From NCBI GenBank assembly GCA_965649765.1, contig OZ287754.1:59086001-59150000 (forward strand): a stretch of DNA of 64,000 bases, written 5' to 3'. The notes beneath the pieces are model-generated. The model was given only the letters and a program-made list of their open reading frames with translations. It ran no database searches and was not told the origin of the DNA. A program made the position numbers and the translations under genes. How positions within the stretch are numbered: position 1 is the stretch's first letter; each line of letters starts with the position of its first letter. Shown here in pieces: positions 1 through 64,000 of the stretch. Source of the DNA: Bispira polyomma. Taxonomy: Eukaryota.

Positions 1-50
1 GTTAAGCACTTGAGACTATGTTAAGACTAAGACCTTTTGTGAATATGACA

Positions 51-300
51 CCAGGGCTGGTATTCTCGAACATATACTCAGCTTAAACTCATACTCAACT
101 CAAATCTGGATTCTCTATAACTCTGGATACAGGAAACGTATCTTAAATCTGACTTCATCTTTGAGTTCAGTGTTAAAAGCTCTATTAAAATGAATGGTCA
201 CAAGTATAGGTTATTTCCATGTACAATGATTTCCACATGGTCTATATTTGAGTTGAGTATGAGTTTAAGCTGAGTATACGTTCGAGAATACGGGCCCCGG
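51..300. mobile_element. MITE with long TIRs (family with core aatgaatggtcacaagtataggttatttccatgt)
   Basis: gtattctcgaacatatactcagcttaaactcatactcaactcaaat ... atttgagttgagtatgagtttaagctgagtatacgttcgagaatac; related copies at ~27240-27715, 51820-52400, 52735-52960, 62240-62470. Confidence 0.75.
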
Positions 301-855
301 TTATTTTGTTCGACTTTAAGACACTTAATAAAACCAAAGACATAGTTAAACTAACCTATGCTGTCAACCCACCTGTTATCCCCCAGCATTCCCTATTTAT
401 CCACTGCCTCCCCTATTTACTATGTAATTTATACATAGTGTTATCTACACCCTATCTTGTCTATCCTCTCTCCTCAAATCCTACCCCCACCACCATACAT
501 AGTCTGTAATATATCTATACACTGTCTTATCTATACATCCTGTTATATATTCACCCTATGTTATGATAAAATATCCTCATATATGTATTACAACGCATTA
601 ATCACTTGGACGTCAGGGGTCTCCACTTTAGCCCAACTGTTTAGTGTTAGCCTCATGAGCGGGAGGTTTAAAACCCGCTCGAGGTGTAAATTTATATCTT
701 TCTTTACATTATCACTACACTAAGTTACCTTTCCCCTATTTGGTATTTCCCCAGAATACACAGTGTGTAACTAGCTATGCACTTTCTTATCTATGCATTA
801 TGGTTCCTCTACACCCTATGCTATCTACTCCCCCTCTCCTGCATCTCTCCCTAAG

Positions 856-967
856 GACACAGATACCTATGGAGCAGTGGTAGATAAGCAGTACCTGTGG
901 ACCACTGACAACTCGGCAAGCTGTGGACTGTCGAATCTCCGGAAAAACAAACTCTACGTGGTCACTG
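856..967 (+). CDS. TIMP: TIMP exon (NTR domain)
   Basis: ctaag|GAC...ACTG|gtaaat; YLWTTDNSASCGLSNLRKNKLYVVTG. Confidence 0.85.
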
Positions 968-3870
968 GTAAATACACCAAACTATAGCTTAAACAAAAAT
1001 TATGCACAGATGCTGTGTATAATATATTTTAACATTTATTATACACAATTATGTTTATAATGTCTATAGTGTGATCAACTTGAGGCATTAAGATAAGAGT
1101 TAAATGGAAATCACAAATCAGCACCCAGAAGAGGCCAACCTTTGAAACACATGATGTCCTATCTTAGGACTGGAAAATCTGCTTATATGACTTTATAACC
1201 ATCTTTGGTTGTTTCTAGATATTTTTGTTCACTAGAGTGAATCTATGGACAGTAAAAAACCTTTTCATAAAATAGTAAAACCTTTTCTTAAAATAGTTAC
1301 TGTTAGTGTGTAACTATCTATACACTTTCTTATCTCTACATTGTCTTATTTACTTCCCCTCTCCTGGATCTCCACCCATTACACCTAGGAGGCCTGCGAA
1401 GCTTCTGACGCTGTACCTTATCTGTATCTTTCATCTGTACAGGATACATCTCACAGGCAAAGCTCTGGGTGAACACATGTCAATGGAACTCCAAGTGGAG
1501 TCTTGTCACCAAAACACAGAAACAAGGCCTCAGAAAAAAGTACATGAAGCAGTGTGACAAATGTAAGGTAAGAGTTGCCTTAAAATTGGTGCTGCCTAAC
1601 TATGGGATACACTCACATCAAAATGAAACCAATCCATCCCATGGGATTCGAGCCGAGCATACACCGGGGTCGATGCAGAAATCTCTTAAAGTCAATTAAT
1701 TAATGTAAAGCACATTCTTTTGGCTTTTTTGTTGTGTCTGATTTGCGCTATATCAATCAGTAATTCTAGTTCTAATGTTCTAATTATAAGGTTTTCCTTT
1801 TTATATATATTTGGCATTTTCTGCATACAAAATATTTTTTAAGTGCCAATGCTTAATATTTTATCAAACTATAGAATCTAAACCTTTGTATGATTCGATT
1901 CTGGGTTTCAACGATTAAAATGTCTGAATAATGATGCAAAATAACAACCATAGAGGCAGTGTAGGAAATGATTCTAGATTTCACTGGACAGGGCACAGTT
2001 TTATGTCTTGGATTTTGGTGTTAATACTGGATGTATTAATAATTCACCCTTTTAACACTGAACCCTAATGGCGTGATAGCAAAAGGATTGTACAGAGCAC
2101 CCCCTTGGGTGATAATGTTTACATCTTTACCCAATTTGTATTTTTCACCTTTTTTTTTTTTTTTTTTTTTTGGGGGGGGGGGGGTGTATCTTGATCAAAT
2201 GGATACAATTCCCTCCATAAAATATAAGCTCAACTGTGCAGACTTGTAAATATTCTATGTTAAAAGAAAATTAGACTGCTTATATTCTAACAAAAGTAGG
2301 AGAGACAGTGCAACCAACTGTCTGGAAGAACTAGGTTAACTAGAAGTTAGCCATAGTCTATCTGATGTGATAGATGAAAGAGTCTTCCAGTAATTTTAGG
2401 ACTACAAATCTGCCCCTGCACCCTTTTTACAAGGATTCCATCTGTAGCCTGAGGATAACACGCTATATACTGCTTTCAGATTGTTATCTGCTCCGGGTGC
2501 TCCCCACAGCCTGATTCGTGTCTGATCCGGACTGATATTAACCCCTACTACATGTGTTATTACAGGTAAGATTGGCTTACTACTGGTTATAACCGCTAAT
2601 ATCTGGTAATTTAGAACAGGTAGAATCTGCTAAAAACTAGTTAAAACAAGTAAGAACTGGTCACTACTAGTTATAACAGGCACAATCTGGTTACTGCTAG
2701 TTATAACGGGTAAAATCCAGTCACTGCTACACGCCGTTATAACAGGTAAGAACTGATCACTACTGGTTATAACTGGTAAGATCTAGTGACTACTGATAAA
2801 AGCAAGTAGGATCTGGTCATGAATAGTTGTAACAGGTAAGATTGGGTCACCAATAGTTATAAGATGTTAATAGTTTGTCAGTACTAGTTACTACATGTAA
2901 GAACTAATCACTTGTTATAGCAGGCACAATCTGGTTACTGCTAGTTTTAGCAGGCACAATCTTCTTACCGCTAGTTATGACAGGTTATATCTTGCCACTA
3001 CTGCTTATTACAGGTAATATCTAGTGACAACTGGTTATAGCAGGTAGGATCTGGTCAGTAATAGATGTAACAGGTAAGATGGAGTCACTGATAGTTATAG
3101 CATGTAAAAGCTGGTTAGTACTAGTTATTATAGGTAATATGTGGACTCTGCTAGATGTAACAGGTAAGACCTTGTCACTACTGGTTATAACAGGTAAGAT
3201 CTGCCCACTGATGGTGACCACCAGTTACTACACATAAAACTACACATAAAGCTTACTACAGACAAGATTCTGCACCATGACAGGGTTTATTTAGTAAGTA
3301 CTCGAACATGATCTTGTTAAAATAAGTAGTGGTAGAGTACAGGGGAATTCATCAAACACTTTATGTATAGTGCTAAGTTTAGAAAGAGACTTGTGGCTTC
3401 TGCTGGGATTAGAACCGGGGCTCTTTGGATCTTGAGATTGATAGTCCATTACACTAACAGTTGACCTGAAGGGGAAATTACAAAAGTTTGAGAGTTTAAT
3501 GCGCTGACATACACTGATATTACAATAGTCAACGTACCAACAGGTTTTTCAGAAAATTCATGAAAATGGAAACAAAAGCCTAATCTTTCAGTGAAAATGG
3601 TTATACAGTTAGAAACCAATTATCTAAAAGATCTAATAGTTTTCCTTGTTTTAATAGACTGTAAAGTAGTACATGTACAGACCAACCATTATTTACTTGA
3701 GTTGGTGTATTCTCCTTAATACACATAACGTATTAGACTAGCGGTGTATTTACGGGAATTGATTTCTCCGATTTTGATACTTTTACAGGCTGGCCATATG
3801 TAGAAAGAAGAAAAATATGTGCTCATTTACAGAATCCAAGGAGTTGACAGTGTGTCTTCAGGGGCGTTAA
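856..3870 (+). CDS. TIMP: Tissue inhibitor of metalloproteinases (3' part; exons 856-967, 1443-1567, 2480-2565, 3789-3870)
   Basis: Spliced translation DTDTYGAVVDKQYLWTTDNSASCGLSNLRKNKLYVVTG/YISQAKLWVNTCQWNSKWSLVTKTQKQGLRKKYMKQCDKCK/IVICSGCSPQPDSCLIRTDINPYYMCYYR/LAICRKKKNMCSFTESKELTVCLQGR* follows the TIMP/NTR pattern (T..S.A.CG...YxxxG; C...W..L...QK.GL...Y...C.C). All introns are GT-AG with compatible phases. 5' exons lie outside the window. Confidence 0.88.
1443..1567 (+). CDS. TIMP: TIMP exon
   Basis: gtacag|GA...AAG|gtaaga; LWVNTCQWNSKWSLVTKTQKQGLRKKYMKQCDKCK. Confidence 0.88.
2480..2565 (+). CDS. TIMP: TIMP exon (C-terminal domain)
   Basis: tttcag|ATT...TACAG|gtaaga; IVICSGCSPQPDSCLIRTDINPYYMCYY. 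Confidence 0.8.
2545..3230 (+). repeat. ~32-bp minisatellite built from the TIMP exon donor junction
   Basis: Unit about actactggttataacaggtaagatctggtc, ~20 degenerate copies starting at TATTACAG|gtaagat. Confidence 0.85.
3789..3870 (+). CDS. TIMP: TIMP last coding exon
   Basis: ttttacag|G CTG GCC ATA TGT...CGT TAA; AATAAA at 3958 and 4085 downstream. Confidence 0.78.
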
Positions 3871-5308
3871 TCTGTTGTGTACATCCATCAAGTTTGAGTT
3901 TTAGTTTACAGAATTCTTTGAGGGTGAATGTTTTACTGACACCATTACTGTATGAAAAATAAAGTAAAATGTCTTCAAAATCTAGAAAATGTATCGTAAA
4001 ATATGCATCTTAAAAGAAATATTTAACTATTATGTATATAAATATGTTTTTAAAGCTACATTAACAAATTGCAACTAGCTGCACAATAAATACAATACTT
4101 ATTTACATTGAGATATAAAAACAAGTCAAATTATAACAGTTTGGAAGATAAATAATGGTGCAATCTATGCAAATCTATGTTTACCATGCTTCTCTATTGC
4201 ATATACATTAAAGGTACACCTGCACTCTGGGATATCCTATCTACAATATACTTAGTGTCTGACCAGTACTTTGTACTAGACCCAGTACAAACATACACGT
4301 TCATGGCTATGTACTTCTTATAACAGCCACTTGATGGCCAATCATATTGTTGCATTATTCAAATTTCTCCTTTCACAATGAAGGTACATATGTGCTCTGA
4401 GAGATATTTATGTACAATACACACAGTGTCCGACTTGCACTCACACATGCACATTCTTGGGAGGTACTTTCCGCACAGTCCAATCTTTTTAAGAAGAACT
4501 CTGTTTAGTCAATTTCCCTTTGGAGCAATGTCTGTAGTTTCCACAAAAGGCCTTTTGTTAAGTAGAAATCTTGCTTAAGTAAGGTTATTTGTCCTTGTCC
4601 CTTGACAAACTATTTCAAGGAGTTTAACTGTATTTGTACAGCCAATTGTTATTTGCAATTCAAATTCCTTCTATCATCATGTATTGGCTGAGTACACAGT
4701 ACTTTAATGTATATATAACTTCTCAATCAGTATATATACTGACTTAAATACAGTACTTTTACTGTATATAACATCTCAAGAAGTATATGTATTGACTTAG
4801 TGCTGTACATTTATCTGTCTATCCCTTACAACTTCAATGCATAATTTGTCATAAATTTTCGGGAGTTTCTCTAATGCTGGTCCCAATTTATGCCCACAGA
4901 GCACCAATAATATATTGTGTACTATTTTTAATTAGTATCTATAGCAAAAGTCTTCTGCTAAGCTTTCTTAATTGAACCGCCGCCCTGCTCCTAAGGCATA
5001 GTCCACCTGACATGACAGAAGCCCCCCCCCCCCCCCCCACCTCCTAAAAAAACAAGATCTATGCAAAACTACACATTCGCGCATCACAAAAACCCTGCAA
5101 TATACATTGCAAAAATTACGGGCTCTGAGACGGCACCTCCCGCTGCCGTTATGGGCACCCTAAAAAAGCTGTGCAAGAGTTTTGCATTGGCTTGTGCCTC
5201 AAAGGGATATTTTGTCCTAGCGTTCTGAAGGCTATTATAACATCTCAGGAACTATATGTCTTGACTTAAGTTAGTACATGACTTTTTCTATTATAACAAA
5301 CCACCATC

Positions 5309-6578
5309 TCAAGATGAGGCTGCCTTTTCTAAGTCGGCCAGCAAGGCGTCGCAGTAATCCAGCAAGTTCTGAGCGGCGTCTTTTTTGGCCCGGTGTTTAG
5401 ACGGTAGACTCCCGTACTTGTGGTTAAGACCACCACCATTACCAGTGCTGCCTTGTTCCATGTCACTGTGAGACGTCAACTCCTCTGGTGGCTGGTGGTT
5501 GTGATGGTTCTGTGGCCGGAGTTTTGGGTAGTGTCTGGGTAGGGAGTTATAGGTAGAGCCACCACCACCATTACCACCATTGTAGAACTCCTGTACTGGG
5601 GTCGGGGTAGAGGGTGATGTCGTCATCTGTTCTGGTGCTGGGCTACTCACTGCTATATATGGGTTGGGTCTCTTGTAGGACGAAGAGGAATCTTTAGACA
5701 GGGACCGTTTGTGAGCCAGCCGCGGGGTATGGTTATTGCTACTGTGTTGTTGCAGGGACTGTGGTTGGTCATCATCGTATGAAAGGTGATGTTCCAGGTG
5801 TTCGGGGACGCGGTAGAGCGAGTGTCCACTGCTGTTACTACCGCCAGCCATTAAGTGGTGGTGGTGTGGACTTATAGGGAACAATCTGCTGCCATCTGCT
5901 GGCTGTTGCTGTTCCATGGGTTTCTTCTTGTGTCTGTCGTGGGGAGAGGAGGGTGGTGGAGCGTTGTTGTGTACATTGTGCCAGGGATTCGGCCGCTCCT
6001 CCAGAGGATCCTCAGGCTTAAAGGTGCTAAGGATCTGCTCGGTGCTGGGAGTGGGTGTCCTGGTGGTGGTGGGAGGGTGGTAGCTGATGTAGGGCATGGC
6101 GCTAGAACTTCGCATTGGCTGTACACTGGCCATGTAGGAGGGACCTCCTCCTCCCTGGGAAGGGGAATAGAAGGGGGACGGAGATGAGGCGATAGGAGGT
6201 ATCATCACCTCACCTAAGTGAGTGAGGCTTCTATTTTGACCCCCCTGCTGTGGTGGCTCTGACGTACCGCTGACACTGGACATCTCCCCAGCCAATGTTG
6301 GGTGCTCATTTAGGTTGAGGTTGTGGGTCTTGTTACCGTAATACAGTGGCATACTGGTGGCGCTAGAGAGTCCCTCGCGACCCCCGCGGCCTATGAGGTT
6401 GATGTCCCCGGAGTCAGACACCTCTGACTTGTAAGACGGGTAGTTCACCCCGTCATCCTGTAGGTTTAAAGACTTAGTCAGCTGTAGTGTGTTGTTCTGC
6501 TTCGCCTCCAGGTTGTCAATCTTGCGCAGTGTGGGCTGAGCCTTATTCTTGTTTCTTCCCTTGCCTGATTTCTTACGG
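5309..6578 (-). CDS. THSD7: THSD7-like last exon: ~420-aa low-complexity cytoplasmic tail
   Basis: tttcag|C CGT AAG AAA continues the phase-2 junction of the TM exon (basic stop-transfer CRKKSGKGR); ends ...DALLADLEKAASS TGA. Confidence 0.88.
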
Positions 6579-9500
6579 CTGAAAGTACACACATATTTTT
6601 AACATGATATAATTGTGTTATTATATATATCATGTGTGTGTCAGTATCCTGTACTACAGTCTGAATATCCACATGTATAGTCAATGTTCCAAAATCTGAT
6701 CCCCATCCAATTTCCGGTCTAAGCGTTTTTAACGTCACAATTAAGATGCTTTAGACATCATCTGAGAGTCAAACTTGGGCCCTTCTGATCACCATACTGA
6801 TTCCCTAACAACTGGCCCATATGGGCCACCACATGGTGTAACTGAAAGTCAAACTGGGACTATAACAGAGTGGCCCCTAACATTTGAATTTAGTTTGGTT
6901 TTACGTCGCTTTTGACGGCTTACATCATATCACGACAGCCAGACTTAACGGTGGAAGAAAAAAGTTCTTAAGCAATGTAGACCACCGGCTTACGGCAAGT
7001 CCCTGACAAAATTTCCCATGAGGAAGTTATTTCTATAACTTCTAACCACCAGACCATTGCAGCCCCTCTCTAACAAGTGTTACCAGACTATACATACACA
7101 TAACAGGTATTAGGTATTCTATCCATAAAGTTCTGCACATCATTCGTTCATGTCACCTGTATCAGTTTATTTATTCTATAGCATGCACTTGTTTCAGATG
7201 TCATGTTTTCATAATTTTTGAAATGATTTTTGTCATCGTAGAGTAGAGAATTACTTATTTCAAACAAGTCTTGTCATTTGTCATAATTTGCTACTGAAGT
7301 GATTTTTTTAGGGATACTCAGCACATGCACGGATGTATGGGTTTCAATTTGAATTTAGGTCACTTTATGTCACTTTTGACAGGTTAGGTTATTTAACAGT
7401 GAAAGAAACACTCTGTAAACCAGCGACCTATGACAAGTATCTGCCAAACTTTCCAACATGAAGGAATGAATGGGCATTCAAACTCACACTCGTGAAAGAC
7501 CAGTGATTATTGGCAAGCACTTCTAGCCACTAGGATACATGGCCCCCAAAGATGTGTTGGAACACTGTCACTATATAAAGATATACTCTAGTTTCTGTAA
7601 TAAATGCCCAAGAGGCTTTGCATTTGTTTTAAAAGGGGGCTATTACTAAAAACAAGATTATTGATGTGGCAGTGTATTATATTGTTCAAAAAATAATATT
7701 AATATGTTTAAAACAGTTGAACTGTCCACAGAATATCTTAGTTTTAACCTGTGACAGTCATTTATATGCTGACCTGTATTATCATACAGTGTATAATTAT
7801 TTTAAACACTGGCTTTTTAAGACTGCCTGAAGGAGAGATGTGACGATTTCCAGTAATATTTGAGTGTAGTACCTGCTACAGTATAACAGTTACTGATCTA
7901 AAAGTGCTTGCTAGAGAGTAGGGTCTATAATTAGAGAAGGGGCCTTAAGTATAGAAAATACGGTACATGTATATATAAAAGGAGCGAAACCAATGATGAA
8001 GCACTGTAAACAACCGGCTACTGCAAGTATCTCACAAACTTTCCCCCATGAACAACATTTAAATCCACATTGGTGAAAGACCAGTGATTGTGAAGCTAAC
8101 TCTTTTAACCATTCGACCACCATGGCCCCTTTCTACTCCAAGAGAAAACTATCTCTGGGAAGTGAATTAATTTTTAGTGTAATAGTGGGAATGATGTGTA
8201 CGGGATGGCGTGTATACGTGTGTATGGAAACATGAGGCTAATATTACCAGACTATACAGATGAGGACAGCTGCAGCCACCAGAATTACACCACCCAGACA
8301 GCCCAACATCATATAGAGGAACAGAGAGTTGACCCCATCCCCTCTAGCTGGACCCACCAATGGGACGGGGCAAACGAGGTCATGTGATGGCAGGGTACCT
8401 GAATAGAATATAGTCAACACATTATGTAGATGTTGTCTCTGTGTACAAGTTGTAATTAACTGCCCTTTTAGTTTCATCAAAATTCACCTTGTTATATATG
8501 AACTAAAAGGCCAAGGCTTGATAGCCCAAAAGAAACACAACAATTTTTGCATTAAAGCTAGAAGTATTGATTGGATGATTTGCGGAGGTTGTACATATTT
8601 ATTGGATTTCTTATTGTCCTCATAAAGAAATCAACCTACTCTTTATGATGTCAACCCAGTTTACATTGAAATAAGTAAATATAAACATAAATTACACAAT
8701 ACACAGATATAGCAATAAACTGAGAATGGGTGTGTCTATTTCCGTGCATAAACAAAGCAGTTGTGGGCTGGGCTCTTCTGCGCTGTTAATCATATGACGA
8801 CCAATGAAATCGCATGTTTTGGACAGTTAAAAAACAGCTGCCATATTGTCTGACAAACAAACAAGTTGTAGCTGTGAAAACTTAAACACATAAAATTACA
8901 GAATATAAAACATATACTAGTATATATTGTTATTGTATTTGCAAAATTTATTACGCTTTACATATTACATGACAGTTTATTCTAGGTGATACTGTGAGTA
9001 TATATTAAAAAGTATTGTTTTTGAAATGCAATTATCCATTGCCAACTTATTTATTTATTTATTGATACGGAATATACTTATGCAAATAGGATAGTGACCC
9101 TAAGAGAAAACCATCACCAGGAACTGAAGGAAATTTTTATGTAACAGGTTGTAGATTGCTGGAGTCACTAAAACACACACCCTACAGAATCCTTCTGGCA
9201 TTCAATAACAGCCTCACATATTATTTTTAGAGCTAACAATACTGCCATGCTAACAATTTTATCTTGCCAGGGAAAAAAAATAATATTTCTGGGGTGTTGA
9301 TTGCTTGACGTCAGATATAGCTTCTGTGAGTAACAAATGCCATTGACTGATAGTCAACAGACTTGGGGATAGAAGGGGGTAGAAGAAAAATCAAAGTTTA
9401 GGGTGTTACGTCCCGTTCAACAGCCAGGGTCACATTGGGACAGGCCCACAGCATTTGCCACTTGTGGGAGGCGAACCCACACAGAGGTATCAGCCTGTGA

Positions 9501-12500
9501 TTAGATGCCAAACTTGCAAACCACTCGGCCACTGAAGACCTCAAGGGGGTAGAAGAGATACAGACACTATCAGTACACAACTTACCATCATGGCACAGAC
9601 ATTCCTTGTTGGTTGCATCACAGTATGAGTGATTAGCGATACAGTGCAAGTTACCATGGCAACCATACTCCGGTAAACAAGAAATACCATCTCCTGTACA
9701 TCAAAATACACATCATATTTTGTTATATCCTTTTAGAGTAAAGTGGTTAATGAAACTTATTAGCTAGTGAGAGTTATGCGTACATCTGATTGCTGTGGTT
9801 TATTCACTGGTAATTGATATGCCATTGACAAATGGAAATTTAGACATTAATTTGAATATGTGTATGTTTTAATTGCAGTTTTGATAAATTATGAAATACC
9901 TAATGGAGTAAAACCTCTGAACCTATATGACACGAATATATGCTGCTCGTCGGAAACTACCTAATTTTTGGGTAAAACACCGCAATTTCTCTCTCTCTCA
10001 CCTATAACTCTGAATCATGTACGAGACACACATACACACACACGTACCTCTAAATCATGTATGCCAGGGAGATACATTTACATACACATACCAACACACA
10101 CAAGTAAACCCTGCATGACAACCCACACATACTCACACAGTCACACACACTTATCCACCTACCTCTGAATCCTGCATGACGCCCCACACAAACACACACA
10201 CATACACACACACACACGTACACCCACCTCTAAATCCTGCATGACACCTCACACATACACACACACCTACCCACGTACACCCACCTCTGAATCCTGCGTG
10301 ACACACACACACCCCCTCCAGACAGTTGGTGTACAAGCCACACTTGGGGTTACACTCCAGTTTACGCGCTGGTTTCCGACTCTCTACACACCCACCATGT
10401 ACACGCTCCTCTCCGTCTCCTAAAGCAGAAACAAACACAATTAGCGATCTAAACAATATAAACATTGCAACAAATATAGCAGGATGAATTAGTTATGCAA
10501 GCTACAGAAGAACGATTCTACCAAATTTTGAGACCGAAATACCCTTATCCAACTTATCTAATACAGAAATGTCTAATGTAAGCAACTTTTGTCGACCATA
10601 TCCTTCAAGAATTGCTGCATATGAGTTGACCAGATGGCTTTTTAGGATTGTGTTAAAACAGGCCTCTTTCCCTTTTTACAAGTTTACACAATACCAGGTG
10701 AAGTAGGTCTGACAGGGCATTTTAAAATGTTTTCAAACCATCAATTCATAAAACCTAAAAACATCACCACCTTAGTTTTGCTTATAATGCTCCTCTGGCA
10801 GCTCTCTGGCTTGTTTGAAACATAAGCTCAAAACATATCTGTTCAGCAAGGCTTTTCCACCTTAGATGTTTCAGTTTCACCGCGTCTGCATGGTCTAGAT
10901 CTATGCCTGTCTAACGGATACATGATCATCGTCTTTATTGTTTGCTTCTTAGAATCTGGTTATTTTCAGCGATAAAGCCCTATTAAAGTCCATTAGGATT
11001 AGGCCCTCACCGTAAGTACAGAAGACCTTCCTCCTGCCATTACTGTCCCACTCCCTCTGTCTCCAGTAGAAGTATGGACACTGGGGATCAGAACAACTCC
11101 TTCTCTGGACCCAGTCATCTGAACATTTGGACCCTCCCTCAGACTGGACAATCACTGTCCTAGTAATATACAAAAGTACTGGTCAAATGGTCAGTCACAT
11201 AGAAAAACTAAGTATATATGCCAATCATATGGACAATCACTGTTCTAGTAACATACACAAGTACTGGTCAAATGGTAAAGAAAAAACAGAAATGGAATCT
11301 GCTGGACACTTGATGCCTCTCTCGAACTGGACAATCACTGTTTTGGTAATATACACAAGTTTACTGGTCAAACGGTCAGTCAGGGAAATAATATGTATAA
11401 GTACCAATCATTTGGACAATCACTGTCCTAGTAATATACACAAGTACTGGTCAGACAAATGACAAACCAAGACCCAATCATCTGTACACTTGACCCCTCC
11501 CTCAAAATGGATAATCTCTGCCCTAGTATTACACAAGTGCTCATCAAATGGTCAGGAAGTGGAAATTTTGAAAGGAAACGGATATATTAAACATAGCTAC
11601 AACACCTGTCTGTACTTCCTTTAAATAGCCACACAACACCTTATATATATACCGGTTTTTCTCTGAATCTACTACCTTACCAGCAAAGAAGAAATTGTTC
11701 ATATACATTGTTATAATACATTGTATGTTCAAATGGGGGTATGTCACTGACCTTGATCTGACCTGTTGACCTCTATTTCTGGAGTCCCGACAGTCAGAGA
11801 AGCAGGGTCCGTACTGACTCCAGAGTGACATGACACAGTCCCCGGGACAAGGTAACCCACACACAGCCTCCTCACTGTCTACAGAGTCTGGATACAGAAA
11901 TATAGGTATGTATATATAATATAGATACACACCTATATATTGAGCCTTTAAGAAATAAAATGTGTTCAATATGCATAAAATTGACAGCGTTGAAAGTGAA
12001 AAATTCAGTGAAATTAGGTCCATTACTAGATTGTCACTTTTACAATTTTAAGGCACGATCCACACCTCTGGGGTGGTATTCATAAATTTAAGGGCTAAAT
12101 CAAGACTTGTCTTAGATCTAGTATACTTTTGTGCTAGATTTAGTACACTGTCTAGACCTTTAGCCCTTTTGTGAATACTGCCCCAGTAATTTAGACACCT
12201 ATATTAAACAGTAAAGTGAGTACAAGCCTTTGTCCGTCTAACTCACCATGACCACAGAAGTTTGGGTGTACAGTGTATCCATCACTGCGTACACAGTTAG
12301 TGATGCGGGACATGCTTCCCAGACCACACTGCTTGAGGACATTGACACTACAGACTGACCAGGCGTGATCCACCCACTGGTACTCATAGCAGGGTACTGA
12401 CTCACAGGTGGTGTTCTGAGGAAAATATACACAAAGTACTCAATATGTGTAAAGCGATATGTACTAGCTGGTACTCATAGCATGTAGCACTGACTCTCAG

Positions 12501-15500
12501 GTGGTGTTCTGAGAAAGAGAGAAAAATAGAGAACACAAACAGTGGCTGATAACGTGAGCCAACACAAGATCAACACAGTATGTAAAGCAATATGTACTAA
12601 CTGAACGGCACTGACTCACAGATGGTGTTCTGAGGAAAGTACAGGAAATACTGAGAAAAGGTACAAAAGCAATGACAAAAGAATACCAGATCAATCTAGA
12701 TAACAGGCATACACTATCTCCATACAATATTTAGGTTGAAAATAGATATTAGGCATGTATAATCTGGTTCACTGACTCTTCCACTGACATTATTGTTCTC
12801 TTTGTACATGTAGATAACATATAGTGCTTTAGAAGACATCTGAATACAACACCAACACTACCTTAGAAGATGTTCTCTTCAATTTGGCATTTTATAGAGG
12901 CTTCAGTTATTATTATTAGCAACAACAACGTCTTCAATATGTTTACAATACTCTATTCAGAGATTATACCACAATATATTATTATATTATTATTACTGAA
13001 GCATTTATACGGCACCCTAATGACATATCATCCTCTAAGGCACTCATTCTATGGAAGGGGTGGTCTTACAACATAGCCTTGGTCGTCATCAGCATGCCCA
13101 TCTTGCCCAAGGATGTCATTCCACTAATGAAAATAGCAACATTAGCAGGAGGTGAACTTGGAACTATCTGATCAAAAGACTAACTCCCTGACCATGTTTT
13201 GTTTGAAATCCATGTCACCACTTTCATAGCTTCTGTCTCTCAAAAGCCCTCATACCTTGCTACCTTGTCTTTGCTTCAGTAACCTCAAGAGAAGAAATAT
13301 AAATCCACTCATAAGGCTGGAGAGCTTTCTTTATTGGAGTGCCTTTGCTTTGGAATAGTCCCCTTTTTGAGCCTGGATCACTAGAAACACTTTCTAGATT
13401 TAGGAGAAAACTACTTCTTCAAACTCACTAACCCCCCTTAGTTCCCTCCCTGTTTACACCCACATCCTTCCTGACGACCTGGCTATGTTTGTTGGACTTG
13501 GTTAACTGATTCTCTTGTTGCGCTTCAGAAAATGCAGAATACAATCGAAATACAATAACAATTCCATACCTGTGTTAGCTCTGATCTGGCTGGGCACTGT
13601 CTGCCGTAACGATTGTTTTTCTGCCGTATATTCCTCCTGCGTTCTTTGACCGAGTCCACACCACATTTCTTCCTACAGCTTGACCAGCTGGAAAACTTAC
13701 TGAGTACACAGTCACGTGGACAGGGTACTTCACAGGCTTCAGACACCTACATACAGACACACATACAGAGAACTTACTGAGTACGCAGTCACGTGGACAG
13801 CGCACTTCACAGGCTTCTGATACCTACATACAGACACACATACAGAGAACTGAGTGAGTACACAGTCATGTGGACAGGGACCTTTACAGGCTTCTGATAC
13901 CTATATACAGACACAGAGAACTTACTGAGTACACAGTCACAGTACTTCACAGACTTCTGATACCTACATACAGACAGACAGATAAAGAACTGAGTGAGTT
14001 TACAGTCATGTGAGCAAGGACCTTCATAGTCTAGACTTCTGATACCTACATATTGACTCACAGATAGAGAACTTATTGAGTACACAGTCACACAGAAAAA
14101 TATACACACACTATGAAACACACATACAGAAAGACATAGATAAATTCACGCCTTGTGTGTGTTTACAAATCTAAGATTATGAGGTCATGAGTGGTGTTTA
14201 CCAGCTCACGAGCTTGTTGATAATGTGGCATAAGTGACGACACAGTCACACACGCAGGGACACACACAGAGACCCAAAGACCAGTTAGAGAAGTGAGTAC
14301 ACAGTCACAAGTGACACACTCAGATATAGTGCCCATTTATTGAGTGTACCTGGACCTTAAAACTGGAGGATGCTGTAATAAATAGTGCCATTGAGTTTCT
14401 TTTAGCACAAGTAAGAGCAGCACATGGTGTTTCCATTTGTATGCAGTGAATTAATAATGTTATAGCAATAATCACACTGTGATGTTTTAGATGGACTGCA
14501 TCAACGGCAGGCAAATGCAAAGTTGATGCTTTCTTTGCTGTATATACATAAAACCATATTAGGTATTCATATTAGCGCCATATAAATCTGGAAAGAATGG
14601 AAAAGGAATTGTTGAAATCCAATCTTTAAATCAATAAAAATAAAAATTCTACTAATAAAACAATAATATTCTAAAATGAAGTACTCCTAGCATCAAGTAT
14701 GATGGTACTGGTATACTACATTGGTATCATGAATGATACTTGACTTTTAGTATAAACCACAAAGCTGTTTAAAGGAAATAGGCAGTTAATTGACACTTTA
14801 CCTGTATCGCTGCCTTGGTACAGAAGGAGAGTGGGACGGTCAGCCAATCAGTATGTCTAAGGCATTGGGCAGAGCGCACTTTGTAACCTGCAGAAACAAT
14901 ATAGTCCCTCACATATCACTACATAAATAGTAAAATGGATATTGAAACTCACTTATCCCCCCACCTTAATTCCCTCCATGTGTATACCCCCCACCCCCCC
15001 CCCACCCCCCCCCCACCCACCTACATCCTTCCTTATGACCTTGGCTGTGTTTCTTGAGGCTAAATAGTCACAAAAAAACTCAATTTCATCAGACATTACC
15101 CTCAATTCTACAAGAAACACAAATTTTCCCTGTGGCAAATTTCAGATACAGTGGCGAATTTTAGATCTCTTGCTCTACCTATCCGACACTGGTCCTCAGG
15201 TACCTAAAATATAGATCCAGCAGTTAGATATCCTGGGAATATTAATAATAATATTCACTCTCCTCACCTAGCCCACACTGGTCCTCAGGCACACATGATG
15301 TCCAGTTTCCAAGTACCAGAGTGTATCCTGGACAAGGACAGGCCTGCTTGTCTTTGAGAGGTCCACACGGCAGGTGACCTGGTGATGGTTCTGTAAGGAG
15401 GGCCCTGATACGAGACTTAGACGCGTTCTGCTGACTACAGTCACACACAGACCAGGAGGACCATTGTGAGAGTTCACAGTCACCTGTAATATACAGAGAG

Positions 15501-18500
15501 AACAGTACAGTCTCAGAGTGACCTGGAGGACCATTCTGAGAGCTCACAGTCACCTGGAATATACAGGGAGACAGTACAGTCTCAGATTGACCATGAGGAC
15601 CATTGTGAGAGTTCACAGTCACCTGGAATATAGATAGAGAACAGTGCAGTCTAAGACTGACCAGGAGGACCATTGTGAGAGCTCACAGTCACCTGAAATA
15701 TAGGGAGAGAACAGTACAGTCTAAGACTGACCAGGAGGACCATTGTGAGAGTTTACAATCACCTGAAATATAGAAACAGTAGTTAGAGTGTTTACAGTCA
15801 CCTGATAAACACAGATAATCTTATATCATAATATTATATCATCTGACCTCATATGCACCTGCAATATGGATACAGTAGTTAGAGAGTCCATAGTCACCTG
15901 AATAAAGATAGAGAGCTCAAATATAGATACAGAGAGCTCACAGTCACCTGACATATGAAGAGAGAATAGAACTGTCACCTGAAATATATATATAAAGAGA
16001 GAGAGCAGTACAGTCAGGAGAGAGAGCAGTACAGTTAGGAGTTTGCATAACAATATAAAGCCTTCAAACATTAAATCTTCACAATATCACTGAAAACTAT
16101 GTGAGAAACTGTAAACACGAATTACAGAAGTAGCTCAATAAAATGATGATCAGAATGTATATAGTGTGCTGTACGTATATATGTATATGGTTATTGTATT
16201 AAGCAGAGGTTTACAACACACTTCACTTTTTCAATATTACCCAAAATTACAACTGGGAAATAATTGGCACTTTTGCATTAAAGGTTACGTATGACCTACC
16301 CAGACACGGCACATGACACTGCTCTAGTACCACGGGTTTGGGGGCTCGTCTACGGCACTCGGCCTCCAGGGCAATCCCTGCCGGACAGTATAGATCTCTG
16401 GCTCTCTGACCCTCTCCACAGCGCAGGTTGTAGTGAGGGATGCAATCACCCCACTGAGAAATAGATAGAAGGAAGGTTGTAGTGAGGGATGCAGCCAACC
16501 CACTGAGAAATAGAGGAAAGGTTGTGGCGAGGGATGCAGCCAACCCACTGAATAATAGATAGAGGAAAGGTTATAGTGAGGGATGCACCCACCCCACTGA
16601 GAAATAGTTAGAAGGAAAGGTTGTAGTGAGGGGTGCAATCACCCCACTGAGAAATAGATAGAGGGAAGATTGTAGTGAGGGATGCAATCACCCACTGGAT
16701 AATAGTTAGAGGGAAGGTTGTGGTGAGGGATGCAATCACCCCACTGGAAAATAGATACAGGGGAAGGTTGTAGTGGGCCACCCCACTGGGACATAGATAG
16801 AGGGAAAATACAAATACAGGCAAAGGTTGTAGTGAGTCAGTCTCCAGATACAGAAAAATACAAATAACAAGTTTGTAGTAAAAGATGTAACTTTCCGACT
16901 GGAAATTAGATACGGGAAATGTTGTAGTGTTGGATGTGCGGCCTACACACTGGAAAATAGATACAGGAAAAGGCTAACTTGGTGTTTCTTGGTTTTTTTA
17001 GTGTCGAAAGCGTAAACTTGTACTGTGAACTTTATATATTTCAACACAATATCAATTTGACATATAGCAGATTTATAAAGCAATGAATAGAGAACAGCAT
17101 TACACTCAGTTTGTTCATATAGACACATGTTCTGATTTGGTATTTACAAAGGGTCTTGGCCTTAATTTTGTCTCGAGCAATTTGATTGAAAATATTTTTT
17201 AAAAAAATCTTGATTGGCTGCAACTAAGAAAGTGCTCTCACCTCCGCCACCACCCACATAAAGTTCTCACACTGATGTTCTAGACAACTCCTGTTTTCAG
17301 ACACCAGTCCACAACGCCGACCTCCGCCCACAGCCTGTCTGGAGACCTCTCTGTTCCTGGTAGAGATGCCTACAGATGTAGAGAGAACACAGGTTAGACA
17401 CAAGGAGGATATAACATGATAAGACTTCTAGAAAACAGTAGAATCTGAACTTCTAATTATTTGAATACATTTAATTTTATGAACACAGTCTCACTGTCCT
17501 AAGTTTACATTTACCCAGAAATCCAGCAGAGCAGGTATATTTAAGGTACTTAAGATGCCCTCAGGACTCTGAGCAAGTAGTTAAGCACTTACAATACACA
17601 CATGGCTCTGAGGTGATACTCACCATACCCACAAGACTCTGAGCAGGTACTTATAACTATGTACCATAGCCACAAGGTTCTGAGCAGTTACCTAAGTTAC
17701 TCACACGGCTCTGAGCATGTCACAAGTACTTACGATAGCCACAGGGCTCTGAGCAGGTACTTATTAGTACTTACCATGCCCACAAGGCTCTGAACAGGTA
17801 CGTAAGTACTCACCATAGCCGCAAGGCTCAGAGCAGGGTCCCCATTCTGTCCATGCAGACAGTCCACAGTCAGACTGACAGGACACCTCACACTGCCTGA
17901 AGGTCTCTGGCATCGGCTGCATCCCACTACAGTTCTCCGGGGACGTGTAGTCCCCTACCGAGGTGTGACAGAAAATGTGTCTCTTCTGGATACCTGGTCC
18001 ACAGTCTGAAATGACCAGACAATAAAATAGCATCAGGAGACGTAAAAATTAGTCAGGGTTTGGGTTAAAAATCAGCACCATGATGTTAAAGACATATACC
18101 TTTGAATCTAGTCTATTGTATGTTTTAGTCGAAATCTTACTTATTATAATCACATATTCTTAATATTTTGGTTTTCGAATACAAATATAGAAGCTACTTT
18201 ATATATATGCAACATTATATGAAAAAAAACTCAAAATTGATAAAGACTCTACTTTTACACTTTTTGTTAATTTTCATCACACAGTATAATGTTAACATGT
18301 GCACACCTGTTCTTACCTGTATTACTTTGATTCACACACATACACACTTGTATTACTAGCTTAGATTTACCTGTATTACTTGGTCACGCTTACCCGTATT
18401 ACTTTTATTCTCACGCATACACACTTGTATTACTAGCTTAGATTTACCTGTACTACTTGGTCACACTTACCTGTATTACTCTAGGTCACACCTGTCCAAA

Positions 18501-21500
18501 CCTGTATTAGACTTGTCATACCTGTTCTCACCTGTATTACCCTGGGTTACACTTGTTCTCACCTGTATTACTCTGGCTTACACTTGTTCTCACGTGTATT
18601 ACTCTGGGTTACGCTTGTTCTTACCTGTATTACTCTGGGTCATACTCACCTGTCTTACTCTGGGTCACACTCACCTGTCTTACTCTGGGTCACACAACTG
18701 GTCCAGGGTCCAATCTCCCAGTGGTAGACAGGACATGGGTCATCTTCACAGGGCCGTGTGTCCAGTAGTTGAGAGTCACTCAGGCTTGGACACTGGTCCT
18801 CTAGACTCAAGCTGGAGTCTGTGGGTTAACAGAATATGTATGAAATTATTTCCCCCAAAATTTGGCAATTTTTGAGAACACTACTTAACAGTAATTAATA
18901 TAGAAATAAATAATACAAACAAGTGTTTTATGCGCATTTGAAACGATCGGTGGGGTGGGTGTAATGCACAAAGCCCAAAGAAGGGCTAAGTGTATTAACT
19001 CAACCCAAGAGATCATTTAAAATGCACATCAAACAGAGTGTCAGTATTTTATTCCTATTCTGAAATAATAAAACCCTAAATTTTTATTAAAATGACACTA
19101 TGATTACATAAAATGTGCGAGTAAAATGCACATAAAACACTCGTTTGTATTTTTTTATTCCTATGTTTAAAAATACCAAAAAACAAATGCTAAATATTTA
19201 TGAAAAGCTCAGCAATTACTGAAGGTAACAATTTCATAAAAATATGGTGGGACAGCTTATTTTATTATGATGACTGTGCTTTTTGTTGCATTAAAATCTG
19301 TTGAGAAATGGCTGACATATTTAATTTTAAATATGGACAAATATAAAAGGAGATTGGGGAAAGAACGTAAACAACGTACCGTGCATTATCTACGGTGTTT
19401 TATACAGAATTTATACATTGTGCAAAAGACGTGTTCATGGGCCTTGCGCAGTCTACCATTTTAGAATACAATGTATATTATAATTATATTCTGTGGCCTG
19501 ATGGTTAGAAGCTCTTTAACAGGCTATATTATATCTCACCAATTCGTTTATGCATTTTTCTGACAACAGACATACAGAATGGATAATAAAAGAAAAAAGG
19601 TGTGTATATTTGACAAAAAAAATATATGACATGAAAAGATCAATAATATATGAATGGCCTCTTCATACATTATTGAAGTCATGTATTTTTGTTAATATAA
19701 TGTCACTTCGGCCGTTTTGCTATATAGTAGATGTATGCACAAAATTGATGACCATGTTCACTCACCGGGGTGTAAGAGGGCTCTGTAACGTGTCTGTACT
19801 CCCACACCAACCCCACAGCTCACAGAACACAGACTGAACTCTGACCACTCACTTAACGCGCAGTCGGCCTCACAGGCCTTGTAACAAGACTTCTGATTGG
19901 TCGGTGGAGGAGACAGAATGTTCTCCACACAGTACTCTGAAATATAGACATCTGTCAAATATTAATATAAGCATTTGCAGGTACAACTTTTTACTCCAAT
20001 AAGAGTGTGTTAAAATCCAAAAATTATCAGTCATATAGTTTTATAGATATAACTATACCTCAAACAAATTACACTGGCTTCCTATTCATTATCAAATTTT
20101 GTTTAACATCCTTGTGACCACTTTTAAAGCTGTTGCCTCTCAACAGCCCTCCTACCTTGCTACTCATCTTTCCTTCAGTAAACCTTAAAAGGGGAAAGAG
20201 ACTTTCTGTTTCCTCTGTAAAACCCACCGATCTGTTGAGCTTAGATCACTTGAAACACTTAGTTCTCTCTTTGTACAGCCCCACATCCTTTCTTACGACT
20301 TTCTACTGGCTATGTTTTTGGACTTCTCGATTGGTTAACTGATTCTGTTGTTACGTGATGATTCGCATCAATGAGGCGCTTTTAAAATTCATAATACTTG
20401 TATATACATTCCACAACACTGAGGGGCACTCACCTATACTAACATGGCCACTATCTGAGCCCTGACAGAAGACGTTTCTGTAGCTGATCCCATGTCCACA
20501 AGTGTCCAGTCCGTGGTCACAGCTGCCCCAAGGTCCAGTGGTCCAGGTGTATGTGTGACAGGGAGAGGTGTGGTGACAGGTACGGGACTGCTCGACTTGA
20601 CCTGAGGGAGGGAAGTACAGGTGTAAACAAATACAGGTAAACCAACAGCCAGACAAAATACACAGGTGTACATATGACAGGAAGAGAGGTGTGATGACAG
20701 GTACGGGACTGCTTAACTAGACCTGGAAGATGTACAGGTGTAAACAAATACATACAGGTACATATTGTACTCTACAGGGAATATGTGTACATTGTACATG
20801 TGATAGAATACTCTACAAGTGTGTTGTCTTAGATCAGTAAAAAAAATCAATACTTCTAGGCAATCTAGTTGCTATGTATATCATGCCTTGGCCTTTTAGC
20901 TCATACAAGTGCCACTAAACCTATAGCTATAACTTCCCTTTTCATACATTTCACCTAATATTCTGTACTTGTATAGGGCCTAAAGTCTGTAGCCATAAGT
21001 CTGCTATCACAGCATCAGGGTTACTTGTTTTCCTTAAAACTAAAAAATTAGGGTTAATCATTTTAAATAAACAATGTATTCATGTACTAAAACGTAATGT
21101 TAAACAAATTCTAAAATCGCTCCCAGAATTTCCTACCGTTATTGTCTGCATCCTCACATCCTGTCCCTCCGTACAGCGACACTTTCTGCACCTCACGGAA
21201 CCTGTGCTTGTAGCTGGTACCACAGGGGGCGCCACAGTCACTCCACTCCTGCCAGGAACCCAGGACACAGTGCCGCGGACACAGGGCCTGACAGGCTTCT
21301 CTTACCGAAGGAGGTGGAGTGTAGTCACACTGGGAACTAGCTACCTCCTGCCCTGTACATGTAAAAGACATTGTACTCACTACAGATACTACTGTGAACA
21401 CAGGGGGGTAAGACAGGCTTCTCTAACTGGAGATGGTGGAGTGTAGTCAAACTGAGGGCTGGCTACCTCATATTGTGTCCATTACATGTAACTGCCTAGC

Positions 21501-24500
21501 CAATGGAGACTAACTTTACTCTGGGTTTGTTTTGTTTGGGGTTTTTTGTTGTTGTTTTTTTGTTTTGTTTTTTTTTTTTGTTTTTTTTTTGGGGGGGATG
21601 AAATAGTGACAAACCAATGAGAGTTATCTGATGAACAAGATGGTACAACAAGACTGAATGTTAAAGTCTTTTTGAACTTTGTAAAAATTCTAAATATTTA
21701 CTCAAAAATCTGACATTTTGCTAAAGATACAGCATGCATGAAATGAACTTGGATACAGTAATCAATAGATACAGCAATGAATGTCTTTTTTTGTTTTAAA
21801 GGTACAAAAAAAGTTTAAACAATATTACAAAAAGAAGATTACTATGAAAGATGAGGACCATATTCATATAAGGTAGATTAGCATTCAAAAAAAGCGCTAT
21901 TAGTTTGAATTTAGTCTTAAACTAAATATTTTTGTCTGAGATATTTAAGACTGCCTGGTGATTTTTCTTAGTAGTAAGAACATAATTAACAATTAGCTAA
22001 TGTATTTTCTTAGACCAAATCTTACCAATCTTGGAGGAAACAGGTACTGAAGCAGTGTAAAACACTGAGCTACGAAAACTTTGCCTACATAAAGGAACAG
22101 AACGGGATTCGAACCCACATTGGTGAGAGGCCAGTGATTGTGAAGCTAACGCATCTAACTACCAGGCCACTGCACCCCTCTACTAGAGTACATTTATATA
22201 TAGAGAGATACCTGTATTTGCCTGACAGAACCTCCTTCTAAACCGGGTACCAGACTGCTCCTCTCCACACGGGGTGGTGGCATTGGATACCAGTCTACAG
22301 GGTGACCAGGCAGTGACCTGCCACACGGGTAAGTCACATGGCTTCTGGTTACAGACACGGCTCTCTGCTAACTCTCTGTGTGAGACACAGGTGTCTGAGC
22401 CAGCTGTAAGGTAACACAAGATAATACAGTGTCTGAGCCAGCTGTAATGTAACACAAGATAATACAGGAGTCTGAGCCAGCTGTAATGTAACATGAGATA
22501 ACACAGAAGTCTGAACCAGCTGTAATGTAACATAAGAGAATACAGGAGTCTGAGCCAGCTGTAATGTAACATAAGATAACACAGGAGTCTGAACCAGCTT
22601 TAATGTAACATAAGAGAACACAGGAGTCTGAGCCAGCTGTAATGTAACATGAGATAATACAGGCAAGTCCCAGTAAGTAGTGATGTTGTCGCCACTCATT
22701 GTATTCGTTATGGAACGTTTTACTACGTAGCAGAACGAAGCAGGACGCACCAGTAAGTAAAAGTCAGTAGCTCTACGTAGTAGTAGGTAGTGCTATCCTA
22801 CCAGTAAAGGGTCCGTTTTTTGCCCCCGCTCTGTGTGTACAAGTACCAACATCATCACGAAACGTCACGAAACGTCATGAAACGTCACAAAAACGTCACA
22901 ATAGACTCCTCCTTTATGAAAATAACGTCACTTTGACACAAATCTACCACGTTTTCAGTGTATATTGCTTAGGTACCTTGGGGGACGTTAACACATGTAG
23001 GTGTGACCAGGCCATAATACAAGGACAAGATAATACAGGTGTCTGAACCAGTTGTAGTATAATACAGTGTAACACAGGAGTCTGAACCAGTTGTAATGTA
23101 ATATAGTATAACGTAGGAGTCTGAGCCAGTTTTAATGTAATACAGGGACAATAAAAAACAACACAATATAACATAGGACAATGTAACCCAGCTATGACGA
23201 TATGATATGATAGATTTTTCTCATGCCTAATTGATGCCAGGTATCTTCTAAAGCGCAAAATCATTGACAAAGTTGTTAAAATCATAGTCTGTTTTCAATA
23301 TAATATAACATAGTACACGAGAACCTCTATTTTACGAACATGTTGGGAAAGCAAGAGTTTGTTTAAATAATAGAAGGTTCATCAAGTGAATCAGGATATT
23401 TAACGTCGACTCTAGTACCTGTTTAGGTTATATTGGGACAGGTAGTTGGAAACGCTGGAGGAAACACTGCATACAGTTGATCAAGGTTGTGCACTGAAAC
23501 CAGTGGCTCACTGTAAGGAACTACCATCTTTCCCACATAGTAATCGACGGGATTCGAATTTACGCCGCCCAGAGGTGAGAGACCAGTGATTGTGAAGCGC
23601 AATGCTTGCTAACCACTAGGCCACCGCGGCCCCTACAAGAAGGTTCATCATGGGAGAGCATATACCTAAATAAGTGAGATTGAATATTTGGAAAATCAAT
23701 GATCAGATAATAAAAGTTCTACTCTAATTTGAAGATGTGAATGTGAAGATCTAGATGTGAATAGACAGAATAGAGAGAATTCTAGCTTTCTAGTTGCTGT
23801 GTTTATCTAGGCTATCAGCCCTTGGGCTTTTAGAGCATACATAATGAGTGAACTTTTAGTGGACAAAACTGCTGTGGATTACAAGTCTATAAATACCGTA
23901 CACATAACAAATCTGGTGCGGGTTTGATTTCCTCCAGGAAAGCCACAGGGTTTGGTGCAGGTGCTCCAGGCTGACCAATCAGAGAGCAGGCACTCGGTAC
24001 TGCAGGGAACCTGAATTACAGGTTAATAGATGATGACATTATTAACGTACAACATATAGTAAGTGTCATAGATAATCTAAAATGTTTCTAAAATTCGCCA
24101 CCAACAATAATGTCAGTTTTTTTTAATTTAGCTCAAAGTAAGGAGGTGGCAATATGAAACCTGAATACAGTCAAACAAATCATAAGAATAATATATAAAA
24201 CACAGTCAACCTACACTAAGCATAATAATAGATCAAATAAATGCCATCAGTGCTTGTACCACACATTATATGTGTCCAGTACTATTCATTCCCTATACCT
24301 TACAGTCCCTCCCCCTGGCTTGTACCACACACTTTTTGTGTCCAGTACTGTCCAGTCCCTATACCTTACAATCCCAATCCTGACAGTCTTGTACCAGTTA
24401 CAGTGTCCTGTAGTTTGTTCCCAGTCCCTCCCAATAACTACCCAGTACCCTCCAGTACCTATAACTATCTATCCAGTACCCTTCAGTACCTCCAAATACC

Positions 24501-27500
24501 TATCCAGTACCCTCAAGTACCTCACAATATCTATCCAGTGCCCTCTAGTACCTTGCAATACCTATTCAATCCCCTTAAGGTACCTTGCAAAACCTATCCA
24601 GTACCCTCAAGTGCCTTGCAATACCTATCCAGTACCCTCAATTACTTTGCAATACATATTTAGTACCCTCTTGTAACTCCCAGTGCCCCATACCTTGCAC
24701 CCCCTCTCCCCAGAGGGCTTGTCTCCAGAGGCTGAGCAGTTGTCATCCTGTAGGACTTGTTCTAGAGAGCTGACGCAGTAGACATTCCTGATCTGTATCC
24801 CTGTACCACAGTCGATCTCGTAGTCTTCTAGGAAGCACGCACTCCACTTACCTGGGTGAAAATAAGTGAGTTTACAAGGCTAAATTCTAGAATATTCATT
24901 AGGCACAGAGTGGCCACATTAATAGTACATCCCATTACTATCACAACATTAGGGTTTATTGTGTTATTCCTAAGGTTCACCTTGCCAGTTTAACATGTTG
25001 ACACCAAAATCCAATATGGCCGCGACCTGTCCAGTAAATTGTAGCAGCATTGTTTCAATTATGATATATGGAAATAAAGAAACTATAAATGACTGTTTTA
25101 CGCACATTTTAAACAATGGGATTGGGTAATCAATGTCTGGAGTGTCTCGGTTCAACCCCAGAGATCGTTTAAGATACAGTCAACCCTATTTAAGTAGTAC
25201 TCTGATAAGTGGAATTATACCTGTTAAGCACCAGATTTTTGTAAGCTCCCATTGCTATACTTCTAATTAAAATGTACCTTGTGGAGAAGTGGAATTTCTG
25301 GTAAGTAGAACTAATTAGAATGTCATGTCTTTTACCTATATGCCAGAGAGAACAGGGTGTCTCTTCACATGGCTGGGTCTCGTACCTCTCTCCACACTCG
25401 ACACCAGAACCCGTGGCTTCTACCAGGATGGACCTTCTCCTGGAACAACACCATGGTGTACAATACGTGTTACATCCATACAGTCAAACACTGTAAAGTT
25501 ATAAGCACATCGTACAAATATATCTATTATACTTTCTCACCACTAGAACGTACAATTTTTAAACAAGTATCCGTAATTTTCACATTAAAGTTGTACTTGA
25601 AATAGATAAACATGACCTTACTTGTTGACCACCCTTGTTGTACCACTGGCCTGATTTTTACACCCTTTTTGTGCCAATAACCTAAGTTTACACCCTTTTT
25701 CTACCACTAATCTGATTTTACACCCTTTTTCTACCACATATCTGATTTTGCCCCATTTGGTACACCACTAGCCACACGTCATCACGTTGTACACCGCTGT
25801 ACACACCACTCACCTTATCTTACGTCCCTGACTACCACAGCTATGACTACACACAGACCAGGCTTGCCATTGCCCCAGCTCACAGTCCTGTCCACAACTC
25901 ACTTCACAGGCCCGTACTGATGGCGGGGTCAGCTGATCTACTGGGGACGATACACTCTTTTCTGGAACATTAGACAAACTGACATTATATAAAAAGGGTC
26001 ATACCATTGGATATACAAGTTGCTTAAAAATGGTAAATACACCACCACATCCCCTAATATTTGATAAGTTTGGACTATATTTTCAAGACATATATATATT
26101 GTAATATTCTGTGTATATGTGCACATTAATAACTTGGGCTTCAGGGCTCACCCCTTTATCTCAACTGTTAAGCGCCTGCCTCTTGAGCGGGAGCGCAGAT
26201 CGAATCGCAGCCGAGGTGTAACTATCTTTTAATCTTCACATGGTCAAGATCAGAGGCAAAGATCCCCCCTCACCCTCTCGTAGGCCAAGCGAGTGGTCAT
26301 ATACAACCTGAGCATAGGTATTCGCGAAGAAGAGGTATGTAATATCCTAGTGTTTTTGTGTACAAATTATTAATAATTTGAGTTTCTGTGGTTTCCCCTT
26401 TAGCTCAAATGTTAAGCGACCAGCTCATGAGCAGGAGAGCAAGAGATCGAATACCAGTCGAGGTGTAACTTTCTTTCAATCTTTACAATATAATGTACAG
26501 ACAATACGTGTCAAAGAGCAATTTCACTTCCAGCTTTTTTACCTTTTTAGCAGAATTACTACCTTAAGTACAGTAATCATTAAAACTCAGCCATAATTAA
26601 TGCACAATAATCTAAATTTTATTTACTTGTGGGATCCCATCTAATCTAATCTAATCAAACTTTTATGGCACTTAATCTCCATTAAGGCGGATTCTAAGAA
26701 GCATATTACACAATCATATTCAAGTCTCGTATAATCTTTTTCCCAAAAGGTGGCCGTATTCTAGGATATGCCACAATAAAGATGTAACTTGGGGGGGAAA
26801 TTAAGCCGTAGCAAACAAGTGATTGTTTGTAATGTCTCAATTTTGCTTCTAAAGGCTGACAGGGTAGGAGCAGCACAAATTTCTTGCAGCAGATTGTTCC
26901 ATAGTTTTGGTGCACTGTTGGAGAAACTGGGATCAAAATGAATTTTAGATTTGTGAATTGAAGGTGAGGAGACAGAAAACTGAAGGAAAGCATACTTCTG
27001 AGGATTACTTGTCTGGACTTGACATGTATATCAAGACCAAAAACATGTGGAGTCCTGTGTGTAAAAATACAGATGCTGAGGAGTCCTGTGTGACACAAAT
27101 GTGTAAATGTGTCCAAATTCTGAGCCATCAGTTCAAATAAGGTATTGTGTATATTTACACATATTTTTTTTCCTATTGATTAAATGTCTGTATTCTTGGA
27201 AAAGAAACTCCACCTCATACACAGTCTCAACTCACATGACAAGGCTCAAGGGATATTTCTTGTTCATGGAAAGAACCTGTACTTGTGACTATTTATTTTA
27301 ATAGAGCTCTCAGTACTGAATTCAAAAATGTAGACAAAATGTATTTAGCTTCAGAGACAGAGCTAGGAGGACCTGATATATTTTAGCTTGAGTTTAAGTT
27401 ATGCTTGACATACTTGGAGAATATATGAGCACAGAACCATAAGGTAAATCAAACCATTGTGACACAAATAGTTGGCCCTGCAGTATTCTCCTAAGAAACT

Positions 27501-30500
27501 CAAACTCAGAGTCCACTCAAATGCAGGCTTTATGTGTCGAAGTCACTTGTGTACATGGAATACACCTAGACTTGTGACCATTCATTTTAATAGAGCTTTC
27601 AGCACTCAACTCAAATAAGAAGTCAGATTTTACTTAACTTCATTCTAGCCAGAGATATGTGCCACTTGAGATTTGAGTCTAAGTTGAGTTTGAGATATTT
27701 AAAAATACGGCCACTAGCTGGTCTGTAATTTGGCCAGTGTTCTAGAGTTCATGCCCTAGTGGTGGGTTCCAAATATAGAAGTTATTGATGGTTATCTGAA
27801 TGTCAACAAAACACACATTTACATAAAGAAATATTACGGTCCAGACACACAGAACCGCATCCAGATCCGTCTAATCATTTGAAAACGGATTTTCTTTTCT
27901 TTAATTCACACAGGACAGAAAATCTGGCCAAATCATGTGCACATAATCATGGGCACAGAGTTATCTGTTTAAATATGTGAAATGTTAAGCTACGTCTCAG
28001 GTGCTTAGAAGGGATCCGGATACGGATCCGTCAAAAATCAGAAATGAAATCTGTGTAAATTTTATCTGGGCCGGATCAGCAGATCCGGAGATCGAGATCA
28101 ATCTTCTATGTGTCTGCTTTCCCTGTTTTATTTTGTTAAGAAGATACACTGCTCGATCCAGATCCGGATGCTGTTCTGTATGTCTGGACCTTATTAGTAT
28201 TACAACCTGTGCCGTCAGCGCTTCTATGACCCAATACATAGTATGTATGATTGCCTGTAGACCGAATAATCTGTCCCTACTAAGCGAGATTCCTGATATT
28301 TTGAAGACTGACTCACGGAAAAGGGACCCTTTTCGGGAGTCTGTCTTTAAAATATTAGCAAGGAATCTCGCTAAATAGGAACAGAGTATTCGGTCTAGAT
28401 TGCCTGAAACTTTGTTCAAAATTTAAAGTAACTATTTTAAAGCTAAATACTTAAACAATGTAAATAAAACTGTTTTTGGTTTCACACCGATGGAGAGTAA
28501 TTCTACTATACTTTGACCCACTTTCGCGACATCACAAATGATATTTTTGCAATAGCAGATTACATCAAAAAGTGAAGAAATATATCTATCTCTGTGTAAA
28601 AGGCACTGTACCACATAGATTTGATTCCTGTGTGCCGAGGGAGATATGCAATAAGGTTATATACTGTCAACTGCTGACTGACGGACATAGCACTGGCCAC
28701 TAGAAATGGCCATCGAATGCAATTTTTATTGATTCTTTAAAATGACATTGGTATTTATGTCCATCAAGAGTTTGTCCTTAAGCTCTGGAAGATAACATTG
28801 GGATTTTGTCCTGCATTAAAAATTTCTATGAGAACTCTTCTATCTTAAAACAAAATCTTGCTACTCTCAATGACAGAAATGCCAAAATCAAAGTTCCAAA
28901 ATCTAAACAAAAAAATCATCATACATATAACAGTCAGCCAGTAAAATCATATTCTCTACCAGTATAATGGTATTTGGTGCAATTGATTTCATGCATATAA
29001 GCAAATAAATTATTTGCTGACCATATTTGATACAAGAAGAGAACTAATGTATTCAGTATGACATATATGTAAATTCTTAAAACTAATAATCCATAGTAGA
29101 ACACATAAACACTTGAATAAATAAATAGGGACTAATTATAGCCATTTTGGCCACAAGCCTTCACACCTCTAGTTTAGTTATTTTATATCTAAGGTTTTTA
29201 TCAGGCTCAGCCTGTTATTGTTTTCACTCTTAAAAAAAAGCCACTACCATGTTGGAAATAAATATGTACAGCTTTCATGGATTGGTTGAAAGTAATTGAC
29301 CTGGCCAAACTGAGCTGGGGTGTCAGATAATTATTTCTCACACTGTGCGCCAATTTTATTTTTTATCAAGACAAATCTTGTTTGATCAGGATTTATTGAG
29401 GCACCTTGTTTGTTCAGTTTGGGGGATGTCCAAGCCAGGAGAGATTAAGGTCCAGTATTAATATATCTGTATTTGACCTATGTGTGGTCATCATTAATTA
29501 GTATACAAATCACCACAAACGCGCTAAAAAGCCTGCTTTAGAAATGATCAATTCAACAAATCCAATTCAGATTTAGGTGTACATTCTGTCCAATGTAGAC
29601 AAAAATCCGGATCAGGTCATTTTATATCAATTTGCCCAATATCCATTGAGCTCTGATCCTGGTGTTTTGGATCTGGATCTTCTGCTGCCTGGAGACACTG
29701 TGTAGGTGTGTATATAAGGGAGCATAGGATCCAGACCACAGGGAGAGAGATAGTCTAGGATTCACTGGATATATACACTCACATATATACACACAGGAAT
29801 CATGACTGGCTTATTCAGCGTGGTATTTGTCTCTCTACTGGCTTTACAGGTAAGTGTTTGAACTACGTTGTGTAATATCTGTGTATATCAGCACATATAA
29901 CACTCTGGCTTCTGGAGTGTCCCGTTAAACTCAAATGTTAGTGTACTGAACTATTAATCTCAAGATCCATGACAACACAGGATCGAATCCCAGCAGTGGC
30001 AAGCCTCTTTATAAGTTTACAGCAGAGCCAAGTCATTTCTGTTGGTTACATAGTGGAGTTCAGTGGGAGTTAGTTAAGTCAATGTAGTAGTTGTATAAGA
30101 CCTGAGGACAGGTCTTCGTGCAGGGAGAGGCATGTAATATCTATGTATATTAGAAAATTAAACACTCGGACTTCTGTGGTTTCCAAAATCCATGACAACC
30201 CAGGATTGAATCCCAGCAGTGGCAAGCATCTTTATAAGTTTATAGCTGAGCCAAGTCATTTCTGTTGTTTACAGTTGCCTACATTACTCCCAAAAGTAAT
30301 ATTTGACCGCTTCAAAATAGTTTATAGCCTCAAAGTTATTGACATTTTTCCTCCTTTCACAAACCATTAAGCACCCAGTTTATATAACAAAAAGTTTAAG
30401 AAAACAGAAGAAGAGGAATCATTTTGTAATCGTTCATAAGTAACCTTTAATGTTATTGTTCAAAGTGTGACTCAAAAGTATGATCCAGTTGACCTAAATA

Positions 30501-33500
30501 TGACAATGAGTACAGTAGAACCTCTGCTATCTGAACATGTGAGAGAGAGCAAGGTTTTGTTATAATAGAAGGGTCGTAAACAACTAGAAGAGGCATGTCT
30601 GTATAAAATAATAGGGAAACAAATTTGGGAGAGGGGAAAATGTCAGGATATAATTCGGATATAATAGAAGTATCTCCATACTCACTTCTGGGAGCTGTAT
30701 AACTTAAGCAACAACTACGAAAACCTTCTTGTTGGTGGGGATACTATTTTCTCTAGACAAGTTACTTAAGCCTTGAAAAGTGATGCTATAAGTACAATTC
30801 CGTTATCCACGAATTGTCTAGCCAAAGGACAAGGTCATTTAAGGAATAACACATTCCAAAGCATGGTATATTGGTAATTCTTACCACTCTTGGAGCTTAA
30901 AACACTAGAATATACCATGCTTGGGAATGTGGTATTCCGATTCTAACATGACTAATGGAAATTAATTACCAGATTCCTCCTATATTTAGTGCAAAATCAC
31001 ACTATTGAAGGAATTATATCCACTGGGCATCCAGTATACTACAGACAAAATTAGTCTATTTCCTTCTATGGTGATTTTATACTGTAGCGTTTGGCCAATC
31101 AGAATCGCTGACACACCGTTGTGTCATGTTAGAATATACTATACACTGCAAGCATAAAGAAGCTGTTTTAACCAAATATGTTTTTTACACAATATAAACA
31201 CAATAGATATTTTATACAATGGATATTTTTATATAATCTTATGTTATAGCTCAGCAGTGCTGACCTGGCCAATGACTCCAAGGACGAACAAGTGAGTCAG
31301 CTCCTTCAGTTGTTGCTCAGAAATGCTGACAGCAATGACAACAACAACCAGCAACAGCAGCCTACAACAGCCCCAACTGCAGAGACTACAACAACTGCAA
31401 CATCAACACAAGCAGCTGCTTCATCAGGTAAAACTATCTCTTTATGAAATGGTATTTTATTACATTTCGGATTATTGATGCTAGTAATCAACGAAAGCAC
31501 AACAACAGTCCGTAAACCAATACAGAAGTCCATAAACATAGCCAAAGTCGTAAGGAAGGATGTAGGGGATGTACAGTGAGGGAACTACATGGGGTATGCG
31601 AGTTTTGAAGAGATTGGTTTTAAGCTCTTTTCTAAACCCATATAGGGTTTCAAGTGCTCAACTGGGAGATTATTCCATAGCATAGGGGCAGCAGTAGAGA
31701 AAGCTCTTGATCCAGCCTTCTTGGTGGGTCTTACAGAGGAAACAGATAGTCTCTTTCCTCTCTTAAGGTTGCTGAAGGGGAGGTGAGCAGCAAGGTATCA
31801 GGATAGAAATGAAATATGACATGCTCATGGACAGCCACCTTGGGCTTGAGGATGACCATTTATCAAAGATCTTTAATCTGCCACTGGAGATAGTATACTT
31901 TGTGACAGAGGAATACCAGGAATAGAACCGGGGACCTTAGAATCAGCACCCTAACCACTAGACCATGGGGCATATCTTTATGGCACTAAATAAGATCAAG
32001 CTGAATCTGCATGAAACACTGAATTCATATTGTTTGACTCTGGCACTCAAAAGTGCTGAACCATCAACTTGTTTTTCAGCCAATATACTTGTGACACTGT
32101 TTTCCCCTACTGATAAAGTGAGGATAAAGTGAGTTTTCTTTGATAGTGATTTTTTCCTTCTCTAGTCATATTCTTTTTGTTTTCTCTGTTAAACCTACCA
32201 AGAGGGCTGGACCCTAGAGGTTTCTCTAATGCTGTCCCTATGTTGTGGAATAGTCTTCCTGTTGAGCTTAGATCACTTGAAAAACTTTTTGGTTTTAGGA
32301 AAAAGCTTAAAATGTAAACTCGCTTGCCCCCTTTAGTTCCCTCCATGTACACCCCCCCAGGATATGGATTTGATCCCAGCCTGAGGCAACCAGGAACAGG
32401 CAGACAGAAAATGGCTCAGATGACCACTACTTAAAATCGTGGTCCTTTGTCATTTGGTGTTATATCCAGTGATAGGCTGAAAAACAACTTTTGGACTATT
32501 GATGTCTGATCATCCTCAAGCGTTCAGCCTTCAGTTAGGGAAATAACAGTTACTGGATTTAAATGTAGTTGGGTTTCACAGCTTAGGTCATATTACGATG
32601 GCTAGATTTGCATGGTGGCAAGAAACCAGTGTTAAAGCACTGTAAACCATCGACCCACGGCAAGTATCTGACAAATTTGCCCATGTGAAGGAATGAACAT
32701 TGGTGGGAGGCCAGTGATTGTTAATCAGGCTCTTCTAACCACTAGGCCACCAAGGCCCACCTGACAGTTGCTGGAACTGTTTGCATGTGTTAGTGCAGTT
32801 AAGAACAATGTTAATTAATCTAATACAATCTGACATCTACCTAACTTATCAAATGTTGAAGTTATGTTAAAAAAGCAATTCATTTTCTTCACGTTTTTAA
32901 TTTCCTATTATAGGTGCCAGAGAGGTGCTACGTCATCTGCTGGACCAGGAACTGAGTCTGTTTGACTTAGTGCTGAGCCACAAGCAATCAGGTAAGGAGG
33001 AAATGGAATTTATCTGAATTATTTTATACCACTTCTAACACCGTTGGTCATATTGTGATAGGCGGCATATTTATTGGTGGAGGACATGTATTTGTACTGG
33101 AAACCATCAACCTTCGGAAAATACCTTAGAGGTGAGGGGCTAGTGATATTCAAGCAGACGCCTGTAACCATCAGGCCTATATCGGGTAACAAAACACATC
33201 TATCTTGATATGTTAACCCTTTCGACCGCTAGACTGTTAACTAGCAGCCAATGGCATTTGTTACTTCCAGAACCTATGTCTGCTCGCAATCAATCTACGG
33301 CCCAAAAATATAATTTTATTTCCCTTCAGTTCCTCACAGTATGAAATTGTTTGTACAGCAGAATTCTGTCTTTTTAAATGCCGTAAATAGTCTGTGGTGA
33401 GTGTTTTAGTGATTCCACCTATCTGTAATCTATTACCCGATAACATCTTTCAGTTCCCAGCGACAGTTTTCTGTTGTGGAAGAGTCGAAGAGGTTGAGGT

Positions 33501-36500
33501 TTCTGTAGGGTTCCTTCAATTGGATAACCCTGTGATACACCCCCACATTCTTCCTTTATGACCTTTGCTGTGTTTTTTTGACTTCTTGATTGGTTAATTG
33601 ATTCTGTTGTTGCGCTTTAGAAGACGCCTCACATCAATATGGCACGTTAGAAACCCATAACTTAATACAATATTTGATCTCATTTAGTAGAGCAACTTTA
33701 TATTTCAGTTCACGAGGATGAAGCCAGGGAGCTCTCCATAAAAGGGAAAAGTGGTAGGAAAAGTGGTGAAAGCAGTAAAAGTGGTGAAAGCAGTAAAAGT
33801 GGTAAAAACAGTAAAAGTGGTGAAAGCAGTAAAGGTGGTGAAAGCAGTGAAAGGAGTGAATCAACCACTGGTTAGTATCAGCGCTCAATTAGTGGTCTAA
33901 GTACTGATTAGTCTATAAGGGAGTCACTGGCCAGTATCATGGGCTAAGTGCTGGTCAGTATATAAGGGAGTCACTGGTCAGTGTCAGGGGCTATAGGTAC
34001 TGGTCAGTACATAAGGTAGTCACTGGTCAGTACCAGGGGGCTAGGTACTGGTAAGTATATAAGGGAGTCACTGACCAGTACCAGGGGGCTTGGTACTGGT
34101 CAGTATATAACGGAGTCACTGGTCACTATTAGGGGTCAGGTACTGGTCAGTATATAAGGGAGTCACTGGTCAGTATCAGGGGTCAGGTACTGGTCAGTAT
34201 ATAAGGGAATCACTGGTCATTATCAGGGGTCAGGTACTGGTTAGTATATAAGGGAGTCACTGGTCAGTATCAGGCCTAGGTACTGGTCAGTGTATAAGGG
34301 AGTTACTGGTCGGTACGAGGGGGCTTGGTACTGGTCAGTATATAAGGGAGTCACTGGTCGGTACCAGGGGGCTAGATACCGATCAGTATATAAGGGAGTT
34401 ACTGGTCAGTATCAGGGGCTAGTTGCTATTATTCTGGTATTATTAGGTGTTGGTCAGTATCACAGGACTAACTACTGATGATTATAATAGCAAATTAACA
34501 AATGCAAACATATCCATTGGTACATGCTCATTAATTCAATATTTCTGACATATATAGTCTACTTTTGACGTGAAAGGTGTTCAACATTAGGGAAAAAATC
34601 GTATTCCATGGAGTATTATTTTTTTCTGCATTCAGTATTTCTGTGTCTATAAAGAAAGCCCAAATTCAGATTTAACTTAAACGAAGATCTTGTGAAAGTT
34701 CTTCTTCACAGAAATAAACCAATATGTGATAACCATTCATGCATCGCTGAATTCAAATAAGCAGTCAGATTTTACTTAACTAAGCTCTAGCCAGAGATAT
34801 AAGAACCTCAGATTTTGAACACAATTCTGAATTGTGCCTGAGATTTCTGGAGAATTTGGATAATATTCTGTCTCGACATTTAGTGTCTCTGAAATGGATG
34901 CTTTGTTTTGACAGTATACACATTGTAAACAATAGATGTTCTTGTATTGGAGTTATGAGAATTTCCAAAACTTTGAATGTGAAAATATAATAAACCCTTA
35001 AACAACAATATCATATATGAACTCTTGATTTTTACTGCCCTTGCAGAAGAAATGACAACAGAAGAAATGACCACAGAAGTAAACATCACAGAGGAAATAA
35101 CCACAGAAGGAATAACCACAGAAGTAAACATCACAGAAGAAATAACCACAGAAGAAATAACCGCAGAAGTAAGCACCACAGCATCAATGACCACAAGGGG
35201 TATGTGACTTCTGCACTGTAATCTATCTGCCCTACACTTAAGGGTTTAGTAACGTAAACACATAAAACGATCGCCGATTACCACGTCACATATGCTCGAG
35301 TTTCTCAGAAACTGCACAACTTTTTCTTTGTGGCCTTAAACTCGATTTATGGCTAACACATTTACATTTTCATGAGTAGAAATAATAAAGAATGACATAC
35401 ATTTCTTAATTATATACTAATTCATATATTTTACATATCATTTAAAAAGGTACCTTGAGACATACAATACATATAGCAGTGTGTAAAATTGTAACTAAAA
35501 TGGGTAATATTTTAAAAGTAAATGCTTCACAAACGTGACACATTTCATATACCAAGAAGGGATCAATATTGAAATATTGTCCATGGATAGAAAAAGGAAA
35601 ACATCAGCATTATTTTGAATGAATTTGTTCTTCAAAAAAGCACAAAACCACAGATAATTTTAGAAAAACATTCAAGTTACACTATTCCAAACAGAAAGAT
35701 GTTTTATATTCTTTGTTTATATAAAATAGGTAAACCTATGTAAAAATGTAATTCATTCAAATAATATACATGTACTCTAAAGTTGTTTAGGGTATATAAT
35801 ATCTTCATATGTGTAAAATCAATACTGGTATTGTGTCACAATAGAAAGGCTTGTCTTTGAGATTTGTTTACAAATATGACGTTCCTCCATAGATTTCAAA
35901 CTGTGTGACGTCACAATACCAGAATCGTTATATGGCTGTTTTTAACACTTTGCAAAGAAATATTAAAGTTTTAAACAGTATTTGCATATAAAAATGTGTA
36001 AAATGGTCATTAAAGAACCATTTTATGGCCGCTGTATTAGGTATTTGTGCCAAACTTAAAATTCGTAAATACAGTATGATTTATCGGCAACGTCTTTGTG
36101 TGTTTACGTTACTAAAGCCTTAATGCAGTAGAACCTCTATTATCTGAACTTCTTCTGCACAGAAATTCTTTTACTCTAAAATGCCTCTTCTAGTTTGGTG
36201 ACCGTCCTAATATCCAAACAAATTGTTCCTCTCCCAACATGTTTGGTTAAGATGAGGTTCATCTGCTGTACTTACTGTACCTTTAGGACTGTTTTAACGC
36301 CATAATGCCCGCCTTCCACTTCAGCGACTTAGAAAAGCAATGCTTGTGAGTGCATGGTGCAGAAAAATATCTCAAGGTAAGCGGTATAAAAATTTGAACC
36401 CACAGTGACTTCCGACTGAAATCCTGGGTAAGCTTAGATCTTCAGGGAATCTCTATTGTGGAAATTTAGAAAAAAAAATTATTTCCACAATGAACGTGAC

Positions 36501-38776
36501 ACAGCAGGGGCATCGCTATACTTTCCTCCATTTGTAATTTATAAGCTGACTGACCACTAGTAGAAGCCGGATTTGATTGCCAATAAACAGGCATTTTCAC
36601 CGTGGCAGATATGTGATGGGTAAGCAGCGAAAATCGCAAGGCCGACGTGAAAGTGGGAGCCGCCCTTTAATAATACAGTACTCTCTGTATAAGTAGAACC
36701 AGTGTAAGTCAATTTTAGGTATAAGTGGCACCAGATTTGAGGTCCCAACATCAGAAAAAGCTGTAGGTGTAAGTGGAAGTTAGCTACTGGAAGTTCTAGT
36801 TATACAGAGTCTACTGCATTGACCCTTTTTTGAATATGTAAACCACACCAGGGGCCGTATTCACGAAGGGACTTAGCCAGGTCTTAGGCTTAAATCAGTA
36901 TACTTTTGTGCTTGATTTAAGCCTAAGACCTGGCTAAGTCCCTTTGTGAATAAGGCCCCTGGTTTTACAGTTATAATTAACCCTTTCAACCCCTGGGTTG
37001 TCCACTAGCAGCCACCAGCATGTTATTACTCCCAGCATCTATGTTTGTCAGCTAGCAGTCCACACCCATGAAATATTATTTTATTTTCGTTCAGTTTCCT
37101 TGCAATAGGAAATTGTTTTAAAAATTGTTTTAAAAAGTTATACATGAGGCCATTATTGATTTCTGAAAGTAGTATTTGGTGTGGGTTTTAGTGACTCCAG
37201 CTGTCTGTAGCCTATTACGCAAAAATAGTTTCTGTCAGTTCCTGGCAATAGTTTTCTCTGGTTGAAAGGGTTAAATAAATACAAGGGCATTTCAACTCTC
37301 AAAATGACTAAAGAATATTTGGATAACAGAAGATTGGATAATATAGGTTTCTACTGTAAATGTTGCATACATCTATCTGTGTTGAATTTATCTTGCGTCT
37401 GGGTATTCGTACTGTGATGTCTCTCCATACCTCAAAAAATTACACTGGCTTCCCATTCACTAACGAATTATTTTTTAAGTGCAAGTCACCACTTCCAAAG
37501 CCGTTATTTCTCAACAGCCCTCTTATCTTGCTGCTCGCCTTTCCATGAACAACCTTAAGAGGGGAAATAGACTATCTGTTTCCTATGTCAGACCCACCAG
37601 GAGGGGTGGCTAAAAAGCATTTTCTAGTGCCACCCCGGTGTTATGGAATGGTCTCCCAGTTGAGCTAAGATCGCTTGATACACTGTCTGGGTTTCGAGAA
37701 AAGCTGAAAACCCATCTTTTTAAACTCGCCTACCCCCATAGTTTCCCCCCCCCCCCTGTACACCCCTACATCCTTCCTAACGACCTTGGCTATGTTTTCG
37801 GACTTTTCTATTGGTTTACTGATTCTGTTGTTGCGCTTTAGGAGATGCCTAGCATCATTAGGGGGCGTTAAAAATACAATACATATAAGACATGGACATA
37901 TGTAAGCTTAATTGACATAATGGAAATGGTGGGATGTTAACATAGACCTTTCTACGGTTTAATGGGTTACTGGGTGCATTAATTATGGGCAAAGCGTGCC
38001 TCCCTTATTTCGCATACAATAGTCAATTTTGTATTGCAGTTAATCTAAATGTGTGTCTTTTCAACATACATCACATAAATATTTAGTAGTTGATTAGTAT
38101 ATAAGAACAGCTCACATGTGCATATGTCTTGAAAAGTTGACATCTGAATGTCAAGACATGCAAATATGTTTGTATTCACTGAAGCGACTAATGGGCGACC
38201 ATATCCCAGAATTCATAGCAGACCTGCCCATTGCTGTCATGATTTTAGACCCCCTAAAAAATCAGTTAAAAACTTTTAAAATTTTAAAAACTTCCATTAC
38301 ATGAACACATCGTGAAAGCACAATTTTTGTTTGGATAATAGGAAGGTTTCATATCAATCTATATTTGACACCAGGTGGTAATGAGAAGAGGGAAGAAGAA
38401 CAGATCTCAGAGCTTGAAGTGAAGTCTTACCAAGACTCAACTGACCCAACCACTGGGTCACCCACCACAACAACCCAAGGACAAGGTATGTGTTACTGTT
38501 GTAATATCAGTGTATATCAGGGGCCTTATTCACAAAGATTCTTATTCTTAAAATTATTCTTAGTTTTTTTCTTAATCTAAAAATTTTGTAAGAACAATTC
38601 TAAGAATAAAAATGTTCACATTTGTTACTTTCTTAATCTTAGGTTTTATTTTTAAATTAGCACTCACAAAGTTACCAATTTCTGTACCATTCTTAGATTT
38701 TAGTCTTAAAATATTTTTTTTTAAAAAAATCTTAAGAATAGGAATAAAAAATTTGAAAATTCTTATTCTTAGAATT

Positions 38777-38812
<36 letters not shown>

Positions 38813-41800
38813 GTATTTCCACAATATTTTTTTTTTTTTTTTATTTGGTTTATTTTTCCATATCCATAAACAAAAATGATTACATGTTACATATGAAATA
38901 ACAACTGATAATTGTACACTATAAAATACATTTTAACAATACAATACATTTTAAAGATTAACTTTGATACGGAGGAACAAACCATTTTTTTTTTTTATTT
39001 TAAAGAGGAGAGCTGTTATAATAATAAGGAAAAAAAAAAAAAAAAAAAAAAAACACAAAAGTGTGCGTCACAAATGATGATAATGTAAAAATAATTGACT
39101 ATAGCTGCTTATTTCTATAAATAATACTACATATATTTTAAAATTTAATACCCAAATTAGTGTTTTAAAAATGTTGACAATGGTTTCCACTTTTCCTCTA
39201 AAATTTCTTTACTGCCACCCTTTCTAGAAATAATTATTTTTTCGATATTATAATAAAATTTGATGTAGTTAATGGCAGCTGTTACACTGAGAACTTCTTC
39301 TTTACATTTGGTTACATAAATATATCTTTTAACAATATTCAATACATGATTTATAAGTCTGTTATTGCTATGCCCTGTAAATCCTAGTAGTATGTTTTCG
39401 GACTTTAGTATGTTCTGTATATCGAAAGCGGACTTTAGCCTTTCTGCTATCAAGTACCAAAAGGAATTAATCTTCGAGCAGTACCAAAACAAATGTTCTA
39501 TAGTTTCAACTTCGCTATTACAGAAATAACAGTTGTCTGTATCTTTTAACTTGCAAAGCTTCAAATACCTATTTGTAGGAAGAACTCTTTGGATAATTTT
39601 ATACTGAAAATCCCTCATTCTAGTTTCCATCGTGCATCTATAATTTGTATTATAAAAACCACTCATGCTTTCAGGGTCAAGTGTTTTATTAAGGATAGCT
39701 GACCATTTTGAAATATGTGACCTTTCTACTTTAATGTTTCCAATAATTTTCCAATATACACCGTTGCAAACTTTTGGCATTTTTAATACATTTTCTAAAA
39801 GTTTATGTTTCACCTGACCTAACTTTGTGATACAACACATTTTCCATTCCTTCGGTATTGAATGCATAAGGCTATAGAAGTCGACAAAATTGATATTTGT
39901 ATTAAATTTGGTACAAAAATCATTGTAACCCAAAAAGCCTCCATCTTTATGCATCAGGTCATTAATATAGCTTAGACCTTTACTTTGAAAATACTGTTGC
40001 TTATAAATTAAGTTTTTATTTTGAATAAAATATGTGTTCCACAAGGGGAAGCATCTATAATCTAAATCTGTTTCAAAATTTTGCTTATATTCAATCCAAT
40101 ATTTGGTAACTTCGTACCAGAATTTGTTTCCAGTTAAATCCAAATTTTTGTTGAGTGAGGTTGTGTCTAATTCCCAGTAGCTTTTTTTTGTCATACTACC
40201 AATAGTGTGTCCAAATAAGTGTTGCCATGTGCCATCAGACTCTATTAATCTCTTTATCCATGATAGTTTCAATGCACGATGAAAAACCCTAATATTAGGT
40301 AATTTTAACCCACCCTGTAACACTGTTTTCTCTAGTTGCGATGTTGATATGCGGACATTATCCTTCCAAATAAAATCTTTAATAATTTTTTGTAAGTTTC
40401 GAAATATATCTTCTGAGGGAGCTGGAAGAACAGTGAGTGGATAAACTAATTTGGGAAGAACAAGTGTTTTGATAACAGTGACTTTTCCAATGAGGGATAA
40501 ATGATATTTCTTATACTGAAATAAAAGTTTTTCGATCTTAGTGATAGCATCTTTAAAATTAATTTCAACCATTTTATTCAAATTTCTATCAAACTTAATT
40601 CCAAGAAGATTAAAATGTTCTGTCCATACTAAATTGTAATCCCAACTTATTGTTGTTGCAGCTGTGTTATTACCAAGACATACACATTGTGTTTTATCTA
40701 CATTTATTTTTAGACCAGAGCACAGATAAAATCTCTGAAAAGTTTGAATAGCTTCCTGTAATGAGGATTCACTTTTATCTAACAGAAGGAAGGTGTCATC
40801 TGCATAGTGACCTATCTTGCTTATTATATTGCCCACATTAACACCTTTTATGGATTTGTTTTGCTTAATCTCTAAAGAGAGTGGTTCTATAGCTAGTATG
40901 AACAAATAAGGGCTAAGCGGATCCCCTTGTCGACACCCTCTGTGTAAATTAAAAAATTCAGAGAAGAAGCCATTATTAACAACACAGCTACAGGAATTAT
41001 TATAGAGAAGGTTATACCATTTTATAAAATTTTGTCCAAACTTATATGCATACAGAACTTTTCTGATGTAAGCCCATTCTAGAGAGTCGAAGGCTTTTTC
41101 AAAATCTATGAGCAAAAGTAAGCCAGTTCTTTGTTTTAATTTGAGAAAATGGATAATATCATATATAGTCCTTATATTTTCGCCAATATATCGATTTTTC
41201 AAGAAGCCTTTTTGTGCTTTACTTATAATTTTGGGTAGAATTTTTTTCATTCGCAAAGCAAGTACACCTGATATAAGCTTATAGTCAACATTCACCAATG
41301 TAATGGGACGCCAATTCTTAAGAGATAGTCTTGATTTACCTGGTTTAGGCACTAAAGTAATGATCCCTTGTTTCTGAGTTATAGATAACTCGTTCTTTTC
41401 AAAGGCTTCATTTATACTGTCCATAACAAATTTATTGAGGTCAGTCCAAAAAAATTTATAAAACTCCGATGGAAAACCATCTGAACCTGGGGTTTTCCCA
41501 TTTTTCATGTCTTTTAGGACTCTTTTTATCTCAAGTTCGGTTATTAATCCTTCACAATGATTTATTTCCTCATTGCTTAGACACTGAATATTCTTCTTAT
41601 TTAAAAATATTTTTAAATGTGGTGAAGTGTCTGGACAAATTTTACTGTCATATAAGTCATTATAATAATTTTTTATTTCTTCTAATATTAAACCTTGATC
41701 AGTTAAAATTTTGTTCCCATTGTCTAATTTTGAAACTAATTTATTTAAATAATTTCGTTTCTCCAAATTACAAAAATAATTCGATGGCTTTTCATTATAC

Positions 41801-44800
41801 TCAGAAATTTGTGCCCTTGATCTCATCATTAAGGCTGTTAATTTTGGCTGTCTAGTTACTTTTAAATCTTCCTTATATTTTTCAAGGCATACCATATCTT
41901 CATGTTGAATATTTTGGTCTGGATAGTTTCTTTGCGCAAGCTTAGTTTCTAATGCCGTAATTTTAATCTCTAAATCTTTTTCCTTTTGTAAATTATTTTT
42001 CTTTTTAAAGGCTGCATATCTAATTGTTATTCCCCTTATTCGTAACTTTATTACTTCAAATAACATTTGTTTTGAACAGATACATGTATTGTGACCATCC
42101 GTTTTGCAAAAATCTAATTCTATATTTTTTAATTCATTTTTAACTTTTTTGACATAATCTGGGTCATATAACAAAGACACATTAAATTTCCAAAATCCTT
42201 TACCTCTGGTTAACTCTTGCATATCAATTTCAATTCCCACAAACGAATGATCACTTCTATATCCAAAAGATATAATATGTTTACTAATTTTAGAATGAAT
42301 GTCAGATGATACCAAAAAATAATCTAATCTAGCCATTTGCAGTGGTTTTTTGGCACTTGTCCATGTATAACACTGTGCTTCAGGATTCACAGATCTCCAT
42401 GTGTCAACAAGCTCATAAATATCTATGATATTTTGTAATTTTCCCCTGGACTTTGGATTATTTTCTTTTTTATATCCCAAAGTATCTTTTTCAAAATTTA
42501 GGACCAAATTCCAGTCTCCACACAATATAACTGGGACCTCAGTTTTATCTTGTAGTAAAGTATTAATATTATTATAGAATTCTGGAGAATCCCTATTTGG
42601 GCCGTATATCACTACTAGCCAAAATGTGATTGTATTTTCTATATCAATCTTAACCATTAAAACATTGCCATTATCATCTTTATAAACATCTGAAATTTTC
42701 AAATCAATTTTATTTTCAAACAATATAGCTACCCCTCTAGAATCAGATGCGACCACATTAGTTAGGACCTGTCCACCCCACTCCTGTTTTAATAGAAGTT
42801 CTTTACCAGGGCCTACATGGATATCTTGTAAACAATATATCGAAAAGTGTTTTTGTTTGAGCCAGTTGAAAAGATCATTTCGTTTTGTTTTATCAGTTAT
42901 ACCTCTGACATTCATACTACAAATTTTTAACTTGGTCATCATCATTAGACAAACAATTGTAATACTCTAAAAGTTTCAAAATTAAGGATAACTATCACAT
43001 CCAATTCCATTTTAAAATGTTTATATTGAAGTTTACTACTGTATAACAGAAGCCATTGAATAGAAATAATCTTTACTAAAAGTTCTGTTAAACTCTCATT
43101 TATTACTTCATAGTATAAAATGGGCCTAAGTTCATATAAATAATCATTAATTCTAGCACTAATGGTATTTCTTTCACACTGACCACAAAGTTTTGTGACA
43201 AATTCAACACAGATCAAAACGTGAAATATAACACTAAGCACAAGTGACAATATTAAAGTACTGTAAATTACACAAAAACAGCTCTCCTCTTCAACAAGTA
43301 AAAAAAAACAAAAATAGGAAACCCAAATTAAAGCCTGAAATTAGAAGCTGGTGTTCCCTTGAAAGACTTTTCGGTGTTAATGTTGTAAAGATCAAAATGA
43401 ACAAGGAAAAACACTGGGTTGGAATAAGGACTCTGAGGCCCAGTACACATCAAGTATAATTTTACTTCTGTGCAGGTCATTTCAGTCCACCACATGAATT
43501 TTAGAGGGGCCATCTCACAAGTTTTTTGCCCCTGTATATGGCATTTTTCTAAATTGTCCTATTTTTCTTTCTTGTCAGCTATGTTCTATAGAATACACCA
43601 CACACAAAATGACACTATATTAACATCTAAAGATGAATATATTTTATTAACCACTAAGAGAATTTACATGTTTCCTATCTTTTCTTTTTTTAAGGGGAAA
43701 TAACATATTATACTACAATATATTGTTGTGTAGCAAGATTAGTGACTGTCATTCACCTATCAATGGCTTTATAAATTATTTTTTGTTTGATTCCTCTTAC
43801 TTTTATACATATATAAATTGTCCCAATGGAAGAAAAAAAACAAAAATGAATGCAATACTACACTACTTACAGATCTTACAGTTCGCTTCTAACTTGCATT
43901 AAGCACTGGCCAAGTTTATTTTGTCCTTTTCCTCTGTGTGCATTCTTGTCTGTAATGCTGACACCACTTCCCCAGAACGAGTCATATTTGTTGCACTCTA
44001 TCAGCTGTCTTTCACCAGTATCCTTTAGGAATTTGAGTAATTGTTTATTTTGTTCGAATTTAGCCCTCAAACACGTTGTCATCGCCTGTACTGCAAACTT
44101 TTGTTGCCATTCTTCCTTCTCCAGTCTGGCTGCCAACTTCTTCATCTCTCCTGGATCTTCTTCAAACAGGATATTAGAGGCTATATGGGTCTGACCACAG
44201 AACAGAGCATGCTGGTACTGGTAGTACTGCTCTGAACAGCTGTAACTGATACCATCAACTGTAAAGTTGGTTGGGTAGAAGTTACTGAGTGGGTTGAAGC
44301 GACCATGAAACAAAACACTATCAGCAGAATGTCTCATCCCAATCCTGTGAACATCAACTCCTGGCAGATGATAGCAGTCTTGTAATCCGAGGACTCTTCC
44401 GTTAACACACAATTTAACTTTGAACATATATGCCTTCATCTGCACTCTTCTTGCCTCTTTTAAAACCAGATTAAGCTGTTGCCTAACTCTCACCATCTTA
44501 TCCGGATAATCCTGTAGTATAAAATATTTTGTAAATCCTTGTCCATTTTTCAGTGCAAATCTCCGTTTATACACTTCAACTACATCTGGATAATAGTGGA
44601 ATCTGGCCAGTATAGGTCTTGGCCTATGAAGACCCTTCATGCCTGTTCGGTGGGCATTTACCAACTTTATCCGTTCTCCAGCATTTTCTATTTTTAGATC
44701 CTGTTGTAAGAGTTGTATAACCTTGTGAAAACAGTTTTCATTCTCTGTTTCAGAGATTCCTTCAAAGATTAAATTGTTTCTTCTCGAGTACGCTTCCATG

Positions 44801-47800
44801 TTGGTTAACTTTTCTTGCATCGCTTTGTATTGTTGCTTCATGACCGATTCCAAGCATGTGACTTTTGCGTCACTCACAGTTTTTTGTTTTACATCTCTCA
44901 GATCTTTTTTTAATGTGTTAATTTCTGTTTGGGTAAACGATACAGACTCTTTCAAATTTTCTATTTCTCTACCTTGCTTTTTGACATCAGCTACAACCTT
45001 GTCTACTGTTTTTGTTAAGATATCAAGTTTACTGTTGTTAGCTTTAACCATATGTAGTATTTCCTTTAGCATTAATTCACTATCTGTCTTACCACTAGTT
45101 GAAGTTGGTGAATCTTGTTCACCAAAATCACTCAGTTCATGAAGCATTTCTTCACCTGCTTTAGCCATATTCCCTTTTACAAAGTTTTCCAAAGTTCTTT
45201 GTTTTTTCTCTTCTGGGCTCTTTTTATTATCTGGGGTGTTTTTCTGTGTTTTCTTTTTTGCTTAACCATTACTTGAAAACATCATTTATAGAAGTATGAA
45301 AAAACCAAACCAAACACTAAACTTCTCTGTTTTTACCAATATGTCAATATTAACCACACAATATGTATCATGCATATCAATGTCCTTCACAGGAATGCAT
45401 GATTTTCAAGAGTTCCATTAAAACTAAAATATAGCACGTAAACCAAAATAATTCATATCTTCATGTTCCATGTAGTTATCACGACAATATTTCAGAAGTA
45501 TTGTTTATAACTGACATTATATAACTATAATATTTGCCAAATATAGCAGGAACCAGAAAACCTGTGTCAGGCCATTTTGAGGGGCCGTTTCAAAAACGAA
45601 TTGTTCTTAGAAATTTCTTAGTCTAAGAAAAATTCTAAAAAAAATCTGTAATTCTAAGAATCAGAATGTTTGTCAATATAGCCCCAGCCCATTAAACACC
45701 CTGGCTTCAGGGGTTTCCTCTTTAGCTCAACTGTTAAGTGTGCGATCATTAATCTTAAGATCCGCATGGGACACGGTTCCAATCCCAGCAGAAGCCAGTT
45801 TCCATCTGTAAAGTTTTGAAAGACCAGTTGTAATCTACACCATATGCTATTATTTTATTGTGTATTCAATATATGTTAAATGACACTGCCGGTTGCTATA
45901 TAGTATGTAACACTAAATTTTTTGTAAATTATTAAAAACTCAAGTATGTCAAATATGTACATGTACGTATCAGTGACTGTTCTGTTAAACGATGTACCTA
46001 AAAATATGACTATAAATATTTACTTAATGATGTAAATTTCTACAATTTTATGGAGAATCTTTTGCCTGTGTAAAGTCATAAATATATACTTAATGAGGGA
46101 AACTTCTAGGAAAGTTATAGAACATCTTTTGTTTCTTTAAATAGCACTCCACAGATGATTCTGTATTTGGCATATAATGTGTACTGAATGCCATATTTGC
46201 ACTTTACTGTGTACCAGTAATATACTGTCCTGATAAATTCTTCATTGGAAACCCATTTTCTTGTATAAAGACAAATAGTAAGGCTTTCATGTTTTTGGCT
46301 ATATCAAAATGTGTTAGTTCCACAACAATTCTGTGAGAGTTGATTAATTTGTAACCCCAAACTTTTCTGTTCCTTGTATATTAACAATCTCTCTCTGTAT
46401 ATACCAATATAGATATTCTATTAGTTGGGGTTTTTTTTCTTATCTTTTTTATTTTATTGTCAGTTTATTGAGCTTTACTATGTTATCATTCATTTTTTCA
46501 TGCTGTTATCCTAAAGATGTGGTGACCTGTGGAGATACAATATAATTACCTTAAGTGAAACATGGCTAAATGACCAGGATAATCTAGAGGACTTTGCTAT
46601 TGATGGATTTCAAATGCCATTTGTTCTAAATAGGAGTAACCTAGGGGGTGGGGTGCTGTGTTGGGTTGCAAATAACATTGCAGCTAAAAGAAGGATAGAT
46701 TTGGAATTACCTGAAATCGAAACAATGTGGTCAGATGTCAGAGTTAATACAAATAAGTTTTTGCTATGCGTTGCTTACCGACCTCCATCCTGTAGTGACT
46801 TCTGGGTTCATCTACAAAATAGCCTTGACAACATCATAAGTACCGACTGTAAGAATTTACTATTAATTGGGGACCTAAATGCTGATTTTAACTCCTTACA
46901 GGGCCAGCACTTGAACAGCTTTTTTACTATAAATAATCTTCGCATTCTTGTACATCAACCATCACGTATCACTAATACTGCAAGCAGCGTTCTTGATCAA
47001 TGCTTAACCAATTTCGCTGCGTTCATCAAAACTTCCGAAGTTGAACCACCTTTAGCAAATAACGATCATTGTACTATTTTTGTAAAACTTCTCTTTTGTG
47101 TAAAGAAAACAAAATGCTATAAAAAGACTATGTGGGATTTCAGCAAAATCAATATAGAACAGTATAAAAACTCTTTTGACAACTTTCAATGGAACAGTTT
47201 ATTAAATAAAGATAACATTGATGAAACATGTTATTTACAGAAAGTTATTTACAGACAAAATGTTACTATCAGCTCGAGAATGTATTCCACATAAGGAAGT
47301 GACAGTCCGTTCTTTTGATAAACCTTTTTACAATGGCTATCTACGTAGATTACGAGGTAAAGTTAACCGCCTATACTCTAAGGCAAAATGCGCAAATACC
47401 GTTTCTTCATGGGATAACTATAGGCATGAAAGAAATTTTTATTATCGTGAAGTCAGTCGTTGTAAGAATGACCATCTAAATAAGGTCTATATGAAACTTA
47501 ATGCAGAAAATTTCAATAATGGCTCATTCTTTAAACTAGCAAAATCTTTTTTGAAAAAGCCTACTGATAAATCTATTCCCCCTATGTTATCTCAGGATGG
47601 TACTCTGATAACTGATGATAAAGAAAAACCAAATGCTTTTCATTCTTTTTTTGCCAAAGCTAGTATATTAAGAGAAGAGCAGGCTCAATTGCCAGTTGAT
47701 AACACCCCATTGGGTGGTGTTTTACACAACATTGTAGTGTCAGAAAAATAAGTACTTGACCAGATATCAATACTTAACTGTAACAAATCATATGGCCCCG

Positions 47801-50800
47801 ATGGTCTTTCACCTAAATTTATAAAACTAGCAAATCGCTTATTGGTAAAGCCGTTAACAAAATTATTCAACCTTTCATTGTCTACGGGAAAAGTTCCTAA
47901 GCTGTGGAAACAAGCTAATGTGGTACCGTTACACAAAAAAGACAGCAAGAATGTGTTAGGACACTATCGACCTGTATCTCTTCTCAGTATTTTGGGAAAG
48001 ATGTTAGAGAGAATAGTTTTTAAGTACTTATATAATCATTTTAAAGACAATTTCTTCCTATCAGTTTGGCAATCAGGGTTTTTGCCAGGTTCTTCAACAA
48101 TTACCCAATTAATTGAAATATATAATACATTTTGCTCAGCGGTATCTCAAAACAAAGAAATACGAGTTGTGTTTCTTGATATTTCTAAAGTCTTCGATCA
48201 CGTTTGGCATCGGGGATTGTTATTCAAACTGAAGAGATGGAGTATCAGTGGTACATTACTCCAGTGGTTTGAAGATTACCTAAAAGACAGGGTTCAACGA
48301 GTTGTTATCAATGGTCAATTTTCAGATTGGAGCAAAATATTTGCTGGGGTACCACAGGGATCAGTACTGGGGCCTCTTTTGTTTTTGGTTTTTATTAATG
48401 ATATTACAGAAGTTGTAAAAAATTGTAGCTTAAGACTTTTTGCAGATGATACTTTCCTTTTTATTGAAGTTGACAATCGAATAGATTCAGCAATTAAAGT
48501 AAATGAGGACCTAAGAAATATTGAAAAATGGTCTCAGAATTGGCTTGTTACATTCAATCCTTCAAAAACCGAATCAATGATTATTGGCCTCAAACATCAC
48601 AAAAGTGAAAATCCAAGGTTGTACTTACAGAACACACCAATTGTTAATGTGGCTAAACATAAACATGTAGGGCTTTGGCTTGAGGATAACTTGGGCTGGC
48701 ATATGCATATAGATGAAATCAGCACTAAAGCTGGAAAGCGATTGAACATGCTAAAGCAGTTAAAATATCAAGTTAGCAGAATTACACTGGAAAAAATGTA
48801 CTTTGCTTTTATTAGACCCATTTTGGAATATGGTGATGTTGTTTGGGCTGGGGCAAGCCACTCTGATTTACGCAAACTAGATAGCATTCAGGTTAATGCT
48901 ATGAGGTTTGTGTCTGGTGCTCCTTTTAGATCAAACATTCGCTCACTCTTTGAGGAACTAGGCTGGCAAAATTTATGCAGTAGGCGTGAACAGTATGTAT
49001 TGATAATGATGTATAAAATTACACATGATTTAGCTCCGAGTTATCTAAAAAACTTAATTCCTCCTACAATTGGAAGTACCATCACATATCAACTTCGAAA
49101 CCAACATGATTTTCAGGTTCCAAAATGTAGAATAAATATGCATCAAAGTTCTTTCATTCCAGCTGGGATAAAACTCTGGAATGAACTTGACAACTCACTC
49201 AAATATGCAACAACTCTCTCTACATTCAAATACATATTACACAAACGACAATTTAAGTGTAATGGAAAACTAGTTAAATTCCGTAAAAAATTGTTTGTTG
49301 AAGGTGAACGGTACTGGAATGCAATTCATGCTAGAATGTGCATGAATTGTAGCCCTCTTAAGGAACACCTCACAAAATATTTACATGTTTTGAGCAATTG
49401 CACTAGTGACAGTGGCCTATCTGCTGAAAATAATACACATTTCCTTTTAGATTGTATAAACTATGCCATACCGAGACAGTTAATGTTAGCTAAATTATAT
49501 GATATTCCTGCTGTTACAACTGAAACTCTATTATTTGGTAGGTTTGACTTGACATTTGAACAAAACCAGACAATATTTCGAACAGTTCAAGAATTTTTAA
49601 GGAAAACAAACCGGTTTCATAGTTTTTGATTGCTACAGTGCCCACACACCTTCTCATCTTTTCATTCTTCATTCTATGTTACTTTTCTATTTTGTTTCTT
49701 TTGTGTATATATCTTCCTGCAAGAAGGCTTATAATAATCTTTTTGATTTTGCCTGATTGTTTTGTTCCAATAAAATATTGTTTATGAAAAAAATTCAATA
49801 AAAATGGTGCGTATATTCAACACAATAACCCTGACTTCATATTTAAAAGTAAAGTACACCTTACTCCATATATTAACCCCAATTGCCAATTTGCGAGTCT
49901 GTGATGAAAATTCCCGGCGAGGTTTTGTAGTCTCTGACTACTATCCAACTTGTTACTGTTTAGAACATGTTTGTGGAGGGCACAACAAGAATTTAGAACA
50001 ACCAGATGTCAGGGCACTTGGCTAAATATTTGTTTTAATTTTTAAGTTTCTAAATTATGTAAATTAATGGAAGTTATGTCCTAATTTTTACTTATGTGAT
50101 GATCAATTTTGAAAAAAAAGTATTTAGTAAAAGTTTTGAGGGCACTACATGAAATAAAAGCCCTTAAATTTGCTGTAGTGCTCTCTAATTTGAGAATGAG
50201 AGCTCTCCATGAGAATAGAAGAGGTCATGTGACCACTTCTAAGTCAATGAAATCTTCGGCTTAAGTGCTGAGGTATAAATAAACATAGTCATTGTCATTT
50301 GTGTACAAAGGATTTTCTCCAGGCTATGAAACATTCTGGAAACAGAGATTTAAATCTTGTGAAGATTTGTCATGAAAAGTATTCAAGGCGTATTATATTG
50401 GGTTTACTATGTTTAGGCAATTTGACACCCACAATTTTTCCAAAGTTTACCAATAATATAATCTAAAGAAGTAGATGTAGAGAACAAACTCACACAAACA
50501 CTTATTTGCTGAAGATTAATTGAGGAATATATTATCCATTGAATGACTACATTATGAAATGAACTTGTTAAACTGCATGTTCGAAAAAGGGTATCATAAT
50601 GTACTCATGTCATCTATTTTAATATACATTTAAGAACCATGAGTCACTGATGCTGTATATTCCCCTACAGTAAATTATAGTTTACAAAAATTATCATCAA
50701 CAAGAATTATATACCCATCTCTGTAATACAGATCTTTACCAGTTATATATAACAAACGTACATATTATTCTGTAATTACAGAGAATTTCAAATGTTAAGT

Positions 50801-53800
50801 TTTAAAGATTGATGAAGGTTCTGTACATGAACTTGCTTATATATCATTGGTAAACTGGGCATAAAAAAAAAATTTATTTATAACTTCAGAATTTAAGGTA
50901 ACACAGTGTGTACCTATAGTACTTAATATTTCACTTTATTGTAAAATTTAAATGCTATAGGTACTTAATATGGTGGCTGTAAAAATCCTGCTAGGTCATG
51001 GATATTGCACTACACAGCAGTTTAATCCCCCAAAATTTCATCACGTTATGTATGAGCTAAAAGGCCAAGGCCTCATAGCCCAGATAAACACAGCAACTAT
51101 ATTGCTAGATGTATTGATTTATGATCTTGTAGGGTATTCTATTTACATGTACAGTGTACACATATTCCCTGTACAGTACAATATCTCCTGGATCCGTCAC
51201 TAATTTTGCACACAAACTATTTGCTAATAAAACTATACATAACGTACACATATTTACTTGAACACTTCAGAGACCGACACTTCCAGCTTTTTACCTCGTG
51301 AGAAATACAATAAAAAAAATAATAGTGGTTTTTTTTTGTGTATTTCCGGCCTGCAGATTTGGTAAAATTATGTCCGCAATTTTAGCAGCGTAAATGAAAA
51401 CAGCTTGATTGTATTGAGGGTTGATTTTTCAACCACAAACCTTAGGCCATGTAGATATGAGGAGAATAAATTTAGACGTCCACGTATAACTTTTACGCAT
51501 ATATGAAAACAAGGCATATAACTACACTGCTAAGATGCTGCCAGGGGTGTCACTTTTGACTCCTCTAGATTTCTCTCTCTCTATATATATAGATTACTCT
51601 ATGTACTTATTGGCCTTCGTGTGTTTAATTCACTCACTATGGTTTCTTCTGGGTGTTTAGTGTAGGGTCTTACTCAACACTTTGCTCTACTTGAGATGCT
51701 TGAGAAAGTTCTAAGGGGCTCATTTTTGAGTGCCATATATTTCTCTGTACAATTAAGCCTAGTATATATGATTGGTTTTCGTATTTATTTTCACTCACTG
51801 ATTAGTGGAGGTCATTCTTTGGGCTGTAAATGGGCTCCAAACAAGCTTTAAGATCAACTCTGAGACTCAAGCTTAAACCTACGGTATCTCCCTAGATCTC
51901 TGGACTAGTATAAAGATAGGTAAAAATCTGACTGCATATTTGAATTCAGTATTGAAAGCTTTATTAAAATGAATGGTCACAAGTATAGGTTATTTCTACA
52001 GTGAATAGAGTGGGTTGAGCTTGATTTTATTTGGGGGATACAGCCATGGGACCCCAAGCTCAAGTCAAGCTTAAATCTCCTTATATCTCCAGCTGGTGTA
52101 AATATATCTAAAATCTGACAGCATATTTGAATTCAGTACTGAAAGCTCTGGTAAAATGAATGGTCACAAGTATAGGTTATTTCCATGTGCAATGCTTGTT
52201 TCCACATTAGCCTATGTTTGCTCATATCTCCAGCTGGTGTAAATATATCTCAAATTTGACAGCATATTTGAATTCAGTGTCGAAAGCTCTATTAAAATGA
52301 ATGGTCACAAGTATAGGTTATTTCCATGTGCAATGGGCTTATTTCTACATTAGCCTTTGTTCTGAGTTGAGTGTTCAAGCAAGAGTTTATGTTAAAGAAT
52401 TAACAAATATTCTTAGAATGCAATCCTTAAAATCCTCTAAAGTATTAGATTCTTTGAAACAATATTTTCAGCCTATTAAATTGAGTCGAGACAAAAATTT
52501 AAGGATTAGAGGGGAGTAGCCAGGATTTTTCATTTGGTACTTCCCATTTGAATTGCGGGGGAGAGGGGGGGGGGGGAAGGGCTTTGTTCTGTTTGTCATT
52601 AAAAAAATTTTATTCTATTTGGTTTAGATTCATGTTATTAAATAAAAAAAATTATTTATTTTTTTTTCCCCCTGTCATTACTGGCGTTAATGGTGGCTAC
52701 GCCTCTGGATTAAAACCTTTGTGAATACCAGCCCTGGGGTGATATATTGTCGAAAAAAAACTTGTGCGTAAACTCATACCCAACTCAACTGAAGGCCATG
52801 CGAAAATCCTTGTACATGGAAAATAGCCTACACCTTGTGACCATTCATATTGATAGAGCTTTTAACACTCAATTCAAGTCAGATTTCAGATAGTTTTACT
52901 GTGTTTAGAGTTACAGAGATTCCAGATAAGAGTTTCAGCTGAGTGTACATTTGAGATATACAGTGTTTAATGTAGTACGTTTAGTTAAGTTTACTGTTGA
53001 GATGTTTTGTATCTATTTATAGAGAGGCGTGGACAGAGAGAGATCCTACTGGATAACCTCCTCAGTCTACTCAATGAACTTAAAAAGGAGTAAGAGAGTG
53101 GACAGCAGTCAATGGACATACTGGAGGGGTGGGGGATCAGATAGTGGACATAGGGGTCAATGAGTGGACAAAGGGGCATCGTTGGGCACTCTTGCAAATT
53201 CAGAATTGTATCACAGTAAAACGCCTTTAGTCGAACTCTAATTTAACTCAACCAAAATTTAAGCCGAATCAATATAAAAACTGGCGAAAAAAAACTTAAT
53301 AATTTAGCAAAATAGTCACAAAATCTAAATTTCAGTAAATACTACCCACACTTCTACCAAAAAAAAATTTTAGGGTCAAGAATTTTAGATTTCTTAATCA
53401 CTCTACTACTTCCTCCAAAGAAGGTGCTGTTTTCGTGAGTGTCTGTTAGTTTGTTTGTTGGCTTGTTTGTGTTGATAGAAATTTAGGAGCTTGAAACTGT
53501 GTTCATCAAATTAAGTGTTTGGATAATAGAAGTTTGGATAATAGAGGCTCTACTGTACTATCAGATGACACTGACTTTAAGAGGATTTAGGTCTGTAGCT
53601 ATAACTTAAGTACAGACGCTTTTTGATTTTTATACCCCATGGAGAAAGTGTATACTCTACTGAGTTGCTACGGTTTGTAATATATTGGTAAAGTTACTGT
53701 TTAGAAGTTAGAAAATGTATTTTATCTCTGTTTTGGTATTTGATGTGTGTTTGGTACAAAGAAACATATTGCTGACATAATGGTATCACTGTACTAGCCC

Positions 53801-56800
53801 CTAAAAATGTATTAAAACTTAAATATTGTTTGCATAAAATGTGTGGTTTGTGAAATAAAGCTACTGAAAATATTAGCAAAAAGGATTTTTTTTTCTTTAA
53901 AACACCAATATTTCTGCAAGGATTTGTAAACTACTTTCTTCAAGGTCTATTTATTATGTCTCATGACCTTGTGATTTTGTTAATTTTGGGAGACCTCTTG
54001 GCACTGGCACGTTATCAATAAATAAGGTTAAACATAATGTGCTTTATTTATCTATATGAGAACATCATGATTTGAGTTATTTTTATTACCAGCATAGTCA
54101 TAATATAATAATAGTCATAAGAGACAATTTTCTCACAATACTAACCTTATACATTGGATCCACAACACTATAAGACACATATACTGCTACCCCCTGTACA
54201 TTATGGGCAGATGGTTGTACTTTTGGCCATACCAACATTTTTTTTCAACAATAACTTAAGAAATAGAATATTTGGATAATGGAAGTCCAGATAATAGAGG
54301 TTCTCAGTGTACAAAAAACAATATTAACATCATAGGGCGTGCTTATTTAATTTGAATTCCACAAATAAAAACCTTCTCATGTACTTAGCTAGCTGGTTTG
54401 CTCATGAATTTATCTGATCCCTTGTGAGCAGAGAACATTTCAATAACCCTTACAAAATAAAATTCAACCTTGTGTGTATGTGTGTCAAAACAAAAAGTCT
54501 TATTAAATTTCTGAAATAAAGACACTGAACGTGTATTAAAGATATTAAATAAGTGAGTATTGATTTTTCTCACTGATTTTAATAAAGTACACTCTGTGGA
54601 GTATTGTCTACACCTCTACAATGTACATGCATAGTCCCTGTACAGTACAATATATATATATATATATAATCTAACCTTTATAGTGCTTAGTCTCCGTTCT
54701 AGCGGATTCTTAGGCACGACACAGGAAAATCATTTCCATAATTTCATAATAGCTACTGAATGTACAGGGTTCATGATCGTAGAGACACCGAAATGGTAAG
54801 CGAGGCAAAGGTGGAAAGTTCTACGAAGGTTTTGAGCTTCTTTCTAAAACAGGTAAATGAGGAGGCAGTGCAAATATTATGAGGGCAGATCATTCCACAG
54901 CTTAGGAGCATCATATGAGAGCCTATTGTTGAAATGCCTGTTCGACTTATGAACTGATGGTACAAAGGTCTAATGACCAGAGAGTTCACTCACCCTGTCT
55001 ACAAAGCCTGTTTTCCACTGCTGTGAGTGTAGGGTCCCCATCTAACACACAGCTTACTTCTCTGTACTGTCTGCCTGACCCACACACCTCACCACCACCA
55101 CCACTACCCATAGAGCAGTTACCCCAGTCCCCTGTCTGCCACACATACCTAAGTAATAGAATATACACAGGTTTAGTTGGGTTTTATGTCATTTTCAACA
55201 GCTTAGAGTCATATTACGACGGCCAGATTCAATAGTGCAAGAAACCAGTGCTGAAGCTACTGTAAAACCACCGACCTACAACAAGTACCCGACATAACTT
55301 TCCCGACACATGAAGGAACAAATGGGATTCGAACCTCACATTGGTGAGGGACCAGTGATTGTGAAGTAATCTAACCACTAGGTCACCCGAGCCCCTATAT
55401 TCTAGATATACACAAGTAACACATATAACACCCTTAAGGCCTCTTCCGACTCATTCTGGGGAAATCTAGGTGACCTCCAGTTTGCACTGGTCATATTCCA
55501 TTCATGTTCCACTTTAGCAATCGCCCTATGTGCAAGTTGCATTCTCTATATTGCCCCTCACTCGACCATAAGCCATTCTTTGTACCTCTAGTGTGCATTG
55601 TTTTTACAACTGTTAAACATATCGTGGTCAGCACAGTTGTTTGTGGGTCGAGTTGTGAAATGCATAACATTCCCACATTCCCTAGAGAAGCAATATAGGT
55701 CTAATTTACAGATGACATGGACAGGGGTGATCTTTGTTCAACCACAGATTACAGATCGTTGGGGACTTTGATAAATGGTCATGCTTCAGCCACGACGCCC
55801 ATAGTGGCTGCCCATGAGGAAGCGCATTTGAAATCGAAATCACCCTATGTTGTATAAGTGCTCTATAACAAATGTCATATTTCATTTCAATTATCATGGT
55901 CTCTAGTGGTGAGGGAGTTTATATGGTGATCAGAAGCTCTCCGGTTTTCGACTCCTGTTTGGAAAGCTGGTCTAGGGATCAGAAATTCCTCAGTTTGACT
56001 CCTGATTTTGTGCCTTGAAAGAAACCCGATATCAATAAGGTGTGGTACAAACCCACAATACCATATATCACAAAGATCATATACTGACAAGGACAATAAT
56101 TTGTGTACTATTTTGACAGTAACCAGTCTAATATATTCTGACACTAGATCACTGACTGTCTGACACATTCTGACACCAACTGACTGACTGTCTAACAAAT
56201 CCGGACACTAATTCACTATCTTACACATTATAACAGTAAATCACTGGCCATCTGTAACATTCTGGTATTCACTTACTGGCTATCATTTCAACACTAAATC
56301 GCTGACTATATCTGACTCATTCTAACAGACACTGGCACATTTTAACTGACACTAATACATTCTGACTGACACTGAAACATTCTGAATGACACTGACACAT
56401 TCTAACTGTCTAAATCATTCTGACTGGCACATTCTGACTGACACTGACACATTCTCACTGTCTGACTCATTCTGACTGACACATAATGACTGGCATTGAC
56501 AAATAATTACTGGCATTGACACATTCTGACAGACACTGACACATTCTGACAGACACTGACACATTCTGACTGACACATTCTGACTAACACATTCTGACTA
56601 ATACTGACACACCCTCTTCACCCACCTGTCACATCTCTCCACATTGACACACTGTCTCCTCTCTGCGAGGTATGGACAGCTGCCCACCCCTCCCTCCCCC
56701 TCACTGACCACTCGCCTTGACCTGGACTGGTAGCCGGTGTCCACACTGTCACCCTGGAGGCTGTAGGACGAGGTCAGTTGGACACATGTACGGGAACAGG

Positions 56801-59800
56801 ATGACCAGGATGACCAACTGGTCACTTCACAGGCACAGGGAATGGTACACTGGGACTGAGATTTGGGCTTGGGTTGACCTGTTATATACACATAATCGTA
56901 CAATGGAATTGAGACTTTGGCTTGAGTTGACCTGTGATATACAACGTATTGTAGACTGGGACTGAGATTTGGGCTTGAGCTGACCTTGTATATACAAAGT
57001 AATGTACACTGAGAGTTGGGCTTGGGTTGACCTGTTATATGCAAAGTACACTGAGAATGAGATTTGGGCTTGGGTTGACCTGTTTTATACAAAGTACACT
57101 GAGAGTTGGGTTGACCTGTTATATACAAGGTATTGTACACTGGAACTGAGACTTGGCCTTGGGTTGACCTGGTATATATACAAAGTAATGTTCACTGAGA
57201 GTTGGGCTTGAGTTGACCTGTTATATACAAAGTTCACAAGACTGTGTTGTATCATATTTACATTTTTAGCATGCTTGATTGATAAAAGGCATCTTCTTAA
57301 TCATGAAAGACCAATCGTATAGATGTGTGTCCCATAACATAACCTGTGTGGTCATCAAGTAGGCAATGGTGTGTGTCCACATCTTGTCAAAAGGATGTTA
57401 TCCTACTAATGACCCTAGCAGCATTAGCGGGAGTCGAACTGGAGACCTTCTGATCAACAGACCAATCCCCTAAACAGCTAGGTCATAGTCGACCACACCA
57501 AGGCTCGAGCTTGGGAAGACCTGTTATATACAAAGACTTGTACACTGGGCTGTATAAAGTATTGTACACTAAGGCTTGGGTTTAGGGGTGGCCTGTTAAA
57601 TACTAAACGTTGACCAGGAGCCTTCTGCAATTGGCCATCAGCTAATGGCCCATTCCCATATCACCGGTGTGGTAGGCCGAACCAGAAGGTTGCATAATAG
57701 GTTAGCAGAAGTTACTGTAACTTTACTTTCCACCCATTTATTTGGCTAAAAATAGGCAAAAATCTACCCCATGAAACTTGTCCAGATAAGTCTTACAGAC
57801 GGAAAAAAACAGGAACAGGAGATTACTGATAGGAAAGACCTTACAGTAGTGAAACGGAAATAGTCCGAAATTGGTGTCAACAGGAGGAACAGTTAATTAC
57901 AGTAGTAAAACAGAAATACGTGGAACTAGTCGAAACAGGCAGAAACAGCCGATTACTAGGGTGAAATAGTTGCAGCAGTGAATCTGCATTACTTGGATAA
58001 GACGGAAGGATTTTCCATTTGTAAAACTTCCATACACTGCCGACTGTAGAAGGTTCGGGTAGGAAGCTAAACTTATGGGAAGGTGATCTTTACAATGTCT
58101 CTAATGGCCTCTCCTTTCCGTCATAGTGTGAACGCCACTTTAAGGAAAACAGAGGCTAAGTGTTAGCATAAATTTATGGGTGGGTCCAATTTATACAGCT
58201 TTCTGTGTCTAAATGCACACACACATGTTATCCACACACACCCTGAAAAATACTCTACATATAAAAGGTGCAGAGAGAAACAAGAGTTGTCTTTTAAAAA
58301 AGACACACGTGCACAGTGTAAAAAGTGTAAATTTACATTTATATAGCACTTTCTTTCCAAGCCTGGGCTTGTGCACTTGTCAACCAATTGTTCACTCTTA
58401 GCCCCCTCAAGAAACATACTAGCCAAGCTGCCACATGCCGCGCACAGACTAAAACGTATAAGGGTCCAGATACCCAATTATACACCTGGGTGGAGAGGGA
58501 CAGCTTTGTGTGAAGTACCTTGTCCAAGGGTACAATCTCAAAGATCGAACTTGTCAGATCCAAAGTCCGACACGGCTACAAAGACCGATATAAAAGTGTG
58601 AAATACACTAACGTTGATATGGTTACTGTATGGTAAGGTACCCGCTTGGCAACCCTATAAATATTAGGTCGAGTGCTTTCAACCAATCCCTTTTCAAAGA
58701 TGACGGAGCCCTTTTCAGAATGAAAATAATATCAGGCTAGCCTGATAAAAAAACTATCAGTTGGAGAGTCATTCAATCCAGACACATCTAACCATATTCC
58801 ACCAGATTCCTCTGGAATTCTAGAATTGACTGCAATGATAACACAGACCCCCTCACAGACAGATAGACCAAGTCTTATTACACACACAGATAGATATAGA
58901 GAGTCCCAGATCTTATGAGAAGTTCTAAGAGCTGTTTTTGTTATGGCAGTCCAAAGATTTGCCTTCATCAAATCCTATCAGGACCAGATGCATGTGGTTT
59001 CTGCAGTAGCAGTAGAAGCACACTGCCAGCATTGCATAACTGTTTGTACATCTGTCAAAACAACAAGGGGGATGTGAGTCTATAGGATGCTAGTAATTTT
59101 GGGGAGTAGAGAGGGGGAACACACATGAATATATTGTGTGTATTATCTACACCTAGACTGGGTGTGTGTGTGGTGGTGGGGTGGGGGGGGGCGTACCTAA
59201 TTACTGGAGGGGGAGGTGGGGGGAGGTTATCTTTATAATCTGAGTACTATGTGGAAAAAACTTATTATACAAGCCTAATTACTGTGTAAATATACATGTG
59301 TACTTTATATATATATATAGGGCCTAATAACTGGATGGATTTACTTCTAAATCAGAGTACAGATTATACTGTATAAAAATGGTATAAACAGAGCTCATTA
59401 TTAGGTGGATTAAATCGTAGTCTGCAATTTCTCTTTTACGTGGAAAAAAATTGTAGTTTCCACAAAAAGCCCTAATAAATCTATCAAATTAACCATTTCA
59501 TCTCCTATATTGTCAGCAAGCATTAGACGGTATTTGTTACCCGCACAACCTATGCCGACAAGCACTAAACAGCATTTCTTACTCCTATAACCTATATTGA
59601 GAAACAGTGGACACCATTTCTTACTCCTAGAACCTATTTCGACAAGCAGTGAACAGCATTTAAATTGTTACTCCCAGAATCTATGTTTGTCGGCAAGCAG
59701 AATTTTTATTTCAATTCTTGTCAATTCCTCGCAATAGGAAATTGTCGGTACAGTATGCTCCTTTGTTTTAAAAATTATACGTGCGGCTGTTATTAAATGC

Positions 59801-62612
59801 CGGAAGTAGTCTGTGGGGTGTGTTTTAGTGACACCAGCTATCTGTAACCTATATTGAAAAATTTACCTTCAGTTCCCGACAATACTTTTTGCTTGGGGTA
59901 AAAAAAAAATTCCCACATTGAAAACTGACAGTCCATCCAAGAGGGCTGGATCTAGGGCTTTCTCATTTGCTACCCTCTATATTTAAGTTAAATATATCTG
60001 ACCAGATTTGAAATTCTGTCGACAGAGATTTCAAATCAGACTTAGAATTTCAAATTGTGTCTAATTGGAACTTCTGTCACGACATATATATTTCAGATAT
60101 ACTGTAACTTAAAATGTAAATAATGTTTTAAGACAAAATTCAATCAAAATATACTCTTGCAAATTTTTCTATTTTTTAACTTCTACCAAACAAATGTGTT
60201 TGAAGAACGCCTGTGGTCTAGTGGTTGTTGGTTTGATGATCAGAAGGTCGATCGTTCTATTCCTGGTCCGACCGCTGGTTTCATTTGGTGGGATAACATC
60301 CTTGGGCAAGATCTGAACAACAAGTTTTCCTTGTGGCTCGGCTGACCACTTAAAATGGTGGTCCTCTGTCACTGAGTGCTATTTCGAGTGCCAAATTAAA
60401 GATCCTTGGGGACGTTGATAAATGGTCATCCTCGAGCAAACCTTGGGCGCCCATAGTGCCAGCTCTTTTAAAAAGACACTGTGTTCTGTAAGTGTGATAT
60501 AACAAATGTCCTATTTCATTTGAAGAAATAGCTGACTTCATAAACATGTTAATGTAACAGTTTAGGAGTGTTTATCGTAGTTAAAGAAGATGTAGCAAAG
60601 TCCCATTATGTGTGTTTTTAGAAAGAAGATTTGTACAACATTCCGAACCATTGAGCCATTGAAATAACAACACTCAGGCTGTTATTGCACTGACTTCTTT
60701 ACTCACACAGTTCAATCCATTTAAAGTAAAAACACCAGCTGTTTACACAACCAACCAAACCTTCAAACCAATCAAACCTTCTGAAGATGTTAAAAAAGCT
60801 TTTTTCACCCTGGTGCTCTGGATACACTTGAATATATTATGCCCCATTCATATAGTGGCGGTATGGTAGTCACTATCAGAAAGTGTTTGTAGCCTCTCTT
60901 GCTGCCTGTTATATCGGCTAATCCGTCTAGGGTAAAATATATCCCAGGAAAGTTGTCCAGATAATTTTTATACACGGGAACTGATGGAAACAGATGATTA
61001 CTGGGGATGGACTCGTTACAGTAGTGATACGGAAAACAGGCGCAAACAGATGAATACTAGGCCAGAATAGTGACAGTAGTACTATGGAAATATTCGGCAA
61101 TACAGACTCGGAAGCGGGCAGGAGGATTTTTTCACCTTTTTCTGACTTGGAAATGGGCGGAAGGATTTTTGCCGACTGTAGCAGGTTCGGGGAGGGTAGC
61201 TAAACTTAAGAGAAGGTATAGATAGGGTTTCTCCCGCTATTAGGTGATTTTTCTAACATCTTTTATCGGACAAAAGACTAATCTCTGGCCTATTTGTGTA
61301 TGTTTTACAGGAGTTTAACCTTTATAGTGAGGACATCGATAATCAGCACAGCTTGTTGTCGGATTTCTCTGTGATAATACAATGTTTATACAATTTAGCC
61401 TATGTTTCCAGGTAGCAGAATGCTGATCGATAATAGGCCAACAACTCCTACTCAACAGTCGATTTTAATGTTTTGATATAATTTATTTCACGCCACCCTT
61501 CTTTTTTTTTTTCTGCTTCTATTAACAATCTACCAGTATCAGCCATCGAAAAATACATCAAAATATTGTATATAAGTACTTAAAAACCTAAAACCTATCT
61601 CTTTAAACCTTACCTCCTTAGTTCCCTGCCTGTACACGAACCTGACTATGTATTTTTGGTCTTCACGTTGAGCTAATTGATTCTGTTCCTGGACTTTAGA
61701 AGTTACTTTGCATCAATAAGGCGCGTTAAAAATGCTATTACAATACAAGTAGTTGTAGAATCAGTGATGGCCGTTGGCGACCACCAGTTGGCTGCATGAT
61801 CTTGAATTTAGTTGCGCTTTACGTGGCTTTAAACAGTTTAGATGATATCACCACAGCCAGATTTAAAGGTGCAAGAAACTAGTGCTGAATTACAACCGTA
61901 ATCCAGCCACATACGGGAAGTACCTGGCAAACCTTTTCAACATGAAGGAACAAACAGTATTGGATGCACATATTCTGTGACCATCATCATCCGGATTTTT
62001 GTCCGGTGTGAATTGAAGCAAATAATATTTGTTTTTGGAAAATTAGACGGATCTGGATCCTGATACGCTGCAGTATGCATCAACCTTTAGGCAGCAATAC
62101 CGGGCAAACTTTCCCACTTGAAAGCAAATAGTGGTGGGAGCCAAACCCACACAGTAAAGGTCAGCGAAAAACTCTCTGTCCATTACTGACATTAAAGTAG
62201 ACAGAGTAAGGCCATGTAATGCCTCTAATGTTCAGTACTGGGGGCCATTATTCTCCAAAGAGGCTCAAGCTGAAAGCCAGACTCCAACTCCGGTGAAGGC
62301 TATATGTGGAAGTCCTTCTACATGGAATAAACCTGTACTTGTGACCATTCCTTTTAATAGAGCTTTCACTGCTGAATTCAAACATGTAAGTCATGTTTTA
62401 TTTAGGTTCACCCCAGCCAGAGATATAGGGACTTCATAGTTGAGCTTGAGATATTTCGAGAATATGTTCCCTGACGACCGACAAACCCTGTCTATTTACT
62501 TACCAACCATATACTGTAGACAGAACTGGTCTGCTAAGTGTTGTCCTGTTTTATCTGTACAGTAGATCTGACGCTGTCTGGTTCCTTGGCCACAAACATC
62601 TGTAGGGGAGCC
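5309..62612 (-). CDS. THSD7: Thrombospondin type-1 domain-containing protein 7 (THSD7A/B-like), 25 exons in window, 5' end outside window
   Basis: Many alternating TSP1 repeats (WSxWSxCSxxCG..R.R; W..G.W..C...CG.G.Q.R.V.C), two EGF-like units, one TM helix and a cytoplasmic tail. The 25 GT-AG exons join in one frame (4998 nt including stop), also across the 29-kb intron 25962-54993. Confidence 0.88.
8248..8398 (-). CDS. THSD7: THSD7-like exon, transmembrane helix
   Basis: SLFLYMMLGCLGGVILVAAAVLICIV; attcag| ... |gtaata. Confidence 0.88.
9398..9540 (-). mobile_element. tRNA-derived SINE
   Basis: A box agtggccgagtgg, B box gggttcgcctccc, tail ggctgttgaacgggacgtaacaccc. Confidence 0.65.
9586..9693 (-). 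CDS. THSD7: THSD7-like exon, EGF-like
   Basis: GDGISCLPEYGCHGNLHCIANHSYCDATNKECLCHD; |gtaagt. Confidence 0.85.
10285..10419 (-). CDS. THSD7: THSD7-like exon, EGF-like
   Basis: GDGEERVHGGCVESRKPARKLECNPKCGLYTNCLEGVCVCHAGFR. Confidence 0.82.
11011..11159 (-). CDS. THSD7: THSD7-like exon
   Basis: TVIVQSEGGSKCSDDWVQRRSCSDPQCPYFYWRQREWDSNGRRKVFCTY. Confidence 0.85.
11752..11887 (-). CDS. THSD7: THSD7-like exon (TSP1)
   Basis: AVCGLPCPGDCVMSLWSQYGPCFSDCRDSRNRGQQVRSR; donor AG|gtcagt fits phase 2. Confidence 0.82.
12247..12415 (-). CDS. THSD7: THSD7-like exon (TSP1)
   Basis: NTTCESVPCYEYQWVDHAWSVCSVNVLKQCGLGSMSRITNCVRSDG. Confidence 0.85.
13570..13746 (-). CDS. THSD7: THSD7-like exon (TSP1)
   Basis: VSEACEVPCPRDCVLSKFSSWSSCRKKCGVDSVKERRR. 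Confidence 0.88.
14802..14887 (-). CDS. THSD7: THSD7-like exon
   Basis: GYKVRSAQCLRHTDWLTVPLSFCTKAAIQ. Confidence 0.8.
15268..15483 (-). CDS. THSD7: THSD7-like exon (TSP1)
   Basis: GDCELSQWSSWSVCDCSQQNASKSRIRALL...LGNWTSCVPEDQCGL. Confidence 0.88.
   Translation of the reverse strand: MTVNSHNGPPGLCVTVVSRTRLSLVSGPSLQNHHQVTCRVDLSKTSRPVLVQDTLWYLETGHHVCLRTSVG
15450..16040 (-). repeat. ~70-bp tandem array of acceptor plus exon start
   Basis: gaccaggaggaccattgtgagagttcacagtcacctg(g/a)aatatagagagaacagtacagtct repeated, decaying away from the exon. Confidence 0.85.
16300..16453 (-). CDS. THSD7: THSD7-like exon
   Basis: WGDCIPHYNLRCGEGQRARDLYCPAG...CHVPCL. Confidence 0.85.
16425..16970 (-). repeat. 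~50-bp tandem array of acceptor plus exon start
   Basis: aggttgtagtgagggatgcaatcaccccactgagaaatagatag, about 9 copies. Confidence 0.85.
17242..17369 (-). CDS. THSD7: THSD7-like exon
   Basis: GISTRNREVSRQAVGGGRRCGLVSENRSCLEHQCENFMWVVAE. Confidence 0.83.
17814..18005 (-). CDS. THSD7: THSD7-like exon (TSP1)
   Basis: DCGPGIQKRHIFCHT...DCGLSAWTEWGPCSEPCGY. Confidence 0.87.
18675..18818 (-). CDS. THSD7: THSD7-like exon
   Basis: DSSLSLEDQCPSLSDSQLLDTRPCEDDPCPVYHWEIGPWTSCVTQSKT. Confidence 0.83.
19766..19936 (-). CDS. THSD7: THSD7-like exon (TSP1)
   Basis: CYKACEADCALSEWSEFSLCSVSCGVGVGVQTRYR. Confidence 0.88.
20434..20601 (-). CDS. THSD7: THSD7-like exon (TSP1)
   Basis: PCHTYTWTTGPWGSCDHGLDTCGHGISYRNVFC. 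Confidence 0.87.
   Translation of the reverse strand, partial: VKSSSPVPVTTPLPVTHTPGPLDLGAAVTTDWTLVDMGSATETSSVRAQIVAMLV
21137..21352 (-). CDS. THSD7: THSD7-like exon (TSP1)
   Basis: CQALCPRHCVLGSWQEWSDCGAPCGTSYKHRFREV. Confidence 0.88.
22212..22403 (-). CDS. THSD7: THSD7-like exon (TSP1)
   Basis: RVCNQKPCDLPVWQVTAWSPCRLV...CGEEQSGTRFRRRFC. Confidence 0.87.
23390..23633 (-). mobile_element. tRNA-headed SINE (representative of a family with ~9 copies in the window)
   Basis: Head ggggccgcggtggcctagtggttag (A box) and ttcgaatccc (B box); other copies at ~6880-7065, 7350-7545, 7960-8130, 22020-22180, 32555-32760, 33000-33180, 55170-55395, 61800-61960. Confidence 0.7.
23902..24010 (-). CDS. THSD7: THSD7-like exon (TSP1)
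   Basis: VPCSTECLLSDWSAWSTCTKPCGFPGGNQTRTRFV; the donor (T|gtacgg) was chosen by phase and is less certain. Confidence 0.8.
24694..24851 (-). CDS. THSD7: THSD7-like exon (TSP1)
   Basis: GKWSACFLEDYEIDCGTGIQIRNVYCVS. Confidence 0.86.
25336..25439 (-). CDS. THSD7: THSD7-like exon
   Basis: RRSILVEATGSGVECGERYETQPCEETPCSLWHI. Confidence 0.85.
25814..25961 (-). CDS. THSD7: THSD7-like exon (TSP1)
   Basis: RACEVSCGQDCELGQWQAWSVCSHSCGSQGRKIR. Confidence 0.87.
27837..28190. mobile_element. TIR element (PIF/Harbinger-like, TTA flanks)
   Basis: ggtccagacacacagaacc...ctgttctgtatgtctggacc; inverted copy at 63428-63690. Confidence 0.6.
29711..29717 (+). promoter_or_regulatory. Putative TATA box of nested gene
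   Basis: TATATAA(GGG) about 90 bp upstream of the ATG at 29802. Confidence 0.55.
29802..29849 (+). CDS. Nested gene exon 1 (signal peptide)
   Basis: MTGLFSVVFVSLLALQ|gtaagt. Confidence 0.75.
29802..53093 (+). CDS. Nested antisense gene: secreted low-complexity Thr/Glu/Ser-rich protein, 266 aa (exons 29802-29849, 31250-31427, 32914-32991, 33709-33870, 35047-35199, 38375-38485, 53023-53093)
   Basis: Seven GT-AG exons with good polypyrimidine tracts join in one frame (801 nt). Signal peptide MTGLFSVVFVSLLALQLSSA, upstream TATA, AATAAA at 53854 and 54017. Confidence 0.72.
31250..31427 (+). CDS. Nested gene exon 2
   Basis: LSSADLANDSKDEQVSQLLQLLLRNADSNDNNNQQQQPTTAPTAETTTTATSTQAAASS. Confidence 0.75.
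32914..32991 (+). CDS. Nested gene exon 3
   Basis: GAREVLRHLLDQELSLFDLVLSHKQS; ttatag|...|gtaagg. Confidence 0.7.
33709..33870 (+). CDS. Nested gene exon 4 with (KSGESS)n coding repeat
   Basis: VHEDEARELSIKGKSGRKSGESSKSGESSKSGKNSKSGESSKGGESSERSESTT|gttagt. Confidence 0.68.
33865..34480 (+). repeat. ~47-bp minisatellite built from nested-gene exon 4 donor
   Basis: gagtcactggtcagtatcaggggctaggtactggtcagtatataagg, about 12 copies; CACTG|gtcagt mirrors the real CACTG|gttagt. Confidence 0.8.
35047..35199 (+). CDS. Nested gene exon 5 with (EEITT)n repeat
   Basis: EEMTTEEMTTEVNITEEITTEGITTEVNITEEITTEEITAEVSTTASMTTR|gtatgt. Confidence 0.72.
35242..36119. mobile_element. Non-autonomous DNA transposon, Kolobok-like
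   Basis: TTAA on both flanks; TIR gggtttagtaacgtaaacaca / tgtgtttacgttactaaagcc (RR...YY termini). Confidence 0.7.
36848..36962. mobile_element. Near-perfect hairpin MITE
   Basis: ccaggggccgtattcacgaagggacttagccaggtcttaggcttaaatca...tgatttaagcctaagacctggctaagtccctttgtgaataaggcccctgg; related copy at 12068-12186. Confidence 0.8.
36981..37270. mobile_element. piggyBac-like MITE
   Basis: TTAA|ccctttcaacc ... ggttgaaaggg|TTAA; related copies at ~33213-33497, 59660-59900, 9090-9300. Confidence 0.7.
37430..37880 (+). mobile_element. L2-clade LINE 3' fragment
   Basis: KKLHWLP... and LWNGLPVELRSLDTLSGFREKLKTHLFKLAY (typical L2 ORF2 C-terminus); related tails at ~13200-13530, 20060-20390, 31510-31800(-), 32180-32360, 54771-54989(-), 61600-61740. 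Confidence 0.7.
38375..38485 (+). CDS. Nested gene exon 6
   Basis: GGNEKREEEQISELEVKSYQDSTDPTTGSPTTTTQGQ|gtatgt. Confidence 0.72.
39157..42945 (-). CDS. LINE ORF2p: APE endonuclease - reverse transcriptase - CCHC zinc knuckle, 1262 aa
   Basis: SMNVRG, LQDIH, GDWN, RLDYF, SDH (APE); KTPGSDG, WRPITL, DFEKAFD, QGDPLSP, YADD (RT); CYFC..ETIEHLFWYC; no stops. Confidence 0.96.
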   Translation of the reverse strand: MMMTKLKICSMNVRGITDKTKRNDLFNWLKQKHFSIYCLQDIHVGPGKELLLKQEWGGQVLTNVVASDSRGVAILFENKIDLKISDVYKDDNGNVLMVKIDIENTITFWLVVIYGPNRDSPEFYNNINTLLQDKTEVPVILCGDWNLVLNFEKDTLGYKKENNPKSRGKLQNIIDIYELVDTWRSVNPEAQCYTWTSAKKPLQMARLDYFLVSSDIHSKISKHIISFGYRSDHSFVGIEIDMQELTRGKGFWKFNVSLLYDPDYVKKVKNELKNIELDFCKTDGHNTCICSKQMLFEVIKLRIRGITIRYAAFKKKNNLQKEKDLEIKITALETKLAQRNYPDQNIQHEDMVCLEKYKEDLKVTRQPKLTALMMRSRAQISEYNEKPSNYFCNLEKRNYLNKLVSKLDNGNKILTDQGLILEEIKNYYNDLYDSKICPDTSPHLKIFLNKKNIQCLSNEEINHCEGLITELEIKRVLKDMKNGKTPGSDGFPSEFYKFFWTDLNKFVMDSINEAFEKNELSITQKQGIITLVPKPGKSRLSLKNWRPITLVNVDYKLISGVLALRMKKILPKIISKAQKGFLKNRYIGENIRTIYDIIHFLKLKQRTGLLLLIDFEKAFDSLEWAYIRKVLYAYKFGQNFIKWYNLLYNNSCSCVVNNGFFSEFFNLHRGCRQGDPLSPYLFILAIEPLSLEIKQNKSIKGVNVGNIISKIGHYADDTFLLLDKSESSLQEAIQTFQRFYLCSGLKINVDKTQCVCLGNNTAATTISWDYNLVWTEHFNLLGIKFDRNLNKMVEINFKDAITKIEKLLFQYKKYHLSLIGKVTVIKTLVLPKLVYPLTVLPAPSEDIFRNLQKIIKDFIWKDNVRISTSQLEKTVLQGGLKLPNIRVFHRALKLSWIKRLIESDGTWQHLFGHTIGSMTKKSYWELDTTSLNKNLDLTGNKFWYEVTKYWIEYKQNFETDLDYRCFPLWNTYFIQNKNLIYKQQYFQSKGLSYINDLMHKDGGFLGYNDFCTKFNTNINFVDFYSLMHSIPKEWKMCCITKLGQVKHKLLENVLKMPKVCNGVYWKIIGNIKVERSHISKWSAILNKTLDPESMSGFYNTNYRCTMETRMRDFQYKIIQRVLPTNRYLKLCKLKDTDNCYFCNSEVETIEHLFWYCSKINSFWYLIAERLKSAFDIQNILKSENILLGFTGHSNNRLINHVLNIVKRYIYVTKCKEEVLSVTAAINYIKFYYNIEKIIISRKGGSKEILEEKWKPLSTFLKH
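43876..45192 (-). CDS. LINE ORF1p (coiled coil - L1-type RRM - CTD) fused to C-terminal NADAR/YbiA domain
   Basis: Heptad coiled coil, EAYSRRNNLIFEGISE, AHR..RPRPILARF and ILQDY (L1/Tx1 ORF1), then LSNFY..F.VDG..Y.CSEQYYQ...AKFEQN..L...L..TG...LIE....D.FWG.G...GQNKLG..LM.VR..L (NADAR). The first ATG after the upstream in-frame stop is at 45168. Confidence 0.9.
   Translation of the reverse strand: MENFVKGNMAKAGEEMLHELSDFGEQDSPTSTSGKTDSELMLKEILHMVKANNSKLDILTKTVDKVVADVKKQGREIENLKESVSFTQTEINTLKKDLRDVKQKTVSDAKVTCLESVMKQQYKAMQEKLTNMEAYSRRNNLIFEGISETENENCFHKVIQLLQQDLKIENAGERIKLVNAHRTGMKGLHRPRPILARFHYYPDVVEVYKRRFALKNGQGFTKYFILQDYPDKMVRVRQQLNLVLKEARRVQMKAYMFKVKLCVNGRVLGLQDCYHLPGVDVHRIGMRHSADSVLFHGRFNPLSNFYPTNFTVDGISYSCSEQYYQYQHALFCGQTHIASNILFEEDPGEMKKLAARLEKEEWQQKFAVQAMTTCLRAKFEQNKQLLKFLKDTGERQLIECNKYDSFWGSGVSITDKNAHRGKGQNKLGQCLMQVRSEL
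46540..49803 (+). mobile_element. Decayed CR1-like LINE ORF2 (APE+RT), 5'-truncated
   Basis: ITLSETWL, GGGV, YRPP, GDLN, DHC (APE); KSYGPDG, YRPVSLL, FLDISKVFD, PQGSVLGP, LFADD (RT). Frameshift near 47235, in-frame TAA at 47749, A-rich 3' end. Confidence 0.88.
53023..53093 (+). CDS. Nested gene terminal coding exon
   Basis: tttatag|AG AGG CGT...ERRGQREILLDNLLSLLNELKKE*. Confidence 0.62.
54994..55148 (-). CDS. THSD7: THSD7-like exon (TSP1)
   Basis: YVWQTGDWGNCSM...VCGSGRQYREVSCV. Confidence 0.87.
56100..56610. repeat. ~20-bp minisatellite (ctgacacattctgactgaca)
   Basis: Direct tandem copies immediately intronic of the donor at 56625. Confidence 0.8.
56626..56878 (-). CDS. THSD7: THSD7-like exon (TSP1)
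   Basis: CTIPCACEVTSWSSWSSCSRTC...GYQSRSRRVV...CPYLAERRQC. Confidence 0.88.
56845..57240 (-). repeat. ~40-55-bp tandem array of acceptor plus exon start
   Basis: ctgagatttgggcttgggttgacctgttatatac, about 8 copies. Confidence 0.85.
60205..60520 (+). mobile_element. Second tRNA-headed SINE family
   Basis: gtggtctagtggtt head, ccttgggcaag core, tail aaatgtcctatttcatttga; partial copies at ~55750-55890 and 32400-32530. Confidence 0.55.
62504..62612 (-). CDS. THSD7: THSD7-like exon (TSP1)
   Basis: GSPTDVCGQGTRQRQIYCTDKTGQHLADQFCLQYMV; |gtaagt. Confidence 0.83.
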
Positions 62613-62900
62613 CTGTAATATGTACAACAAACATTAATAGGGTAGCCCTATAATATGTACAACAAACATAAATAGGGTAGCCCTAAAATATATACAACAA
62701 ACATCACTAGGGGAGCCTTGTAATATGTACAACAAACATCACTAGGGGAGCCTTGTAATATGTACAACAAACATCACTAGGGGAGCCCTGTAATATATAT
62801 ACAATAACATTACTAAGAGAGCCCTGTAAAGTGTACAAAAAACATCACTAGAATATCCCCAGAATATGTATAAAAACATCACTTGGGGAATCTGCAATAT
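62604..62900 (-). repeat. ~35-bp tandem array of acceptor plus exon start
   Basis: aggggagccctgtaatatgtacaacaaacatcact, about 8 copies. Confidence 0.85.
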
Positions 62901-64000
62901 GTACTATGCAAAATCAGTTTGTAGGATGTTTATGGGTTTTTAACATCAATCATTATTAGCCCATGTTATTACTAGTAAAAAATATAATTTCATTAAATCA
63001 CACACTTCACATTGAAAAAAAGAATGATACAATTGGTGTTGACCACCTGCTGGCAACGGTGGCTAAAACTTACTAATTTTAGAAGGGTTTGTAAAACTGG
63101 AGTCAGGTTTTATGACAGGAACAGCCAAGATTGCTAACTAGATCATCTGCTGGCATCAATGGTCTGCTTACTACTAATATCACACACAGTAGTACATCTC
63201 TGCTCTCAATTATCACTCATATGTTAACTATTTTTTTCTCTTATCTCTCCCCACAGATGGCCTCAAGCCAAAGAAAACTTGCTGAGCAAATAAATACTAA
63301 AGCCAACAGATGAATCTGTTACAATGAACTGCCTTTTATTGGTAAAAGTATACACTAGACTTAATGAACTGGTGTATTAGTTTATTCAAGTGCAGATACA
63401 ACTCATCAACTGCAGCTCAGGACTTTTAAGGTCCAGACATACAGAACCACATCCGGATCGGGATCATGATCCGTATGTTTTTGAACCAAATAAAGCAGTG
63501 GAATCAGACACACAGAAGACGGATCCGACCTGGATAAAATTTACACGGATTTCATTTCTAATTTTTGACTCATTATGTGTCCATGATTCGGCCGGATTTT
63601 CTGTCCTGTGTGAATTGAAGAAGAAAGGAAAATCCATTTTCAAATGATTAGACGGATCCGAATGCGGTTCTGTGTGTCGTCGGCCGACGTATGCAGATAC
63701 TTTTTTTATTCCAATACTTATGGTCCATTCACAATATACCGAATAAGGATATATGGATGGTTCATTGGTTCTTATAAATGAACGTGGGCATTCAAACCAG
63801 CAGTCGAGCTTTTTCCTTAAGCCTGTAATCCTCATCTCAGTGTGAATGCTGGCGGGGAGACTATTCCACTCAGCAAGTGCTGCAACTTTAGATGATTTTG
63901 AATCTACTAGTTTTTGGGGAGGTAAGAAGTCAAAGGTGGAGAGATGATTTTCCCTGGTGAGGTTGCTGAGACATAACATAGATGATAAGTAGGCTGGCTG

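Follow-up and report, generated by a model that had tools for sequence, protein, structure and literature searches.

An L1/Tx1-type LINE of Bispira polyomma with a YbiA-family NADAR domain in its ORF1 protein

Introduction

Does the ORF1 protein of a mobile LINE in Bispira polyomma carry a genuine NADAR domain, and what might such a domain do in a retrotransposon? Few LINE ORF1 proteins are known to carry an enzyme domain, and no such domain is known to act on ADP-ribose. The question arises from a single locus in the window, i.e. the whole stretch of 64,000 nucleotides that was analyzed, in which an L1-like ORF1 continues in frame into a NADAR domain. Here we describe the element, the identity and conservation of the domain, and the functions that it could have.

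Results

The window element is a recently inserted LINE of the L1/Tx1 type (Table 1). Its 5' end at 45596 was common to at least six other copies when the copies were aligned, the copies were 98-99% identical to one another, and the element is flanked by two copies of the 9-bp duplication GAACAATTC. The traits of the L1/Tx1 group were all present: an APE-type endonuclease, a reverse transcriptase and a C-terminal zinc finger in ORF2, a poly-A tail and a target-site duplication. The first-pass annotation had described a full-length element with an intact ORF2 and a target-site duplication, and this is in agreement with the 5' and 3' ends, the stop-free ORF2 and the duplication found here. In 11 other copies the sequence flanking the 5' end was different each time. 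The family is therefore not site-specific, and a site-specific behavior of the Tx1 kind could be ruled out. The possibility that the 5' flank of the element contains a tRNA gene was considered and rejected. The same holds for a conserved middle protein encoded in the spacer between ORF1 and ORF2, which had neither a Pfam match nor similarity between subfamilies.

Table 1. Features of the LINE copy; positions are those of the window, and residue numbers are those of the 438-codon ORF1 frame.
Feature	Position	Strand	Basis or comment
Whole LINE copy, L1/Tx1 type, ~6.8 kb	38781..45596	-	5' end common to other copies, family 3' end and poly-A, flanking 9-bp duplication
Target-site duplication, 5' copy, GAACAATTC, 9 bp	45598..45606	-	Read directly
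5' UTR up to usual family start codon	45270..45596	-	Alignment of copies
Usual ORF1 start ATG of the family	45267-45269	-	Alignment with five other copies; same N-terminus in subfamily B
ORF1 as open in the window copy, 438 codons from TTG, stop codon included	43876..45192	-	ORF read-through
ORF1p coiled-coil helix, aa 38-136	44785..45081	-	AlphaFold2 model and Foldseek match to human L1 ORF1p trimer 2YKP, E 9e-7
ORF1p RRM, aa 140-214, with SRRNNL motif	44551..44775	-	Model and Foldseek; motif kept in 91-sequence alignment
ORF1p C-terminal domain (CTD), aa 224-275	44368..44523	-	Model and Foldseek
NADAR (YbiA-family) domain, aa 286-438	43879..44337	-	Pfam, sequence matches to 8BAU and 2B3W, fold match TM 0.72
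NADAR key residues S303, E321, H328 (usually Lys), W362, E399, D404, W407			Residue conservation in relatives
ORF1-ORF2 spacer, ~930 nt	42946..43875	-	Broken middle open frame inside; its stop overlaps the ORF2 ATG
ORF2, 1262 aa, intact	39157..42945	-	Stop-free; Pfam matches
ORF2 endonuclease (Exo_endo_phos)	42247-42918	-	Pfam E 1.3e-12
ORF2 reverse transcriptase (RVT_1)	40594-41352	-	Pfam E 3.3e-36
ORF2 zinc finger (zf-RVT)	39457-39663	-	Pfam E 1.9e-9
3' UTR and tail	38781..39156	-	Family poly-A ends ~38827, then 18 extra nt 38809-38826, then 28-A run 38781-38808
Target-site duplication, 3' copy, GAACAATTC, 9 bp	38772..38780	-	Read directly

The first in-frame ATG of the window ORF1 lies at 45168 and gives a protein of 430 aa. 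The ATG normally used by the family lies further upstream, and subfamily B, which is 63% identical, uses the same upstream ATG. Compared to five other copies, the window copy has a 7-nt gap at ~45241/45242. Because of this gap the upstream ATG is out of frame, and translation from it stops at 45177-45179. The listed TTG start at 45192 is an artifact of ORF calling. ORF1 of the window copy is thus open, yet its start is not fully intact. The first-pass annotation had taken it for a normal L1-type ORF1, which is correct for the open frame of 438 codons but not for the start codon.

The AlphaFold2 model of ORF1p had a pLDDT of 90.4 and a pTM of 0.79. Its first ~275 residues were found to fold like human L1 ORF1p, with trimer chains matched by Foldseek at E values from 9e-7 to 3e-5. 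In the Pfam search no L1 ORF1 model matched ORF1p at E 0.01, and NADAR was the sole family below that level. Human LINE-1 ORF1p (PDB 2YKP, 2YKO, 2LDY, and 2W7A) has the coiled coil, the RRM and the CTD in common with the window protein, but carries no enzyme domain and is only 17-19% identical to it in sequence. The resemblance to L1 ORF1p is at the level of the fold only. ORF1p of the window element is a fusion of four parts: the coiled coil, which forms trimers, is followed by an RRM and by a CTD that binds nucleic acids, and a YbiA-family NADAR domain is packed on the C-terminus.

The Pfam NADAR family (PF08719) matched aa 299-438, the alignment covering positions 10-162 of the 163 in the profile, with an E value of 1.7e-36 and 126.3 bits (the curated cut-off of this family is 35.1 bits). 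By sequence the domain also matched the solved NADAR structure 8BAU from Phytophthora nicotianae (6e-13) and E. coli YbiA, 2B3W (3.8e-11). When the model was compared by Foldseek, both structures were matched with a TM score of 0.72 (E 2.2e-10 for 8BAU and 2.7e-8 for 2B3W), the common fold being an alpha-helical core with small flanking beta sheets. A NADAR domain had been proposed at the ORF1p C-terminus in the first-pass annotation, and the profile (PF08719) and the folds (8BAU, 2B3W) both match. The NADAR motifs named there, and the His replacing a conserved Lys, were all seen in the sequence.

In an alignment of 91 ORF1-NADAR proteins E321 and S303 were invariant, while W362, E399, D404, and W407 were each kept in at least 90% (the position of E399 is Glu in 88 of the 91). 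Aligned with 8BAU, residues E321, W362, E399, D404, and W407 correspond to E43, W89, E125, D130, and W133, which hold the ADP-ribose in that protein (PMC11543638). The substrate channel of NADAR proteins is lined by a highly conserved Ser, Glu, and Lys (PMC12945103). Two of the three are present in the window domain, as S303 and E321, and the Lys is replaced by H328. Of the 91 ORF1-NADAR sequences, 77 have Lys and 10 have Arg at position 328; among 230 relatives Lys occurs 164 times and Arg 34 times, with His in only one other. H328 is common to subfamilies A and B. The Lys coordinates the ADP-ribose phosphates, and its mutation abolishes the activity of the E. coli C7 NADAR (PMC11543638). NADAR activity in the window family may therefore be altered or lost. 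The residue at the E125 position (P. nicotianae NADAR numbering) is Glu in the general or YbiA-type class, Asp in DarG1 and His in phage NADARs. With E399 aligned to E125, the window NADAR has the Glu of the general class, and this Glu marks the NADAR families that remove both G-ADPr and C-ADPr (PMC12945103).

The fusion is real, abundant and under selection. At least 150 of 1584 candidates in the Bispira polyomma genome were scored NADAR matches; they belong to several subfamilies, and many lie within open frames of 440-510 codons. Of 230 NADAR relatives retrieved from other assemblies, 142 had an ORF1-like layout. A downstream gene was seen in three of the four loci looked up, these three being all whose contig extends far enough: an ORF2 with endonuclease, reverse transcriptase and zf-RVT in two loci in which the domains were read (L051 and L055), and, downstream of the ORF1-NADAR in the third (L053), a gene that belongs to that element and is cut off at its 3' end. 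The Atlas clusters with the ORF1-NADAR layout bear annelid labels, and the closest public ORF1-NADAR proteins were only 40% identical to the window protein. The first-pass annotation had assigned the fusion to the mobile unit, and its occurrence in several subfamilies of the genome, and in other assemblies, bears this out for the family. Since the NADAR fusion is family-wide, a chance juxtaposition and the capture of a host exon were both rejected.

Selection was measured on two subfamilies, A and B, using codon-position differences and dN, as dS (NG86) was saturated. The amino-acid identity between them was 0.64 for the NADAR domain, 0.57 for the RRM-CTD part and 0.46 for the coiled coil. The NADAR codons differed by 0.24, 0.23, and 0.55 at positions 1, 2, and 3, respectively, and the NADAR dN of 0.27 was the lowest among the three ORF1 domains. 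NADAR thus evolves under a purifying selection at least as strong as that on the RNA-binding core. The domain was also the best-conserved part of ORF1 between the two subfamilies, which is what the purifying selection raised in the first-pass annotation would give. A tree computed by maximum likelihood from 224 NADAR domains was poorly resolved: 101 of its 209 inner branches were left open, and the window sequence fell in no supported clade. The tree therefore does not bear on whether the domain entered LINEs a single time.

Discussion

The novelty of a NADAR-ORF1 fusion is limited. Several Tx1 LINE families that Repbase lists for Crassostrea gigas carry a YbiA-family NADAR in ORF1, and a role in processing of the RNA intermediate was suggested for it (PMC12477816, 2025). 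These families have the same architecture as the window element, an L1/Tx1-type LINE with NADAR in ORF1. The window family differs from them in genome and family; it also has His for the conserved Lys and shows no target-site specificity. The first-pass annotation had named no NADAR among ORF1 accessory domains, and in this it was preceded by the C. gigas report, although that concerns another genome and another family.

Other NADAR proteins resemble the window domain in part. The P. nicotianae (8BAU) and E. coli (2B3W) proteins share its fold and the ribose-contacting Glu, Glu, Asp, and Trp residues, but they are free-standing, single-domain proteins, whereas the window NADAR is joined in one chain with an RNA chaperone, and His takes the place of its phosphate-binding Lys. 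The orphan NADARs of T4-like phages that neutralise DarT1 are likewise found on a mobile genetic element and were shown to reverse guanine ADP-ribosylation of the phage's own DNA (PMC11825919; PMC11543638). They differ in their bacterial setting, in being encoded by a separate gene, and in having His at the E125 position, and the function of the window domain is one that we infer. In positive-strand RNA viruses of invertebrates, among them Pacific oyster nidovirus 1, the replication machinery of an RNA parasite also contains ADPr-processing domains, NADAR and Macro, but these lie within replicase polyproteins and not in a retrotransposon chaperone, and their function there is likewise putative. 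Gypsy elements of Ectocarpus are retrotransposons with a YbiA-family NADAR as well (PMC12477816). In contrast to the window LINE they are LTR elements of a brown alga with the domain N-terminal in Pol, and this is probably an independent acquisition.

The job that we consider most likely, and propose tentatively, is the N-glycosidic removal of ADP-ribose, or of a close ribosyl adduct, from guanine or cytosine in the nucleic acids of the element. As ORF1p would coat the element's own RNA as trimers, many NADAR active sites would be concentrated directly on the template RNA, and during target-primed reverse transcription (TPRT) they would also lie close to the nascent cDNA and to the target DNA in its single-stranded state. 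Removal of ADP-ribose from the bases would keep the template readable for the reverse transcriptase, and a host defense by ADP-ribosylation of nucleic acids would be canceled. Such a role would have its parallels in the phage NADARs directed against DarT1 and in the NADAR and Macro domains of the invertebrate RNA viruses. It is thus plausible that the domain protects RNA or TPRT intermediates against ADP-ribosylation by the host; we infer that the His variant is catalytically competent, what its substrate is and that a host transferase exists. The removal of G-ADPr, from DNA as well as from RNA, is common to all NADAR families tested (PMC12945103). Guanine ADP-ribosyltransferases of the CARP-1 type are found chiefly in bivalves, and in other invertebrates too (PMC12945103), and the connection of the window element to bivalve CARP-1 is indirect. 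A search of the Bispira polyomma genome for toxin-type ADP-ribosyltransferases (PF01375, PF03496, and PF02917) gave no matches, but was uninformative since the control genomes were equally silent.

An unlikely alternative is that the domain acts on small soluble molecules derived from NAD or ADP-ribose, such as immune second messengers or by-products of RNA end repair, and not on modified nucleic acid, so that the element blunts host signaling or clears RNA-processing products. Many viral NADARs have been argued to prefer low-molecular-weight ADPr derivatives, and NADAR is tied to RNA-repair systems (Iyer et al., 2022; PMC9503650); the substrate of E. coli YbiA is a small molecule (PMC11543638), and the window domain has the Glu typical of the YbiA class. 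The fusion with an RNA-coating protein, on the other hand, favors a substrate that is part of the nucleic acid being coated, and for the NADAR of animal RNA viruses the same study argues for macromolecular adducts (PMC9503650). It is rather improbable that NADAR in the window family is no longer a hydrolase and now serves only for binding, as a reader of ADP-ribose, NAD or nucleic acid, or as a structural element of ORF1p. In favor of this, both subfamilies have His for the essential Lys that binds the phosphates, a state almost unique among the 230 relatives, and R79 and R93 of 8BAU had no clear equivalent in the pairwise alignment. Against this, E321, E399, D404, and W407 are all retained, and since the change from Lys to His no other part of ORF1 has been conserved as well as NADAR. 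An E. coli C7 NADAR in which the Lys was changed to Arg was still active in vitro (PMC11543638), so the basic His may serve too.

NADAR might also be carried along neutrally, or be a metabolic N-glycosidase that was captured and plays no part in retrotransposition; this reading is already disfavored and seems very improbable. Only the metabolic role of YbiA speaks for it (PMC11543638), while the fusion was kept across many divergent subfamilies and in the assemblies of other organisms, with near-invariant active-site residues, and the NADAR protein diverged less than the RNA-binding core.

Beyond the removal of base adducts proposed for this element, it is possible, though doubtful, that NADAR-LINEs are the sign of an arms race in invertebrates that has so far gone unrecognised. 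In it, G or C in the RNA or cDNA of retroelements would be ADP-ribosylated by the host, e.g., by transferases of the CARP-1/pierisin type, and NADAR would act as an eraser within the replication complexes of LINEs, perhaps also in those of Polintons and RNA viruses that share these hosts. This would be a eukaryotic counterpart of the conflict between DarT1 and phage NADAR.

As a single sentence in the literature already mentions the fusion, the value of the present element lies in a functional test and not in the discovery of the fusion. Substrates and assays for such a test already exist for bacterial and sponge NADARs, and the natural Lys-to-His variant of the window family is a ready-made comparison. 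If the domain does erase ADP-ribosylation of bases, ADP-ribosylation of nucleic acids would be a means of transposon control in animals, and its counter-measure would be built into the RNA coat of the transposon.

ORF1 Encodes an L1-Type Protein With a C-Terminal NADAR Domain

NADAR (PF08719) was the sole Pfam family found in ORF1, at aa 299-438 (126 bits, E 1.7e-36), and the match spans positions 10-162 of the 163 in the profile. Among the sequences of solved proteins, the NADAR stretch matched 8BAU from Phytophthora nicotianae (6e-13) and E. coli YbiA, 2B3W (3.8e-11). An AlphaFold2 model of the ORF1 protein, with 91 homologues as input alignment, was confident (pLDDT 90.4, pTM 0.79). In Foldseek searches the compact C-terminal domain of the model matched 8BAU (E 2.2e-10, TM 0.72) as well as YbiA, and the helix, RRM and CTD matched the human LINE-1 ORF1p trimer 2YKP (E 9e-7). 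Since the Pfam, sequence and Foldseek matches agree, the first-pass annotation was correct in describing a normal L1-type ORF1 that runs in frame into a NADAR domain.

Features of the element and its surroundings (window positions) and of the ORF1 protein (aa)
Feature	Position	Strand	Source
ORF1 frame, uninterrupted, 438 codons	43876-45192	-	ORF listing
ORF2, 1262 aa, with APE-type endonuclease, reverse transcriptase and zf-RVT finger	39157-42945	-	Pfam
ORF1-ORF2 spacer, ~930 nt	42946-43875		
Usual ORF1 N-terminus	45170-45269		
18-base insert	38809-38826		
Flanks of the insertion	38540-38780 and 45606-45690		
226-aa ORF	46614-47294	+	
ORF1p N-terminus, disordered	before the aa 38 helix		AlphaFold2 model
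ORF1p single long helix	aa 38-136		AlphaFold2 model
ORF1p RRM	aa 140-214		AlphaFold2 model
ORF1p CTD	aa 224-275		AlphaFold2 model
ORF1p compact alpha/beta domain (NADAR)	aa 286-438		AlphaFold2 model

The Element Is Recently Inserted

The element is a near full-length LINE of ~6.8 kb, recently inserted and flanked by a target-site duplication. It shares 98-99% identity with its further copies in the genome; most of those end at window position 45596, the 5' end, and twenty-odd 3' ends fall in a poly-A run at ~38827. Beyond this family poly-A, the window copy adds 18 bases and then another 28-A run, and next to it lies GAACAATTC, repeated immediately upstream of the 5' end as the target-site duplication. 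The 18-base insert, missing from the other copies, might have come from a short 3' transduction or from a template switch. Eleven further copies each have a different 5' flank, which rules out site-specific insertion for this family. On both sides of the window copy CTTAGA/CTAAGA-like words abound, and the two flanks look like halves of a single older AT-rich repeat that the LINE interrupted. The nearby 226-aa ORF resembles the N-terminal endonuclease of another non-LTR element, and it gave no match to ORF2 of the element at E 1e-5.

ORF2 is intact; the otherwise open ORF1 has a damaged start. In other copies and in subfamily B, the second NADAR-LINE subfamily, ORF1 begins with an ATG further upstream, and a basic stretch comes next. 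Just past this ATG the window copy has a 7-nt gap, which shifts the frame into a stop at 45177-45179, and the downstream ATG at 45168 is the only one left in frame with the ORF1 protein. The basic stretch (compared in copies L015-L026) directly follows the Met, is almost identical between subfamily A, the family of the window, and subfamily B, and may be a localisation signal; the remaining N-terminal region is only 46% identical.

In three other copies (L002, at L002:2313-2921, L009, and L010) the spacer contains an open frame of 203 codons, and its stop overlaps the ORF2 ATG (TAATG); the window copy and copy L005 have this frame in broken form. It matched nothing in a Pfam search and did not resemble the open frame of the subfamily B spacer. 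At L051, the locus of a distant relative, a 75-aa gene overlaps the ORF2 start by 4 nt. The overlap with ORF2 may reflect termination-reinitiation coupling.

The Fusion Is Widespread

When the genome was searched in six frames with the NADAR part as query, 1584 first-look candidates came up, and each of the 150 that were scored had E < 4e-23. The scored matches group at ~98, 63, 45-54, and 37-44% identity, and many sit inside open frames of 440-510 codons. Among public proteins, 56 of ~320-670 aa contain NADAR and align with 69% or more of the full ORF1p. When the NADAR domain alone was the query in an exhaustive profile-free search, most of the proteins returned were 400-500 aa long with the domain C-terminal, a layout found in 142 of the 230 retrieved relatives. 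Contig context was looked up for three such proteins, at four loci. L051 and L055 each have, downstream, a gene that combines endonuclease, RT, and zf-RVT; at L053 the downstream gene is cut at its 3' end and belongs to the same element, and at L054, the locus for the third protein, the downstream genes run to the contig ends. Atlas clusters with the ORF1-NADAR layout carried annelid labels. As had been proposed, the NADAR fusion thus belongs to the LINE element and is not a chance neighbour.

Public proteins that consist almost wholly of 3-7 tandem NADAR domains (P0097, P0098, P0099, P0103, and P0113) are also among the top matches to the LINE NADAR, and such tandem-NADAR proteins reach 4240 aa. 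The NADAR domain tree was poorly resolved, and no supported clade in it contained the sequence of the window.

Active Site and Constraint

E321 is invariant across the alignment of 91 ORF1-NADAR proteins, and W362, E399, D404, and W407 are retained in at least 90% of them. In pairwise alignment these five residues correspond to E43, W89, E125, D130, and W133 of 8BAU, which grip ADP-ribose at its distal ribose and its phosphates (PMC11543638). E399 places the domain in the Glu class that comprises general NADAR and YbiA. The acidic motifs are thus kept, and the reading of the motif Lys as His was confirmed: the phosphate-binding Lys (K50 in 8BAU, K95 in E. coli C7 NADAR; PMC11543638) is H328 in the ORF1p of the window and His in subfamily B too. 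Of the 230 relatives, 198 have Lys or Arg at this position and just one other has His.

Amino-acid identity between subfamilies A and B is 0.64 for NADAR, 0.57 for RRM-CTD, and 0.46 for the coiled coil. NADAR differences at codon positions 1, 2, and 3 were 0.24, 0.23, and 0.55, and dN was 0.27, the lowest among the three ORF1 domains, with synonymous sites saturated; this is the pattern of purifying selection. Within each family dN/dS was 0.25-0.45, a figure biased by the use of open copies only.

Discussion

Trimers of L1-type ORF1p bind in cis to the RNA that encodes them, and the protein is a nucleic-acid chaperone in target-primed reverse transcription. With the fusion, each trimer would bring three NADAR sites to the template RNA. 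An eraser on the coat protein would make mechanistic sense, since a bulky base adduct is expected to block reverse transcription. The best-supported NADAR chemistry is hydrolysis of the N-glycosidic bond linking ADP-ribose to guanine N2 or cytosine in DNA and RNA (PMC11543638, PMC12945103), and Glu-class NADARs strip guanine- and cytosine-linked ADP-ribose alike from both (PMC12945103). By analogy, the LINE domain may well be an eraser of nucleic-acid ADP-ribosylation, a reading we hold tentatively. Three parallels exist. Phages bear NADARs against DarT1 (PMC11825919). Positive-strand RNA viruses of invertebrates, an oyster nidovirus among them, hold NADAR or Macro domains in their replicases (PMC9503650). 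The third is that CARP-1-type guanine ADP-ribosyltransferases are concentrated in bivalves and scattered in other invertebrates (PMC12945103). Profile searches for host transferases (PF01375, PF03496, and PF02917) gave no match in the genome of the window and none in the control genomes either.

Action on a small-molecule substrate is rather unlikely, and a non-catalytic role slightly more so. Loss of the phosphate-binding Lys abolishes NADAR activity, and Arg at that position still works in vitro (PMC11543638). Because subfamilies A and B both carry His, this state has persisted over a long time of element activity with the remainder of the site conserved, which argues for retained function, though not necessarily for catalytic competence. 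That the domain is a neutral passenger seems very improbable beside the low dN of NADAR. Erasure of ADP-ribose from nucleic acids is the reading we prefer.

The fusion is not novel as an architecture: in several Crassostrea gigas Tx1 LINE families from Repbase, ORF1 appears to bear a YbiA-family NADAR, for which processing of the RNA intermediate was suggested (PMC12477816, Genome Biology 2025). Retroelements are absent from a large survey of NAD/ADPr systems in viruses (PMC9503650), and a functional study of NADAR in LINE ORF1 was not found in the literature searched. The fusion is therefore of a kind already known but barely described, to which the present analysis adds how far the NADAR-LINE clade extends, the constraint on each domain, a fold model, the fixed change of Lys to His, and the damaged ORF1 start of the window copy.
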